Shown piece after piece: positions 1 through 64,000 of a DNA stretch of 64,000 nt. The DNA lies in IMG/VR virus record IMGVR_UViG_3300035152_000026, positions 86,002-150,001 of that record; one strand, 5' to 3'. The notes below the pieces were generated by a model. That model did no database searches. It worked only from the letters and a program-made list of their open reading frames with translations, and was not told the DNA's origin. The first letter of the stretch is position 1; each line of letters opens with the position of its first letter. Made by a program: the position numbers and the translations under genes. The DNA is from a virus.

Positions 1-15
1 TCCTCGGGGTGCTCC

Positions 16-1165
16 CCGGAATGCTAGCTCGATGGCTACTCAATCGAGACCGTATCGAGCCGAGCCCGAAGGCGTTCGCGCCCCAGACCCGGAATGCTAG
101 CTCGATGGCTACCCAATCGAGACTACAAAACGGGGCCAGCGGTGTTTTTCCGTGGCCGGCCCCCCGGAATGCTAGCTCGATGGCTATTCAATCAAGACGC
201 CACGCCAGGATGTAGACACGGAGGACTGAAATGGGAATGAAACCGAGACCGAAGAAAAGAACGGATCCACAGGTCCGTGAAACGTTGGTGTCTGCCGCCG
301 ACCGATTGATCGAGACTCTGGAAGACCTCCTACAACCATATGAGCGGGAAAAGGCGGAGGTGGTGATCAATGTGGCTCGGGAGGCTATTTACGAGTTGCA
401 GTACGCCAATCCGAACACCGAGATCGTACTCAAAAGCGTGCTACAGGCGTACCTGACGCCGGACGTCGGTATCTACCATTCCGGGTACGAAGCCGCCTTC
501 ACGAAGAAGTACGCCAAACTCGAAAAGATCATCAAGAAGGTCGTCGAGGCGACTGGCATGTAGCAGCTTGAATGCTTCCTTGTCGGTCAGGGGAGCATCC
601 CTTTTCAATCGAGACTTGAGCACCAAGGGCGACGACAATCATGCTAGCTCGATGGCTATTCAATCGAGACTTGAGCACCAAGGGCGACGACAACCATGCT
701 AGCTCGATGACTATTCAATCGAGACCTCGGCCCCGCAACCAACGAAGACCCGGAATGCTAGCTCGATGACTACTCAATCGAGACGTCGGATTTGGGATCG
801 AGGCTACCCAATCGAGACAGCCTAGCTCGTCTTTCGACGCGTCGAGATCGAACCCAGAATGCTAGCTCGATGGCTACCCAATCGAGACGCGAGCGACAAC
901 CTGGCGCGCGGTCTCAAAGTCGCGACCCGGAATGCTAGCTCGAAGATGATGAATCCGATGCAATTGAATCAGCCATGATCCGTGCTGGACTCATTTGGAA
1001 ATGTGTCGAGTGCGGCTACAACAACGAACCAGACTACACTGCGTGCGATAACTGTGACAGAGAACGCGAGGACGGGTGTCCCGGAATGCTAGCTCGATGG
1101 CTACCCAATCGAGACGCCGTAGATCAACACCAGGTGGTCCCAGAATGCTGGCTCGATGGCTAGAC
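16..1165 (+). CRISPR. CRISPR-like direct-repeat array. About 11 copies (8 full, 3 truncated) of a 36-bp repeat CCCGGAATGCTAGCTCGATGGCTACYCAATCGAGAC. Spacers are 23-39 bp; the last repeat is degenerate (1139..1165); ORF 231..563 is embedded.
   Basis: Full repeat copies at 16-50, 88-123, 163-198, 749-784, 853-888, 1080-1115. The 5'-divergent copies are at 639-670 and 694-725. Truncated copies are at 604-615, 801-818, 926-942 and 1139-1165. The repeat has an internal hairpin (CTCGAT / ATCGAG) followed by an 8-nt ATCGAGAC tail, which resembles a crRNA handle. No cas genes are present in the window. Confidence 0.45.
231..563 (+). CDS. hypothetical protein embedded between repeat units of the CRISPR-like array
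   Basis: 110-aa ORF with AGGA upstream of the ATG. It is flanked on both sides by repeat copies. Confidence 0.45.
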   Translation: MGMKPRPKKRTDPQVRETLVSAADRLIETLEDLLQPYEREKAEVVINVAREAIYELQYANPNTEIVLKSVLQAYLTPDVGIYHSGYEAAFTKKYAKLEKIIKKVVEATGM

Positions 1166-1208
1166 GTGTCCGGGTCCGGCAGAAAACAAGAAAGAGGAGT
1201 TTAGTGAC

Positions 1209-1448
1209 GTGGACAGCGACGATCCGATCGTGGTGCGTGTGAAGAAGGCACGGTGGGAAACACTCGGGCTCGACATGCCTCGGGATACCTACAGTGTCAT
1301 GGCGATTGAGCTACCGAGCGGTCGCCGCCTTGTAGCTATTGTTCCTTCTGGCATTGACGAAGCAGACGCCAGGTTTGCTGAACAGGAGCTGCGCAGCCTG
1401 GCCGATGTGATCGCTGGATTTTTTGGTCCTGCATCGACGAATTCATAG
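1209..1448 (+). CDS. hypothetical protein
   Basis: 79-aa ORF immediately after the array. Confidence 0.35.
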   Translation: MDSDDPIVVRVKKARWETLGLDMPRDTYSVMAIELPSGRRLVAIVPSGIDEADARFAEQELRSLADVIAGFFGPASTNS

Positions 1449-1492
1449 CGCGTTTTTTTGGGTACTTCACGATGGTGGTATGGCACGCTAAA

Positions 1493-1506
1493 ATCGCGTC
1501 CGCGAT
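1493..1506. promoter_or_regulatory. palindromic motif ATCGCGTCCGCGAT (copy 1 of 7), upstream of the 1625 gene
   Basis: Perfect inverted repeat ATCGCG-TC-CGCGAT preceded by an A-run. It lies in the intergenic region 1449-1624. Confidence 0.4.
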
Positions 1507-1624
1507 CATCGACGTGAAGCTTGCACGCAGCATCAATTCTAGGTAAAAACGAGGTAGGACGCGTCCCTGTACTACTGCTCTCAACTCCTCGACGCGTGGG
1601 GAGCAAACCGAAAGACGAGAACGA

Positions 1625-2239
1625 ATGCCAGTTCCTCCCGTGAAGTCCACCGCGGCGTGGCTGTCAGCTCATGATGCTGCAAAGCTGCTCGACGTAACCC
1701 CTGACTACATCGCGAAGTTGGGGCGCTCAAAGCGTATCCGCAGCAAACGGCTCGGGCCGAACCGCAACGCTTACTCCAAAGCTGATGTTGCGAAGTTCGC
1801 CGCTCAGCGAAAGCCACGCAAGAAGCCACGCAAGAGGTCACGCAAGCCTGGATCGAACGGTGCCGCCGGCAAGCCTGGATCGAATGGTGCCATTGACACA
1901 GACCGGTGGGTTGACGTGGCTGAAGCTGCGCGGATCACAGGCCTGACCAAAGGCGGTGTGAACTGGGCTGCTAAGCAGGGGCGCATTCCTACCGTCAACA
2001 TGGACGGCCACCCGAGGCGTTATCTCTACTCGGCTGACGCCTGCGAAAACTACAAGCGCACGAACAACGGACCCAAAGCGCAAACGTCGAAGTCAGACCC
2101 TGCCACGCGGATGGCACCGAAGCGCGCGCAGACTGCCATCCAGAAAGCACGCTGGGTGTTCGATGGAATCGCGATGGGTGCTATTACCTCTGAGAGCGAA
2201 GCTCTAGAACTTCTTCGCGGCATTCTCTACGAAGACTGA
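1625..2239 (+). CDS. DNA-binding protein with two helix-turn-helix-like segments and a basic KPRK repeat linker
   Basis: Two HTH-like stretches (LSAHDAAKLLDVTPDYIAKLG and WVDVAEAARITGLTKGGVNWAAKQG), similar to excisionase/MerR-type HTH. An internal 21-bp tandem duplication encodes KPGSNGA x2. Confidence 0.5.
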   Translation: MPVPPVKSTAAWLSAHDAAKLLDVTPDYIAKLGRSKRIRSKRLGPNRNAYSKADVAKFAAQRKPRKKPRKRSRKPGSNGAAGKPGSNGAIDTDRWVDVAEAARITGLTKGGVNWAAKQGRIPTVNMDGHPRRYLYSADACENYKRTNNGPKAQTSKSDPATRMAPKRAQTAIQKARWVFDGIAMGAITSESEALELLRGILYED

Positions 2240-2253
2240 GAAAGGAGCGTACG

Positions 2254-2823
2254 ATGATCAAACTACGTGGACTGTCCTGGTCTCGTATCGAGAGTGCCTG
2301 GCACGGCATGCGAACACGCCGCGATACGGTCGCGTTGGAACGCGCACTCATTCTACGGCAGCTGCGAGACATGGCGCCGTGGACGGATCGCAAACGGTAC
2401 GCGTCGCAGGCTGCGTACGACGAGCTGGCTGAGTACAGCTTTCACGACATACTTCGTCACCGTCTCTACGAGAACCCCAGAGAGGTCCGCAACACGTTGG
2501 CTGTGCTGGATACCTTCGGGGAGAAAGCCTTCCGACGCTACGGCCGCGCGGTGCTCGTCCGCATCCACAATCGCACGAGCAATCAACGCAAGCGGACGCG
2601 TGCGCTGCGTGAGCTGGACAAGATCATGCGGAAAGAGGATCGACCACCGTGCCCAACGACCGTGTCTCTGGTGCTCAACAAGATCGAGCCCGCCAAACGG
2701 CGCCCGAGCCACATCGAGTTGGTTCGCAAACTCAAAGAACGTATTCGCGCGTTGGAGACGGAGAACGCGCAGCTCAAGCACAAACTGCGTACAGGACGCG
2801 CACGTAAACGCAAGGCGGCCTAG
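2254..2823 (+). CDS. hypothetical basic protein with a C-terminal coiled coil
   Basis: 189 aa. The C-terminus (KLKERIRALETENAQLKHKL) is coiled-coil-like. An overlapping ORF in another frame (2267..2842) was judged less likely. Confidence 0.45.
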   Translation: MIKLRGLSWSRIESAWHGMRTRRDTVALERALILRQLRDMAPWTDRKRYASQAAYDELAEYSFHDILRHRLYENPREVRNTLAVLDTFGEKAFRRYGRAVLVRIHNRTSNQRKRTRALRELDKIMRKEDRPPCPTTVSLVLNKIEPAKRRPSHIELVRKLKERIRALETENAQLKHKLRTGRARKRKAA

Positions 2824-2838
2824 CCAGAAAGTAGTACT

Positions 2839-3381
2839 ATGAAGAAGCTCATGCAAACACTGGATGCCGAAGTTGATCGTCGCGTCGAGCAGCTGATCGA
2901 ACGTTTGCGGCCGCAACTCCATCACCTCGTACGCACCGAAGTCGTCAACGCTCTCGCCTACACGGTCAAAGTAGATGCCGGGCCGATCACGCCGAAGCAA
3001 GCTCAGAAGATAGTCACTGACGTCAATGCCACAGCAGCCATCACTTCGATACGAGGCATCGTAGAGACACCAAACGGTTGGGCGTGTGTTCACTGCGGCA
3101 CGACATTCAAGACCCAGCGAGCTGCTTCTATTCACGCACGTGCGTGCAAGCCCGAAGAGAAGCAGAAACCGCAAGGCTCACGTCGTGGCCCGCGCCGGGG
3201 CCCGCGTCGTTGCATCAAGCCAGGATGCAACGCACAAAGCAAGGGACCTCGTTTTCACCACCTCTGCGCAAAACACATCAACGCACCGAAGAAGCAGTGG
3301 CAAGCGTGGCAGAAGCAGGCACGGAAGCAGCCGCGAAAGAAAACACGTGCCGCGGCGACCACTGGACGGATAGAGGGATGA
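2839..3381 (+). CDS. zinc-finger protein, basic C-terminus
   Basis: CVHCG...HARAC and CIKPGC...HHLCAKH cysteine/histidine clusters. The C-terminus is lysine/arginine-rich. Confidence 0.45.
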   Translation: MKKLMQTLDAEVDRRVEQLIERLRPQLHHLVRTEVVNALAYTVKVDAGPITPKQAQKIVTDVNATAAITSIRGIVETPNGWACVHCGTTFKTQRAASIHARACKPEEKQKPQGSRRGPRRGPRRCIKPGCNAQSKGPRFHHLCAKHINAPKKQWQAWQKQARKQPRKKTRAAATTGRIEG

Positions 3382-3782
3382 CGATGCCCGAAAGCTTCAC
3401 TGACCCCATGGTCTACACAGAGGAATGGGCCGTCTGCGGGCGCCTCGATCAGCCTGTGACCGACTACATGAAGGACCCTAACAACCCCTGGAAGTGGAAT
3501 CGTGGGCTCCTGGTTCGAGCGGGCGGCGTTGGAAGGCTTTGGCTCAGGGCGATCCCAGATCCACAGGGACGCCTCGACGGGTCAACTCCTCCAGAGGTCT
3601 CAGCCCACACCCGAGCGAAGCTTGCCGCCGCAGCTCCCTGCATGTTCCGCCTCCTGATGGACATCTACGAGAACCCTGACAAGGACTGGTCCCAGGAGAT
3701 CACCAACGTTACGCGCCGTGCTCTCGCAGGCCAAGGTTACTATTACTACCGTTGGAAGGAGCCCCGTGACCTCACCGAATGA
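3378..3782 (+). CDS. hypothetical protein
   Basis: The start ATG at 3378 overlaps the upstream stop (ATGA). The N-terminal part of ORF 3078..3782 is an alternate frame of the upstream gene. Confidence 0.45.
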   Translation: MTMPESFTDPMVYTEEWAVCGRLDQPVTDYMKDPNNPWKWNRGLLVRAGGVGRLWLRAIPDPQGRLDGSTPPEVSAHTRAKLAAAAPCMFRLLMDIYENPDKDWSQEITNVTRRALAGQGYYYYRWKEPRDLTE

Positions 3783-4182
3783 AGACCTGATAGAGCAGAT
3801 CGCTGAAGTCATCTATCGGCATGCTGGTGGAATCTGCCCTGAAGAGTTCGAGAACGTCTTCGGCAAGCCGCAGCGACACTGGAAGACCGACGCCCCTCGG
3901 GACACTCGCGATGACGAACTGCAAGAGCATGAACGCGATGAGTATCGGCTCCAGGCCCGCAAGGTTGTTGAGACCGTCGCCTCCTACCTCTTACTCGATG
4001 GCAAAGACAAGCTCATGGTGACGTTGCGAACGAAGGCCGAGCGCGACCGCTACCGCAAGCATGTCGCCAAATTGCGCGGAATGCTCTACCAGTGGTTACT
4101 GGTGCCCGAGGATCGTGATGCGCAACTGGAGCAAGAAACAAGCGCGTTGCTGGCTGAAACTGCCGACAAGGAGGCGCCGTGA
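3718..4182 (+). CDS. hypothetical acidic protein (true start probably internal, e.g. GTG near 3766)
   Basis: 154-aa ORF. The 5' part overlaps the previous gene, so the start is uncertain. Confidence 0.4.
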   Translation: MLSQAKVTITTVGRSPVTSPNEDLIEQIAEVIYRHAGGICPEEFENVFGKPQRHWKTDAPRDTRDDELQEHERDEYRLQARKVVETVASYLLLDGKDKLMVTLRTKAERDRYRKHVAKLRGMLYQWLLVPEDRDAQLEQETSALLAETADKEAP

Positions 4183-4471
4183 GCGCGATGAGGCAAGAAC
4201 ACGAAGTACGGCAACTGCGCAAACAGCTCGATACCTACAGAAAACAGCACAATGTGTGACGCTCCGCTCTGCAACCGGCCCGCGCTCAAGTGGGATCTCT
4301 GCACTGCACATCTCGTGCTGTTCTGCCATCTCCTCGACCGCCGAATCGAAATCCCAGAATTTGACCGGCTCATGTCGTTGCCTACTGAAACCATGCTACA
4401 GGAACTCAACCGGCGTTTTCAGGTGCCCCAGTAAAAGACCCGACCGTCATTACCACTCCAGATGGTTTCAG

Positions 4472-4696
4472 ATTCGCGCGATGAATAGGCACTGGTGCTG
4501 CATTTGCGGAGCGGGATTCGAGACGGCGGGCGGACTGCGGCGCCATCTTCGGAACGTTCACTCCGAGGATACGGTAACCGATCACTCCTTTCGAGCGATT
4601 CGCTATTCGCACAACGGGCAACTACGAACAGGGAATTGCGCGATCTGCTATCGGCCCGCGCAATTGCACATGCGAGGTGAGCATGGAGACAGTTGA
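4472..4696 (+). CDS. C2H2-type zinc-finger protein
   Basis: MNRHWCCICGAGFETAGGLRRHLRNVH is a classic C2H2 finger. The upstream part of ORF 4061..4696 is probably non-coding overlap. Confidence 0.4.
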   Translation: MRAMNRHWCCICGAGFETAGGLRRHLRNVHSEDTVTDHSFRAIRYSHNGQLRTGNCAICYRPAQLHMRGEHGDS

Positions 4697-5040
4697 GTGC
4701 GCACGATGCCATGGTCGGATCGTGGTGAACAAAGAACTATACTGGGCGGACGTCCCGAGCGTCGGCGTGCTTTGCAATGCGTGCCACGAACGATGGCTAG
4801 AAGGTGAGCTAGCGGAAACAACCGATCCAGCTGAGGTGAAGAACGATGGCTGATCCCGAATTCAAAGACATGACAGGAGAGCCACGTTCGGACGCAGAGC
4901 TGCAAGAAGCGGTCGAACGGCATCTGGTTCGCAGCATGAACAAGCTGATTGATGGAAGTGCCCGATTTGTTCATGGCGCTCACGACGATTCACGATGCGT
5001 TGCAAGAGCTGCTCGCGATTCGCGGTGAGGGAATGAAAGG

Positions 5041-5712
5041 ATGCCGCTAGAGCTACGGCAAGTAAAGCGTAGTGTGTATTGCATGACCTATGTGCCCGCG
5101 TACGACGAGCCTCACCTCTGGTTGTGGTTGGGGTGGCGTAACACCCACTACGTGATGCGTTTCGCGTACGAACTCGTAGATCGCGAACTCGCAAAGTTGG
5201 ACCGATTCGGGCGTAGACCGAGCAAGAGTCGCCGATGGCGCGGCGTGGGCATACGATCGAGGCATGTAAAAACGATACGTTCTGTGATGAAGTTCCTCCG
5301 CAATGCACATGCTCGCGCAGCGGATAACGCTATGCGGTTGTCCAATATGAGAAATAGTCGTCCCCGACCTGAAAGTGTAGAAATGGTCAGCGAACTGAAA
5401 GACGTTTTCTGGGCTCACCTATTAACAGGTCCAGACGCTTACGGTGCGCGAATCGCGGACCAACTATATCAACGACTCACGATTCCCGAAAAAGACCTCA
5501 CCGAGGTCCACCTTCAGTACCGCCTCAACGATCTCACCAACGGTCGAGGCAGCCAAATACATGATGTTGACGTCGGCTATGCTTGCTTGGCCGCTTGCGA
5601 GATAGGACACTGGGATATCGCGCGCGACATCGCCCTATCTGCTCTGGTGCACGATGATGAACATACGTTGGGTGAGATCCCCGAAACAAAACAGACCCAC
5701 TCCCGAATATGA
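5041..5712 (+). CDS. hypothetical protein
   Basis: 223-aa ORF with GGA-rich upstream sequence. Confidence 0.45.
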   Translation: MPLELRQVKRSVYCMTYVPAYDEPHLWLWLGWRNTHYVMRFAYELVDRELAKLDRFGRRPSKSRRWRGVGIRSRHVKTIRSVMKFLRNAHARAADNAMRLSNMRNSRPRPESVEMVSELKDVFWAHLLTGPDAYGARIADQLYQRLTIPEKDLTEVHLQYRLNDLTNGRGSQIHDVDVGYACLAACEIGHWDIARDIALSALVHDDEHTLGEIPETKQTHSRI

Positions 5713-5902
5713 TCTGACTGTTGTGCAGCAAGCGCTCAGGTCAGCAATCGACATAGGCCGCTATGACGTCGCCCAACAGATCGTAGAGGAAGCGAAGGCT
5801 GATGTGTGCATCATCTGCGGGACCGCGCTTGCCACCTGCTCAGTGCTTCACGCCGGAACCAATATGCAGCTCTGTGACGAGTGTGCCTCTGAGTGGCAGT
5901 AG
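5654..5902 (+). CDS. hypothetical Cys-rich protein
   Basis: CIICG...CSVLH...CDEC cysteine pattern. Confidence 0.35.
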   Translation: MMNIRWVRSPKQNRPTPEYDLTVVQQALRSAIDIGRYDVAQQIVEEAKADVCIICGTALATCSVLHAGTNMQLCDECASEWQ

Positions 5903-6240
5903 CAATGGCTTGCGGTAGCTACAAACGGCACCGTTTCACCGAGCACGGATGTAAACGTGCTGCTTGTGTGCGCTGTGGTGCGCCGAACCCGAATTGGGAG
6001 ATCGTACTTCTCGTCAAGCCCGCACGGCGCCCTTCCTGGTGGCCCAAGAACGGCAAGAAGGGCGCAGCCTGGGCTACCATCAACTGGGATGGCGAGTGGA
6101 TACTCGGCTATTCGATAGGTGTGGACTTCAAGAAACAGTTTCGGCGGTCGCAGGCAAGAGCTGCTCGGAATCTTTGGGAGGAAGAGTACGACTTCCGAAA
6201 GTGGGTCTTCAGGGAGGTGCTAGGTCGAACGTCTAGCTAG
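5893..6240 (+). CDS. hypothetical protein with an N-terminal Cys cluster
   Basis: 115 aa, with a CGS...HGCKRAACVRCG cluster. Confidence 0.4.
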   Translation: MAVAMACGSYKRHRFTEHGCKRAACVRCGAPNPNWEIVLLVKPARRPSWWPKNGKKGAAWATINWDGEWILGYSIGVDFKKQFRRSQARAARNLWEEEYDFRKWVFREVLGRTSS

Positions 6241-6267
6241 AAGCCGAGCAGTCAATGCAGTACCATC

Positions 6268-6714
<447 letters not shown>

Positions 6715-6733
6715 CCCTGCTGGCGCCCACAAA

Positions 6734-7018
6734 CTAGTCAGCATCTCCATTACCATCGCTTGGTGGCTTGGGTTTGTTGATCACCGTCAGGCCAGGCAGT
6801 TTCAAGGGCTCATCAAGCGTCGCGACGCTGGCGAGTGCACGTGACAGTCGCATGGCTTGTGGAATCGTCAAACTTAGCTTGCGGCGCTCCGTCCACTTCT
6901 TGGTGACTGGCTGGACGATAGCGATGATGACCTCCTGATTGCCGTTTTCACGCACTACGTAGAGCGCGTGACCGTCGCCGAGGTCAATACGTACGCTATT
7001 TCGGCCGTAAGGCACCAC
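6734..7018 (-). CDS. hypothetical protein
   Basis: 94-aa ORF on the minus strand between plus-strand genes. Confidence 0.35.
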   Translation of the reverse strand: MVPYGRNSVRIDLGDGHALYVVRENGNQEVIIAIVQPVTKKWTERRKLSLTIPQAMRLSRALASVATLDEPLKLPGLTVINKPKPPSDGNGDAD

Positions 7019-7068
7019 GTGCAGTCTAACAGATGATCGCGGACAGGATCTCGTGATAGTGTGGCTTT

Positions 7069-7713
7069 ATGCTCTTCTACGCACACAACTCACAAGGCCT
7101 CGGCGCGGTGCTCATCGAGGGCACGAACTACAAATGCGGCGCGAAGCTCTGTTACGGAGTCGATGGGGCCACGAACACGCATAGGCTGTTTCAGGATCTG
7201 CAACAGGCTGCCAACCAGGTCGCCGCACTCTTCGGGTTGGCGCCCATCGCTGTCGATGGACTCATCGGTGTCAACACCGTAACGCTCATCCGGGAGATCG
7301 CCGCACGGGTACCTGCCGCAACCGGTGCGCTCGGGCAAGCTCGGGGAGCCTTTAGCAAGGAAGTCGCAGCCAAGACTGCAACTGAGTTGACTACTCAGTT
7401 GAAGGCCCTCCTGGTGCCTCGCCCCGTCGCGACACCTTCCACGTCTCAACCGTCACCTACTGTACTCACCCCGACAACGACTGCACCGGCACAGTCCGGG
7501 GCCTCTCCCATGACCACGCCTGCTGCACAAGCCACGACGTCTGCGCCATCAACACAGGCGACGACGCCAACGCAATCAGCAGCAGCTGCGATGACATCAA
7601 TGACACCCACGCCCAAGAAGACTCCAGTACTTGCCATCGCCGGAGTCATCGGCGGAGTTGCACTCCTCGGAACGATCATCGCAGTTATCGCCGTGAGGCG
7701 CAGCGGTCACTAG
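7069..7713 (+). CDS. peptidoglycan-binding domain protein with a Thr/Pro-rich linker and a C-terminal transmembrane anchor
   Basis: IAVDGLIGVNTVTLIREI resembles a PG_binding_1 domain. A long T/P/S/A linker follows. The C-terminus VLAIAGVIGGVALLGTIIAVIAV is hydrophobic. Confidence 0.55.
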   Translation: MLFYAHNSQGLGAVLIEGTNYKCGAKLCYGVDGATNTHRLFQDLQQAANQVAALFGLAPIAVDGLIGVNTVTLIREIAARVPAATGALGQARGAFSKEVAAKTATELTTQLKALLVPRPVATPSTSQPSPTVLTPTTTAPAQSGASPMTTPAAQATTSAPSTQATTPTQSAAAAMTSMTPTPKKTPVLAIAGVIGGVALLGTIIAVIAVRRSGH

Positions 7714-7805
7714 ACCGTTGTCAAGGCTTCACGCCTGACTTCTGCGTTTCTTCTCCTCACTCACGGACAAACAATAGGTTCCACCACGTGTCGCGCGGTT
7801 AGCTG

Positions 7806-7819
7806 ATCGCGGCCGCGAT
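7806..7819. promoter_or_regulatory. palindromic motif ATCGCGGCCGCGAT (copy 2), upstream of the ribonucleotide reductase gene
   Basis: Perfect 14-bp palindrome about 120 bp upstream of the 7940 start. Confidence 0.4.
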
Positions 7820-7939
7820 TTCTTCGTCGCGTATGACAACGGACAGTTTCTTGTCAGGCCGCGATGCTAGTATGGCCTGCGTCGGGGCGGCACCGAGGCG
7901 CCCGACGTTTGAGCCCTACACAACCGAGGACGGAGACTC

Positions 7940-10294
7940 GTGGAACTGCTGCAACCGAATCTGACCACTATTGGGGAGAGTGTCCTAGCGAAACGGTATC
8001 TGAAGCGGAACGAGAAAGGGGAAGTCATCGAGACGCCACGCGACCGCTTCGTTGCAGTAGCCAAGCATGTCGCACGAGCAGAACGCAATCACGGCGTCGA
8101 TCCGGAGACGGTGTGGCCCTCCTTCTATCGCATGATGGCCGCCCGAGATTTCATGCCAAACACGCCCTGCTTGGTAAATGCGGGACTGTCCGCCGGGCTC
8201 CTGTCCGCCTGCATCGTGTTGCCCATCGAGGACTCGATGCCGAGCATCTTCGGAACACTGCGCGACATGGCATTGAGCCACCAACAGGGCGCTGGGACGG
8301 GGTTCAGTTTTTCGCGGCTGCGCCCCAAAGACGACTTCGTGCGATCCACTACCGGACTTGCGAGTGGTCCGATCAGCTTCATGAAGGCATACAACAACGT
8401 TACGGAGTGCGTGAAGCAAAGCGGCGTTCGGCGCGGGGCGAACATAAGCGTCTTGCGTTGCGACCACCCGGATATTCTCGACTTCATCGACTGCAAGAAA
8501 GATCCGAGCGAGCTACAGAACTTCAACATCAGTGTCGGGATCACGAACGCCTTCATGGACGCGTTGGCAGCAGACGCAATGTACGCGCTGGTCAACCCAC
8601 GCACGAATGAGGTTGTGAGCGAGCTAGCAGCTCGAATGGTTTTCGATCGGGTCGTTCGCAACGCACATGCCACAGGTGAGCCAGGGCTCTTCTTCCTAGA
8701 TCGTGTGAATGAACTCGATCCGTTGACGACGGCCGACGATCCGATTGAAGCCCCAAATCCATGCGGCGAGCAGCCACTTCACCCGTATGACGCTTGCGAT
8801 CTGGGATCGATCAATCTCGTCAACTTCTACGACGTAGCAAATCGAGAATTGGACTTCAAGCGACTCGAAGCTACGACGCAGCTCGCTGTGCGCTTCCTCG
8901 ATGACATCCACGACGTCAACCAGTACCCGATTCCTCAGTTGGCAGAACGCACACGGGAAAATCGCCGTGTTGGCCTCGGCGTCATGGGCTGGGCGGACCT
9001 CCTGATCAAGATGGGTGTTCCCTACGCGTCACAGCAAGCGCGCGACCTCGCCGGCAACGTGATGAAGTTCATCAACACGCAGGCAATCGAAGCCAGCGAG
9101 GAGCTAGCAGCGCTTCGTGGACCGTTTCCAGCATTCGAGCGTTCAAAACACTTCACGGCGGGGCGCAAACACCGTCGCAACGGGACGGTGACCACGATTG
9201 CGCCAACCGGATCCATCTCGATCATCGCGGGATGTTCTAGCGGCATAGAGCCGTTGTTTGCCATCGTCCAGACGCGCAGGCAAGCCGACATGGAGATGGT
9301 AGACGTCAACCCAGACTTCGTCGAGATCGCGAAGCGGGAAGGCTTCTACAGTGATGCGCTCATGGAACGCGTCAAAGAGAACGGCACCGTTCGAGACGAT
9401 CCCGACGTGCCCACACGATGGCAACGTGTCTTCGCGGTCGCCAACGAAATCGATCCAGCTGCGCATGTGCAGATGCAAGCCGCATTTCAGCAGCACGTCG
9501 AGTGCGCGGTGTCCAAAACGATCAACATGCCCAAAGACGCGACCGTTGCTGACGTAGAACGCGCCTACAAGCTCGCCTGGGAAGAAGGTTGCAAGGGCAT
9601 CACGGTCTATCGCGATCAGTGCCGTGCGAATCAAACCCTGACGCTTGGTACCGGCAAGCGCCCCGAGCTGCACCCCATCCCGACGGGTACATATGATCTC
9701 CTCGGCGAGATGATCAAGACGCCCACAGGCAAGCTCAGCGTCAAGGTCGGGTTGGACATCAACGACCGGCCGTTTGAAACCTGGCTCGCTGTCAGCCGTG
9801 CTGGCACAGCAGTCAGCGCCGACTGTGAGGCCATTGCCCGGCTGGGATCCCTGGTGCTCCGGCTGGACAGCCCGATCAGCCCCGAGCGGCGCCTCCAGCT
9901 CATCGCGGACCAGCTCTCGGGCATCGGCGGGGGGGATTCGGTGGGATTTGGGCAAGAACGGGTCCTGTCACTCCCAGATGGGGTCGCCAAGGCCCTCCGT
10001 TCGCTCGCTGACGCGCTCGAAAGCCGCCGAGCGTCTACGCAGGCCTCGCCAGCAGAGGCCGTCGTAGAGCCTCCAGGGGCACCTAAGGGGGATAGCCACG
10101 GCAACGGGCACGGCAATGGGCACGGGCACGGAAATGGCCATGGAAACGGCAACGGGAATGGGAATGGCAACGGTAACGGCAACGGCCACAAACACGTTGC
10201 CTTCGGCGACATCTGCCCAGATTGCCACCAGGTCGCGCTGTACTACGCCGAGGGCTGCGCCAAGTGCGCGCTGTGCGGCTTCTCGCGTTGTTGA
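7940..10294 (+). CDS. nrdJ: ribonucleotide reductase, class II-like monomeric (adenosylcobalamin-dependent type), with a (GHGN)n low-complexity insert and a C-terminal zinc ribbon
   Basis: NPCGEQPLHPYDACDLGSINL is the RNR active-site motif. The length (784 aa) and the C-terminal CPDCH...CAKCALCGFSRC zinc ribbon fit the class II monomeric type. The GHGNGHGNGHGHGNGHGNGNGNGNGNGNGH insert lies at 10086-10190. Confidence 0.75.
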   Translation: MELLQPNLTTIGESVLAKRYLKRNEKGEVIETPRDRFVAVAKHVARAERNHGVDPETVWPSFYRMMAARDFMPNTPCLVNAGLSAGLLSACIVLPIEDSMPSIFGTLRDMALSHQQGAGTGFSFSRLRPKDDFVRSTTGLASGPISFMKAYNNVTECVKQSGVRRGANISVLRCDHPDILDFIDCKKDPSELQNFNISVGITNAFMDALAADAMYALVNPRTNEVVSELAARMVFDRVVRNAHATGEPGLFFLDRVNELDPLTTADDPIEAPNPCGEQPLHPYDACDLGSINLVNFYDVANRELDFKRLEATTQLAVRFLDDIHDVNQYPIPQLAERTRENRRVGLGVMGWADLLIKMGVPYASQQARDLAGNVMKFINTQAIEASEELAALRGPFPAFERSKHFTAGRKHRRNGTVTTIAPTGSISIIAGCSSGIEPLFAIVQTRRQADMEMVDVNPDFVEIAKREGFYSDALMERVKENGTVRDDPDVPTRWQRVFAVANEIDPAAHVQMQAAFQQHVECAVSKTINMPKDATVADVERAYKLAWEEGCKGITVYRDQCRANQTLTLGTGKRPELHPIPTGTYDLLGEMIKTPTGKLSVKVGLDINDRPFETWLAVSRAGTAVSADCEAIARLGSLVLRLDSPISPERRLQLIADQLSGIGGGDSVGFGQERVLSLPDGVAKALRSLADALESRRASTQASPAEAVVEPPGAPKGDSHGNGHGNGHGHGNGHGNGNGNGNGNGNGNGHKHVAFGDICPDCHQVALYYAEGCAKCALCGFSRC

Positions 10295-10360
10295 TACACG
10301 CAGCTTGCCTACGCAGACAACACTAGTGGGGCTGTCACACCTCTGTGTTATGGCATAGAC

Positions 10361-10702
10361 GTGAACTCTCCTGATCCCGCCTTTGCCAACCAAATCATTT
10401 GCTGCTGGAGCACGACCATGTTTGCTGCTGCTGATCCTCGAATCCAGGAAGCCGCCGCCGTAGCCGCCAATGCTCTGTCGAAGTTCGAGGAAGCTCGCAG
10501 GGAGGTTGTTGAGCGCGTTCAACAAGTCGCGCAGCAGACCGCTGCCAGCATGGAAATTGGCTGGGCCGCGAGCGAGGAAGGCAAGCGTGAGGCTGAGGCG
10601 TTCATCGAGGAGAGCGCGGCCGGCAGAAACGGGTTCTCGGACCTGTACTCCAACGTCCTTGCTGACTGGATCATCAGTCAGGCCCGCGATCGACTCGCCT
10701 AG
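10361..10702 (+). CDS. hypothetical protein
   Basis: 113-aa ORF. Confidence 0.35.
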   Translation: MNSPDPAFANQIICCWSTTMFAAADPRIQEAAAVAANALSKFEEARREVVERVQQVAQQTAASMEIGWAASEEGKREAEAFIEESAAGRNGFSDLYSNVLADWIISQARDRLA

Positions 10703-10733
10703 ACTGTCTACCCCCGCACAGAACCCTATTTTG

Positions 10734-10747
10734 ATCGCGTGAGCGAT
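10734..10747. promoter_or_regulatory. palindromic motif variant ATCGCGTGAGCGAT (copy 3), upstream of the 10765 gene
   Basis: Imperfect member of the ATCGCG-N-CGCGAT family, 18 bp upstream of the ATG. Confidence 0.3.
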
Positions 10748-10764
10748 CATGATAGGGTAGTTTC

Positions 10765-11097
10765 ATGCCGAAAAAGAGCTACCAGTACTGGGGCGTCTAC
10801 GAGACAGGCGTCGCGGCCACTCCGCGCGGTCCGAAGAAGATCGTCGAGGAGATGGCGGGGATGCTCTCCAAGCCGGACAACACCGGGCGCCAGGTATGCA
10901 TCAAGAAGGGCGAGCGTGGGTTTGGAACGCTGGGTGAGGCGACGGGCGTTTGCTACATCAACGGCGTGCGGCAACTAAGCCGCAAACCGCGGGCGCCGCG
11001 TCCGCGCAAACCCAAGCCACTCGCGGCCCCTATCTCAGCTCCAGCGCCAACGCTAGCCGCCCCGGAGCTGCCTCCCGAACCAAAAAAGCCTGAATAG
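10765..11097 (+). CDS. hypothetical protein, basic/proline-rich C-terminus
   Basis: 110-aa ORF. Confidence 0.35.
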   Translation: MPKKSYQYWGVYETGVAATPRGPKKIVEEMAGMLSKPDNTGRQVCIKKGERGFGTLGEATGVCYINGVRQLSRKPRAPRPRKPKPLAAPISAPAPTLAAPELPPEPKKPE

Positions 11098-11106
11098 GAG
11101 AGAGTC

Positions 11107-11508
11107 ATGCTAGCTACGTCAGAGTCGTGCCCACCTGAGGTACTCCAAGATTTCATCACCCACATGGGCATTCCAACGACGGGCACCGGGAAGTACGAGG
11201 TCCGCTCGCAGGTCATCAAAGACAACAAGCTCTACTACGCCGTGGAGAGCTACGAAGAAGAAACCGATGCGAAGGGCCAATTCGATCGGGAAGAGATCAG
11301 CGGCGGCAAAGTTGTCAGCGCAATCGTCGTCGCACCAAACGGCCAGCTCACTTCCTCCAAGGGTTGCCCGGTGAAGCGTGAAGACGTCGAGAAGAGTGGA
11401 GGCCTGACCAAACGCAAGTGGTTCTGGCCCGTCGTCATCACCATCGTTGCAGCAGCAGGCATCGGCGCGACCATCTACTTCGTCCGTAGGCGCAAAGCTC
11501 AAGCGTAG
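11107..11508 (+). CDS. hypothetical protein with a C-terminal transmembrane helix
   Basis: WFWPVVITIVAAAGIGATIYFV hydrophobic segment. Confidence 0.4.
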   Translation: MLATSESCPPEVLQDFITHMGIPTTGTGKYEVRSQVIKDNKLYYAVESYEEETDAKGQFDREEISGGKVVSAIVVAPNGQLTSSKGCPVKREDVEKSGGLTKRKWFWPVVITIVAAAGIGATIYFVRRRKAQA

Positions 11509-11780
11509 CCATGCGCAAGACGAATCACCTCAAGCTCGACGCCTTCTGCCGGAACGGTAAACAAACCGAGGACGGCGTCAGCAAGTGCTACACGCGGATG
11601 TGCTATCGGGCAGCACCTGGTATGCCCGTCTACTGTGGCAAAGGATGGGGTGAGGATCGTGTTACGTCCGAAAAGATGGCGATGGAAAATCTGTTTTTCG
11701 CTTTGGAAAAAGCTATCTTCCCGTGACCGGCTGACACTGGGCTCGCGCAGACTTAGCAATCCTATGGTAGCGTAGAAGCC

Positions 11781-12179
11781 ATGTCGATCTCGAAAATTCC
11801 CGTATGGGTCTGGTGGGCCGGCGGTACGATGTTGCTAATCGGAGCTGGTACAGCGACCGCACTAGCGGTCCGTGGTCGGAAGGGCGGCACTGTCGGCGCC
11901 TGGGAAGAAGACTACGACTACGACGACGAGGAAGAGTACCTGTCCCCGTGGGAGGAGCAGGTCGAGGCCTTTCAACATCGTCACCCGCAAGCGCCGGGTT
12001 GCAGCCGTGAATACGACATGGCTGACGCGCTCGCAAAGGCATACCGCACGAGTGCTGCGATGCATTGCGAGAACGTGGATGCACTGCACTCAGCCATCAA
12101 GGCAGCCTGGGAGGGCAAGTGCAAAGTCGCGCGTAGACTCATCCGCAAGGCGCGCTGCGACCACAACCCGAGAAGATAA
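11781..12179 (+). CDS. hypothetical membrane protein (N-terminal TM helix)
   Basis: VWVWWAGGTMLLIGAGTATALAV hydrophobic segment. Confidence 0.4.
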   Translation: MSISKIPVWVWWAGGTMLLIGAGTATALAVRGRKGGTVGAWEEDYDYDDEEEYLSPWEEQVEAFQHRHPQAPGCSREYDMADALAKAYRTSAAMHCENVDALHSAIKAAWEGKCKVARRLIRKARCDHNPRR

Positions 12180-12182
12180 CCG

Positions 12183-12395
12183 ATGGCGAAGCGAAAGATT
12201 ACCGCCTGTGATGCCAAACGCCGGTTGATTGCCGAGGGCATCGATTTCCGACAAGACTTCCATCAGCTTCGCAATGACGACGTCTGCAAGATCCTTGACG
12301 CCGCGAAGGCAGCTCGCTACCACAAGAGCAAGAACGCGCCAGGCTCGCGAGCGCGCATGTACTACCAGTATCTCAAGCGAAAACGCGGCTGCTAG
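12183..12395 (+). CDS. hypothetical small basic protein
   Basis: 70-aa ORF. Confidence 0.3.
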   Translation: MAKRKITACDAKRRLIAEGIDFRQDFHQLRNDDVCKILDAAKAARYHKSKNAPGSRARMYYQYLKRKRGC

Positions 12396-12913
12396 CATGG
12401 GCACGGACGCGAAGACAGAAGCCTACTCCGCGGCGCGCTACTTCGTCGCCGCGATCATCATCCGGCTTGGCTGGGAGGTCGGCGGCTGGATCTGGCTGAA
12501 GCTCGCAGCATAGGGAGCGCCATGAAAGCCTCGAAAAGTTTCAACAAGCACGCCGCTACAACGTGAGGTTAGCACCCGAGTGTGGCGCCGTGGTACGTTG
12601 AGACATGATCGGAGGAAGGAGACTAGGAATGAAATGGCTCGTTGCACCAGTTGATCAGGGCCAGGCGGTTGAGGTGAGCTTCGCCTTCGACGAGAACGGC
12701 TGGTATCGCAAGACCCGAGATCGTTCGCTGCCTAGTACGCACCGCGACGCGATCGAATGCCACCGCGTCTCCTAGCGCGCGGTCGAAAAAGAGTTCGGCT
12801 CCGACGTCGAGTTCGAGCCGCAGAACGGCATGCCGTCACGTTACGCGACCCGCAAGCTGCCGTGGAAGCGTATCGCCTGTCCGCGTCGTCGCTAGCCGAG
12901 GCAGCTATTAGCT

Positions 12914-13195
12914 GTGCAGCGCCTGAACGGCTACACGCGTGATTGCGGAACCTGTGATATCTTGGCTTCGGAGGTAATCATGCGAAAGAGCTGCGGCCGA
13001 CCGAGCGATCCCTTCTACACACTGCGCCGAGGCGACATCGGAAAGGCGCGGATCTGTGCCTTCGGCAAATGGTGGCCGACCGAAGACTTCATCGGCCGTG
13101 TGCTCACCAAGGACGTCGGCAAGCGTGTCTACAAGCGCAGAGGCATTCTTCAAGTCGAGAACGACGCACAGCGCGCACGTCGGCTGCGACGCTGA
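12914..13195 (+). CDS. hypothetical protein
   Basis: 93-aa ORF. Confidence 0.3.
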   Translation: MQRLNGYTRDCGTCDILASEVIMRKSCGRPSDPFYTLRRGDIGKARICAFGKWWPTEDFIGRVLTKDVGKRVYKRRGILQVENDAQRARRLRR

Positions 13196-13270
13196 TACAT
13201 TCCATGGGCCGTAACCCGCGGTGAGCGTCAAAAAGACGGCACCACCAACACGACTACGCAAGCCGGTAAC

Positions 13271-13633
13271 ATGAAGTATATGCGTTGGTACCATGGGACA
13301 TCAACCGCAGCAGATCTAGCCGTTGGAGACTTTCTCGATCCCGCTTACGCTACTCATGAGGCATTCGTTTGGGCAACGGCCTCACCTCGGCATGCTCAGT
13401 ACTTTGCGGAAAGTCGGGCCGCTATCGACGACGGCGAGCCAATCGTTTTCGTTGTACGTCTTACGGAGTACGCTACGGTCAGCACACTCACTAGGTACGA
13501 CGAGGAAGCCTTAGAGGAGCTGCAAGAAGAAGGTGTTGATGCGGTCATCATTCCCGAGGGTGAGGACGGCAATCCAGAACTGGCAATTTTGAGCTGCTCA
13601 GCTGCCTTCGTTTCCGGTATCGTAGAGTTGTGA
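13271..13633 (+). CDS. hypothetical acidic protein
   Basis: 120-aa ORF. Confidence 0.35.
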   Translation: MKYMRWYHGTSTAADLAVGDFLDPAYATHEAFVWATASPRHAQYFAESRAAIDDGEPIVFVVRLTEYATVSTLTRYDEEALEELQEEGVDAVIIPEGEDGNPELAILSCSAAFVSGIVEL

Positions 13634-13778
13634 GCGACCGACTCAAATTCCGGCGCGTCCGTAAGGGCCTCTGGCGGCACCGCACGTACACGGCTGAGAA
13701 GCAAGGCTCGAAGTGGACCGTTCGCAAAGGGGGCCGCGTGGTTTGCGACGGTGCAAAGGATCTGACAGCTGCAAGTAG

Positions 13779-14279
13779 TTGCATCGTCGAGGACAGGAAC
13801 AAGTAATGCCCAGCTACCCGAAGTGCAGTCGCGTCGAAATCCGCACGTACCTCGTAGATGAGTACGAAGGCGGACGCGACTACGAGCTGACTGCGTTCAT
13901 GGGTGGCAGTACTGTCGGCAGTATGGATCTGTCTACACAGGAACTCGAAGGCCGCCCTATCCTGGGCGTAGAGTACGCGAAGGTGCTGACGCCCCGATGC
14001 GGTATCGGAACGAAGCTCTACGAACGTGCGCTACAACTTGCTTGTGAGAACGGCATACCGCTCGCATCTGATACGGCAAGGACCGTGGCTTCTGAAGGCT
14101 TCTGGGCGAAGCAGACAACGAAGGGTCGTGCGCATTGCTATCTGGGAGATCGACCTGGAAGGCGGCTACGACACACGCCAGGCGGGTTTGATACCGAGGG
14201 CACGTGGCCCTGCTACAGGTATGCAATGCGTGAGGCATGCCCACGCAAGCTGGATCTCAGCGGCCGCCGCCGTCGCTAG
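13779..14279 (+). CDS. putative GNAT-family acetyltransferase-like protein
   Basis: RCGIGTKLYERALQLA resembles the acetyl-CoA binding motif (R/Q-x-x-G-x-G/A). This is a weak assignment. Confidence 0.35.
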   Translation: MHRRGQEQVMPSYPKCSRVEIRTYLVDEYEGGRDYELTAFMGGSTVGSMDLSTQELEGRPILGVEYAKVLTPRCGIGTKLYERALQLACENGIPLASDTARTVASEGFWAKQTTKGRAHCYLGDRPGRRLRHTPGGFDTEGTWPCYRYAMREACPRKLDLSGRRRR

Positions 14280-14569
14280 ACAGGGCTGACCGACTTCGCG
14301 GTCTTGAGGGCCTCGCGGACTGGTGGAAACGCTGCGATGAGGAAACCCATCGCGAGCCCCATCACACCCATCAAAAGGATGGTAGTGGTCGCTGGCTGCC
14401 GAAACCAGCGAGCGTAGCTACAATGCCAGGCTTGGTCGTCAGGGTTGTACCGGCATTGGAGTGGCACGTCCTCGGGGATGACTGGCGCGACGATACGGTT
14501 CGCCGTGTATGCGGTAGGGGTCGGCGAGAGTGCTGATGTAACCGTGCCCGCTTGCTGCAATGTCAACAT
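14276..14569 (-). CDS. hypothetical membrane protein
   Basis: 97 aa with a hydrophobic C-terminal segment. Confidence 0.3.
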   Translation of the reverse strand: MLTLQQAGTVTSALSPTPTAYTANRIVAPVIPEDVPLQCRYNPDDQAWHCSYARWFRQPATTTILLMGVMGLAMGFLIAAFPPVREALKTAKSVSPV

Positions 14570-14579
14570 ACGTCAGCCT

Positions 14580-14825
14580 CTACCGGCAGCGTTTCTCAGC
14601 CTTCGTCAGCCATTGCAGGAAGGATCGCGGATAGGTCAGGTCACCTGCACCAGACTTCATCGCGCGCTCTGCTGCTTTGTCCGTAGTCTCTTCAACGAAA
14701 CGGATGGTCTTCGGATCGTTTGGGATCGCGAAGTTGTAGAAGTTCGACCGTCGGGGCTCCCTTTTACGGATCAGTCCCGTTTGCGGCTCGAAGAATACAC
14801 ACCGTGGGTACTGTGCGCGTGCCAT
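14580..14825 (-). CDS. hypothetical protein
   Basis: 81-aa ORF. Confidence 0.3.
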   Translation of the reverse strand: MARAQYPRCVFFEPQTGLIRKREPRRSNFYNFAIPNDPKTIRFVEETTDKAAERAMKSGAGDLTYPRSFLQWLTKAEKRCR

Positions 14826-15038
14826 GTCGCCAGTCTATCAACTCCAACCAGAATATGGTAGCGCGTCGTCAAATGCGCATAAAGACGACGCTGCTGGCTG
14901 CGATTGTCGCTCCGGTAGCCAGTGCTGTAGGCAGCGGTCGCGCGCCTAGCACCTGCGCTAGCAGCCCCACGATGAGCCCGGCGCCGAGACTCACAGCAAC
15001 GGCTGCAATCTCTGCCCGACGCTGTTCTTCAGTGGTGA

Positions 15039-15341
15039 CTAGCGCAAGCATCGGTCTGTGAAACTCGCGTGAAAGAGAATGATACGGCGTTGCAGCTTCA
15101 CCGCGGCGCTGTACAAACGCTTGGCTTGTGTCACTTGGCCTTTGCTGAGCTGACCTACCTGAGCCTTCGCCGCGCGTGACTCCGATAGCGCCTTACCGAT
15201 TCGGTTGGCGCTGAGAAGAAACGCGGTCGCAGCCTCTTTGCAGGCAACTGCATCGCGGGCACGTTTCAGCTCTTGCGCAGCTTCTTTGACTGCCTGTTTG
15301 CCGTTCTGGAGGTGTTCGTACGCCGGTGCACCGAGTCTCAT
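15039..15341 (-). CDS. hypothetical protein
   Basis: 100-aa ORF, alanine/lysine-rich. Confidence 0.3.
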   Translation of the reverse strand: MRLGAPAYEHLQNGKQAVKEAAQELKRARDAVACKEAATAFLLSANRIGKALSESRAAKAQVGQLSKGQVTQAKRLYSAAVKLQRRIILFHASFTDRCLR

Positions 15342-15359
15342 TCGACTAACGTATCACGT

Positions 15360-16460
15360 CTACGGATTGGCTGCGACTGTCTCGGTTTTATCCCGCGTAC
15401 GATAACGGATCGCGACGTTGCTAGGGTGCAGTACAAGCCGTTGCCACACCGTGCGGCCGCCCTTCGGCTTCCAATCCTCCCATACGCCTCCTACCCAGGC
15501 TGGGCGTGGGTCCGGGCCGTGTTGGTGGAAGGCCAATTCGGTCGCGCGTGTAGCGAACCTGAGGGCCGGTAGCGCGTCTGTGATCTGCTTGAGTCGCTGG
15601 GTGGCGTTGTTCATCGAGCGGGGCTTCCCGAACTTGCCGTGGAGGCCCGGTTGGACGTCCACAATAGCCTCGAACGCGGTCACGACGACCTTCTCGGCCG
15701 GACCGATCTCGGTAACCTCTGGCTTGACGTAGTCCTTCTTGGGCTCGTCTACGCGACGTTCCTTGATCCAGGCACGCAGCGCGCGTGCTTCCTCTTCCAT
15801 GCGTGCGATAAGGACCTTTGTTGCGAGGTAGTACTTGCCGTAGAAGCTCGGCCAGCGGTTCGGGTGGACGAAGTTCTTGAAGACGATCTTGTTGCCGGTC
15901 CAGAGCTTCTTGTCGTTGATCCAGTCGTTCTCCTTCGCGGTGGGAACGAACTCGATGGTCTTCCAACCTGAATGCCAGGTGCCGTCGATATCAACGATCA
16001 TGAAGTTGCGGAAGGCGCCAACGTCCTGCACGTCGTCAGCGGACGTCATCACGTTCATGTCCTTGACCAACACACCAAAGCTGAAGACGTCTTTGTTCGA
16101 GCGCAGACCAACGATGTGTCCGTGTCGGTTGTCCTTCGAGATGACGTGCTCGGTGGACTTCTTCGTCGTGGGCCGGCGATTCCGGTAGGTGGGTAGATTG
16201 ATGACCGCGCGGCGGTCAACGAGCGCAGCCAGGAAGCAGCTCAGGTCGAGGTCAGTTGGGGATAGCACACCGTTGTCGAGGAGCGCCGGACCTGGCTTCC
16301 GGGCGTAGAGATCGTAGGCCCAGTAGTTTGTCAACGTCGTCGTTAGCTCGGCTACGTCGTTGCTGCGGTCACTGATCGGCGCAAGCAGATCGCCGAGAGT
16401 CTTGTCTTTGAGGGGCGAGCGGGTTGCCATGATTTCCTCCGTATGGAGACACCATAGCAA
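15360..16460 (-). CDS. hypothetical protein (366 aa). Nucleotidyltransferase or ligase function was considered but is not supported.
   Basis: Long clean ORF. No KxDG ligase motif is present. Confidence 0.5.
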   Translation of the reverse strand: MLWCLHTEEIMATRSPLKDKTLGDLLAPISDRSNDVAELTTTLTNYWAYDLYARKPGPALLDNGVLSPTDLDLSCFLAALVDRRAVINLPTYRNRRPTTKKSTEHVISKDNRHGHIVGLRSNKDVFSFGVLVKDMNVMTSADDVQDVGAFRNFMIVDIDGTWHSGWKTIEFVPTAKENDWINDKKLWTGNKIVFKNFVHPNRWPSFYGKYYLATKVLIARMEEEARALRAWIKERRVDEPKKDYVKPEVTEIGPAEKVVVTAFEAIVDVQPGLHGKFGKPRSMNNATQRLKQITDALPALRFATRATELAFHQHGPDPRPAWVGGVWEDWKPKGGRTVWQRLVLHPSNVAIRYRTRDKTETVAANP

Positions 16461-16472
16461 CCGGGTGTGACA

Positions 16473-16799
16473 CTAGTGGCCAGCCCAGGCGCAGCTGTTG
16501 CGCACGCCTTTTTGCTCGGCCTTCTTCGCGATACGCGCGTACTTGGCCGCGTCCTTCTTGCGGCCCGCGTTCTTGGACCGCGTCACCATCTGAGCCGCTC
16601 GGCCCTTGGCTGCGAGGAGCCCCTGACAGTCCACCACGCACGGCCCACTCTTGGCGATGATAGGGAAGCTGAGGTTCTTCGGATCGAGGAACGCTTTGCG
16701 GCCGCATCGATCGAAGAGCTGCCGGCGCTGCTTCATCGTCTTCGGTGACACTTTGTGCCAGCCGCGGGTAATCGTGAATTCTTGCTTTTTTGCCATCAT
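16473..16799 (-). CDS. hypothetical basic protein
   Basis: 108 aa, lysine/arginine-rich. A palindromic motif lies directly upstream. Confidence 0.4.
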   Translation of the reverse strand: MMAKKQEFTITRGWHKVSPKTMKQRRQLFDRCGRKAFLDPKNLSFPIIAKSGPCVVDCQGLLAAKGRAAQMVTRSKNAGRKKDAAKYARIAKKAEQKGVRNSCAWAGH

Positions 16800-16811
16800 A
16801 GCCTCGTAGAA

Positions 16812-16825
16812 ATCGCGTCTGCGAT
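16812..16825. promoter_or_regulatory. palindromic motif ATCGCGTCTGCGAT (copy 4), 13 bp upstream of the minus-strand gene start at 16799
   Basis: Family member between two minus-strand genes. Confidence 0.35.
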
Positions 16826-16856
16826 CTTCACTCTACTACGATTCTAGCTGGCCGCA

Positions 16857-17249
16857 CTAGGCCTCGATGATTGGCTCGAACTTGCCCGAATAGTCAACGG
16901 CGCGTACCCAACCACACTTGCTCGGCATCCACCCGTGCCCAAACGACAGCTTGCGTGGGTCGAGCCCCAGCTCTTCGCCGATAGCTGTGAGCAACTCGCG
17001 CTCTTCGTCCCAATCGTTCTCGATGACTTGGTGGTAGTACCAGTCAATGTAGACGTCGATCGAAAGCATTGGCCGGATGTTCCGTCCGGGCCACCAACTT
17101 GCCGGCACTTGGCGTTCTTGCCACTCGCCTGACCACTTGTCTTTCTCACGCCTCCAAAAGATGACGTCTACATCCAGGTCGGCCACGTAGGGCCCAACGC
17201 CGGTTTCATAGATGCCCGGCCGGATCTTGGCTAACGGTTGTCGTGGCAT
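16857..17249 (-). CDS. hypothetical protein (Trp-rich)
   Basis: 130-aa ORF. Confidence 0.4.
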   Translation of the reverse strand: MPRQPLAKIRPGIYETGVGPYVADLDVDVIFWRREKDKWSGEWQERQVPASWWPGRNIRPMLSIDVYIDWYYHQVIENDWDEERELLTAIGEELGLDPRKLSFGHGWMPSKCGWVRAVDYSGKFEPIIEA

Positions 17250-17351
17250 GGTTTAGTCTAACTCGAAACCGCTGCCAATCGCGTCTCTGATCGAATTTCT
17301 TGCTGTCCCCCGGTCTCTCTGTCAGGGGCCGCCGGGCAACGAATCGTCGGC

Positions 17352-17582
17352 CTATAGATCGGCCGGCTTCTTCTTTGGCCAGGCATCCATCTTCGTCGCC
17401 TGTTCACGAGCGCGACGGGACAGCTCTGGGTCACCGCCGCGTTCGTCGTTGAGTTTCGCCCAGTGCCGTACAGCATCACCGGACACAGCGTCCTGGCCTC
17501 GAATCAGGAACACAGGTTCGTTCTCCGGGATCGCGTTCGTCGGATCTTGAATTCGGTTGTAGTCATCTCGTGCATGCTTCAT
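17352..17582 (-). CDS. hypothetical protein
   Basis: 76-aa ORF. Confidence 0.3.
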   Translation of the reverse strand: MKHARDDYNRIQDPTNAIPENEPVFLIRGQDAVSGDAVRHWAKLNDERGGDPELSRRAREQATKMDAWPKKKPADL

Positions 17583-17634
17583 TTTTCTGTTCCTCTCGAC
17601 GTTTTCGCGACACCATCGCTACGTTAACCGTGGG

Positions 17635-18372
17635 TTAGGCAACAACCTGAATGCGAAATGGACGATTGCTGGTTGGGTCAATGGCTGCGTCGTGCGGCAG
17701 CTCCTTCTCCCAGCGCTTCATGTCCTTGTTCCACCGAAAGCCGGCCTTCTTAGCTAGCTCGCGGTCGTCGTAGGAAACGAGCGCCTGGAAAACAGCTCGC
17801 GGCTTCATGGCCTCGACGATCTGCTCATCAAGGTCCTCGACGTGTGTAAGCAGCTCGCAGGTCAGGAGTACATCTGAGAGCGCGCGGTGAAGCTGGTTGC
17901 TGATCGGGATACCGTGATCAACTGCCAGGTAACGCAGCGCCTTCGATTTCTGCTGATGGGGATAGGTGAGGTCCATCGTGCAGAACCATGGAATGGGCGT
18001 GCGGTCCTGACTGCGTAGCAGTGGAGGATCTTCTGCAAGTGCGTCGATGAACGCCTGGTCGAACTTTCGGTTGTGTGCTGTGCAGACGTCCACCGCACCC
18101 GAATCGCAGAGTTGCAGAATCGGGGCGAGTGGTCCATCCACGTCACAGAACACAGGCCGCCACGCGTACAGGTTGACAGCCGCAGCCAAGATGTCCGAGG
18201 TGATGTTGTTGATCTTCACTATGGGGTTCTCGACCTGGATCGGCATGATGGTCGAGTAGGCCCAAATCATAGCTTTGACTTCGGAGTCAAAGACAGCCGC
18301 AGCCACTTCGAGGAGCGCGTCACGGCCAGCTTTGAGGCCTGTGGTTTCGACATCTAGTACCAGAATACGCAT
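17635..18372 (-). CDS. DnaQ-like 3'-5' exonuclease (DEDD family)
   Basis: The N-terminal ILVLDVETTGL is the Exo I motif. An H..ALSD (Exo III-like) region is also present. Confidence 0.7.
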   Translation of the reverse strand: MRILVLDVETTGLKAGRDALLEVAAAVFDSEVKAMIWAYSTIMPIQVENPIVKINNITSDILAAAVNLYAWRPVFCDVDGPLAPILQLCDSGAVDVCTAHNRKFDQAFIDALAEDPPLLRSQDRTPIPWFCTMDLTYPHQQKSKALRYLAVDHGIPISNQLHRALSDVLLTCELLTHVEDLDEQIVEAMKPRAVFQALVSYDDRELAKKAGFRWNKDMKRWEKELPHDAAIDPTSNRPFRIQVVA

Positions 18373-18819
18373 ACCCTGTTTCTACCAGCTCGGTGTGACA
18401 TCATCTGTGTTGAGCTGTCTGAGCCTGCAAAACGCTTGACAAACTAAACAGTCATCCGCACGATGAAGATCATGCAGCCACGACCACAGCGTTAGTCTCA
18501 CCCACTACGTCGTAGTCCGACGTGACTTACCGCTCGGCGACCTCGCAGCCCAGCTCGCGCACGCTGCTGGAGAGTCGCTGAAACTCCCCCGACCGTACGG
18601 TACCGAGCCGGTCGTCTACGCTGTCATTCTAGCAGCCGAGGACGAAGCCCAGCTCGAATGGGCTGCGTATCGGCTCGACCAAGCTGCCATCCCCCACGTT
18701 GTCATCCGAGAACCTGACCCGCCGTATTGCGGCGCAGCCACGGCCATCGGTGTGTTGCCAGTCGAGAACCGTCGTGGGGTGCGGCGGGCGCTCAGCCGGT
18801 TGGAGCTGTTGCGATGACG

Positions 18820-19302
18820 CTACCAATCCTCTGGAGCCAGCTCGTAGTGGCACACTGCATGTTGAGCATCGAGCACAAGCGCTGTGTCTTCATCCCAGAA
18901 AAGCACGAGCTGGACCCCACGCGCGGTCAACCATTGTTGGAAGGACTGCGAGTCGTATATCGAATTTCCTCGGATCTGGTGTGGCGCGATCTCTTCTTCG
19001 AGTATCTCGAACACTTCGGAGGGGGCACGTCGCTCCCGCCTAAACTGTCGGAAAATACCATCAAGCTCAGGATCGAGTACGTCCGAGCGGTAATCCTGCC
19101 AGAGCGCACGGACAACGGACGCGACCTCCGTCCGATCCGACGTATCAAAAACCATCAACCCTGGGCACAGTGTGATCTCGTAGACGTCTCCGTACCCCTC
19201 TGCGAAGTCAAAGTCGTTCGTCAAGAACAACGAGCCGTAGCGCGCGATGGCTCCCAGCAACGAACCACGCCGCCCGTGGAGCCATTTCTGAGGATACGAC
19301 AT
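18820..19302 (-). CDS. hypothetical protein (start taken at the internal Met; the upstream part of ORF 18820..19599 is low-complexity, likely non-coding)
   Basis: MSYPQKW... begins right after the upstream gene's stop at 19313. Confidence 0.35.
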   Translation of the reverse strand: MSYPQKWLHGRRGSLLGAIARYGSLFLTNDFDFAEGYGDVYEITLCPGLMVFDTSDRTEVASVVRALWQDYRSDVLDPELDGIFRQFRRERRAPSEVFEILEEEIAPHQIRGNSIYDSQSFQQWLTARGVQLVLFWDEDTALVLDAQHAVCHYELAPEDW

Positions 19303-19312
19303 CGCCCCAACG

Positions 19313-19540
19313 CTAGATACGCAGGTCAAAAAGTTTGGGTGCACGGTCGCAGCTGTACGCCTCGACGACGACGTTTGCAGCTTGCCCGCCCTCTTTACGC
19401 TGCAACGACGCAGCGAGTCTCTGTGCGGCCGCTTTGCCCATGGTGCCACGGACGAAACCGCGAGGCTTCGGTTTGGCGCCTGGGCGGTCGCCTGCGTAGT
19501 AGGAGACGACGAACCAACAGCTGGGTTTCCGCTTTGCCAT
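19313..19540 (-). CDS. hypothetical small basic protein
   Basis: 75-aa ORF. Confidence 0.35.
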   Translation of the reverse strand: MAKRKPSCWFVVSYYAGDRPGAKPKPRGFVRGTMGKAAAQRLAASLQRKEGGQAANVVVEAYSCDRAPKLFDLRI

Positions 19541-19586
19541 GTACTCAATCTACCAAAAGAAGCCAATGACTGAAAGGACGTAAGCA

Positions 19587-20060
19587 ATGATGCAAGCAAC
19601 AGCAGAGATTACCGAAGATGTATGGGCCCAACGACGTGCAGTGCGAGACCGCCTGAAAGCTGCGGTCAAACAGGCCAGCGGACGCAAAGCAACAGTCCTC
19701 TGCATGATGATTTCGCACATGCGGGGAAAGCTCCACTGCCAGAGCTATCAGAAGTACCACGGCGGCTGGCGATCCGTAGCGCAGCAACATGTCGAGGCCA
19801 TGCGCGCACGCAACCGGTTCGAGGAGCGGCTCGGGCCCGGCCAGGAACGCAAGTGGACCGAGTATCTCTTCGCCAGCTCGGTCATCGACACGCTCGACGA
19901 CCAAGCAGCATTTCTCCGCAAGTTCCTCGACGAGGAAGCCGTACAACGACGACGCTACGAGGAGGTCACGCAGAACGGGCGCCGCAAGCCGTACGTGTGG
20001 GAAACTCCTATGTTCGACGAGGAGTTGTGCAACATCTGCAAGGAGGTTTCGGCGACCTGA
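19587..20060 (+). CDS. hypothetical protein
   Basis: 157-aa ORF with GAAAGGA upstream. Confidence 0.4.
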   Translation: MMQATAEITEDVWAQRRAVRDRLKAAVKQASGRKATVLCMMISHMRGKLHCQSYQKYHGGWRSVAQQHVEAMRARNRFEERLGPGQERKWTEYLFASSVIDTLDDQAAFLRKFLDEEAVQRRRYEEVTQNGRRKPYVWETPMFDEELCNICKEVSAT

Positions 20061-20095
20061 CAGAATACGTCAGGCCTGGCCAGTATAGTCAGGCC

Positions 20096-21154
20096 ATGCT
20101 CACATCACCCTGTGACCTAGATCGGCCACCATTCGATGACCTGCACAGCTTCCGGTATTGGCGTAGGCAGGGCTATGTGCCTACCGCGCGGCTCGATGGC
20201 CGGAAAGAGTGGGGAGAGGTCTGTCATCTCCGCTGCCAATCGGATTCAAGTGTCGTAGCGTGTCCTAACAACATTGCCGGTGTACTTGCGTTAGAACGCC
20301 TCCACCAGGCTGTGGTCACGCGAACGTTCTTCGATCCGAAGACAGCACATGACACGGGTACGATCTACGTGACATTGATCCCACGTCCTGTCGTAGACTG
20401 GTTCTCGACATGCACGACGTCGGACGTCCACGAACAGATTGTGCTCTATCTCGGATTGCACATTGCACTCGGAGGCGACCAAGCGCTAATCCTACGTGAC
20501 ACTGCTCGTAAGTATCACGACAAGATTGTCAAACGCGTTGATACGTTACTCCGTGATCACCCCGATCTCCGCAACGATGAGCACGTCGTTGACTTGTCAC
20601 GTTACACGTCGAGTTTGCCTCCTTGGTTTCGACCCGAGCAAGTAACGTACGATAACCGTCGCCTGTGGACACTGCCGCCGCTGTGTCATATACCCTGGCC
20701 GAGGCGCACCAACCGGTGGGACACTTTTGGGATCATCAACTACCGGCTGACGGAAGTTGACGAAAAAAGGATCGACGACCACGAAAGCGATCCGCTTGAT
20801 CGCGCTGAGTCCTGCCCAGACGCGTTCGAGCACTTGCTCTATGCGCGTCACGCGAAAGACGCTTGGGCGACGATGTTTCAATCCGAGGATGACAACACAG
20901 GTGCTATCTATCTCATCCAGGATGGGCGTGGGCGTGTCAAAATCGGATGGACGGATAGTACACCTGCGAAGCGGCTAGCCGCACTACAGACCGGCAACGC
21001 TGATACGCTGCGGCTGCTAGGCACTATCCCCGGAACGCGAGAACAAGAGAAATATCTACACGCGAGATACGCCGACCAGAAAGCCCGTGACGAACGAACC
21101 GAATGGTTTTGTCTCACGCCAGCTGACGTGTTGGAGATTCTACGTGTGTCATAG
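20096..21154 (+). CDS. T5orf172 / GIY-YIG-like domain protein (C-terminal domain)
   Basis: The C-terminus (GAIYLIQDGRGRVKIGWT...RLAALQTGN...EQEKYLHARYA...EWF) matches the T5orf172/MUG113 family. The start is set at the first plausible Met; the 5' 474 nt of ORF 19622..21154 is the alternate frame of the upstream gene. Confidence 0.5.
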   Translation: MLTSPCDLDRPPFDDLHSFRYWRRQGYVPTARLDGRKEWGEVCHLRCQSDSSVVACPNNIAGVLALERLHQAVVTRTFFDPKTAHDTGTIYVTLIPRPVVDWFSTCTTSDVHEQIVLYLGLHIALGGDQALILRDTARKYHDKIVKRVDTLLRDHPDLRNDEHVVDLSRYTSSLPPWFRPEQVTYDNRRLWTLPPLCHIPWPRRTNRWDTFGIINYRLTEVDEKRIDDHESDPLDRAESCPDAFEHLLYARHAKDAWATMFQSEDDNTGAIYLIQDGRGRVKIGWTDSTPAKRLAALQTGNADTLRLLGTIPGTREQEKYLHARYADQKARDERTEWFCLTPADVLEILRVS

Positions 21155-21178
21155 CCGTGTGGTAGCGTCGCAGACCAC

Positions 21179-21251
21179 ACACCCGTAGCTCGAAGGCCGA
21201 GCGTGCAGTCTGTGGAGCTGCAAGGTGGGGGTTCGATTCCCTCCGGGTGTA
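21179..21251 (+). tRNA. isolated tRNA-like gene with an ambiguous anticodon arm (9-nt loop, or 6-bp stem with GTG)
   Basis: Acceptor ACACCCG/CGGGTGT, D-arm GCTC/GAGC, T-arm GGGGG-TTCGATT-CCCTC (identical to the T-arm of tRNA-Thr at 54409). The anticodon region is TGCAG-TCTGTGGAG-CTGCA. Confidence 0.45.
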
Positions 21252-21262
21252 CCGGAGGATCG

Positions 21263-21478
21263 ATGACGCCGAAAGAAGCAGTGAACCATCCAGCACACTA
21301 CGCGTTCAGTCGCATCGAAGTCATCGACGCGATCGAGGCCTGGCAGCTAGGTTTTCACGAAGGCAACGTAGTGAAGTACGTTGCGCGCGCACGCCACAAA
21401 GGAAACGAGCTAGAAGACCTTCAGAAGGCGCAGTGGTATCTGTCGCGACGAATCAACCAACTCACAGAGGGAAGCTAG
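21263..21478 (+). CDS. DUF3310-family phage protein
   Basis: NHPAHY...IEVIDAIEAW...GNVVKYVARARHKG...EDLQKAQWYL matches the DUF3310 signature. GGAGGA lies upstream of ATG 21263. Confidence 0.5.
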   Translation: MTPKEAVNHPAHYAFSRIEVIDAIEAWQLGFHEGNVVKYVARARHKGNELEDLQKAQWYLSRRINQLTEGS

Positions 21479-22165
21479 ATGAACATTGAACGGATTCACG
21501 TGTATGGTTTCGAGGCGGCCCTTCGCGGCATGCGCAATCCGATGAACAGCTGGGACAAGTCCGACACGCAGTTCAATCAGTATTGGGAGGAGAGAGAACA
21601 AGAAATGTTTGCTCACCTCACTTGCCCGGAGCGCCCGCTGATTGGGCCGAAGGACATGCAGCGCGCCTGCAAGCTCATCAAAGCAGGTACCGACCACCGC
21701 AAGTTTCTGCGTCAGATCATGGTCTGGTGGGACATCACAATTCCGCGTTGTGTCTGGCAAGAGCTGGACACTTACAAAGTGGCGACAGTGCGGAACAGTT
21801 GCTCGACCATGCACAAGCTTGGCAGCCGCGATCTGGAACCCAGTGACTTCCAGGACAGCGACGTGAATGCTGACGTATTGGGGGAACAAAACGCGATGGG
21901 CGCAGCTTACCGCGAACACCGCGCGTATCACGCCGCCAACGGCCAAGACTACGAAGGCGTCGCGTTGCTCGCTCACATGAAGCGCCGGCTTCCCGAAGGT
22001 TTCTTGCAGATGGCCACCTACTCGTTCTCATACGAGACCGGCCTTGCGATGTACCGGTCGCGGCACAACCACCGAATGCCCGAGTGGAGTGGCCCCGGCG
22101 GAATCTGCGAAACGCTGCTACGCCTGCCGTACTTCAAGGAGTTCGTTGAGGCAGCCATGATGTGA
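21479..22165 (+). CDS. hypothetical protein (228 aa)
   Basis: Clean ORF. A distant ThyX-like resemblance was considered and rejected. Confidence 0.45.
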   Translation: MNIERIHVYGFEAALRGMRNPMNSWDKSDTQFNQYWEEREQEMFAHLTCPERPLIGPKDMQRACKLIKAGTDHRKFLRQIMVWWDITIPRCVWQELDTYKVATVRNSCSTMHKLGSRDLEPSDFQDSDVNADVLGEQNAMGAAYREHRAYHAANGQDYEGVALLAHMKRRLPEGFLQMATYSFSYETGLAMYRSRHNHRMPEWSGPGGICETLLRLPYFKEFVEAAMM

Positions 22166-22177
22166 TACGCTGGCACT

Positions 22178-22588
22178 ATGCCCGCGTCCACTACTGCCCT
22201 TGAAGCTCTCCAACGGTTCCGCGCATTCGTAGAGGCACTACCACCGAGTGCAAACGTGTTCGTCTACGAACTCAATGTGGCACCCCATGAATTCTGGATC
22301 GAGAACGGCCGCGGTTGGGTTTCGTCGATATTCATCGATCAGCTCAACAAGGAATTCCGCGTCAGCATCCCCGAATTTCCGACGACGGTTGTTGGAGCAC
22401 GGACGTCGCTCGGGCCCGCGGCAGAGCTGCAAGCAGTGCTCGCCCGCGTAGGTCAAAAGAAGCGCTACAGCCGAAAGACTGCAATCGGCGTAGCGACAGC
22501 GGTCGGGGTAGCTGCCGCGCTCGGATCCTTTGCCGTCGGTTGGACACGCAGGCCAGGCCCGTCAAGAATCCTCTATCCAGGGCCGTAA
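22178..22588 (+). CDS. hypothetical protein
   Basis: 136-aa ORF. Confidence 0.35.
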   Translation: MPASTTALEALQRFRAFVEALPPSANVFVYELNVAPHEFWIENGRGWVSSIFIDQLNKEFRVSIPEFPTTVVGARTSLGPAAELQAVLARVGQKKRYSRKTAIGVATAVGVAAALGSFAVGWTRRPGPSRILYPGP

Positions 22589-22618
22589 CCTGCCAAAACT
22601 GCTACGATATATTTTCAA

Positions 22619-22700
22619 GACGAATCGCGTCCGCGATTAGAATATCCGGTCGTGTACCTCGTCTCACTATAAGACGGCCCCGAGGGGCGAAGGAGACGAG
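22619..22700 (+). promoter_or_regulatory. conserved ~80-bp leader (palindrome copy 5 ATCGCGTCCGCGAT at 22623-22636, CCCCGAGGGG element, AAGGAG Shine-Dalgarno) upstream of the UvrD-like helicase gene. Paralogous to 58820-58902.
   Basis: Long alignment with the region upstream of the SNF2 gene at 58903: AATCGCGTCYGCGA...GAATAT...CCCCGAGGGG.GAAGGAGA..AGATG. Confidence 0.5.
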
Positions 22701-24161
22701 ATGGGAACCTGGAACTGGAGCGAACAACAGGAAGAAATCTTCAGCTGGTTCGAGCACGGGCACGGCAACCTGGTGGTGGTCGCCCGCGCGGGCACCGGCA
22801 AGACCACGACCGTGCTCGAAGGCGCCAACCGCGCCCCCGAGCGCAGCATCCTGTTCGCGGCCTTCAACAAGAAGATCGCGACCGAGCTTCAGACCAAGAT
22901 CACGAACCGCAATGCAGAGGCCAAGACGCTGCACGCGCTCGGCTTCGCATTCCTCCGCCAGTACGACCGTCGCCTCCGCGTGGACGGGCAGCGCGGCTAC
23001 AAGATCGCGCGCGACGTCTGCGGCCAGGACGTCCCCGAGGACATCGTGTCGCTCGTCGCCAAGCTCGCCTCGCGTGGCAAGGGCATGGCGCCGTTCGCCG
23101 AGAAGATGGGCGACCTGACCGACATCGCGTACGACCATGACTGCGTACCCGATGAGGAGTGGGAGCGCGACGGCTACGACCTCGCCTATGTCGAGCGCCA
23201 CGCCCTCAAGGCGATGGACAAGGCTTGTGACCGCGACGGCAGCATCGACTTCGACGACATGGTGTTCATCCCCGTGCGTCGGCAGCTCACCCGCGCCTGG
23301 TACAACCTCGTGATCATCGACGAGTGCCAGGATATGAACGCCGCCCAGATCACGCTCGCGATGAAGGCCTGCAAGCGCGGCGGCCGCATCGCTGTCATCG
23401 GCGACAACCGTCAGGCCATCTACGGCTTCCGCGGCGCCGACTCCGAGAGCATCAGCCGGCTCAAGGCTGAGCTGAACGCGGCCGAGCTGAAGCTCACCAC
23501 GACCTATCGCTGTGGCAAGGTCATCGTGGCCGAGGCCGCTCAGCTCGTTCCCGACTACGAGGCCGCGCCGACCGCGCCCGAGGGCGAGATCACCACGCTC
23601 CCCAAGACCAAGCTTGCTGAGACGGCCGTCGAGGGTGACTTCATCCTGAGCCGCACCAACGCGCCGCTCGTGAGCGTCTGCCTCAAGTGCCTGCGCCTCG
23701 GCAAGCGTGCCCGCATCGAGGGCCGTGACATCGGCGCCGGGCTGCTCGCCCTGGTCAAGAAGCTCGCAACGGGCCCTGCCCGCAAGTCCATCGCGAGCCT
23801 TCTGGAGAAGCTCACGGCCTGGGAGGAGCGCGAGGTCGCCCGTGCTCGCAAGAGCAGCGACAAGAACGCCGAGACGCGTGTCGAGACTATCGAGGACAAG
23901 GCTGAAACCCTTCGTCTGCTGGCCGAAGGTCTCGCCAACGTCGAGGAGCTGAAGACCCGTCTCGACGAGCTGTTTGAGGACTCGAACGGCCACCGGCCGA
24001 AGATCGTGTGCAGTACGGTTCACAAGGCCAAGGGCCTCGAAGCTGACCGCGCATTCCTGTTGTCGAGCACCTTCCGTCCTGTTGGTACTGCCCTCGAAGA
24101 GGACAACATCCGCTACGTTGCGGTGACTCGCGCAAAGAGCGTCCTGACCTGGGTCGAGTAA
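22701..24161 (+). CDS. SF1 DNA helicase, UvrD/Rep/PcrA family
   Basis: Walker A (ARAGTGKTTT), Walker B/DExx (VIIDECQDM), TYRCG (motif IV), STVHKAKGLEADRAF (motif V) and VAVTRAKSVL (motif VI). Confidence 0.8.
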   Translation: MGTWNWSEQQEEIFSWFEHGHGNLVVVARAGTGKTTTVLEGANRAPERSILFAAFNKKIATELQTKITNRNAEAKTLHALGFAFLRQYDRRLRVDGQRGYKIARDVCGQDVPEDIVSLVAKLASRGKGMAPFAEKMGDLTDIAYDHDCVPDEEWERDGYDLAYVERHALKAMDKACDRDGSIDFDDMVFIPVRRQLTRAWYNLVIIDECQDMNAAQITLAMKACKRGGRIAVIGDNRQAIYGFRGADSESISRLKAELNAAELKLTTTYRCGKVIVAEAAQLVPDYEAAPTAPEGEITTLPKTKLAETAVEGDFILSRTNAPLVSVCLKCLRLGKRARIEGRDIGAGLLALVKKLATGPARKSIASLLEKLTAWEEREVARARKSSDKNAETRVETIEDKAETLRLLAEGLANVEELKTRLDELFEDSNGHRPKIVCSTVHKAKGLEADRAFLLSSTFRPVGTALEEDNIRYVAVTRAKSVLTWVE

Positions 24162-24213
24162 GGCGCCAATTCCGTTTGGGCCTCGGGGGCTGGTGCGATT
24201 CCAGCCATCCCGA

Positions 24214-24561
24214 CTAGCGAGTGGTGACACGCACACCAGAGCCGCGTGGATAGCGCGCGACAATCCGCTGAGCGAAAGCCTGCGGCGTTCTACGAGGGAG
24301 ATCCACGTAGTCATAGGTGACCTGGTCGGCGTCGAACGCGTCTAGTACAGCCTCTAGGTGACGCACCGGAACGTAGGCATACGCATCGCCGTAGGTCATT
24401 CCCTCGTCGTCGTGGTAGCTCCACTGGACGCTGCCTTGATACTGGCTCGCGATTGTGTCAGCCCGTTGCCACATCATCTGCGTAGCTGCTGCCGCGCACC
24501 CCTCTGCGTAGGTCGCTCCGTGGCGGATGTTCACGCATAGCAGCTCGATACGTGCGTTCAT
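24214..24561 (-). CDS. hypothetical protein
   Basis: 115-aa ORF. Confidence 0.35.
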   Translation of the reverse strand: MNARIELLCVNIRHGATYAEGCAAAATQMMWQRADTIASQYQGSVQWSYHDDEGMTYGDAYAYVPVRHLEAVLDAFDADQVTYDYVDLPRRTPQAFAQRIVARYPRGSGVRVTTR

Positions 24562-24703
24562 CGCACTACGGTATCACGGTGTCACATCCGGGTGCTACGG
24601 TCCGCGCATGGGCGGTGTGTGGGATGTACGGGATGTGCAGGATGTGATAGGGGTGCAAGCGCAAGCTCGTGCAGATGTCGGTTGGCGACCGCGCTGCAAT
24701 TCT

Positions 24704-25057
24704 CTACGCGGGCTCGTAACAGCGTATCTCACGTCTACGGCCCGGCACGCTACCTATCGAAGACGATAGTCGTCCCTCGCGGCGCAGCTTTTCCAACACG
24801 ATACGTACCATCGTTCGCTGTCGGCGTTTCGACGCGAACTCGAAGTCGGCTGGCATTGATTGCTGGCGCAACATGTCGGTGACCTCACCAACACTCCAAC
24901 ACGGCTCGTGGCTGCTGTAGCGCACACCGCGTTTTTCCATTTCAGCGCGCATCGAATTGTAGGTGCGGTACGAGTGCGCGATCATGTCCAACGCCAAGTC
25001 AGCGATCTTGGCCTTTGTTATCGGATGCGCTGGACGCGGCTTGCTTCGATAGGTCAT
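24704..25057 (-). CDS. hypothetical protein
   Basis: 117-aa ORF. Confidence 0.35.
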   Translation of the reverse strand: MTYRSKPRPAHPITKAKIADLALDMIAHSYRTYNSMRAEMEKRGVRYSSHEPCWSVGEVTDMLRQQSMPADFEFASKRRQRTMVRIVLEKLRREGRLSSSIGSVPGRRREIRCYEPA

Positions 25058-25070
25058 CTCATGCCTTCCG

Positions 25071-25355
25071 TCAGTAGCGGTAGAGCCGATAGGCCGGGCG
25101 ATCCCGTTTTTTGCGCTTGCCTAGATGCGGCGGCATCAGGTGCTCACCGTCACCGCAGTTCTTCGCGTAGGCGCGGTCTGCGTTGATCATGTAGCGAAAC
25201 AACGTGTCGCCGATGTAGCTCTCGCGTAGCATCCGCTGATACCTGAAAGCGTCCTCGAAGGCGTTCTTCGCCCAACGACACGCACCTTTGTGGGCTTGCT
25301 GCGCAGCCGTTCTATACCGCTCGGCGGCGTACTTCTGTATCTCAGCTGGTGTCAT
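25071..25355 (-). CDS. hypothetical protein
   Basis: 94-aa ORF. Confidence 0.3.
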   Translation of the reverse strand: MTPAEIQKYAAERYRTAAQQAHKGACRWAKNAFEDAFRYQRMLRESYIGDTLFRYMINADRAYAKNCGDGEHLMPPHLGKRKKRDRPAYRLYRY

Positions 25356-25374
25356 CGATTGTGCCCCAAATCAA

Positions 25375-25878
25375 TTACGCCCAGGGATCGTACCTGAACA
25401 GCTTCGCGATGCGGTCACGTTGTTTCGTGATCTGATCGCTGACCAACTCCACCTCGCGTTGGGTCATACCGTCCATCTCCTCGTAATAAGCCCAATCGCT
25501 ATCGCTTTCTAGGCTGTGGATTTGGCACAGGATCATCTCTTGGGCTTTTCGCTTGGGTGTTAGTCGGTCAGCGAAGAGTCCCTTGATTCGACCCAAATCG
25601 GAGCATCCTGGAAGCGCCTGTCCACGGGTAGCGGCGAGCCCGTGCTGACGTCGTCGCTGACAGAGCCCAAAACCCACCGCTGCACCCAGGATTCCTACGG
25701 CCCCAAGGGCAAGTGCCAATCGGAGGCTCAGAGGGCTCGGAGAGGGCTCAGAATCGCCTCTGAGGGGCGTTGGCTGAGCAGCGCCCACAGACGACGCCCA
25801 GTCAACGAACGCGTAGGCGCCCGGATTTGGCCCCAGCAGGGCCAGATTGGGGCCTTCCAGAGTGAAGACGCTGGGCAT
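25375..25878 (-). CDS. hypothetical membrane protein
   Basis: LALALGAVGILGAAVGFGLC hydrophobic helix. Confidence 0.35.
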   Translation of the reverse strand: MPSVFTLEGPNLALLGPNPGAYAFVDWASSVGAAQPTPLRGDSEPSPSPLSLRLALALGAVGILGAAVGFGLCQRRRQHGLAATRGQALPGCSDLGRIKGLFADRLTPKRKAQEMILCQIHSLESDSDWAYYEEMDGMTQREVELVSDQITKQRDRIAKLFRYDPWA

Positions 25879-26191
25879 TTACCTTCTCCTGTGCTTCTTG
25901 GCCGGGGTTTCGAGCCAGTAGCCGTAGGGATACTGCTCGGGTCTGTCCATCACCCCCACCCCTCATCAACTATGGACTCCTTCGCATCTCTCAGTGTGGG
26001 ATGCATTGTCGCAATGCCCCAACCCAAGATGGGCCCGTACCATTGCCTACGTTTCCACTCACGCCCAACCCGTTCGACTTGCCAATAGGTGTTTCCATAC
26101 GTGATCTCGTAGAAACCATCGCGCCGTTTTGTGTTGAGTCTCATTGCCCAGCTGGGGGCACACTTCTCGCCCTGACGCATCCTCTGCCAAT

Positions 26192-26509
26192 TCAAACCAC
26201 GCGCGAGGCGAGGTAGCCGGCGCCCGCACCGATAACGGCAGCAAGCGCAGCGTAGAGCGCCAAGCGTTTCGCGCTGTAGCCTTGCTCTGCTTGCCCGAAA
26301 ACGGGGGGCACAACCGTGATGGTCTCGCCGCTTTGCGGATCCATGTAGCGCGGCAACTCAGGCCCGACGAGGGTCGTCGTGTTGGGAATCTGGTTGTAGT
26401 AGAACGTCGAGTAGCCGCCAGGAAGGCCCGTGTAGTGAACGACGCCTCGCTGTGCTGGATTCCAGGGCTCGTACTCGAACGTCTCTTTCCAGTGGGTCTG
26501 TGTAAGCAT
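26192..26509 (-). CDS. hypothetical membrane protein (C-terminal TM helix)
   Basis: LALYAALAAVIGAGAGYLA hydrophobic helix. Confidence 0.35.
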   Translation of the reverse strand: MLTQTHWKETFEYEPWNPAQRGVVHYTGLPGGYSTFYYNQIPNTTTLVGPELPRYMDPQSGETITVVPPVFGQAEQGYSAKRLALYAALAAVIGAGAGYLASRVV

Positions 26510-26525
26510 CGCGGGCTCTTTCTCC

Positions 26526-26942
26526 TCAGTAGGCCCAACGGCGCATCAATTCGCCGAGGGTCAGCTGAAGCGGATACTGATCGAATTCGTGCCAGCCGTA
26601 ATGACTGGCGGCGTCCCAAATCGCGAATGCGCGGTCACGCACTGACTTCAAGCGCGAAGGTCGATACACGTCCACGTCCTGACCTGTGGAGTCAGCAACG
26701 TCTTCCCAATCAATCCAGTCGTACCAGTTGAGAAACTCGCGGGCGTTGCTATGCAGATCGACACGGTAGACGGTGGCCAGAAGGTGAGGTACGTCCTCGG
26801 GGTCCTCTTCTACGTTTGGCAGCTCCGACTCCATCCCGTAGTAGTACTCGACCCACGGACCGTCAATATCCGGCGCGCTGAAGATGTACCCGCCACCGTA
26901 CTCGATGGGGTTGACGTCGCCAATCGAACCGATCTTGCGCAT
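26526..26942 (-). CDS. hypothetical acidic protein
   Basis: 138-aa ORF. Confidence 0.4.
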   Translation of the reverse strand: MRKIGSIGDVNPIEYGGGYIFSAPDIDGPWVEYYYGMESELPNVEEDPEDVPHLLATVYRVDLHSNAREFLNWYDWIDWEDVADSTGQDVDVYRPSRLKSVRDRAFAIWDAASHYGWHEFDQYPLQLTLGELMRRWAY

Positions 26943-27034
26943 ACACCAATACTATACTGATTGAGCCCTAAACGAAAGACGGCGCGCGAGCCTAGGGCCC
27001 GTACGCCGCCTTCCGTCGTTGGACGCTTGACCTA

Positions 27035-27138
27035 CTTCTTGGCGCAGCGACGAACACACGCGCGGAATGCGCGCATCTTCTTGCCTTTGCACTTCTTGGC
27101 GCAGGTAGCGACTTTTGGTCTACGACGACGTGCCATGA
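27035..27138 (-). CDS. small basic Cys-containing peptide (about 34 aa, MARRRRPKVATCAKKCKGKKMRAFRACVRRCAKK); not in the ORF track
   Basis: Minus-strand ATG at 27136-27138. First of two tandem MARR-type peptides. The stop coordinate is approximate. Confidence 0.3.
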
Positions 27139-27181
27139 TGTCTCCCTCGTGGTTGCGTTCCGGTGATGATAGGTGATCAGC

Positions 27182-27293
27182 GCGTTACTTGCGGCGCCGA
27201 CGACTCTTCTTGCGAGCCTTCTTGCAGTAGTGCATCCGACCGCTCGAATCGCGATACGGCTTCTTCAGCTTCCCGAATTTGCATCTGCGTGCC
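27182..27293 (-). CDS. small basic peptide (about 36 aa, MARRCKFGKLKKPYRDSSGRMHYCKKARKKSRRRRK); not in the ORF track
   Basis: Minus-strand ATG at 27291-27293. Paralogous in style to the previous peptide. The stop coordinate is approximate. Confidence 0.3.
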
Positions 27294-27304
27294 ATCTTGA
27301 CCTC

Positions 27305-27574
27305 CTACTTGGTCTTTGCCTTCGTCGCAGAGGGCTTGCGCGTAGCCACAACCTTCGCTTTGCGTTGCTTCGCTTTGCGTTGCCGCTTTGGCTTCGGTTT
27401 CGACTTCGGCTTTGCCGGACTGCTTGCCGTCGGCGTTTCTGGCGGCCGGAAGCGAGCGCAGCGCCAGGGCTTCCCATTGCGCATGTGCCACTTCACGCAC
27501 TGCATTCCGATGGGGCCCTGTTTCTTCTTTTCCGCCAACTTCGCGACCTCGTTAGGGTTTGTGTGATCCAACAT
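27305..27574 (-). CDS. hypothetical basic protein (lysine/proline-rich tail)
   Basis: 89 aa with PAKPKSKPKPKRQRKAKQRKAK. Confidence 0.4.
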   Translation of the reverse strand: MLDHTNPNEVAKLAEKKKQGPIGMQCVKWHMRNGKPWRCARFRPPETPTASSPAKPKSKPKPKRQRKAKQRKAKVVATRKPSATKAKTK

Positions 27575-27605
27575 GTCACGGACCCCAAGACCGAGTCAAG
27601 TCGTT

Positions 27606-27619
27606 GATCGCGGATCCGA
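27606..27619. promoter_or_regulatory. palindromic motif variant ATCGCGGATCCGAT (copy 6), upstream of the minus-strand gene start at 27574
   Basis: Imperfect family member. It contains GATC and GGATCC. Confidence 0.3.
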
Positions 27620-27627
27620 TCAAATCG

Positions 27628-28500
27628 CTACTGCTGTCGCAGCACGTTTCGATGTGAAGTGATGAGCAAACAAGCGACTTTGCCACGTTTCTTCGCGTCG
27701 CAATTCACACGGCGAAGCTCGCCTGTACGCGTAAGGTGTGCCCAACGATAGAGCTTGCGTACTTCAGGTAGATCGTTGTTGGCTGCAACGAATGCGGCAC
27801 CGCGCTTTGCAGCATCCTGTAGCTCGTCGGCGAGAGCTGCATGGTCACCGACGCTAAAACCTTCTTTGAGGTAGTTCGAGAAGACGCCGTAGTACGGCGG
27901 GTCCACGAACAAGAAGTCACCGGCGCCAGCACGGCGAATCACCTGACGGAAGTCCGCAGCGGTAAGCTCAGAGCTACGGATGGCAGCGATGAAAGGATCT
28001 GCTTTCGTCTGCGTGAGAAATGATGGCTTCTGCGACTTCCGAGATCCGTGCGGCACGTTGTACTCGCCCTTCGAGTTCTCGCGGTAGACGCCGTTGAAGC
28101 CAGTCGCGTTCATGTAGAGAAACCAGGCCGCGCGTTGAACCTTCCCTTGGGGATGCTCCGCGCGGATCTTGTAGTACGCGTCTGCGTCCGTCCCACGCCG
28201 TCGATAGTTCTTGAGCGACCAGAGCACAACGTCTCGGTTGCGACACAGTTGCTCGAAGGCATTGATCAGCGGTTCACAAAGATCTGCGAGCAGCATGTTG
28301 GGTAGCCCGAGGTCTGCTGCGACTGCGCCACCTCCAAGGAAGGGCTCGATGTACCGTCCACCAGTGCTTTGCAGATGCGCGTAGGCCACGTCTGAAACAA
28401 TGGGCACGAGCCAGCGTTTGCCGCCTACCCACCGGACAATGGGCTTCGCATGCGCACGCTCGGGCAACTCAGACGGCAACGGCTTCAGCCTGGTCATCAT
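27628..28500 (-). CDS. dam: DNA adenine methyltransferase, Dam/D12 class
   Basis: VRWVGGKRWLVPIV (motif I region), FLGGGAV, and DPPY (motif IV). Confidence 0.8.
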   Translation of the reverse strand: MMTRLKPLPSELPERAHAKPIVRWVGGKRWLVPIVSDVAYAHLQSTGGRYIEPFLGGGAVAADLGLPNMLLADLCEPLINAFEQLCRNRDVVLWSLKNYRRRGTDADAYYKIRAEHPQGKVQRAAWFLYMNATGFNGVYRENSKGEYNVPHGSRKSQKPSFLTQTKADPFIAAIRSSELTAADFRQVIRRAGAGDFLFVDPPYYGVFSNYLKEGFSVGDHAALADELQDAAKRGAAFVAANNDLPEVRKLYRWAHLTRTGELRRVNCDAKKRGKVACLLITSHRNVLRQQ

Positions 28501-30724
28501 ATTGCTTCAGGAAGGGTTCGAGGAGGTAGAGTTCGTCCGTGCGGATCGGTTCGCCGAAGGGGAGGCTACGACGAATCAAGCTAGCGTAGGCCCATTTGTC
28601 GGTCATGCGGCGATCCATGCAAACGATGAATCCGTAGTCTCCTCTTCGACGAAGCAGACGTCCGCATCCTTGTTTGAGCTTCGTGATCATCCAGGGGTAG
28701 TACCGTTGCTTGAAGTAGACGTCCTGCGGCAGTCGCCTCTGGATTGCCTTGAGTACGACGTCTGGGTAGGGAAAGGGCAACTTGTGGATGATGATCGCCT
28801 TCGGGCCCGGTACGTCGATGCCTGTCCAGAAGCTGTCAACTCCCATCAGTATCGATTGAGGATCTTCGCGGAACCACTGCGCGAGCTGCGGACGCGGTGC
28901 ATCACCCTGCTTGAAAACGTTGCGCTCACCCTGATTCGCGAGTTTGGCATGCAACCAATCGAGGTCTGTTTTTGCCGTGAACAGACAAAGGATTCGACCA
29001 GACCAGAAATCGAAGATTTCTTCGTAGACCGGCAACGTAGCTTCGTTGAACGCTTCCCGGTTTTTGCTCGCCGGTACGATCTCCTCTTCGCTCATCACCA
29101 CTAGGCGTGTGTTGGCATGGAAGTCGAACGGCGACTCAGCGATGTACGTCATCGCATCGGATATACCCAACTCGCTCCGCACCAAGTCGAAGCTTCCTGC
29201 CGCTGTCAGCGTGGCTGACGTCAACGTAAGTGACTGCGTAAGCGGGCGAACCGATGATCGGAATACGTCGGCGACGTCCAGGTAGCGCCCTTCAACACGC
29301 GTTGGATGATCTTTGCTGACCTCGATCCAGTAGACCTTGTCGGCGCTCGGCTCACGGAAGACCTCATGAACGTCAGTAGTCAACGCCACGATTCGCCGTG
29401 TAGCTACCATTGCCTTGTTATATGTTTCGTAATCCTTTGAGCGCTCTGCATCAGCCGCGATGGACGAAACCTGATCTCCGATGGTTTCCAGCACGTTCAA
29501 CGTGTACTCGACGTCTACTGTGTTGGGGCGATGAATGTATTGCCACGCACGATACTCCATCGTGTGGTAGTAGTCCTCGATGGCCGCTATGAGTTGCTGA
29601 CCGCTCTGGACAAAACGCGTCGTTTGCCTATCGGAGAAGGCCAGACTGTGTTTGAGCAACTCAGCGATACGCCTAAAACGCGCGTAAGAGATTCGTATAC
29701 CGAAAAACTCACGTGCGATGCGTGCGGCCTCATGAGCTTCGTCGAGAACTAGATTGTCGATCTGCGGCAAGATGCCCTGGGATGCGCTCCAACCGCAGAT
29801 CTTCGCGTGTGCGTAGAGCACATGGTAGTTGGTGACGATGATCTGAGCTTGCTGCGCTGCTGTGCGATGATTGTTGGCCCAACACTTCCCTTCTCGCGCA
29901 AAGCTACAGCCGTTGCCAAGGCATTCGCCTTCGCCTGCGGACAGCAAGTGCCATACACCGTCTTCCGACGCGGGCGCTACTACGTCGTCGGGGAAGCTCT
30001 CACGGTCGCCGGTCGGCGTCACTTGCCCCCACGCTAGCCCCGCCTCGACCCGCTTAACCTGTTCGCTCGTCAAACCGAACATCTGACCGAATCTAGGACC
30101 CCACACACTTCGTGCAGCATCCGTTCTGGTTGCCTTCTCAGGACAGTAGAAGTTGCTACGGCCCTTCAAGAGAGCAAAGGTGAAGTCTCCTGGTAATGCG
30201 GTCGCGAGTGCTGGAAGGTCCTTCTCTATGAGCTGCGATTGCAGCGCGATATTGGCCGTGACGATGACCGTACGTTTCCCTTCCTGCTGTGCGCGTTCAA
30301 TGGCTGGCACGGCATAGGCGAAGCCCTTCCCGGAGCCACAGGGTGCTTCTGTGAGCAACACGCACTCTTGCTCCATCGCCGCACGCACCTTGTGTGAGAG
30401 CGCGACCTGCCCATCACGTACTTCGTAATCGTCAGGCGCTTGACGGGCCAGATAGCCACCGCGGCAGAATGTTTCGTCGATCAGATTCATGTCATTGCCG
30501 TTCCGCGCGTAGGGTGAGCAATGCTGCCATGTCAGGCGGCGGCTCTCTCGGTATGTGTCGCGAAGCGCAAATACGGAGATACGCACTGTTGGTGTTGTCA
30601 AGGGAGTGAAACCCGGCATGGATAAGCGTTGGAGCATCAACGCTTTGCCAGCTCGCAGCGAGCGCCAGGTAGGCAGCGTGCACGACGCAGTCAGGTGCGT
30701 CGGGACGCAACCCGAGGACGGCAT
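28469..30724 (-). CDS. dinG: ATP-dependent helicase, DinG/XPD (Rad3) family with an Fe-S cluster domain
   Basis: APCGSGKGFAY (Walker A), four-Cys cluster (FYCPEK...CLGNGCSF...GKCW), LVLDEAHE (DEAH box), and a C-terminal helicase domain. Confidence 0.75.
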   Translation of the reverse strand: MPSSGCVPTHLTASCTLPTWRSLRAGKALMLQRLSMPGFTPLTTPTVRISVFALRDTYRESRRLTWQHCSPYARNGNDMNLIDETFCRGGYLARQAPDDYEVRDGQVALSHKVRAAMEQECVLLTEAPCGSGKGFAYAVPAIERAQQEGKRTVIVTANIALQSQLIEKDLPALATALPGDFTFALLKGRSNFYCPEKATRTDAARSVWGPRFGQMFGLTSEQVKRVEAGLAWGQVTPTGDRESFPDDVVAPASEDGVWHLLSAGEGECLGNGCSFAREGKCWANNHRTAAQQAQIIVTNYHVLYAHAKICGWSASQGILPQIDNLVLDEAHEAARIAREFFGIRISYARFRRIAELLKHSLAFSDRQTTRFVQSGQQLIAAIEDYYHTMEYRAWQYIHRPNTVDVEYTLNVLETIGDQVSSIAADAERSKDYETYNKAMVATRRIVALTTDVHEVFREPSADKVYWIEVSKDHPTRVEGRYLDVADVFRSSVRPLTQSLTLTSATLTAAGSFDLVRSELGISDAMTYIAESPFDFHANTRLVVMSEEEIVPASKNREAFNEATLPVYEEIFDFWSGRILCLFTAKTDLDWLHAKLANQGERNVFKQGDAPRPQLAQWFREDPQSILMGVDSFWTGIDVPGPKAIIIHKLPFPYPDVVLKAIQRRLPQDVYFKQRYYPWMITKLKQGCGRLLRRRGDYGFIVCMDRRMTDKWAYASLIRRSLPFGEPIRTDELYLLEPFLKQYDDQAEAVAV

Positions 30725-31016
30725 AATCTTGTGCGCTCACCACTACATCTCCAGCGTCAGGCTCCACCAAGATGTCCGCAGCCTGTGCCATTTCTCCTAG
30801 CTGGAACTGCCCGTTTGGGTAGTGTTTGCGCAGCAGCTCCTGCGCTGTATCCCAGTAGGTACGTGATACACACCAGGCACGCTCCTCCGAGACCCAACGA
30901 CGGTTCGGTGGTGGAATGCGCGCTTTCAGCTCGGAGATGAAGACGGGATTGTACGGCGTGTAGAAGACGAACCAAGCGCCGGTGCGATCAAGATCTATGA
31001 AGATGTCCGACATCAT
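30492..31016 (-). CDS. hypothetical protein
   Basis: 174-aa ORF. Confidence 0.4.
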   Translation of the reverse strand: MMSDIFIDLDRTGAWFVFYTPYNPVFISELKARIPPPNRRWVSEERAWCVSRTYWDTAQELLRKHYPNGQFQLGEMAQAADILVEPDAGDVVVSAQDYAVLGLRPDAPDCVVHAAYLALAASWQSVDAPTLIHAGFHSLDNTNSAYLRICASRHIPREPPPDMAALLTLRAERQ

Positions 31017-31636
31017 TCCCCCAATCGTAGATCAGCAAGCACTCGCGCGACATTCTCCTCGACGGGCTGCAATCCGTCGAGGACTTTGATGCTGCGAGCC
31101 CAAAAACTCACCCAGTCAGGAAGCTTGCGGTAGCGAGCCGCAAGCTGATCTATTTTCTCGACTTCCGTCGGCTCGTAGAACGTATTGCGGTTCTTGGTAC
31201 GCTTCGCCTGACGTTCCAGTGCAACCTCAGCGGAGACGTCGATCAGATACGTATGTGTTGGCGGCGCTGGCTCAATCGCTCGCATGGTTGTGTCTACAAC
31301 GTCGTAGCCATGGATCGGCTCTTGGTAGACGAACGACGAGAACATCGTATGACGGTCGGAGACAACCATGACACCCTTTGCGCGCATCGCTTCTACGCGA
31401 GGTTCAAGATCGGCCAGCTCGGCTGCGAAGAGCCACAGCATCGCCTTCGGCTCGAAGACAACACGACCGGAGAACACCTCGTGGATGAGTTGACCAGCTT
31501 GGGAGACGCTACCAGGCTGTCGTAGATGCGCGACTGCGCCGCCGCGGTTTCTGATTGCAGCTACGACCGCTGTTGAGATCGTGGTCTTGCCGCAGCCATT
31601 GATGCCCTCGAAGACGATGTAGGGAGTAGCAGTCAT
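31013..31636 (-). CDS. tmk: thymidylate (dTMP) kinase
   Basis: N-terminal IVFEGINGCGKTT P-loop, typical of Tmk. 207 aa. The ATGA overlap with the downstream gene suggests a coupled operon. Confidence 0.75.
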   Translation of the reverse strand: MTATPYIVFEGINGCGKTTISTAVVAAIRNRGGAVAHLRQPGSVSQAGQLIHEVFSGRVVFEPKAMLWLFAAELADLEPRVEAMRAKGVMVVSDRHTMFSSFVYQEPIHGYDVVDTTMRAIEPAPPTHTYLIDVSAEVALERQAKRTKNRNTFYEPTEVEKIDQLAARYRKLPDWVSFWARSIKVLDGLQPVEENVARVLADLRLGE

Positions 31637-31986
31637 GGTAACGTTCTTTTAGCACGTGGGTGTGACCACCCTGCTCGACGCCGCAAACGAGCCTCCCTGA
31701 CTAGCTCAGCGTTTCGATGCACTTCAGCTTCCGCTACGATACGGGTAGCGCCAGCCTTGTGATCAGACTGCGGATTTGGTCCGATGAGGCTGACGAAGTC
31801 GGGCAACGAATCCGCAGCGACAAGCGTCGCAGTGTAGGAGTCCAACACGTAAGCCTTGACTTCCCCGACACACGTCACCCAGCCGACCACGTTCCGCAAT
31901 CGTGGCTGCGTGGCGTCGTGGTCCTCATAGATCGCGAAGTAGCCCGAAGCTGCGGTACAGAAAGTCATTTGCGCAGGTTTAGACAT
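31633..31986 (-). CDS. hypothetical protein
   Basis: 117-aa ORF overlapping its neighbours by 4-8 nt. Confidence 0.4.
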   Translation of the reverse strand: MSKPAQMTFCTAASGYFAIYEDHDATQPRLRNVVGWVTCVGEVKAYVLDSYTATLVAADSLPDFVSLIGPNPQSDHKAGATRIVAEAEVHRNAELVREARLRRRAGWSHPRAKRTLP

Positions 31987-34900
31987 CTGCCCAGCTCCGG
32001 CCTTTCGCAGGGTCTACCGAGAAGTGAATCGTGACGCCGTTATGTGTGTGAGTCTGCTCGAAGCAGTCTTTGACGTCAGTCATCAAGCGGTCGCCGTCAG
32101 CCTCGTCGCACTCGAAAACGATGGCGTCGTGGATCTGGATGATCGGGTCAGCGTTGGAGTATTCGTTGCGTAGCTTTGGCATCAAACGGAGGAGCCCAGT
32201 GGCCATGATGTCAGCTCCAGTCGACTGAACCGGGAAGTTGTACACGTCGTTCATGTCAGCGTTGCCCAGAGGGAAACACCGTCGCCGACCGTAGATTGCC
32301 GACCGCAGCTCGTGCGGTGGCTGGGCAACGTCTCGCAGAAGCTTCTGATGCCACGCCGTAACGCCGGGCATCCGCGCGGTCATCAACGCGACCATCCGCG
32401 CGATGTCAGCCTGCTTTACGTCCGGGTAGTCCTTGACCACGTTCTTCCAGAGCGTGTCGATCGACCCTCCGTAGAATGCCCCATACTCGGGCCGCTTGAC
32501 CGTATCGCGGAGAACCTTGCGGCGCTCATAAGGTAACTCGTCGAAGTTGGGCCAAACGATGCGTGCGAACTCGCTGTGGATATCCTTCCCGTCGTTGAAG
32601 ATCGCGCACAGGAATGGATCGCCGGAAAGAAGTGCGATGATTCGTGCTTCTAGCTGCGCGAAGTCGAAGCCAACAAGGATCCGTCCAAGGCGTGCTTCAA
32701 ACTGTTTGCGGAGATTTGGGCGCCCCTTCTTCGCGTCAGCTTTCGGCACGTTCTGGCAGACTGGATCTTCAGCACTCCATCGGCCTGTGATCCGATGGAC
32801 ATTCCACCGCGGATGCACGCGACTGTTCGCGTCTGCATAGCCGTACTTGACGATGTTGCCCTGTTCGTCATATCGATCAAAGAGCGCGTAGACGAAGGTA
32901 GAGAACAGTTTCTGATTCTCGCGGTAGTCCAACAGGCTACGTACTTCGGGGATGTGCGCGAAGCTTTCCAGGATCTCTTTCTTCGTGGACGTCGAACCCT
33001 TCTCGGTCAGGAAGTAGAGCGGCACTCCACGAGCCTTTAGATAACCAACGATGTGATCCGAGGAGCCAACGTTCCACTCCCACGTAGCTTTATCGATGGA
33101 ATCGAGCAGCTCTTGCAGGCGTACCTTTTGTCGCTCCCGATAGTCTTCCGGATCTGGCTCTTTACCTTTTGGGTTACGTGCGAACTTCGCTTGCTCGGCT
33201 GCAATGCCAACCCATAGCTCTTCCTGGATCTCAGGCCGGGCAGCGTCGTCCTCAACGATCTTACGGAGCGCTTCGTTTTCCTTGTCGCTACGCCACGCGT
33301 AGAGTGCTTGGATGGCTGGGTGCTTGTCCGCGTGATCTTTGAGCCACGCCTTCGTGATGCTGGCCGCACCCTTTTTGGTCAGGGGCACATCAAGCCCGTG
33401 GACCTTCAACCAACCAGCAAGATGCGCCGACGAATTGATTTGCCACTTCCAAGCGCCTCTGTCTGCGGCGATCCGAATTTCGTCCAAGCGAACCTGTTGT
33501 CGGGCCTCGTAGCGTTCGGGGTCCTGTTTGGCCGCAGTCCCTTTGCGAACACGCTTGGCTTGCTCTGCCGCGATGCGATCAAGCAGCTTGTCGCGGATCT
33601 CAGGGTTGTTAGCCTTCTCTTCGATTTCTGCACGCGCCCGCTGCATGTTCTGCCAGAACTGATCGTAGAGCTGTTGATTCACCTCCTGTGAAACCGGGAT
33701 GCCCGCGTCGTACATCCATTCCGCGGCTTCTGCGCACAGAAGATCAATCTCGTAGCACTTCGCAGACTGTGTGCGCGCGATGGCGATATCGAGGGGCTCG
33801 TCGAGGCGTGCGGTAACTAGTGTGTCCTTGGCGTTATAGATTACGAGGTTCTCAACCGTGTCTTTGCCTTCACGGAACTCCGATTTCCACGGCGTGATCG
33901 CGAAGTACTGCGTAGCCGCGCGTTGCAGGTTGTGCGAAAGGCCAGGAAAGGCTGCGTGGTGTTTGAGCAACGTGTCATCGACTGGACCGTGTACGGGCAT
34001 TCCATGCCGTTTCAAAACACCACGGTCATATATCGAGTTGTGGAACACGACACGAACAAGCGGATCGGCCATAAGCGCAGCCATGAGGCGCTTGGCCATC
34101 GGTGTGACGATGTTCCATGCTATCGAAAGGCCCCACTTTGGGGTAGCGAAGCCGATGGCGGTCAACTTTGCGTTGATGGGCTGTAGTGCAGAATGCTGTT
34201 GCTCGTTGTCTACGTAGGTCTCGGTGTCGCAGGCTACCATGCGCTCTCTGCGAGCATCTTGCACCATCCGACGCATAAGCATCTCGGCGCGTCTGGCGTC
34301 AGCGTACTCGACGACGATGTCCTCCTCGCGGAAGACGATATCGCGTCCGGCAGCGATGGCCTTCACCTTCGCTGCGTCGTACATCAGATTCCAGAAAGCA
34401 ATGTCTGGCGAGTGCGCGCCGCCAATTCCGGCGCCCCCGCGGAGGATTGCCGCAGGGTGAATCGTTGGGATGACTGCGCGGTAGCCTGAACCGTCCGCGT
34501 TGACCTGATGATAGGAGCCCGCCAACGCCTGGATCGAAGTGTTGCGCCCGAGGAATGCGCGAGTTGCCACAGCACCGAGGGCGAGCACAGGAAGGCCTGG
34601 GCGCTCAACCATCTCTGCGGTAAAACGTGGCTCGCAGCACTTGCGGGCCTTTTCTTTCAAGTTGTCGTCAGCCTCTGGTGGCGGTCGGCACAACGTAACG
34701 TTAGACACCCACAAGCGGCGCCGATCTTGCCCAACGGCTGTGAGTGCTTTGTTGACCAACTGCCCGCTAGCGCCAACGAACGGACGGCCTAAAGCAGCTT
34801 CGTGCTGACCCGGACCTTCACCAATGACAATCCATTCCGGCGTCGCTGACCCCTCCCCAACAACAGGTTGGTTAGGTTGTCTATTTCTGGCTAGTGGACA

Positions 34901-34993
34901 ATCTTCACACAGCGCGCCCTCGATGCGCCCACGAATCATCGGTGCAGGTCCTGCACGTAGAACAGGACTCTGTCCTTGCGGACGTAACCGCAT
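31979..34993 (-). CDS. polA: DNA polymerase I-family (family A) polymerase with an N-terminal family-4 uracil-DNA glycosylase-like domain (UDG-PolA fusion)
   Basis: N-terminus: GEGPGQHEAALGRPFVGASGQLVNKAL...HPAAILR (UDG family 4 motifs). C-terminus: DFAQLEARI (motif A), RRKVLRD...YGAFYG (motif B), QIHDAIVFE (motif C). 1004 aa. Confidence 0.85.
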   Translation of the reverse strand: MRLRPQGQSPVLRAGPAPMIRGRIEGALCEDCPLARNRQPNQPVVGEGSATPEWIVIGEGPGQHEAALGRPFVGASGQLVNKALTAVGQDRRRLWVSNVTLCRPPPEADDNLKEKARKCCEPRFTAEMVERPGLPVLALGAVATRAFLGRNTSIQALAGSYHQVNADGSGYRAVIPTIHPAAILRGGAGIGGAHSPDIAFWNLMYDAAKVKAIAAGRDIVFREEDIVVEYADARRAEMLMRRMVQDARRERMVACDTETYVDNEQQHSALQPINAKLTAIGFATPKWGLSIAWNIVTPMAKRLMAALMADPLVRVVFHNSIYDRGVLKRHGMPVHGPVDDTLLKHHAAFPGLSHNLQRAATQYFAITPWKSEFREGKDTVENLVIYNAKDTLVTARLDEPLDIAIARTQSAKCYEIDLLCAEAAEWMYDAGIPVSQEVNQQLYDQFWQNMQRARAEIEEKANNPEIRDKLLDRIAAEQAKRVRKGTAAKQDPERYEARQQVRLDEIRIAADRGAWKWQINSSAHLAGWLKVHGLDVPLTKKGAASITKAWLKDHADKHPAIQALYAWRSDKENEALRKIVEDDAARPEIQEELWVGIAAEQAKFARNPKGKEPDPEDYRERQKVRLQELLDSIDKATWEWNVGSSDHIVGYLKARGVPLYFLTEKGSTSTKKEILESFAHIPEVRSLLDYRENQKLFSTFVYALFDRYDEQGNIVKYGYADANSRVHPRWNVHRITGRWSAEDPVCQNVPKADAKKGRPNLRKQFEARLGRILVGFDFAQLEARIIALLSGDPFLCAIFNDGKDIHSEFARIVWPNFDELPYERRKVLRDTVKRPEYGAFYGGSIDTLWKNVVKDYPDVKQADIARMVALMTARMPGVTAWHQKLLRDVAQPPHELRSAIYGRRRCFPLGNADMNDVYNFPVQSTGADIMATGLLRLMPKLRNEYSNADPIIQIHDAIVFECDEADGDRLMTDVKDCFEQTHTHNGVTIHFSVDPAKGRSWADV

Positions 34994-34996
34994 TGA

Positions 34997-35563
34997 TCAT
35001 GCCCAGCTCGTCGGGCGTGTCTCCGCCAATGTATCGATCAGGAAATCGCGGCCGTCAGCGTCCGCTAGCAACGGACTGTTGCTTCGGACGTATCCACCTG
35101 GCGGCCGTTTGGTTTTACGTTCCTTGGTAGGCGGCAACGTGACGCTGATGATCTGTTCGCGGAGGAGAAGTGTCTTGAGTGCGCGGTAAACTGCTCGCGC
35201 ATTCACCTGACCGTAGTCTTCGAGGACATCGCTGTACAGGTCCTGGAATGGCTTGCAGTAACGTACGGGAATGTGGTCGTAGATGACCTCGCACAACGTC
35301 TCCCCGTGACGTTCACGGCAATGCGGGTACGCCGCGTCGTAGAGCGGGTCCTCGGCACCCTGAAAATCGATAGGGTGTGCTGCATGAATGTCAACCCGCG
35401 GACAACGATCGTCGCGACAGATCCGAACACCTCCGTAAAATTCGTCGAGTTCAACAACCGCCGCACGCTGGGCGCGCGCTGCGATCACATTGTCATAGCG
35501 CTCCTGTGAGCGTGACTTTGAACGCGCTCGCTTCTTTCGCGAGCATGACTTCGACCGTTTCAT
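34997..35563 (-). CDS. hypothetical protein sharing a Cys/His motif (GV.ICRD..CP...IHAAHPI) with ORF 37107..37439; possible HNH-like or zinc-binding module
   Basis: VELDEFYGGVRICRDDRCPRVDIHAAHPI here aligns with VEEGVEICRDEACPIIEIHAAHPI in the paralog. The N-terminus is basic. Confidence 0.4.
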   Translation of the reverse strand: MKRSKSCSRKKRARSKSRSQERYDNVIAARAQRAAVVELDEFYGGVRICRDDRCPRVDIHAAHPIDFQGAEDPLYDAAYPHCRERHGETLCEVIYDHIPVRYCKPFQDLYSDVLEDYGQVNARAVYRALKTLLLREQIISVTLPPTKERKTKRPPGGYVRSNSPLLADADGRDFLIDTLAETRPTSWA

Positions 35564-35653
35564 CTCTTCGTCCTGTATTCATCAACTGCCCAGAGTTCAG
35601 TCCTGACGAGAGGCACTACGTCACTACGTGCCTCCCGTCAGGACGCGAAACAG

Positions 35654-36241
35654 CTACCGACGGACCTGTGGGCCCTGGTTGTTGCCTGGCCGACGCTGCG
35701 CCACAGGGCGTCCCTGCGGCGCCTGACGCTGCTGTACGGGCGCCTGACGCTGCTGTGGCGCTGGTGCCTCCTCGACCATGAGGGGCTCCTCGCCCACGAT
35801 CCTGACAGCCTCCTTGGTCACGTTCTGTCCGGTGCGCGAGTCGAAGTCCGTGTAGGGCTCGATGATGGCCTCGGCGCGCATCTGCGTACCGACCATGCTC
35901 GCGGGCGCGAACCGGTGGTTCTCGTCGGTCTCCACCCCGAGGGCGTCGATCAGGTTCTTCATGCGGCGACGCGCTCCATCGTTGTCGGGCAGAATCGCGT
36001 AGCTCTGTCGCGTGGTGCGGCCCTGCATCGGACCTTCCGAGATCACCCGGTAGGTCAAGCGTAGGGTAGGGTTTCCCTTCCCGCTCACGCCCATCGCAGC
36101 CTCGGTAACCTCCAGGTCATAGAAGCCTGGATCGATTCGGCTGCTCCGGCCGTCCCACCCCTCCAGGTTGGGATCGCCGAGACCCATGTCGATGTACTCG
36201 ACGTAGCTTGAGTCGTTGCTGTTGTCGTTCTGTTGCGGCAT
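35654..36241 (-). CDS. DUF669-like phage protein (ssDNA-binding-like partner of Sak4), Gln/Pro-rich C-terminus
   Basis: Lies immediately downstream of the AAA_24 ATPase, as in the Sak4-DUF669 module. The C-terminal tail is APAPQQRQAPVQQRQAPQGRP. Confidence 0.5.
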   Translation of the reverse strand: MPQQNDNSNDSSYVEYIDMGLGDPNLEGWDGRSSRIDPGFYDLEVTEAAMGVSGKGNPTLRLTYRVISEGPMQGRTTRQSYAILPDNDGARRRMKNLIDALGVETDENHRFAPASMVGTQMRAEAIIEPYTDFDSRTGQNVTKEAVRIVGEEPLMVEEAPAPQQRQAPVQQRQAPQGRPVAQRRPGNNQGPQVRR

Positions 36242-36268
36242 ATGGTTCTCCTATGGACTGATTGGTTG

Positions 36269-37102
36269 TTACTGCTGTTGCGTCACGGCGGCACTAGCGC
36301 CGACCGGTTGGCCTGTAGGGGCTTGCATGGGCATTGGAGTGAGGTTCAACGCCTCGGCGAAGGTTCGATAGGTACAGTCCGGCACGAAGATTTCGTTGTC
36401 GGGATCCTCTTCAGTGGTAGTCCAGTACCCTAGCGGGTCAGGCAACGCACCTTCGTCACGACCACCTGCGGCGTACTGTTGCCAACGCTTCGTACGGATC
36501 TCGAACTGTAGTGAGCCGTCCTGTAACGTGTAAGCCCGATGATAGAGAATGTAGTCAGTGCCCGCAGCGAACTTCATCGCCTGCTGACCGCTGATCATGG
36601 GTGTGCCGATGGGGTTGTCGCTGTCGGGTGTCTTCTCTAGGCAGACCCACAACACGTTCACTGGCAAGTTGTGAATCTGCACTCGCAGCGAGCGTAAGTT
36701 GGCACCGAGTGAACCGTACACTCGCCGCATGTCAGGCATGCTGCCGTTTTTCGACATTGCTCGCGTGAGCGTGTCGAGAAGCAAATCGTTGTAGAAGGTC
36801 AGTGAATCGACGACGAGTGTTTGAACCTCACCAGCACGAATCAACGAATCTGCATCGCCGATCGCTTCCATCATGTCGGCGATCCGCTCGATGGCCCAAA
36901 CGCGTGGACGGCGCTCTGGTTCCCAAAGCGCTCCGGGGTCCATATTGATGACCGTCGTCCAGCCACCTTCACTAGCCTCGGATAGGAACAACGGTCTGGG
37001 CCAACTTGCCGCCCAGCGCGTTTTCCCGGAGCGCATCGCACCGTAAGACAGACACGTGATACGTTGCGCCTGGATCGGATCGTCCAAATCGATCTTACGC
37101 AT
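36269..37102 (-). CDS. AAA_24 family ATPase (Sak4-like RecA-fold recombination protein)
   Basis: Walker A (SYGAMRSGKT), Walker B (LVVDSL), 277 aa. Typical phage Sak4 context. Confidence 0.65.
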   Translation of the reverse strand: MRKIDLDDPIQAQRITCLSYGAMRSGKTRWAASWPRPLFLSEASEGGWTTVINMDPGALWEPERRPRVWAIERIADMMEAIGDADSLIRAGEVQTLVVDSLTFYNDLLLDTLTRAMSKNGSMPDMRRVYGSLGANLRSLRVQIHNLPVNVLWVCLEKTPDSDNPIGTPMISGQQAMKFAAGTDYILYHRAYTLQDGSLQFEIRTKRWQQYAAGGRDEGALPDPLGYWTTTEEDPDNEIFVPDCTYRTFAEALNLTPMPMQAPTGQPVGASAAVTQQQ

Positions 37103-37106
37103 TCGG

Positions 37107-37439
37107 TTATTTCCCTTTCTTCGTGGGTGTGCGTATGAAGGAGTTGCGTCGATCCCAGCCGCAAGCTAGACACCGTGCGCCTTGACCTACCGGTATCGAT
37201 GCAAAACACTGCGGGCAGGTTTTTGGTGCACGTCCTCGCATAGACGGTATGATTGGGTGCGCAGCGTGTATCTCTATAATGGGGCAGGCTTCGTCCCGGC
37301 AAATCTCCACACCCTCTTCGACTTCGTCGATTGACAGTGCAATCAGCTGCTTGGTAGTGCCCATGTCTCGCCCCCCACAGCGATACGTTGATCCAACCGC
37401 GCGATGTCTGCGTCGGCTAGTACGAGACGGTATTCCCAC
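37107..37439 (-). CDS. small Cys/His-motif protein, paralog of 34997..35563
   Basis: Shared motif plus a C-terminal CPQC. Confidence 0.4.
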   Translation of the reverse strand: MGIPSRTSRRRHRAVGSTYRCGGRDMGTTKQLIALSIDEVEEGVEICRDEACPIIEIHAAHPIIPSMRGRAPKTCPQCFASIPVGQGARCLACGWDRRNSFIRTPTKKGK

Positions 37440-37667
37440 AGTCCTTGGGTACGGCGCCGAGCGTCTACCTGATGGCCGCCAAATTTGGGTTTACGAAAAT
37501 CTCGTAGTCGCGCGCTGATAGCTGCTTCACTACCACCTACGACACGATAGATCTCGTTCAACGTACGCCATTGGCCGTCGCGCATGAGAGCCAACACACG
37601 GCCGAGTTGTCCCGTCAAACGAATTTGATCGAGCGCGGGATCGTAGGTGTGTCCGCCGAACGGCACG

Positions 37668-39053
37668 CTAGCCCTCCCGATGCGCGCAGTGATCCCACTG
37701 GCTGCACATGCCGTAGCGGCTGACGCAATTAGCACGCGCTCGGGGGAAGATACCGCCGGCCATCATGAAGAGCCGCATCCCTTGCCACATCCGCAAGTCG
37801 TTCGCGTGCTGCTTTATTTGCCAGCGCTGCGGAACGACAAGCGTACGGTGGAATTGTTGTTGGCGCTGCTTACCAATGATGTTCATCATCACGCCGGTCA
37901 GCTTGCCGAATTTGCGGGTCAGCTTGAGACGCTGCCAAAGCATGATCTGGCCAATGACCTCGCCGTCGTTCTGCCAACCATCGAGTGTGGCAGTATCGAA
38001 CCTGCCAGTCGTCTTGTGTTCGACCACATACGTTCCAGCAGGAAAACGCGAGTCCGCCTTTTCAACTTTGGCAATCAGGTCGTAGCGAGCTGACTCTTTT
38101 GTCTCTGAGTCCACCACGTGGTACTCGACTGCAAGCGGTGTGATGAAGTCTTGCTCGTAGAAGAGCGCGTAGCCTGCCCAAAGGCGCCACGCTTCCATCA
38201 GAACTGCGGCATCACAACCCGCGTCGAGCAACGCCTTGTTCAGAATCTCAGGCGTGAGCGGGTAGGCTGGATCAATGAATTGCTGGTAGTACACCGCGAG
38301 GAAGGCATGAACCGCTGAACCGATCTCGATATAGTTTGGTGGACGTTCCTCTACGTACCGCAAGCCGTCGATGTATAGCCGCTTGAAGAGGTAGGGGCAG
38401 CGCTGGTACGTCGAGAAGCTTGACCAACCCAGGTCGCCCGACGCGCCACCCAACCGCGGCACCTCGTACGCCTTGAAAACCTGATGTAGGCCTTTGTCCA
38501 GCGGCGTGATGGTGAGATCACGTTCGGTAGGCAAGAGCAACGTGCCATCTTCCGCGGTAGCCGCACCTGCCGGCAATATCGACGGCACTATGTCGGCTTT
38601 CTTTGTCCGCCGCTTCCTGGGTTTGGGCGGCGGTGGCGCCGAAGGAAGCACCGGTAGTTCGTCTTCGTAGTCTTCGTCTTCGTCTACGTCTGAAATCCCG
38701 TCTGCGATCTCAGACGCAACGTCAGGTGAGTCAGTCGCGTCCGCGATAACGTCCTCGGGAGGTACCGGTGCTGCATCAACGACCGGTTGCGTGACCTCAT
38801 AGATGAAACCATCATCGGCAATGAAGTACTGACGATCGAGGCTTTCTCCCGCTGCATCTACTAGGATAGCAATGCAGGGTGCGTCGGCGTCGTGCTCGAA
38901 GATGCCTTCAGCACCGGTCGCGATGCAACGAGTACCGCAGACAACGCAGTAAACGTCGTCCTGCGTCGTCTTGATCGCGTCCGCGATCCCGTCAATACCA
39001 TAGTTTTGGGTGTCAGGTGCCGTTGTAGGCGTCATCCCGCCCTGTCTTGCCAT
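37668..39053 (-). CDS. PD-(D/E)XK nuclease, Cas4/RecB-like exonuclease with Fe-S Cys cluster and an extra acidic N-terminal domain
   Basis: Four-Cys pattern: N-proximal QRCPYLFKR plus C-terminal CVSRYGMCSQWDHC. Adjacent to the Sak4/DUF669 genes (classic phage recombination module). Confidence 0.6.
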   Translation of the reverse strand: MARQGGMTPTTAPDTQNYGIDGIADAIKTTQDDVYCVVCGTRCIATGAEGIFEHDADAPCIAILVDAAGESLDRQYFIADDGFIYEVTQPVVDAAPVPPEDVIADATDSPDVASEIADGISDVDEDEDYEDELPVLPSAPPPPKPRKRRTKKADIVPSILPAGAATAEDGTLLLPTERDLTITPLDKGLHQVFKAYEVPRLGGASGDLGWSSFSTYQRCPYLFKRLYIDGLRYVEERPPNYIEIGSAVHAFLAVYYQQFIDPAYPLTPEILNKALLDAGCDAAVLMEAWRLWAGYALFYEQDFITPLAVEYHVVDSETKESARYDLIAKVEKADSRFPAGTYVVEHKTTGRFDTATLDGWQNDGEVIGQIMLWQRLKLTRKFGKLTGVMMNIIGKQRQQQFHRTLVVPQRWQIKQHANDLRMWQGMRLFMMAGGIFPRARANCVSRYGMCSQWDHCAHREG

Positions 39054-39143
39054 TCGATCCCCCGATCAAATGAGCGAATGCCCGGTTGCTGTGAAACGCG
39101 TCCGGTTTACTTATCACTTCGGTGTGACAATCTGCAATCGGTT

Positions 39144-40742
39144 TCACCCGACATCTTCTGCGCCCGCAAGAAATGCTTCCATAAGACGCTGCATATCGGG
39201 TTCGACGGGATCGATTTGGAAGGCCTGAGCAATGACGTCAATCGCACTATCCGCCGCAGGGACATTGAGGCTGTTGGCCCTCGCGCACTTCTCTTGCAAG
39301 GCGGTTACCAATCCGCGATCTACAGGATGATCGACGACCAGATACGTCACGGACATCGGTTTATCCGGGGAGAACGTGCGCATTTCGGCTTGCGCAACGG
39401 TCGCGGGTGTGAAGTCCACCTCGGCAAAGATCGCTTGCCGCGCGTGCGAGAGATCAATGGCAACCTGACCGACGGGGATCGTGCAGACGAGCGCCGCGAT
39501 GGCGTTCTTCTTCCAGTCTTCTATTGTCTTTTCGCGGCTATCCACAGAATCGCCACCAGTAGCCGCGAACGCAGGATAGCCCTTCTTCGAGATCGCAGCC
39601 GCGATCTTCCGTGCAACCGTTCGATGCCAGGTCCATACGACGACGGGCTCCCCGTTCGCGAGCACCCGGTCAGCAACATCGACAGCGAGAGGAGCCTTCA
39701 GCCGGCCCAGCAGCTTACGTAACCTCGCCTGACTGCCGATTTTCGTCGGCTTTTTGGTGACGTCTCGCGCGGCCTCGACGGCGAGATCCAGCTCGAATAG
39801 CTGGCGCTCTGTCACGTCAGCGACCTCCACAGATCGTTCGATGGGCGGAAGATCACTACGAACGTCTTCCCACGTGCGTCGAATCATCACTTCTGCAATA
39901 CGAGCGCGAAACTCCTCGACATTGCTTACGCCGTTGTACTTGGTCCCGTAGGCCGTAAGCTCCGGCCCGGCGTACCGCTGCCGGAAGGTGTAGTGAGTGC
40001 CCCACCCGCCGGGATTCAAGCAAGAGAGGATCGCCCAGAGCCCTCCAGGACGGTTCCACAGGGGCGTGCCAGTTGCTGCGATGACTTTCTCTGCCCGAGA
40101 CGCGAGCAGCTGCGCAGCCTGTGTCCGCTTCGCCCGTGGATTACTCAGTAGATGCGCTTCGTCGAAGACCAGCGTGCCAGGACGGCGCAGTGCAAAGTTC
40201 TGCCAGGCAGTGAGGATGTCATAGTGTGCAAAGATACACTCTGCTTCGCGCAGCTGATCGGGACTGTACGTGCGGCCACGGAGCACGATAGGTTCGATGT
40301 CAGGCCAGCGGAGCTTCATCCACCGAGTCCACACCTCGCGTGCGGCCAACGGTCCTACGATCAGCAACGGCCCGCGTGCGGGATCGTGAGCCATAACAGA
40401 TGACAATGTCTTGCCGAGTCTCATCATGTCAGCCAGGAGTACGCCTCGACGCGGTTCGATGTACTCCCGCGCTTCGTGTTGGTACGGCCGTAGCGTGAAA
40501 CCCAACTGCGCCGTCTCGTTGTCCAACGCAGCACGTGCCTGATCGACTTTCGGCACTGTCAATAGGCGTTGTGCACTTTCATGCCCAAGCTGCGCAAGCA
40601 GTGGTAGATGCGTGCGGTGAACTCCGACGTTGTCCCTGCCGAACAGCTGTATTCCAGGCGCTTCTGAGATCTGTACAGCCCACTCCCGCGGAATCAAATA
40701 CCAATCACGGCGCCGTGCGTACGGCACGATCTCGGTGACCAT
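39144..40742 (-). CDS. SNF2-family helicase (SNF2_N plus helicase C domains)
   Basis: LRPYQ (motif Q/I region), GKT Walker A, LVFDEAHLLSN (DEAH box), and a C-terminal helicase domain. Confidence 0.75.
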   Translation of the reverse strand: MVTEIVPYARRRDWYLIPREWAVQISEAPGIQLFGRDNVGVHRTHLPLLAQLGHESAQRLLTVPKVDQARAALDNETAQLGFTLRPYQHEAREYIEPRRGVLLADMMRLGKTLSSVMAHDPARGPLLIVGPLAAREVWTRWMKLRWPDIEPIVLRGRTYSPDQLREAECIFAHYDILTAWQNFALRRPGTLVFDEAHLLSNPRAKRTQAAQLLASRAEKVIAATGTPLWNRPGGLWAILSCLNPGGWGTHYTFRQRYAGPELTAYGTKYNGVSNVEEFRARIAEVMIRRTWEDVRSDLPPIERSVEVADVTERQLFELDLAVEAARDVTKKPTKIGSQARLRKLLGRLKAPLAVDVADRVLANGEPVVVWTWHRTVARKIAAAISKKGYPAFAATGGDSVDSREKTIEDWKKNAIAALVCTIPVGQVAIDLSHARQAIFAEVDFTPATVAQAEMRTFSPDKPMSVTYLVVDHPVDRGLVTALQEKCARANSLNVPAADSAIDVIAQAFQIDPVEPDMQRLMEAFLAGAEDVG

Positions 40743-41094
40743 TCCGTGCCTCTAACACACGGCACTGACAGGCGAGATCTCCTCCAAAAAAGTCGCGGTG
40801 GGTAACCTGTGGACAAGCTATGGAAGTCACCGGAAGTGCGAACAGGCAGTCGCAACTGCAAAAAAGTTGACAGCGTAGAACGAGCAAAACCTCGTTGACT
40901 CACAGGATCTGATGTTGTATCGAAGACGAAGAAAGCGACCGAGGTCACCGGAGGACAGACGGGGGGTGTATAGTGGTCATTCACGTCAGCCACAGCAGCC
41001 GGGACGATGATCAAAAACTTACCTCTGAAAACTGCCTATCGAAAACTCTGCGCCATCACGGCTCCGTGGGTCATACAGCCAAAGAGAGGGGCCG
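40743..41094. promoter_or_regulatory. divergent intergenic region with direct repeats GARGTCACCGGARG (40820s and 40940s), A-runs and TTGACA/TTGACT boxes; candidate bidirectional promoter or origin region
   Basis: Strand switch between a minus-strand and a plus-strand gene block. Lower GC than the flanks. Repeated 16-mer. Confidence 0.35.
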
Positions 41095-42717
41095 ATGGCA
41101 TCGAGTGGAAAGGTAATTCAAGGCAGTTTTGGACAGCAGGGAACGAGTAGCGCAGCACCGCCGAACACGCCGCGAACCGTTACGCAGACACGCTACGCGA
41201 TCTACATGATCCGGCATGATCACCGGGTCAAGACGCGTGACGCAGCGACCCGCCTGATCTACAACTACATTTGGGATACCGAGATCCGCGACAGTCAGGG
41301 GAGCGTGATCTTGTCAGTCCCGGAGAAGCGCTGCTATCTCCAATCAGGGCTCACCCACCAGCTCTACGAGATCAGCCTCCGCGATGACGATTTTTTGGCG
41401 TATCTCTGGTACCGCTACGGGCTGCTGGAAACCGAAGCGCCGACGAAACACACGGTCGCAGCGCTCAAGGCCTACTGCCGAGTGTGCGGCCGTTTACGCG
41501 ACGTGCGCCGCTTCACGTTCTTCGACACGACCTCCAACACGCTCTACTTGAGCTGCTACAACGGACGTTGCTGGCAGCTCGATGGTGAGAATTTTGCCAA
41601 GGTCAACAACGGTACTGGCACTGGAGTTTTCCTAGACGACGACGAGGGTATACCCGTCGTTGACGAGCCTCTCATCGGGCACCACGGCAAACTCCTACCT
41701 ACCCTGATTGACGGAGTCCAGTTCGTGGACAGTACACAGAGTGGCATGACGCGAGATCAGCAGCGACTCGCGCTTGCCGTCTGGTTGTTCGCCGTCGCGT
41801 TTCCTGACCTTATGCCCTCGAAGCCCATGCTCCTCTGTGAGGGGGAGCGAGGATCCGGCAAAAGCGTGGCTGTGCAGCTCATTCAACGCGTGATCCACGG
41901 TGAGCAAAAGACGCATCAGGTCAGTAAAAATGACGAGAAGGACTTCGGCGTGAAGATCCTCCGCTCGCCGATTTGTCTGCTCGACAACATGGACAACTTC
42001 GTGGATTGGCTCCAGGACACGCTGGCAGCATTCACGACGGGCGAGGGCTGGACACGCCGCAAGCTATTCACGGACGATCAAGAAGTCAAAGTACAGCCAC
42101 AAGGATTCATCGCGATCACGACGCGCAACCCAATCACGTTCAAGCGTGATGACATCGCCGACCGCTGTGTGATTCTGCGCCTCGAACGCCGCGAGGACAA
42201 CCAGGCACTCTCCCTGCTCTTTCGCCGCGTCTTCGATGAGCGCGCGGTCTTGTTCGGGGAGTGGCTCTGGTACCTGAACGAGATCGTCAAAGAGATTCGT
42301 GCTGGCACGTTGACCAAACATGCTCAAAAGAGCCGTCACCGCCTAGCAGACTTCGCCGCGCTTGCTCACGTCATCGGCAAGGTCATTGGCGCCAGCTATG
42401 ACGAGGTCAGCGAAATGCTCACAGCGATGCAGGCTGAGCGTGACGTCCTCGTCACCGAGGGCGACCCGTTGGTAGACCTCCTGGACCGCTGGCTTGAAAA
42501 CACCAACAACGTCGGCAAGGCAGTGACGGCGGCTGAGCTGCACCGCGATCTCTCCAACATCGCAAAGCAGTTCAATCGTAGTTTCTACAAGTCGCCCGCG
42601 ACATTGGCTCAGAAACTGCGCGTCCATACACTGCAAAAACAGTTCGACGTTCGGGTTGTTGGTCAGCGCGGCAACGCGAAGCTCTACGAATTCCGCCGTC
42701 TCAAAGAGGATCGTTGA
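41095..42717 (+). CDS. P-loop NTPase, probable primase-associated/SF3-type helicase (P4-primase C-terminal or VirE-like)
   Basis: CEGERGSGKSVAVQL (Walker A), CLLDNMD (Walker B-like), ITTRNP (sensor). 540 aa. Confidence 0.45.
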   Translation: MASSGKVIQGSFGQQGTSSAAPPNTPRTVTQTRYAIYMIRHDHRVKTRDAATRLIYNYIWDTEIRDSQGSVILSVPEKRCYLQSGLTHQLYEISLRDDDFLAYLWYRYGLLETEAPTKHTVAALKAYCRVCGRLRDVRRFTFFDTTSNTLYLSCYNGRCWQLDGENFAKVNNGTGTGVFLDDDEGIPVVDEPLIGHHGKLLPTLIDGVQFVDSTQSGMTRDQQRLALAVWLFAVAFPDLMPSKPMLLCEGERGSGKSVAVQLIQRVIHGEQKTHQVSKNDEKDFGVKILRSPICLLDNMDNFVDWLQDTLAAFTTGEGWTRRKLFTDDQEVKVQPQGFIAITTRNPITFKRDDIADRCVILRLERREDNQALSLLFRRVFDERAVLFGEWLWYLNEIVKEIRAGTLTKHAQKSRHRLADFAALAHVIGKVIGASYDEVSEMLTAMQAERDVLVTEGDPLVDLLDRWLENTNNVGKAVTAAELHRDLSNIAKQFNRSFYKSPATLAQKLRVHTLQKQFDVRVVGQRGNAKLYEFRRLKEDR

Positions 42718-43043
42718 TGGAAGACTGGGTTCCCAATGAAGATGACTGGATTCCCGATGACGAGTATGAGGACGTGGAGTGCGCCCAAATCCTCGCGGTC
42801 ACAACTTTGGCTGTAATGATCGAAAGCGACGTGTGGATACCACGTTCAGTGATCGCAGGTGGAGACACGTTGGAAGTGGGTGACCCTGGACCTCTCAAAG
42901 TCCAACGTTGGTTCGTGGACTTACCCAAGCTGAGATCCAGCGGCTTGCTGGTGCTGGCATTACGTACCCATGGACGCCCTAGCAGATGCTCAAGCTGCTC
43001 GACCAGCTCACTGCAACAAGCGCTCCGCAAGGTGAACCGCTAA
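42714..43043 (+). CDS. hypothetical acidic protein
   Basis: ATGA overlap with the upstream gene. Confidence 0.3.
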   Translation: MMEDWVPNEDDWIPDDEYEDVECAQILAVTTLAVMIESDVWIPRSVIAGGDTLEVGDPGPLKVQRWFVDLPKLRSSGLLVLALRTHGRPSRCSSCSTSSLQQALRKVNR

Positions 43044-43648
43044 TGGACCTCTCGAAGATCAACCCAAGAGCGGACTTCATGTGCCCGACCTGCGGGCAGG
43101 AAGTCACCTCGAACGAGGCCCATGAGCACGTCACCAAAACTGTCGTTGAGCGGTACGCCCGCTACGACCAAACATACACCTGCCTAGTGAGTGGCAACGC
43201 GGTCGGAACGGACACGCACCCGCTCGGTGCAGGTTGTGACTGTCAGGTCTGCCGTCTGGTCGAGGAGATCATTCAGCTCCGCGTTGAACTGGACGTGTCG
43301 GACCCGAGCCCGATACGGGCCGAGCTGGACAACCTGAAAGCGGAAATGGACGAGCTGCGTCGTGAGCTAGCTGTAAACACTCCGCGGTGTGATCACGACT
43401 GGCAACCCCCGCCAGGTGGTCGCGGTGCGTCGATCTGCACCAAGTGCAAACAGCACGCAGTCGAGACGTTTCGCACTAGCTCGACGCTGACCTTCGAGTT
43501 TCCCGATGTAGAAGCCGCCAACGACTTCAAGACTTGGCTCTGTAACAGTGGCGAACAGCAGTACTGGAATGACGCGGAGCGTTTCGTGGATTTTGACTAC
43601 TTCCAGGGCAGCGTCGTGCCCTGCGAATGGCGAAAAAGCGATGCCTGA
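42986..43648 (+). CDS. hypothetical Cys-rich (zinc-binding) protein
   Basis: CPTCGQ...CDCQVC...CTKC clusters. Confidence 0.4.
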   Translation: MLKLLDQLTATSAPQGEPLMDLSKINPRADFMCPTCGQEVTSNEAHEHVTKTVVERYARYDQTYTCLVSGNAVGTDTHPLGAGCDCQVCRLVEEIIQLRVELDVSDPSPIRAELDNLKAEMDELRRELAVNTPRCDHDWQPPPGGRGASICTKCKQHAVETFRTSSTLTFEFPDVEAANDFKTWLCNSGEQQYWNDAERFVDFDYFQGSVVPCEWRKSDA

Positions 43649-43934
43649 CATCACGCGTGTGGTCAACTTGCACCGTGAACGGCATGACGTGTACGTCGGC
43701 CGGCCGTCGCCGTTCGGCAACCCGTTCCACACGAAGCCAGGCCAGGACCGCATGGCGGTGATCGAGCAGTACAAGAACTACTTCCTCGAACGGGTTAGGA
43801 ACGACCCCGAATTCCGCGCGGAAGTCGAGAAGCTGCGCGGTAAGGTCCTCGGCTGTCATTGCGTGCCAAAGCCGTGTCACGCACATGTAATTGCAGCCTA
43901 TCTAAACGGAGAACTGGATGTCCCGGCAGTATGA
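43641..43934 (+). CDS. DUF4326-family protein
   Basis: VVNLHRERHDVYVGRPSPFGNPF...LGCHCVPKPCHAHV signature. The start ATG overlaps the upstream stop (ATGCCTGA). Confidence 0.5.
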   Translation: MPDITRVVNLHRERHDVYVGRPSPFGNPFHTKPGQDRMAVIEQYKNYFLERVRNDPEFRAEVEKLRGKVLGCHCVPKPCHAHVIAAYLNGELDVPAV

Positions 43935-44118
43935 TGTACGCGTCTGCGCGAAGATTGAACTCATCGTGCGGGTGCCCGCAGAAAACGTGCGAGAAGCTGC
44001 ACATGAAGCAGCACTCCGTGCGTTGAATTCTTTAGAAGGTTTGGGCCAACGTCCCAATATCGTCGATCAAGAAATCCTCTTTACACGCGCGACTCTTATT
44101 ACTGAGAACGCTGCCTAA
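43918..44118 (+). CDS. hypothetical protein
   Basis: 66-aa ORF. Confidence 0.3.
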   Translation: MSRQYDVRVCAKIELIVRVPAENVREAAHEAALRALNSLEGLGQRPNIVDQEILFTRATLITENAA

Positions 44119-44125
44119 CACCGAG

Positions 44126-44425
44126 GTGTACACAGTGCCTGACAAGCTTCAGCGTAAGCTCATTGATGACGTATTTGAGGTCATTGCCGGTACCACGGAT
44201 CAAGACGTCGCTACCGTAATGCTGCATGACATAACGGGGGCGTATCTACAAACACGTGTGCTTGTTGGGCCTGACGCCTCGAACGCACCGTGCGGAGTCG
44301 TGATCGTTGGCCACAAAGACGCTGACACGGCCAACGCCAAAGCACGCGCGCTCGTACAGGCGCTTGAATTCGCAGCCGAGACTATCCGAAATCAGATTGA
44401 CGGGGACTGCGACCGTTATGCCTAA
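44126..44425 (+). CDS. hypothetical protein
   Basis: 99-aa ORF. Confidence 0.35.
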   Translation: MYTVPDKLQRKLIDDVFEVIAGTTDQDVATVMLHDITGAYLQTRVLVGPDASNAPCGVVIVGHKDADTANAKARALVQALEFAAETIRNQIDGDCDRYA

Positions 44426-44578
44426 CCATCTCGGGCTTGGTGTCGCTGGGAGCATCAAGTCTAAACGGTCCAAGAAGAAGGCCAAGGCCAAGGCCGAGAA
44501 GACAGAGGCCTACAATACGCGGGGGCGTTCAGTCGTGTCGAATCCCAGTGTTGTGAAGAGAAAAGGACGGTTGTAAAG

Positions 44579-44914
44579 TTGAAGCCAAACGAGTACCAAG
44601 AAAACGCATTGCGTACTGAAAGCCTGTACTCACGTGACCCGGAGGCTGAGAAAAAGGCCATGGACACGCAGCGGTTGGACCGCAAGGTGCTTCGTGCTGT
44701 ACATGACACGCAATTTGGGAATACCAAGAGGTCGGCTGTAGGCTATGCGACAGTGAAAGGGCTGGCAGATCGTCTCGGGCTTTCCACGAGTGTCGTGCGT
44801 CTCTGCCTTATACGGCTAGAGGGTGCAGGGGATGTTTGGCGGAGTGGAGGAGGAGGTAACCTCCCGCGCGAATGGCGGTTGACGGCCCACGGAATGGGCG
44901 ACGCAGGCCGGTGA
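44579..44914 (+). CDS. hypothetical protein
   Basis: 111-aa ORF. Confidence 0.3.
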   Translation: MKPNEYQENALRTESLYSRDPEAEKKAMDTQRLDRKVLRAVHDTQFGNTKRSAVGYATVKGLADRLGLSTSVVRLCLIRLEGAGDVWRSGGGGNLPREWRLTAHGMGDAGR

Positions 44915-45153
44915 GACGCAGACATAATACGATGCACGATTGTGTAGAACGCCTCCGTACTCTCCCGGGAGACTTCCAGACACTCACCATCGAGACCCTC
45001 TCGGACGGCTCGTTCTCGATCACTCGTACTTCTCGCCAACGAATCAACGTGGTCTACGACTGTAACCGATGCAAAGACACCGGTTACCTGGATCCAAACG
45101 ACCACGGTGGCAATCTCTTCGAGTGCTCGTGCAAGCATGGATCTGGTTGCTGA
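44872..45153 (+). CDS. hypothetical Cys-containing protein
   Basis: CNRCKDTGY...CSCKHGSGC. Confidence 0.3.
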   Translation: MAVDGPRNGRRRPVRRRHNTMHDCVERLRTLPGDFQTLTIETLSDGSFSITRTSRQRINVVYDCNRCKDTGYLDPNDHGGNLFECSCKHGSGC

Positions 45154-45485
45154 CTACGTAGCGCTCTGCCTCGTCGGCGCACACCTTGGTGCATGCTTGG
45201 CGTGGAGATTTAATCGTTGGTGTAACCCTGGGCCACTCATTAGCATTCATGGCAAGCGTGGCCGCCGGGAAACCTACTTGTTCCGTGGTGGTAGATGAAA
45301 ATCCTCGTCAACAAAGTTGGGCGAACAAAATCGTTCCACCCGACGTGATGTAAAGCCTTCTGGCAGGGCTGAGGTTACCTTCCGGCGTAGCTCCAACGAA
45401 ACCGAAACCACAGCCTCAGTCCTGCCAATCTCATCTCCATTGCCCGCGGTCCATCAACCAGCGGGCGCAGGAAAGGATAATAGGT

Positions 45486-54480: not shown

Positions 54481-54484
54481 CTGA

Positions 54485-54558
54485 TCCCTCGTAGCTCAAT
54501 TGGTAGCAGCACCTGGCCGTTAACCAGGGGGTTATCCGTTCAAGTCGGATCGAGGGAG
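54485..54558 (+). tRNA. trnN: tRNA-Asn (GTT), D-stem with a one-base insertion
   Basis: Acceptor TCCCTCG/CGAGGGA, anticodon CCTGG-CCGTTAA-CCAGG, T ATCCG-TTCAAGT-CGGAT. Confidence 0.55.
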
Positions 54559-54626
54559 CTACTGGTAGTCAAAGGAAAGGCCCTCGTTGACTAACGCAGG
54601 ATCGTACTCTCAGGTACCTTAGAGCT

Positions 54627-55136
54627 ATGGAATGCGCCAAGTGCCACGAAGAGTTTCCTACTCGAATAGTCATAGACGGGAAGGTGCGGAACCTGTCGAG
54701 TCGTAGGTACTGCGTTTCCTGCTCCCCATTTGGGGCTAACAATCGGAAGAAGATCCACATCCACGATATAAGACGTAAGCCGACTAGGTGTAGGTTGTGC
54801 TCAGGGAAGCTAGTCCCCGGGAAAGGGGATGTATGCTACACCTGTCGATCTAGGATTAGGCGATATCGGGTGAAGGTTGCGGCTATAACCCTCCTTGGCG
54901 GAAAGTGTCAACGCTGTGGTTTCTCAGGGAGTCCAGCAGCCTTTGAGTTCCACCACAACGGTAAGAAGGACTTTCAGATCAGCGAGAACAGCAACCGAGC
55001 GTGGGCTGTAGTCAAGAAGGAAGTTCTGAAATGCGAACTCCTGTGTTCCAATTGCCATCGACAGGAGCACACTGGAGATAGGGGGGAGGCGTTCCTTCGT
55101 GCCGTAGCGGAGTACAGAGGGATGCCCCTGACCTGA
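54627..55136 (+). CDS. HNH endonuclease inserted in the tRNA array (homing-endonuclease-like)
   Basis: Cys pairs CAKCH/CVSC and CQRCG; FEFHH...CSNCHRQEH is the HNH motif. Local GC is lower than the flanks. Confidence 0.7.
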   Translation: MECAKCHEEFPTRIVIDGKVRNLSSRRYCVSCSPFGANNRKKIHIHDIRRKPTRCRLCSGKLVPGKGDVCYTCRSRIRRYRVKVAAITLLGGKCQRCGFSGSPAAFEFHHNGKKDFQISENSNRAWAVVKKEVLKCELLCSNCHRQEHTGDRGEAFLRAVAEYRGMPLT

Positions 55137-55138
55137 CT

Positions 55139-55209
55139 GGCTTCGTAGTCAAGTGGCAAGGCACGGGTCTGCAAAACCTGTATCGTGGGTTCGACTCCCA
55201 CCGAAGCCT
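55139..55209 (+). tRNA. trnC: tRNA-Cys (GCA)
   Basis: Acceptor GGCTTCG/CGAAGCC, anticodon loop CTGCAAA, T GTGGG-TTCGACT-CCCAC. Confidence 0.6.
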
Positions 55210-55253
55210 CCGCAAAGCAAGCATTCCCAGTGACGAGGGAAAACACGTCCTCT

Positions 55254-55325
55254 GGCCTCGTCTGCTAACGGTCAAGCAGCTGGTCTTTCAAGCCAGCAAT
55301 CCGAGTTCGATTCTCGGCGGGGTCA
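55254..55325 (+). tRNA. trnE: tRNA-Glu (TTC)
   Basis: Acceptor GGCCTCG/CGGGGTC (two G-U pairs), anticodon CTGGT-CTTTCAA-GCCAG, T CCGAG-TTCGATT-CTCGG. Confidence 0.55.
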
Positions 55326-55329
55326 CAAC

Positions 55330-55402
55330 CGGAGCGTAGGGTATTTGGCAACCCGCTTGGTTTGGGACCAAGAGCATGCAGGTTCGAGTCCTGTCGCTCC
55401 GA
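55330..55402 (+). tRNA. trnP: tRNA-Pro (TGG)
   Basis: Acceptor CGGAGCG/CGCTCCG, anticodon CTTGG-TTTGGGA-CCAAG, T GCAGG-TTCGAGT-CCTGT. Confidence 0.7.
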
Positions 55403-55403
55403 C

Positions 55404-55475
55404 CGGGGTGTAGCGAAGCGGTATCGCGCATGGTTCGGGACCATGAGATCGCTGGTTCGATCCCAGCCACTCCGA
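55404..55475 (+). tRNA. trnP: tRNA-Pro (CGG)
   Basis: Acceptor CGGGGTG/CACTCCG, anticodon CATGG-TTCGGGA-CCATG, T GCTGG-TTCGATC-CCAGC. Confidence 0.7.
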
Positions 55476-55479
55476 CTGA

Positions 55480-55550
55480 TCCCCTGTAGCTCAACAGGAG
55501 AGCACTCGCTTGATAAGCGAGAGATGACAGCGCAACTCTGTCCGGGGGAA
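55480..55550 (+). tRNA. trnI: tRNA-Ile (GAT), atypical T-loop CGCAACT
   Basis: Acceptor TCCCCTG/CGGGGGA, anticodon CTCGC-TTGATAA-GCGAG. Confidence 0.55.
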
Positions 55551-55555
55551 CTGAT

Positions 55556-55630
55556 GGTGGGCGTAGCTCAATGGCAGAGCGCGCGGTTGTGGCCCGCGTG
55601 ATGGAAGTTCGATTCTTCTCGCTCACCCCA
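55556..55630 (+). tRNA. trnH: tRNA-His (GTG) with encoded G-1, C73 discriminator and CCA
   Basis: G-1 precedes acceptor GTGGGCG/CGCTCAC. Anticodon CGCGG-TTGTGGC-CCGCG. T GGAAG-TTCGATT-CTTCT. Confidence 0.7.
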
Positions 55631-55644
55631 AGAAGTCATAGTTA

Positions 55645-55680
55645 GAGCGGGAAGTGCAGGTTCGATTCCTGTCGGTTGCG
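55645..55680 (+). pseudogene. orphan tRNA 3' fragment (T-arm GCAGG-TTCGATT-CCTGT plus acceptor-like 3' strand); decayed partial duplicate of the tRNA-Pro(TGG) 3' half
   Basis: AGTGCAGGTTCGATTCCTGTCGGTTGCG vs the Pro 3' half GCATGCAGGTTCGAGTCCTGTCGCTCCG. There is no room for a 5' half after tRNA-His. Confidence 0.4.
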
Positions 55681-55721
55681 GTCGCCGCGCCGTGGTGTAA
55701 CAAGGGAGCACGCTCGCGTTT

Positions 55722-55793
55722 GGAGCTGTAAGCATCTGGTGAGGCTACCGGTCTGTCTAACCGGCGAGGCGGGTTCAATTCCCGTCAGCTCCG
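55722..55793 (+). tRNA. trnD: tRNA-Asp (GTC)
   Basis: Acceptor GGAGCTG/CAGCTCC, anticodon CCGGT-CTGTCTA-ACCGG, T GCGGG-TTCAATT-CCCGT. Confidence 0.65.
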
Positions 55794-55865
55794 CGGCTAG
55801 AGGTGTGGCGCGAAAGCGAAGCCCTAAACCGTCACCTCCGAGCGGGTGCGAGGCCCGCATTTGTT

Positions 55866-55936
55866 GGCCCAGTAGCACAACGGCAGGGCGCTTGCCTTAT
55901 AAGCGAGTGATCTAGGTTCAACTCCTAGCTGGGCTA
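55866..55936 (+). tRNA. tRNA-Ile (TAT) (rare AUA-reading anticodon as encoded)
   Basis: Acceptor GGCCCAG/CTGGGCT, anticodon CTTGC-CTTATAA-GCGAG, T CTAGG-TTCAACT-CCTAG. Confidence 0.5.
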
Positions 55937-55947
55937 CAAATCCGTTT

Positions 55948-56020
55948 GCCACCCAAGCTAACCAAGTGGAAGCGCCGGCCTGAAAAGCCGGAGGGCTCGG
56001 AGCGTTACCGAGGAGTGGCA
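55948..56020 (+). tRNA. tRNA-Phe (GAA)-like with a non-canonical T-loop
   Basis: Acceptor GCCACCC/GAGTGGC (one mismatch), anticodon CCGGC-CTGAAAA-GCCGG (canonical Phe loop), T-like CTCGG-AGCGTTA-CCGAG. Confidence 0.35.
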
Positions 56021-56067
56021 CGGCCAAGAGACGGACGCGTCTCCGAGCGGGTGGAAGGCCCGCACAA

Positions 56068-56139
56068 GGGCCAATAGTGATAAAGGGAACACGCTGCTTT
56101 CGCACGGCAGAGATCTGGGTTCGATTCCCAGTTGGTCCA
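56068..56139 (+). tRNA. trnA: tRNA-Ala (CGC)
   Basis: Acceptor GGGCCAA/TTGGTCC, anticodon CTGCT-TTCGCAC-GGCAG, T CTGGG-TTCGATT-CCCAG. Confidence 0.55.
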
Positions 56140-56306
56140 CAATGCAGGAGCACGTACCTGCCTTGCTGCTGGGCGAACAGACAGCGTAGTCGGGCTTAGC
56201 TAGCTGCGGACTTGCTGGGAGCTTCCAGTATTGGCCTCTGAGGAGGGACGCCTCTGTTCGAGGAGGAGACAAAAACGTGTCGGCGGGGTTAGTTCCTCGT
56301 CGTTAT

Positions 56307-56379
56307 GGGCACCCATGTACCAAGGGGGCGATCTGGCCTTGCAAGCCGGATGTGGTCGGTTCGATCCCGACGGTGTCCA
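56307..56379 (+). tRNA. tRNA-like, Ala (TGC)-type anticodon loop CTTGCAA, irregular D-arm
   Basis: Acceptor GGGCACC/GGTGTCC, T GTCGG-TTCGATC-CCGAC. The D region does not fold canonically. Confidence 0.35.
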
Positions 56380-56403
56380 CGAGCGGGTGGAAGGCCCGCC
56401 TAA

Positions 56404-56475
56404 GGGCTGCTAGTGATAACGGGAACACATCTGGTTTGCACCCAGAAGATCGGGGTTCGATTCCCCGGCGGTCCA
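56404..56475 (+). tRNA. trnA: tRNA-Ala (TGC)
   Basis: Acceptor GGGCTGC/GCGGTCC, anticodon TCTGG-TTTGCAC-CCAGA, T CGGGG-TTCGATT-CCCCG. Confidence 0.55.
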
Positions 56476-56479
56476 CGAC

Positions 56480-56551
56480 GCCCTCGTAGCTCAATGGAGA
56501 GAGCACTCGCCCGGTACGCGAGAGATGACAGTTCGATTCTGTCCTTGGGCT
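56480..56551 (+). tRNA. tRNA-Thr (GGT)-like, two acceptor-stem mismatches
   Basis: D GCTC/GAGC, anticodon CTCGC-CCGGTAC-GCGAG, T GACAG-TTCGATT-CTGTC. Acceptor GCCCTCG vs CTTGGGC. Confidence 0.4.
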
Positions 56552-56558
56552 CTGATTC

Positions 56559-56627
56559 GCCTCTGCCGGTGGAGCCGGACTCCGGGCTACGAACTCGGAA
56601 GACGAGGTTCGATTCCTCGTAGAGGCA
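56559..56627 (+). tRNA. trnR: tRNA-Arg (ACG), compact D-arm (69 nt)
   Basis: Acceptor GCCTCTG/TAGAGGC, anticodon CCGGG-CTACGAA-CTCGG, T CGAGG-TTCGATT-CCTCG. Confidence 0.55.
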
Positions 56628-56631
56628 CGAT

Positions 56632-56699
56632 GCCACTGCTGGTGGAACAGATTCGGGTCTCCTAAACCTGAAGAGATGGTTCGACTCCGTCCAGTGGTA
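56632..56699 (+). tRNA. trnR: tRNA-Arg (CCT), compact D-arm (68 nt)
   Basis: Acceptor GCCACTG/CAGTGGT, anticodon CGGGT-CTCCTAA-ACCTG, T GATGG-TTCGACT-CCGTC. Confidence 0.55.
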
Positions 56700-56702
56700 C
56701 TT

Positions 56703-56770
56703 GCCTCTACTCATGGATGAGGCGCTGCTCTTCTAAAGCAGCTACTCGGGTTCGATTCCTGATGGAGGCG
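56703..56770 (+). tRNA. trnR: tRNA-Arg (TCT), compact D-arm (68 nt)
   Basis: Acceptor GCCTCTA/TGGAGGC, anticodon CTGCT-CTTCTAA-AGCAG, T TCGGG-TTCGATT-CCTGA. Confidence 0.55.
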
Positions 56771-56774
56771 CTTT

Positions 56775-56849
56775 TGCGGGGAGGTTGCTAGTTACCTGTC
56801 AGGTCTCATAAGCCTGACCACGCTGGTGCAATTCCAGCCCCCGCTACCA
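56775..56849 (+). tRNA. trnM: tRNA-Met (CAT) with unpaired 1:72 and encoded CCA, T-loop TGCAATT
   Basis: Acceptor TGCGGGG/CCCCGCT (T-T at 1:72), anticodon CAGGT-CTCATAA-GCCTG. Confidence 0.5.
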
Positions 56850-56923
56850 CGCAGCGACCTACGGGTTAGGCGGCTCGTCTCATAAGCGAGACCGTGAGGG
56901 TCCGATTCCCTCCGCTGCGACCA
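56850..56923 (+). tRNA. tRNA (CAT): elongator Met or Ile2 (lysidine) type
   Basis: Acceptor CGCAGCG/CGCTGCG, anticodon CTCGT-CTCATAA-GCGAG, T GAGGG-TCCGATT-CCCTC, CCA encoded. Confidence 0.55.
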
Positions 56924-56924
56924 C

Positions 56925-56997
56925 GCCGGTCAGCTCACCTGGGGGTGGGACCTGCCTTACAAGCAGGACGCGCTGAGTTCGATTCTCAGGACCGGTA
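56925..56997 (+). tRNA. trnV: tRNA-Val (TAC)
   Basis: Acceptor GCCGGTC/GACCGGT, anticodon CCTGC-CTTACAA-GCAGG, T CTGAG-TTCGATT-CTCAG. Confidence 0.65.
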
Positions 56998-57131
56998 CTG
57001 ATGCGGCCACAGCTAGTCGAAGTTTCGGCAGGGCGGTTGTAGTGACCGTCCCTAGTGGATCGATTCACGGGCTCTAAGGGATTGGAGAGAAGGTCTCCAT
57101 CGGGCGATGGGCTGCATCTTTTGCCTGTGTA

Positions 57132-57205
57132 CCCCAATTGGAAGAGGGAGCGCGCTCAGAACGCGTACAGTGTCAGTTCGAGTCTGACCACAGGTACTCG
57201 CCTCC
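57132..57205 (+). tRNA. tRNA with anticodon CAG (a Leu codon reader) on a class-I scaffold (short variable arm)
   Basis: Acceptor GCCTGTG/CACAGGT, anticodon GCGCG-CTCAGAA-CGCGT, T GTCAG-TTCGAGT-CTGAC. The variable arm is only 4 nt. Confidence 0.45.
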
Positions 57206-57208
57206 GTG

Positions 57209-57279
57209 ATGAAGTGGTGTCATACCTGACCTTTAATCAGGCTACGAGGGTTCGAGTCCTTCCGGGGGCACAAAGCGGG
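57209..57279 (+). tRNA. trnK: tRNA-Lys (TTT)
   Basis: Acceptor GCCTCCG/CGGGGGC, D ATGA/TCAT, anticodon CCTGA-CCTTTAA-TCAGG, T GAGGG-TTCGAGT-CCTTC. Confidence 0.6.
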
Positions 57280-57283
57280 CGTG

Positions 57284-57357
57284 ATGTTCAACGGCCAGCA
57301 TGCGAGGCTTCCAACCTCGTCGTATGGGTTCGAGTCCCATCGTCCGCTCTACTCGGG
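57284..57357 (+). tRNA. trnG: tRNA-Gly (TCC)
   Basis: Acceptor GCGGGCG/CGTCCGC, anticodon CGAGG-CTTCCAA-CCTCG, T ATGGG-TTCGAGT-CCCAT. Confidence 0.65.
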
Positions 57358-57361
57358 GTTG

Positions 57362-57435
57362 ATCCAATGGCAAGATACTCGGCTTTGACCCGAGCAATCT
57401 GGGTTCGAGTCCCAGACCCCGAACCATTCCGGCTT
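57362..57435 (+). tRNA. trnQ: tRNA-Gln (TTG), CCA encoded
   Basis: Acceptor TCGGGGT/ACCCCGA, anticodon CTCGG-CTTTGAC-CCGAG, T CTGGG-TTCGAGT-CCCAG. Confidence 0.65.
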
Positions 57436-57436
57436 C

Positions 57437-57507
57437 GTCTAACGGTAGGACCCACGACTCTGGATCGTGGTATCGGGGTTCGAGTCCCTGAGCCGGAGCT
57501 GCCACCG
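57437..57507 (+). tRNA. trnQ: tRNA-Gln (CTG)
   Basis: Acceptor TCCGGCT/AGCCGGA, anticodon CACGA-CTCTGGA-TCGTG, T CGGGG-TTCGAGT-CCCTG. Confidence 0.65.
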
Positions 57508-57509
57508 TG

Positions 57510-57583
57510 CCCCAATTGGAAGAGGGTCTCGGCTAAGGACCGAGGTGTTGAGAGTTCGAGTCTCTCCGGTGGTACGACGCCCG
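57510..57583 (+). tRNA. tRNA with anticodon AAG (Leu CUN reader if inosine-modified) on a class-I scaffold
   Basis: Acceptor GCCACCG/CGGTGGT, anticodon CTCGG-CTAAGGA-CCGAG, T GAGAG-TTCGAGT-CTCTC. Paralog of the CAG tRNA (shared D region CCCCAATTGGAAGAGGG). Confidence 0.45.
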
Positions 57584-57587
57584 AGTG

Positions 57588-57666
57588 GTGGAAGGGCATA
57601 CACGGCTGGCCTAAACCCAGCTGCTTCGGCGTGAGAGTTCAAATCTCTCCTCGGGCACGATAAGCT
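57588..57666 (+). tRNA. trnL: tRNA-Leu (TAA), class II
   Basis: Acceptor GCCCGAG/CTCGGGC, anticodon GCTGG-CCTAAAC-CCAGC, variable arm TGCTTCGGCGT, T GAGAG-TTCAAAT-CTCTC. Confidence 0.6.
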
Positions 57667-57672
57667 CAGATG

Positions 57673-57752
57673 GTGGAATAGGCATACACGTCCGTCTCAA
57701 AAGCGGATGCTTCGGCGTGAGGGTTCGAGTCCCTCTCTGAGCACGGACAGCA
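57673..57752 (+). tRNA. trnL: tRNA-Leu (CAA), class II
   Basis: Acceptor GCTCAGA/TCTGAGC, anticodon TCCGT-CTCAAAA-GCGGA, variable arm TGCTTCGGCGT, T GAGGG-TTCGAGT-CCCTC. Confidence 0.6.
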
Positions 57753-57770
57753 ACCAGAAAGGAGCGAGTC

Positions 57771-58319
57771 ATGGACACGTTGGTTCTCGATCAGTCCTAC
57801 TTGCCCGTGGCGCGGATCCACTGGCAACGTGCAATCACTTTGCTCTTCCTTGGCAAGGTAGAGGTCGTGGATGAATACACCGACAGAAACATCCGGTCGG
57901 TGACGTTCTCGATCAAGATGCCATCCGTCGTTCGATTCATCACGCGGATGCGACGAAAGAAGCGTGTCGTGAAGTTCTCACGCGAGAACGTCTACACACG
58001 CGATCACGGAAGGTGCCAGTACTGTGGAGATCAAGTGCCACGTCTGGAGGCTACCTATGATCACGTTGTGCCGCGAACGCTCGGCGGGCAAACGACCTGG
58101 GAGAACGTAGTCATCTGTTGCGTAGCGTGCAACCAACAGAAGGGTGGACGAACGCCACAACAAGCCGGCATGCGACTACGATCGAAGCCGGTGAAGCCAA
58201 AGAAGCTGCCTGACGTACACATCACAGTGACGTGGACGCCCGGCATGCCCGAGGCGTGGCGTGCATGGACATGGAAGGTAAACCAGGCGGGGCCTGGGCC
58301 TGCCTCGAAAGCAGCGTGA
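57771..58319 (+). CDS. HNH endonuclease (HNHc domain) inserted in the tRNA array
   Basis: CQYCG...YDHVVPRTLGG...NVVICCVACNQQKG is the canonical HNH motif. Confidence 0.75.
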   Translation: MDTLVLDQSYLPVARIHWQRAITLLFLGKVEVVDEYTDRNIRSVTFSIKMPSVVRFITRMRRKKRVVKFSRENVYTRDHGRCQYCGDQVPRLEATYDHVVPRTLGGQTTWENVVICCVACNQQKGGRTPQQAGMRLRSKPVKPKKLPDVHITVTWTPGMPEAWRAWTWKVNQAGPGPASKAA

Positions 58320-58363
58320 GCGCAAGCTTGGGGATCGAGACCTCTGCCTTCCGCATGCAGTTG

Positions 58364-58447
58364 GAGAATGAATCAGGTGTGGACCTGAGCCCGGTTGGAA
58401 ACCGGTGCGTGCGCAGCTGCGCATAGTGTTCGACTCACTCGTTCTCC
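58364..58447 (+). tRNA. trnS: tRNA-Ser (GGA), class II
   Basis: Acceptor GAGAATG/CGTTCTC, D TCAG/CTGA, anticodon loop TTGGAAA, palindromic variable arm GCGCAGCTGCGC, T AGTG-TTCGACT-CACT. Confidence 0.5.
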
Positions 58448-58525
58448 GCCGGTTCGGTAGTAAAGCATTCGGTTACTTCGCTTGAGGAGCGAGAGATGTT
58501 GGTTCGACTCCAACCCGGGTTACCG
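58448..58525 (+). tRNA. tRNA-like with anticodon loop TTGAGGA (GAG) and canonical T-arm GTTGG-TTCGACT-CCAAC; no acceptor pairing found
   Basis: The T-arm and an anticodon arm TTCGC-TTGAGGA-GCGAG are clear. The 3' strand CCGGGTT has no complementary 5' partner. Confidence 0.3.
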
Positions 58526-58582
58526 GTGGTGTAATGGCAACACGCTAAACAAACCGAGCGCATCGTTCTCCGAACCACTTTT

Positions 58583-58665
58583 GGAAGCGCTAGCCGACAG
58601 GTGACGGCACTCGGCTTGAACCCGAGCGAGCATATGCCTTGGGGGTTCGATTCCCTCCGCTTCCG
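58583..58665 (+). tRNA. trnS: tRNA-Ser (TGA), class II
   Basis: Acceptor GGAAGCG/CGCTTCC, anticodon CTCGG-CTTGAAC-CCGAG, variable arm containing GCATATGC, T GGGGG-TTCGATT-CCCTC. Confidence 0.6.
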
Positions 58666-58675
58666 CTTTCGCCCT

Positions 58676-58759
58676 GGAAGGTAAATTCGTGGTGGCGCGA
58701 AGCCCGGCTGCTAACCGGTGCGTCCCTGACGGGATCAGGTTCGACTCCTGTACCTTCCG
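58676..58759 (+). tRNA. trnS: tRNA-Ser (GCT), class II
   Basis: Acceptor GGAAGGT/ACCTTCC, anticodon loop CTGCTAA, long variable arm, T TCAGG-TTCGACT-CCTGT. Confidence 0.55.
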
Positions 58760-58819
58760 CGGCTAACCCAACGCAATAGAGTCCTAACCGTGCAGAATCG
58801 TTGTTGATTGTCGTGTAAG

Positions 58820-58902
58820 AAAAATCGCGTCTGCGAATCGAATATTCCCGCCCGCGTAGCGTCATACTCCTGACGGTCCCCGAGGGGACGAAGGAGAGGC
58901 AG
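58820..58902 (+). promoter_or_regulatory. conserved ~80-bp leader (palindrome copy 7 ATCGCGTCTGCGAAT at 58824-58838, CCCCGAGGGG element, AAGGAG Shine-Dalgarno) upstream of the SNF2 helicase gene. Paralogous to 22619-22700.
   Basis: See the alignment described for 22619-22700. Confidence 0.5.

Positions 58903-64000: not shown

Follow-up and report, generated by a model that had tools for sequence, protein, structure and literature searches.

Hairpins within a viral tRNA array

The features described here lie in a 64-kb stretch of viral DNA (hereafter, the window) that carries a tRNA array, and in this array three copies of a short hairpin stand shortly before tRNA genes (Table 1). The motif, CGAGCGGGTG(G/C)(A/G)AGGCCCGC, occurs three times in the window, with all copies confined to 560 nt, and an exact search with the 20-mer CGAGCGGGTGSRAGGCCCGC likewise returned three sites on the + strand. 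No fourth site was found in the window when up to three mismatches were permitted. The chance expectation is 0.06 copies, and none of 100 shuffled sequences reached three. These results agree with the original prediction, which had described three copies of a conserved 20-nt hairpin with a GCGGG/CCCGC stem and a 7-nt loop. Its coordinates were exact for the third copy but off by -3 and +3 nt for the first and second, which it had placed at 55842-55861 and 56041-56060. The distance of 4-7 nt to the following tRNA was also borne out, since ARAGORN places the tRNA starts 7, 4 and 4 nt 3' of copies 1, 2 and 3 respectively.

The loop of the copies is TG(G/C)(A/G)AGG, and the isolated 20-mer is predicted to fold with -10.5 kcal/mol (z = -2.3 and -3.2). 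A comparison of copies 2 and 3 gives identity at 20/20 positions, and identity of the window motif overall is 18-20/20. The 3' tails between the hairpin and the tRNA read AUUUGUU, ACAA and CUAA in copies 1, 2 and 3 respectively. A further, variable hairpin (H1) precedes copies 1 and 2; in copy 1, its 3' end directly adjoins the CGA linker. In copy 3, the acceptor helix of the upstream tRNA-Ala(TGC) stands in for H1. The first base of this copy is the next after the discriminator A56379 of that tRNA, which has no encoded CCA, just as had been noticed originally. The tRNA-Phe(GAA) gene, located upstream of H1 and copy 2, was missed by ARAGORN. A promoter is predicted about 190 nt 5' of the first tRNA, and the array transcript carrying the three hairpins likely starts there.

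Table 1. Predicted features of the tRNA array and its hairpins, in window coordinates.
Feature	Position	Strand	Description
Predicted sigma70-like promoter	53661..53688	+	TTGACA-16-TATTCT; consensus scan only
H1 (variable hairpin) of copy 1	55800..55838	+	GAGGUG...CACCUC; MFE fold of 55795-55865
Motif copy 1	55839..55858	+	CGA linker 55839-55841; hairpin GCGGG-UGCGAGG-CCCGC 55842-55858; covariance model 39.7 bits
tRNA-Ile(TAT)	55866..55937	+	ARAGORN; Rfam tRNA model 58.1 bits; 7 nt 3' of copy 1
tRNA, GAA anticodon (Phe)	55948..56020	+	Rfam tRNA model 36 bits (gathering score 29)
H1 of copy 2	56028..56043	+	GAGACG-GACG-CGUCUC; MFE fold of 56021-56067, z = -2.2
Motif copy 2	56044..56063	+	CGA + hairpin GCGGG-UGGAAGG-CCCGC; covariance model 37.8 bits
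tRNA-Ala(CGC)	56068..56140	+	ARAGORN and Rfam tRNA model; 4 nt 3' of copy 2
tRNA-Ala(TGC)	56307..56379	+	ARAGORN; without encoded CCA; copy 3 directly 3' of discriminator
Motif copy 3	56380..56399	+	CGA + hairpin GCGGG-UGGAAGG-CCCGC; covariance model 31.6 bits
tRNA-Ala(TGC)	56404..56476	+	ARAGORN and Rfam tRNA model; 4 nt 3' of copy 3

The copies could in principle be the residue of a recent duplication of a tRNA-plus-flank unit, and the tRNA-Ala genes behind copies 2 and 3 are indeed paralogues. However, these paralogues have visibly diverged, and the similarity fails to reach the upstream flanks, which share nothing across the three copies. The hairpin is supported as a selected element and not as a remnant of duplication.

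A widespread family of covarying hairpins

Pattern scans of viral contigs recovered more than 200 non-redundant relatives of the hairpin. The first scan alone returned 76 viral loci with unrelated flanks; among the positions unconstrained by its pattern, a purine stood fourth in the loop in 74 of 76 and C preceded the motif in 65 of 72. The family consensus is C-R-R-[NNNGG]-UGNRA(G/A)G-[CCN'N'N']-A-Y-Y. With no constraint on the 5' flank, CGA was the most frequent trinucleotide (27/116), followed by CAA and CGG. Members are laid out as H1, a 3-nt C-R-R linker (mostly CGA), the 5-bp hairpin, an A and a short pyrimidine-rich tail. The base after the hairpin is a purine (A in 67%), and a preference for an ACC(A) tail was ruled out, positions +19 to +21 being A-Y-Y. 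H1 ends exactly at -2 in 45% of members compared with 12% of control windows, and is missing from about half of the family. The stop-rich words CTAG and GACTAG upstream of the motif correspond to noncoding spacer and to a conserved extra hairpin in one subfamily (L044, L236, L244 and L245).

The original prediction had looked to covariation in related phages, and compensatory stem changes were found in hundreds of unrelated viral contigs. In counts made without any pairing filter, stem pair 2 was paired in all 127 instances (CG 61, UA 37, AU 14, GC 10, UG 3 and GU 2), while double variants paired in 83 of 98 cases at pair 3 and in 64 of 84 at pair 1. When pairs 4 and 5 were varied, matches were recovered at chance level only and were mostly coding; thus, the inner G-C pairs are invariant. 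The loop UGNRA(G/A)G is likewise invariant, in contrast to the three outer pairs, which are free to covary. From the U-G and G-U wobbles, the structure can be assigned to the sense strand. The compensatory changes prove that the hairpin forms. The three window hairpins thus have relatives in a widespread family of phage RNA elements predicted to act in cis. Most carriers have only about 20 nt in common. The family does not behave as a REP- or MITE-like dispersed repeat or as a local duplication, in that flanks are unrelated and relatives occur in hundreds of unrelated contigs.

The family is apparently undescribed so far. An Rfam cmscan of the window and 15 further loci, with E-values of up to 1-5, returned no family at the motif. 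In the literature, searches with sequence strings gave unrelated primers only and no description of the motif, and keyword searches gave nothing specific to it. Several likenesses of CCGAGCGG were considered, namely to the D-arm of class II tRNAs, SRP RNA, the sarcin-ricin loop, 16S helix 12, group II intron domain 5 and hammerhead flanks. These were dropped because they depend on particular loop variants or on positions that proved variable.

Genomic placement and carriers

Members of the family are intergenic, lie on the sense strand and are all co-oriented with the flanking genes. A tRNA starts 3-9 nt downstream in 14 cases (11 non-redundant relatives and the three window copies), and none among the members has a tRNA starting 10-40 nt downstream. 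In the remaining members, a start codon follows at a median of 26 nt (interquartile range 19-34). The element is not confined to tRNAs, a point missing from the original prediction; about 95% of relatives precede protein genes. A constant spacing from the upstream stop codon was ruled out, the distances ranging from 13 to 150 nt. Copy 3 is the sole case in which the element adjoins an upstream tRNA.

The G-C pair-1 form of the exact motif is absent from 50,697 cultured phages, and cultured carriers, which include the Lactobacillus phages phig1e and Sha1, surfaced only once pair 1 was allowed to vary. The hosts of carriers appear to span several phyla, with phages as the carriers in Firmicutes and prophage-like regions of genomes as those in Proteobacteria, Bacteroidota and Planctomycetota. 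In phig1e (NC_004305), a single copy, in the region 37560-37700, lies within the early replication operon, where the motif is currently overrun by an annotated ORF. No protein in common was detected between phig1e and the window, and no recurring protein family was found among neighbouring or downstream genes. With hosts of several phyla and no phage protein in common, a universal host partner or an RNA-autonomous function is suggested. Close relatives of the window phage were found neither in viral contigs nor in metagenome contigs; a tblastn search of cultured phages with the neighbouring helicase gave at most 33% identity, and blastn with the motif region matched tRNAs only.

A candidate tRNA-like punctuation signal

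Judged by its conserved positions, the core of the element has the architecture and the conservation gradient of a tRNA T-arm, with a 5-bp stem, a 7-nt loop and the counterparts of G52-C62, G53-C61, U54, R57 and A58. Among the 38 T-arms of the window's own tRNAs, the share of G-C is 97% at pair 53-61 and 71% at pair 52-62, with variation at the three outer pairs; the family stem similarly has G53-C61 and G52-C62 fixed and its outer pairs variable. The loops agree in part. U54 (loop position 1), R57 and A58 are common to both, whereas the T-arm loop U54-U55-C56-R57-A58-N-N is replaced in the family by U-G-N-R-A-R-G. Position 55 is thereby G in place of U or pseudouridine, position 56 is any base in place of C, and R and G are invariant at positions 59 and 60, so that the hairpin is no canonical T-arm. 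Within this loop, UGNRA fits the T-loop pentanucleotide consensus U-(G/U)-N-R-A, an example of which is UGAAA in J11/12 of RNase P.

No further part of a tRNA, such as a coaxial acceptor helix, a D-arm partner or a cloverleaf, was found around the hairpin. An enclosing helix between the flanks was ruled out, since true flank pairs score no higher than pairs with shuffled, mismatched partners. A pseudoknot between the loop and either flank was also ruled out, as N9 and R10 covary at no register. The Rfam tRNA and tRNA-like models gave no match at the motif, and ARAGORN overlapped it in one of 123 instances (L005).

We infer that a processing signal or tRNA-like punctuation, as proposed in the original prediction, is the most attractive reading of the element, and it is strengthened by the T-arm-like conservation. 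We lean tentatively towards an RNA punctuation signal that mimics a tRNA and serves processing or stability. In such a model, the element would act in cis on the sense transcript and would be read by part of the tRNA-maturation machinery, which is universally conserved, with RNase P as the prime candidate or another T-arm-reading enzyme in its place; alternatively, it may simply form a structural barrier of defined shape. In both versions, cleavage of the polycistronic transcript would fall in the short single-stranded segments beside the element, leaving the upstream RNA with a protective 3' hairpin and setting free the downstream tRNA or mRNA. At copy 3, a cut 5' of CGA would let the CCA-less tRNA-Ala end exactly at its discriminator. 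A broader form of the proposal, in which phages of many bacterial phyla carry a minimal T-arm mimic as a portable punctuation mark, recognized by this universal host machinery on mRNAs and in tRNA arrays alike, is more doubtful.

Several points weigh against the punctuation model. Its mechanism is drawn from anatomy, and the basis for a role of RNase P or RNase Z is positional, namely the 3-9 nt to tRNA +1 and the location of copy 3 at a discriminator, which is the one case of an adjoining upstream tRNA. No enclosing helix was found that could supply an acceptor stem, and we know of no 5-bp T-arm mimic without a stacked acceptor helix that is a good substrate of RNase P or RNase Z. Typical RNase E or RNase Y sites are AU-rich, whereas the CGA linker is not. 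In addition, a U-tract in about a third of members suits a terminator, and the loop positions would equally suit a protein-bound loop of the GNRA type.

Alternative functions

The last of these possibilities would make the element a boxB-like operator, in which the upper stem and the GNRA-type loop bind a small phage or host RNA-binding protein. The bound protein would either modify RNA polymerase, in nut-like processive antitermination or anti-pausing, or control translation of the next gene; in an untranslated tRNA array, it would keep transcription running. This reading is somewhat improbable. The boxB hairpins of lambda (GCCCUGAAAAAGGGC) and P22 (GCGCUGACAAAGCGC) combine a GC stem of 5 bp with a U-closed, GNRA-like loop that carries an extra purine. 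The geometry of the family hairpin resembles theirs, and its loop, G-N-R-A-R closed by U-G, is of a compatible form. Free outer pairs with fixed inner pairs and loop would suit a protein that touches the loop-proximal part only, and N9 and R10 pair with nothing else. The single copy of phig1e within an early replication operon is in line with such a role, as is one relative (L016) with two copies in a leader whose transcription would start at a strong promoter further upstream (TTGACA-17-TATGCT). However, no protein family is common to the neighbourhoods or to phig1e and the window, although arginine-rich motifs would escape BLAST. The further parts of a nut site, an N-type protein and a consistent boxA-like word (CGCUCUUA-like), were not found beside members, a UUUAACAA-like tail being limited to one subfamily. 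To our knowledge, N-type systems are known from lambdoid phages only, whereas the carriers include Firmicutes phages and prophage-like regions in Proteobacteria, Bacteroidota and Planctomycetota. The tight spacing of 3-9 nt to tRNAs would also be unneeded.

The element may instead be a pause hairpin or a leaky intrinsic terminator and thereby set how much RNA is made upstream relative to downstream, with sequence conservation being secondary. The hairpin itself is found in every member. TTT follows it within 8 nt in 31% of members compared with 5-7% in controls, and at least five U in 8 nt in 17% compared with 3%. A terminator scan picked up copy 1 (GCGGGUGCGAGGCCCGC AUUUGUU), the only window copy to qualify. 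At one relative (L080), the motif lies at a convergent gene junction and is followed by ACCUUUUUAC, and AAUUUUUU follows the copies in another (L506). Yet two thirds of members have no U-tract, including copies 2 and 3, and the downstream tRNAs or genes start 3-35 nt on, leaving no room for a promoter, so that efficient termination would silence them. Moreover, a terminator would need a stable stem and not the invariant G5-C15, G6-C14, U7, R10, A11 and 5' C-R-R. A terminator is an unlikely primary function of the family.

Another alternative, which is compatible with the other readings, is a conserved module linker or mobile regulatory cassette, comparable to the PeSL elements of T4-like phages. 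Here, an element of about 20-70 nt would persist and spread because phages recombine there, tRNAs or small genes would travel as cassettes and any RNA function would be secondary. In Lactobacillus prophages, a 68-nt block of H1 and hairpin is 97% identical between phig1e and another carrier (L326), with both flanks unrelated; the upstream gene is of the nuclease, SSB or Rorf242 type, and the downstream genes are two different ones of the DnaD type. Duplicated units made up of a hairpin and a tRNA, or of a gene and a hairpin, occur in L249, L506 and the window, where all copies are clustered. Against this, the shared stretch of about 20 nt has covarying stem pairs, which argues for selection on the folded structure and not on DNA identity, and an RNA function is indicated both by wobbles specific to one strand and by an orientation that strictly follows transcription. 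We regard recombination as the main explanation as quite unlikely.

A small self-cleaving ribozyme, with H1, the CGA linker and the conserved hairpin as catalytic unit, is very unlikely. About 16 conserved nucleotides are centred on a linker between two hairpins, and the element is host-independent, phage-specific and adjoins tRNAs, like the HDV-like theta ribozymes (PMC10879173). However, no Rfam ribozyme model matches in the window or the 15 further loci, H1 is missing in about half of members, covariation for a pseudoknot is lacking and an HDV-like nested pseudoknot is impossible with only 7 nt between the stem strands. Conserved Watson-Crick GG/CC pairs with a simple loop are, moreover, atypical of catalytic cores.

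Finally, the small promoter element suggested originally, like mere residue of local duplication or chance, is scarcely credible. A purine after the hairpin and distances to tRNA or start codon that resemble leader lengths would suit a promoter, but the sequence upstream of the three copies is unconserved, -10/-35 hexamers or full sigma70 promoters show no positional enrichment near family members, stem covariation would have no meaning in double-stranded promoter DNA, an RNA polymerase gene is missing from carriers such as phig1e and the L016 copies lie inside a leader with its own promoter; occurrence in hundreds of unrelated contigs, with three window copies where 0.06 are expected, similarly speaks against chance and duplication.

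Biological significance

If the family is as it seems, it would rank among the most widely dispersed small cis-acting RNA signals of tailed phages. Its conservation across hosts with no phage protein in common suggests that it interacts directly with some universal host machine, for which tRNA-processing enzymes, RNA polymerase and the ribosome are candidates. The identity of this partner would reveal how phages mark off and stabilize the segments of polycistronic transcripts. Among these transcripts are the long tRNA arrays of large phages, which lack CCA and whose maturation is poorly understood. Under the broader form of the punctuation proposal, if true, the T-arm mimic would give bacterial viruses an equivalent of mitochondrial tRNA punctuation and of MALAT1/mascRNA 3'-end formation, with about 20 nt doing the work of a whole tRNA. 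A host-independent processing, insulating or regulatory module of 20 nt could find use in synthetic biology, and the consensus provides a new feature that annotators of phage genomes can mark.

Comparison with known systems

Intrinsic terminators share with the family a GC-rich hairpin, a U-rich tail (in about one-third of members) and a location after the stop codon of the upstream gene. Unlike them, the family has a short stem (5-6 bp), sequence conserved beyond what stability requires and, mostly, no U-tract. The likeness to boxB comprises the short GC-rich stem, the loop-closing U and the GNRA-like loop with one extra purine. It extends to placement, with one or few sense-strand copies per genome that lie in leaders of phage operons or in transcribed spacers between genes. 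The two differ in loop register, GNRA+R in the family and GNR(N)A in boxB, and in the C-R-R 5' flank and abutting H1 of the family. The lambdoid nut site is set apart by its boxA, by an N-like protein, of which no counterpart was found here, and by its carriers, those of the family being non-lambdoid and from several phyla. In T4-type phages, PeSL cassettes are said to comprise conserved intergenic stem-loops that flank small variable genes at module boundaries; reportedly, an early promoter is paired with the stem-loop and a single lineage carries them. In contrast, the present family lacks a promoter, shows covariation at the RNA level and is found across lineages of both phages and hosts.

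Two further phage RNAs were considered, and neither architecture fits the family. Theta ribozymes are HDV-like RNAs of Caudoviricetes that lie at tRNA 3' ends and adopt a double-pseudoknot fold (PMC10879173). The family resembles them as a small structured phage RNA by tRNA genes, with copy 3 in a 3'-trailer position, but it is a simple hairpin that is usually 5' of tRNAs and mostly not near tRNAs at all. The put RNA of HK022, which only HK022-like phages carry, is about 70 nt long and contains a triple helix as well as elaborate stems with bulges; it acts in cis without a dedicated protein, its partner being RNA polymerase (PMC9378689). Neither its sequence nor its architecture matches the family. 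Nevertheless, both would present two adjacent stem-loops in a nascent phage transcript, and a universal partner of the kind used by put RNA would explain the conservation of the element across phyla.

Three copies of the hairpin in the tRNA array

An exact search of the 64-kb window for the 20-mer CGAGCGGGTG(G/C)(A/G)AGGCCCGC found exactly three occurrences, and no fourth site was present in the window even at up to three mismatches. By chance, 0.06 copies are expected, and none of 100 shuffles reached three. All three lie inside an array of approximately 5 kb with at least 35 tRNA genes. The original prediction of such a hairpin before three tRNAs was borne out, including its spacing of 4-7 nt and the identities of the tRNAs; its coordinates were exact for the third copy and displaced by 3 nt for the first two. 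Folding gave the predicted stem GCGGG/CCCGC and a 7-nt loop, UG(G/C)(A/G)AGG, in every copy, with a sixth U-G pair and a 5-nt loop as an alternative; in isolation the 20-mer folds at -10.5 kcal/mol. Copy 3, as had been noticed, directly follows a tRNA, beginning one base past discriminator A56379 of another tRNA-Ala(TGC) without an encoded CCA.

Upstream of copy 1 is a long hairpin, upstream of copy 2 a short one (GAGACG-GACG-CGUCUC) and upstream of copy 3 a tRNA acceptor end; the sequences 5' of the three copies have nothing in common. The tRNA-Ala genes behind copies 2 and 3 are visibly diverged paralogues whose acceptor and anticodon stems show compensatory changes, and the 20-mer is nevertheless identical in both. 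Similarity thus does not extend evenly into the flanks, and a residue of local duplication, which had been named as the way the prediction could fail, is rejected. Other features of the window are listed with the hairpins and selected family members in the table.

Positions of the hairpins, selected family members and other features of the window
Feature	Sequence	Position	Strand	Remarks
Motif copy 1	Window	55839-55858	+	Ends 7 nt before tRNA-Ile(TAT)
Motif copy 2	Window	56044-56063	+	Ends 4 nt before tRNA-Ala(CGC)
Motif copy 3	Window	56380-56399	+	Ends 4 nt before tRNA-Ala(TGC)
tRNA-His(GTG)	Window	21179-21253		Solitary, ~32 kb from array
tRNA-His(GTG)	Window	55557-55630		Second gene, within array
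Promoter match	Window	53661-53688		Region's only strong sigma70-like match (TTGACA-16-TATTCT), ~190 nt upstream of array's first tRNA
HNH endonuclease ORF	Window	54627-55136		Free-standing, breaks up array; PHROG 4.6e-32; probably homing endonuclease
HNH endonuclease ORF	Window	57771-58319		As preceding; PHROG 4.8e-37
tRNA missed by ARAGORN	Window	55480-55550		Rfam tRNA model 59.9 bits; reads as tRNA-Ile(GAT), non-canonical T-loop (GACAG-CGCAACU-CUGUC)
tRNA missed by ARAGORN	Window	55948-56020		Rfam tRNA model 36 bits; GAA (Phe) anticodon
91-nt gap after tRNA-His	Window	55631-55721		Good T-arm (GCAGG-TTCGATT-CCTGT), no complete tRNA; looks like a truncated or degenerate tRNA
166-nt spacer, tRNA-Ala(CGC) to tRNA-Ala(TGC)	Window	56141-56306		Largest unexplained gap adjoining hairpins; no tRNA, Rfam match or convincing ORF; fold not unusually stable (z = -1.3)
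Lactobacillus phage phig1e	NC_004305	37613-37639		Cultured carrier; between Rorf242 and DnaD gene
phig1e, Rorf242 end (L436/L439)	NC_004305	37600-37680		Annotated CDS Rorf242 extends across upstream hairpin H1 and motif
Lactobacillus phage Sha1				Cultured carrier; divergent variant
Hujiaoplasma phage zrk29-2				Cultured carrier; divergent variant
Large-phage locus L249	IMGVR_UViG_3300024336_000005 (204-kb contig)	1060-1500		H1, hairpin and tRNA-like gene present twice as a unit
Locus L005		715-790	-	ARAGORN 'tRNA-Lys(CTT)': 5' part is the motif, then good T-arm and acceptor 3' strand
Gilvimarinus sp. CRISPR spacer (L077)	NZ_JAUOQM010000022.1	about 7140-7200		Array repeat GTTCCCCGCAGGCGCGGGGATTAACCG
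Locus L040	IMGVR_UViG_3300048599_000143			Exact motif within 3492-aa ORF, comparable in size to an N4-like virion RNA polymerase

A covarying hairpin family in phages

Searching viral contigs with GAGCGGGTGNNAGGCCCGC yielded 76 loci, some AT-rich, whose flanks are unrelated. Positions left free by the pattern departed strongly from randomness: a purine was the fourth loop base in 74 of the 76, C preceded the motif in 65 of 72 and A followed it in 64%. In five more viral-contig scans, one stem pair at a time was freed and no filter for pairing was used. At pair 2 (N3-N17), all 127 non-identical matches were paired (CG 61, UA 37, AU 14, GC 10, UG 3, GU 2), and the ten non-pairing combinations were absent (p ~1e-54). 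Double variants were paired in 83 of 98 cases at pair 3 (CG 38, AU 27, UA 14, UG 4) and in 64 of 84 at pair 1 (AU 42, CG 17). Covariation in other phages, a check proposed with the prediction, is thus found at stem pairs 1-3. The loop-proximal pairs G5-C15 and G6-C14, when freed, gave few matches, mostly in coding sequence and paired at chance level (4/9 and 16/31). Freeing the 5' flank in a metagenome scan returned CGA as the top trinucleotide (27/116 vs 1.6% expected). CAA and CGG came next; the rest were scattered, with recurrent GCT matches in apparent coding sequence. Within a Lactobacillus prophage family, the orthologous hairpin has G-C vs A-U at pair 1 and U-A vs C-A at pair 2.

The consensus is C-R-R-[NNNGG]-U-G-N-R-A-(G/A)-G-[CCN'N'N']-A-Y-Y, and 206 non-redundant members were collected. 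On the opposite strand the wobbles, U-G and G-U, would become A-C mismatches; the hairpin therefore forms on the sense strand, as RNA or possibly single-stranded DNA. No Rfam 15 match to the motif was obtained at permissive thresholds in the window and 15 loci, and sequence-string and keyword searches of the literature found no published description of the family. The predicted hairpin is a real feature whose scope had been underestimated; it belongs to a widespread phage RNA motif with strong covariation support and a tRNA-like core.

Anatomy, genomic context and carriers

Before the motif stands a variable hairpin, H1, which in 45% of members (12% in control windows) has its 3' end exactly at -2, leaving the three-base C-R-R linker. 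Downstream come A (67%), two pyrimidines (80% and 72%) and a U-rich, G-poor stretch. No pairing between the two flanks was found among members, and no covariation partner for loop bases N9 and R10 exists on either side, so a pseudoknot is rejected. One subfamily (L044, L236, L244, L245) has an extra hairpin ~45-60 nt upstream, with a covarying stem (GUCC/GGAC vs GGAGC/GCUCC) and conserved loop GACUAGRGRUCAUA; some of its members carry a boxA-like tail (UUUUUAACAAUCC) 3' of the motif.

Members are intergenic and co-oriented with both neighbour genes, 13-150 nt from the upstream stop codon and a median of 26 nt (interquartile range 19-34) from the next start codon. Neighbour genes are diverse (DNA polymerase, SSB, nucleases, DnaD, terminase, capsid genes and many small ORFs), and no recurring gene family was found among the neighbourhoods. 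A tRNA (Leu, Met, Thr, Gln, Asp, Pro or undetermined) starts 3-9 nt downstream in 11 non-redundant relatives and at 10-40 nt in none; with the three window copies, such tRNA-adjacent cases number 14. Locus L287 has the order ORF, H1, hairpin, 3 nt, tRNA-Thr and ORF in a single operon. The hairpin is sequence-specific, sense-stranded and under strong selection, sited immediately 5' of functional RNAs in phages whose hosts span many phyla. The duplicated unit of L249 mirrors the window's arrangement; its upstream copy has a CGG linker and an A-U first pair (CGGAGGGGUGAAAGGCCCCU). The L005 call may be chimeric, joining the element to the 3' half of a tRNA, and the L040 occurrence is either due to chance or coding, or an intragenic member.

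Copy number is usually one per locus (loci up to ~15 kb), as in the complete 42-kb phig1e genome; two occur in L016, L080, L249, L257, L334, L506 and L512, and both copies of L016 are in a leader that follows a TTGACA-17-TATGCT promoter. Bacterial genomes totalling 596 Gb contain the exact form only 45 times. Some of these occurrences are due to chance in GC-rich coding DNA; others look like prophage-borne members in Proteobacteria, Bacteroidota, Planctomycetota, Firmicutes and other phyla. One is in the Gilvimarinus CRISPR spacer, so a host has gained immunity to a phage region with the element.

Possible functions

No protein common to phig1e and the window was detectable; the absence of a shared phage protein suggests that the partner is probably universal, or that the RNA acts on its own. 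Tentatively, we favour a punctuation element that mimics tRNA. In this reading, the short single-stranded segments flanking the hairpin would be cut sites for the tRNA-maturation machinery or some other nuclease, and cutting would leave the upstream RNA with a protective hairpin at its end and set free the downstream tRNA or mRNA; at copy 3, a cut before CGA would yield the exact 3' end required for CCA addition. A boxB-like protein operator, serving antitermination or translational control, is not very likely; the hairpin's loop can be read accordingly (see below). A leaky terminator or pause site is unlikely. TTT lies within 8 nt downstream in 31% of members (5-7% in controls); a canonical terminator family is improbable, since a U-tract is missing from two thirds of members and functional RNAs start only 3-35 nt downstream.

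A conserved module linker or mobile regulatory cassette, compatible with the other readings, is improbable as the explanation. In prophages related to phig1e, the 68-nt block of H1 and hairpin comes after the stop codons of unrelated nuclease and SSB genes; the 3' end annotated for Rorf242 may therefore be wrong or a fossil. A new small ribozyme is very improbable, and the motif cannot adopt the HDV-like or theta ribozyme fold. Nor does it resemble the put RNA of HK022. Promoter, duplication or chance can hardly be entertained: the suggested small promoter element is not supported, because sigma70-type words are not enriched near members, the regions upstream of the three window copies are unrelated and a double-stranded promoter would have no use for stem covariation.

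Comparison with the tRNA T-arm and boxB

The preferred punctuation reading draws on the tRNA T-arm, whose conservation gradient the hairpin shares: the three outer pairs are free and the two inner ones always G-C, and in the 7-nt loop the first position is U, the fourth a purine and the fifth A. Among the 38 T-arms of the window array, pair 53-61 is G-C in 97% and pair 52-62 in 71%, and the three outer pairs are variable. The hairpin differs in having G and N at positions 55 and 56 and R and G at 59 and 60, and in lacking an acceptor or D-arm partner. Its UGNRA also fits the general T-loop pentanucleotide. Read differently, these nucleotides make a GNRA-type loop with U-G or U-A as the closing pair, similar to lambdoid boxB. 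Both the T-arm-like and the GNRA-type, boxB-like descriptions fit the hairpin data.

Follow-up and report, generated by a model that had tools for sequence, protein, structure and literature searches.

Among the approximately 40 genes of a phage tRNA array are four whose D regions are strongly reduced, and the question this locus raises is what such genes are. The array occupies positions 53887-58760 (plus strand) of a 64-kb stretch of DNA (the window) from an uncultured large phage, and it covers all 20 amino acids. The four reduced genes are its only Arg and Trp tRNAs; the genome extends beyond this window, so canonical genes for Arg or Trp could exist outside it. An initial annotation, made from the sequence alone, had reported three Arg genes and tRNA-Trp at 56559-56770. 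The Arg genes do lie there, but tRNA-Trp is outside that interval, at 53887-53953. That all four are genuine tRNA genes, strongly reduced in the D region, is borne out by a cloverleaf parse and by models built from other phages' sequences, which match them at E = 1e-15 to 1e-20 and thus place them far beyond chance.

Geometry of the compact genes

The coordinates below come from the sequence and our own cloverleaf parser, and all four genes are on the plus strand. tRNA-Arg(ACG) (56559-56627) is 69 nt including the discriminator and has no encoded CCA. Its acceptor stem (56559-65 / 56620-26) encloses the D hairpin CCGG-TGGAG-CCGG (56566-78), the linker AC (56579-80), a 6-bp anticodon stem (56581-86 / 56594-99) with the anticodon at 56589-91, the variable loop AGA (56600-02) and the T arm (56603-19), and is followed by A73 (56627). 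tRNA-Arg(CCT) (56632-56699, 68 nt) has its acceptor strand at 56632-38 and a D hairpin, CTG(G)-TGGA-(A)CAG (56639-50), whose innermost position is a G.A mismatch; then come the linker AT, a 6-bp anticodon stem, the anticodon at 56661-63, the variable loop AGA and A73 (56699). tRNA-Arg(TCT) (56703-56770, 68 nt) consists of an acceptor strand at 56703-09, the D hairpin CTCA-TGGA-TGAG (56710-21), the linker GC, a 6-bp anticodon stem (56724-29 / 56737-42) with the anticodon at 56732-34, the variable loop TAC and G73 (56770). tRNA-Trp(CCA) (53887-53956) comprises a gene at 53887-53953 and an encoded CCA at 53954-56, with an acceptor strand at 53887-93, the D hairpin GATC-TGG-GATC (53894-53904), the linker AG, a 6-bp anticodon stem, the anticodon at 53915-17, the variable loop CAG and G73 (53953).

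The same design runs through all four. A D hairpin of 3-4 bp sits directly against the acceptor stem, i.e., the connector (positions 8/9) is 0 nt, and the position of U8 is a paired C or G. The D-loop retains GG and, in the Arg genes, A20 as well; after the hairpin there is a two-nt linker, a 6-bp anticodon stem, a variable loop of 3 nt (range 3-4) and a normal T arm. In each gene all acceptor pairs (7/7) and T-stem pairs (5/5) form according to the parser, the T-loop reads TTCGAYT and the anticodon loop has the form CU-NNN-AA. The core geometry of canonical tRNAs as modelled in RF00005 (a U8,N9 connector, a D-loop of 7-11 nt, one nt at position 26 and a 5-bp anticodon stem) is not what these genes have.

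The acceptor and anticodon stems had been described as only 14-16 nt apart, and our parser gives spacers of 16 (Arg-ACG), 15 (Arg-CCT), 15 (Arg-TCT) and 14 nt (Trp-CCA). Such a reduction is, as the initial annotation held, unusual for bacteria and phages, and the 28 other cleanly parsed tRNAs of the array have spacers of 18-21 nt (24 for Tyr). The D-loops are 5 nt in Arg-ACG, 4 (or 6) in Arg-CCT, 4 in Arg-TCT and 3 in Trp-CCA. The sixth anticodon-stem pair and the 3-nt variable loop are further changes, which had gone unmentioned. Single-sequence minimum-energy folding returned the compact cloverleaf for Arg-ACG and Trp and other folds for Arg-CCT and Arg-TCT; we treat it as uninformative because the comparative evidence decides.

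Another array member, a tRNA with a CAT anticodon and an encoded ACCA end (56850-56923, plus strand), also has a reduced D arm. Its 17-nt spacer is made up of A, the D hairpin CCTA-CGGGT-TAGG and CGG, and it is one of a recurrent family of CAT tRNAs, 'CGCxxCG', whose D hairpins are small. It has no match to the Rfam tRNA model, and ARAGORN detects it at a lowered threshold only.

Relatives in other phages

Searched against INPHARED, the array DNA gave just one 73-nt, tRNA-sized match in one record, and the phage polymerase gave distant relatives only (<31% identical). In IMG/VR, neither the neighbouring SNF2 helicase nor an exact 33-nt Arg tRNA string led to relatives, and an exact-protein look-up found only the same phage in three samples, which is unusable for covariation. 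Homologues of the SNF2 helicase (48-60% identity) were on contigs without an adjacent tRNA array, so this gene was dropped as an anchor, and the second in-array ORF (54627-55136) matched one distant locus, without tRNAs. The syntenic anchor used to fetch related arrays was instead the HNH endonuclease gene within the array (57771-58319, plus strand; Pfam HNH_5 and HNH matches), which has homologues of 50-72% identity at 81 loci, the copy in Myxococcus phage Mx1 being 51% identical.

Compact geometry recurs in the arrays fetched in this way. Compact tRNAs were also sought with a probe that fixes no D-stem base, and this returned true cloverleafs from genome contigs (18) and viral contigs (21); apart from two viral loci without a neighbouring tRNA, they all lie among other tRNA genes. 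No structure-blind probe could be designed for compact Trp, because its GG-to-anticodon distance equals the canonical one and its 5' end has no fixed bases. Altogether, 45 distinct 68-nt Arg and 8 Trp compact sequences were gathered from viral contigs, Myxococcota-rich MAG contigs and Mx1. Mx1 is a cultured phage, and its three members are compact Arg genes at about 51522-51736 of OR576727.2.

The window's array resembles the canonical arrays of Mx1-like and other large phages in its approximately 40 tandem tRNA genes, its interruption by an HNH endonuclease gene and its conserved order (Thr-GGT, then the Arg block). It differs in that a subset of its genes (Arg, Trp, some CAT and some Ala) has the compact core. 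Related arrays often have some Arg isoacceptors in compact and others in canonical form, so compaction is not obligatory. The window also encodes an MVP-like protein, and relatives encode Ro60/TROVE proteins adjoining their arrays.

Two family models were built without the window. The first (R1, compact Arg) used 43 sequences from other phages and MAG contigs and has the geometry 7 | 0 | 4-4-4 | 2 | 6-7-6 | 3 | 5-7-5 | 7 with NGGA in the D-loop. On the window it scores Arg-CCT at 74.4 bits (E 2e-16), Arg-ACG at 72.0 (E 9e-16) and Arg-TCT at 68.8, and the top canonical tRNA at 45.5. The second (R2, compact Trp) used seven other phages' sequences and has the geometry 7 | 0 | 4-3-4 | 2 | 6-7-6 | 3 | 5-7-5 | 7 with NGG in the D-loop and G73. 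It scores Trp-CCA at 83.6 bits (E 2e-20), and the next match is compact Arg-TCT at 42.8. The window's Arg genes are therefore members of the compact-core Arg family and its Trp gene is a member of the compact-core Trp family.

The Arg genes had been called tandem paralogues. Paralogues they are, but the idea of a recent tandem duplication holds only in part, for they are old: each is 63-78% identical to other phages' copies, and the three are not one another's nearest relatives.

Evidence for a probable decoding role

Several features that bear on charging and decoding are conserved across the family. All 11 compact Arg tRNAs (spacer ≤17 nt) that were listed before any GGA-based probing have GGA, and hence A20, in the D-loop. 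G73 is present in every compact Trp tRNA bar one, which has a 5-nt variable loop, and compact Ala tRNAs retain G3.U70. All six Arg anticodons occur across the compact family, and an encoded CCA is about as frequent as in canonical neighbours (40% vs 36%). We put the probability at roughly 80% that the four genes encode working elongator tRNAs of the phage and represent a conserved compact-core class, a reading drawn from sequence comparison. The class is mostly limited to Arg, Trp, some CAT and some Ala tRNAs. Its T stem has the usual 5 bp, with TTCRAYT in the loop.

If the four are decoding tRNAs, then the GG/T-loop elbow, the acceptor/T-stem branch and the anticodon loop, which are all kept, would give an L-shaped adaptor that host ArgRS and TrpRS could charge and the ribosome could use. 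Codons would then be shared out as follows: CGU/C/A to Arg-ACG once its A34 has been edited to I, AGG to Arg-CCU, AGA/AGG to Arg-UCU and UGG to Trp-CCA. The initial annotation had the Arg genes covering CGN, AGG and AGA, which holds only in part: ACG, read as ICG, does not read CGG, this codon makes up 18% of Arg codons (17 window ORFs), and no Arg-CCG tRNA was found in the window, so CGN is not fully covered from there.

The genes might instead produce tRNA-like RNAs that act outside translation, e.g., as nuclease decoys, processing punctuation or ligands of RNPs (Ro60, vault-like). Phage tRNAs are documented to counteract tRNA-targeting defences (PMC10264068, PMC11555353, PMC12409363), and the Ro60/TROVE genes beside relatives' arrays and the MVP-like protein of the window would suit an RNP role. 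A decoy, however, needs no full set of Arg anticodons, no A20 or G73, no canonical acceptor/T branch and no encoded CCA, nor need it be the sole Arg or Trp species of an otherwise complete array, so we consider a role outside translation quite unlikely.

Covariation

The compact Arg tRNAs were aligned without gaps (alignment A2, n=45 distinct sequences), and 97% of cells are paired, a value reached in 0/500 shuffles. Pairing in the D hairpin is 92.8%, all of its pairs (4/4) show double changes, and the D pair adjoining the acceptor stem is formed in 44/45. The sixth anticodon-stem pair is formed in 43/45 (CG 31, UA 8, GC 4). Columns 21 and 42, in the connector and the variable loop, are C:G in 33/45 and are a suspected pair. 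In the Trp alignment (n=8), pairing in the D hairpin is complete (100%), 3/4 of its pairs show double changes, and the sixth anticodon-stem pair is weaker (5/8). Every extra or shifted helix of the compact tRNAs covaries. The contrast with canonical tRNAs from the same arrays is clear at two positions: a 26x44-type pair is Watson-Crick in 74% of compact tRNAs vs 19% of canonical neighbours, and U8 is present in 14% vs 78%.

These alignments bear directly on whether the genes are decaying pseudogenes, i.e., Arg and Trp genes that were once canonical, underwent deletions in the D arm and fell out of use. Such decay would fit their scores with the general tRNA model, which do not exceed its curated threshold, and the canonical Arg-ACG and Arg-CCT genes that a related phage (L007) has at the equivalent array position. 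It does not fit a geometry that is kept in 45 Arg and 8 Trp distinct sequences just ~63-78% identical, with compensatory changes in every helix, the new ones included, and with anticodon loops, identity elements and encoded-CCA frequency intact, in an array without other Arg or Trp genes. Covariation largely refutes decay, and we regard it as highly improbable.

Behaviour of standard tRNA tools

Standard tools handle the compact genes poorly. With default settings, ARAGORN misses Arg-ACG and puts Arg-TCT (by 3 nt) and Trp in the wrong register. The Rfam tRNA model (RF00005), whose curated gathering score is 29 bits, gives 29.0 for Arg-ACG (borderline, and only with 401 nt searched), 23.2-26.3 for Arg-CCT and 27.7 for Arg-TCT, and its alignments omit the D arm as a local end. 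Trp-CCA has no tRNA-model match, its top Rfam match being tRNA-Sec, which reaches 26.7 bits where the gathering score is 47; across the tRNA-clan models, the four genes score 23-29 bits. ARAGORN's mitochondrial mode, which had been suggested as a check, draws a 'D-replacement loop' for three of the four (Arg-ACG, Arg-CCT and Trp), and we reject this drawing as wrong because the D stem covaries.

The idea that these are ordinary tRNAs with a normal D arm in a different register deserves hardly any credence. Default ARAGORN does make Trp a 73-nt gene whose D stem has 4 bp, and it shifts the register of Arg-TCT, but in these registers the acceptor stems contain mismatches and many wobble pairs, the T stem has 4 or 3 bp and the G73-CCA end is lost. 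The register conserved in homologues is the compact one, and 14-16 nt cannot hold the 2 + 4 + at least 7 + 4 + 1 nt of a normal D region. A better-scoring fold with a normal D arm, which would have counted against the original description, was thus looked for and not found: the spacer is too short and the ARAGORN alternative for Trp is inferior.

Comparison with known tRNA types

Judged by analogy, the closest counterparts appear to be the compact cores of tRNAPyl and mt-tRNASer(UCN) rather than nematode-type armless tRNAs, because the D hairpin, G18-G19 and T loop are kept and are combined with a sixth anticodon-stem pair and a 3-nt variable loop. We found a like design only in the pyrrolysine tRNAs of archaea and bacteria and in some mitochondrial tRNAs.

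In bovine mt-tRNASer(UCN) the connector is a single base, the D-loop is small, the anticodon stem is extended and the variable loop is short. Compared by description, this type differs from the phage genes in being organellar and A/U-rich and in its amino-acid identity, whereas the phage compact tRNAs are G+C-rich and have canonical elbow nucleotides. The secondary structure of mammalian mitochondrial tRNA-Ser(UCN/UGA) in turn resembles that of tRNAPyl, which has a short or absent acceptor-D connector, a 5-nt D-loop (3-4 in the deltaN class), a 6-bp anticodon stem and a 3-nt variable loop (PMC11764691). In combination, these features yield an L-shaped molecule whose core is compact. The four genes share with tRNAPyl the small D-loop, the 6-bp anticodon stem, the 3-nt variable loop and a connector of ≤1 nt. 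They differ from it in their anticodons (ACG, CCT, TCT and CCA here, CUA in tRNAPyl), in the two nt between D and anticodon stems and in their location in a phage tRNA array. tRNAPyl also lacks G18G19 and T54-Psi55-C56, whereas here GG is invariant and the T-loop is TTCGAYT. No PylRS gene was found among the 37 window ORFs scanned.

The D arm had been likened to those of mitochondrial tRNAs. The D region is indeed reduced, as in the short D-armless or 'D-replacement loop' mitochondrial tRNAs of nematodes and mites, but the phage genes are not D-armless. Their D hairpin is 92.8-100% paired with compensatory changes and they have a canonical T arm and elbow, so this is compaction, not arm loss, and membership of the D-armless type is rejected.

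A further candidate was the tRNASec/allo-tRNA group, some allo-type members of which occur within phage tRNA clusters (PMC5389517). A D-loop tetraloop is shared, and tRNA-Sec is the best Rfam clan match of Trp (below threshold). In that group the acceptor/T branch has 13 bp or a rearranged 12 bp (8/5, 9/4, 8/4 or 9/3), the D stem has 6 bp and the variable arm is long; the compact tRNAs have a 7/5 branch, a D stem of 3-4 bp and a short variable loop in place of a long arm, and membership was rejected.

How the compact core may work

A core of this shape would lack the tertiary contacts U8-A14, 15-48 and 46-22, whose role may pass, as in tRNAPyl, to the sixth pair of the anticodon stem and perhaps to one between the connector and the variable loop. 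By E. coli rules, the Arg, Trp, Met-type and Ala synthetases read the anticodon, the acceptor end or A20, not the core. Compaction is found mainly in Arg, Trp, Met-type and Ala tRNAs, which suggests, as far as these textbook E. coli rules apply, that it is tolerated where identity is independent of the core.

A candidate advantage of compaction is evasion of nucleases or other enzymes that recognise the canonical core. The compact core could then be an adaptive, phage-specific design of large Mx1-like phages (of Myxococcota and other soil bacteria), in which the altered core of Arg, Trp, Met-type and Ala tRNAs evades host tRNA-targeting defences or modification enzymes. Alternatively, it might evade the phage's own shut-off of host tRNAs, with host synthetases still charging the compact forms. 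We hold this adaptive reading to be doubtful. If true, these would be natural, structurally 'orthogonal' tRNAs for canonical amino acids that use tRNAPyl's solution.

Implications

We found no description of a compact-core class in the searchable literature. A 2023 survey of structured RNAs in IMG/VR listed unnamed candidates that overlap ARAGORN tRNA-Arg calls, and these may or may not be the same family (PMC10690425). Because the family scores at or below the threshold of the general model, surveys of tRNA repertoires and codon coverage in phages may count too few Arg and Trp tRNAs. In the stretch of the Mx1 GenBank record examined, 0/3 compact Arg genes are annotated; the record also omits canonical tRNAs (Ser, Val and others), so this is weak evidence that the compact shape causes omission.

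Since the cultured pair of Mx1 and Myxococcus xanthus holds three members, expression, charging, structure and immunity evasion are directly testable. Compact tRNAs with a canonical elbow could also serve as scaffolds for tRNA engineering. For the biology of these phages, the family extends a compact core of the tRNAPyl / mt-tRNASer(UCN) type to ordinary amino acids in the setting of a bacterial virus, and its dozens of divergent members, with covariation in each helix, make this an evolutionarily stable design.

Compact geometry of the Arg and Trp tRNA genes

Four genes in the window, three for Arg (anticodons ACG, CCT and TCT) and one for Trp (CCA), belong to a conserved, covarying class of compact-core phage tRNAs that is common to a cultured Myxococcus phage. 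We measured the spacer between acceptor and anticodon stems with our own cloverleaf parser, for which only the acceptor stem, anticodon arm and T arm must be present and which places no constraint on the D region. Across 28 tRNAs of the array, canonical spacers were 18-21 nt (Tyr 24 nt), versus 16 nt in Arg-ACG (56559-56627, +), 15 nt in both Arg-CCT (56632-56699, +) and Arg-TCT (56703-56770, +), and 14 nt in Trp-CCA (53887-53953, +, followed by an encoded CCA). The shortening to 14-16 nt reported in the initial annotation is thus borne out. The location it gave, 56559-56770, is right for the Arg genes, while Trp sits about 2.6 kb upstream. For Arg-CCT, the parser returned 56635-56699 with a 12-nt spacer, and we shifted the acceptor start to 56632 by hand; these ends agree with R1, a covariance model of 43 compact Arg tRNAs from outside the window, whose match spans 56632-56699 end to end.

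In all four genes, a short hairpin begins directly after acceptor position 7: CCGG-TGGAG-CCGG in Arg-ACG, CTG(G)-TGGA-(A)CAG in Arg-CCT, CTCA-TGGA-TGAG in Arg-TCT and GATC-TGG-GATC in Trp. Three bases then precede a 5-bp anticodon stem, and the third can pair with base 1 of the 4-nt variable region in every case (T-A, T-A, G-C, G-C), which lengthens the anticodon stem to 6 bp and leaves 2 nt as connector and 3 nt as variable loop. All four genes have canonical T arms (TTCGAYT).

Standard tools handle these genes poorly. ARAGORN with default settings missed Arg-ACG and mis-registered Arg-TCT and Trp, and the Rfam tRNA model gave 23.2-29.0 bits against a threshold of 29, treating the D arm as a local end. 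The best Rfam match for Trp was tRNA-Sec (26.7 bits against a threshold of 47). The compact-core class scores no higher than the curated threshold of the general tRNA covariance model.

Covariation of the D hairpin and the extended anticodon stem

We aligned 45 distinct 68-nt compact Arg tRNAs without gaps and counted pairs under the structure 7, 4-4-4, 2, 6-7-6, 3, 5-7-5, 7. Paired cells made up 97.0%, versus 67.9% in shuffles (0/500 shuffles reached the observed value), and pairing fell to 32-46% when partners were slid by one to three columns. The D hairpin was 92.8% paired with two-sided changes at all four pairs, the pair abutting the acceptor stem formed in 44/45, and the sixth anticodon-stem pair formed in 43/45 (CG 31, UA 8, GC 4). 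Eight compact Trp tRNAs gave 96.6% pairing; in their D hairpin pairing was complete (100%), and three of its four pairs had changed on both sides (GATC/GATC, CTTC/GAAG, GTTC/GAAC, CCCC/GGGG and CCTC/GAGG), and their sixth anticodon-stem pair was weaker (5/8).

Compared with canonical tRNAs of the same arrays, compact tRNAs more often have a Watson-Crick equivalent of the sixth pair (74% vs 19%) and less often U at position 8 (14% vs 78%). In the Arg alignment, the second base of the connector and the middle base of the variable loop are C:G in 33/45 and switch jointly in six sequences, which hints at a tertiary contact between them, a pattern that could also come from shared ancestry.

Related arrays and membership of the window genes

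The window's source is an uncultured large phage with a G+C content of about 58%. Among the proteins it encodes are several helicases, a ribonucleotide reductase, a thymidylate kinase, a Dam-type methylase and a family-A DNA polymerase fused to a UDG domain. The polymerase is a single 1004-aa ORF (31979-34993, -) that combines a uracil-DNA-glycosylase-superfamily domain at its N terminus with a 3'-5' exonuclease domain. The tRNA array (53887-58760, + strand) has about 40 genes for all 20 amino acids and is broken by two HNH-type endonuclease ORFs. In a collection of isolate phages, the polymerase found only distant relatives (<31% identical) and the array DNA a single tRNA-sized match of 73 nt; IMG/VR gave no match to the neighbouring helicase or to an exact Arg tRNA string.

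The SNF2 helicase was a poor anchor for related arrays, its homologues not being adjacent to arrays. The in-array HNH endonuclease (57771-58319) was a good one, leading to an IMG/VR contig (L007, 70% identity) whose tRNA genes follow the same order and to 80 metagenome loci (50-72% identity), many with same-strand arrays. Its best isolate matches were Myxococcus phage Mx1 (51%) and virus Rctr197k (47%).

Compact geometry recurs for the same tRNA identities in these arrays. Among 660 distinct tRNAs from 55 arrays, 13/20 Trp, 8/23 CAT-anticodon and 5/40 Ala tRNAs were compact, and none of those for Asp, Glu, His, Lys, Leu, Asn, Gln, Ser or Val. The Arg count in this set is inflated by a later Arg probe; in HNH-anchored arrays only, compact shares were 5/9 for Arg-ACG, 6/9 for Arg-CCG, 1/7 for Arg-TCT and 1/11 for Arg-CCT (two with the window copy, which the parser mis-registered). 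In L007, the Arg block follows Thr-GGT and has canonical ACG and CCT genes and a compact CCG gene. In Mx1, all three (ACG, CCG, CCT) are compact and in tandem (480-694 of locus L089, or about 51522-51736 of OR576727.2). ARAGORN finds the Mx1 trio and Rfam at its gathering threshold does not; the GenBank record lacks it, along with several canonical tRNAs (Ser x4, Val and a CAT tRNA). Mx1 also has a more extreme Arg-TCT candidate (L089 5286-5351), whose D hairpin seems to have only 2 bp and whose anticodon arm seems very long.

Covariance models excluding the window place all four genes in the class, at 68.8-83.6 bits. R1 scored CCT at 74.4, ACG at 72.0 and TCT at 68.8 bits, compared with 50-85 bits for members at other loci and 45.5 bits for the best canonical window tRNA, whose D arm was skipped. 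R2, built from seven non-window compact Trp tRNAs, scored the window Trp at 83.6 bits and its next match at 42.8. The Arg genes had been described as tandem paralogs. On sequence grounds they are old paralogues within the family and not a recent tandem triplication, because they are 63-78% identical to other phages' copies outside the anticodon and are not mutual nearest relatives.

Other unusual genes in and around the arrays

Two adjoining CAT-anticodon tRNAs (56775-56849 and 56850-56923, +), each followed by an encoded CCA, have no Rfam tRNA match and are detected by ARAGORN only at a lowered threshold. The first may be initiator-like, given its T1.T72 mismatch, TGCAATT T-loop and GG-less D-loop. 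The second (acceptor CGCAGCG) is a member of a CAT family with a small D hairpin that recurs at L007, L038, L046, L066 and L088. Compact Ala tRNAs occur in related arrays (L009 702, L066 2308, L046 6316, L088 10637) with CTAT-TGGG-ATAG and similar hairpins; in the window Ala-TGC (56307-56379, +), which lacks U8, the D region is of full length but odd in sequence (CATGTACCAAGGGGGCGAT). tRNA-Phe(GAA) (55948-56020, +) also lacks U8, has an aberrant T-loop (AGCGTTA), scores only 36 bits with the Rfam tRNA model and is overlooked by ARAGORN at default. The His-Asp spacer (55630-55721, +) contains a lone T-arm-like segment (GCAGGTTCGATTCCTGT) with no recognisable cloverleaf, which may be a tRNA remnant. 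A solitary second tRNA-His(GTG) (21179-21253, +) lies 32 kb upstream of the array, immediately preceded by a T5orf172/MUG113-domain ORF (19622-21154), and L007 has a tmRNA gene (4192-4543, +; tag ANAVANDNDVALPLQAAA) within its array.

The window also encodes an 868-aa protein (45486-48092, +) matching Major Vault Protein shoulder and repeat domains, and a YspA/SLOG-like protein (48166-48639). Ro60/TROVE proteins are encoded beside the arrays of Mx1 and L117, a Myxococcales contig. RNP-type protein genes adjoining phage tRNA arrays may merit separate study.

Distribution and hosts

We searched with an Arg probe (GCC-N9-GGA-N12-CTNCKAA-N13-GTTCNANNC) that fixes the short distance from 5' end to GGA and leaves the D-stem bases unspecified. 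Genomes representing 185,579 species, one per species, gave 33 matches, and the 18 that were true cloverleafs were all situated in tRNA arrays; no stand-alone (housekeeping) tRNA-Arg gene was matched. Most were on MAG contigs labelled Kofleriaceae or Myxococcales, the rest on contigs labelled Steroidobacteraceae, Pirellulaceae or unclassified Proteobacteria. IMG/VR gave 23 matches, 21 of them true, on contigs of 17-465 kb. One match is on L117, which is 1.1 Mb long and has an array with the same HNH gene and a flanking Ro60-type gene, as in Mx1. Many of the contigs L091-L122 carry phage-type arrays with compact Arg tRNAs and are binned as Kofleriaceae, Myxococcales or Polyangiales, which points to Myxococcota as hosts of this phage group, via prophages or integrated elements. 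Myxococcota genomes have a G+C content well above the window's.

Comparison with known tRNA types

The closest known type is tRNAPyl. Its acceptor and D stems are separated by one base at most (by none in some deltaN forms), its D-loop has 5 nt (or 3-4), its anticodon stem 6 bp and its variable loop 3 nt, and it is L-shaped with a compact core; the one look-alike cited for it is mitochondrial tRNA-Ser(UGA) (PMC11764691). Against this published feature list, the phage family agrees on acceptor-D gap, D-loop, anticodon stem and variable loop. Unlike tRNAPyl, however, it keeps G18-G19 and a canonical T loop, separates its D and anticodon stems by two bases and carries different anticodons. The D-armless mitochondrial type is ruled out because the D stem covaries. 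The tRNASec and allo-tRNA types are ruled out by the 7/5 acceptor/T branch and the absence of a long variable arm (PMC5389517).

We found no description of a compact-core phage class in the literature searched, and phages go unmentioned in a 2020 review of natural non-canonical tRNAs (PMC7609411). Unnamed candidates that overlap ARAGORN tRNA-Arg calls appear in a 2023 catalogue of structured RNAs from IMG/VR (PMC10690425) and could be the compact Arg family. The initial observation is confirmed, and what was found goes beyond its first description.

Function and decoding

The compact genes are probably functional tRNAs, a well-supported reading. In an array that is otherwise complete, the four window genes are the only ones for Arg and Trp, and compact tRNAs have an encoded CCA as often as their canonical neighbours. 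In E. coli, identity depends on A20, C35 and U/G36 for Arg, the anticodon and G73 for Trp, G3.U70 for Ala and the CAU anticodon for Met. All compact Arg tRNAs collected ahead of the GGA-based probe carry GGA (G18, G19, A20) in the D-loop, G73 is in all compact Trp tRNAs bar one (which has a 5-nt variable loop), and compact Ala tRNAs keep G3.U70. Judged by the E. coli identity elements, host ArgRS and TrpRS would charge the compact tRNAs.

All six Arg anticodons are present in the compact Arg family. The window's compact tRNAs would decode CGU/C/A, AGG, AGA and UGG; the CGN coverage first attributed to them falls short at CGG, for which this window has no cognate tRNA. Arg codons in 17 confident ORFs of the window are 76% CGU/C/A, 18% CGG, 3% AGA and 3% AGG.

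Compaction is largely limited to tRNAs in which the core is not read by the synthetase, which suggests that it is tolerated where identity allows. One candidate advantage is that a compact core may help the phage escape host defences that target tRNAs, a role documented for phage tRNAs (PMC10264068, PMC11555353, PMC12409363).
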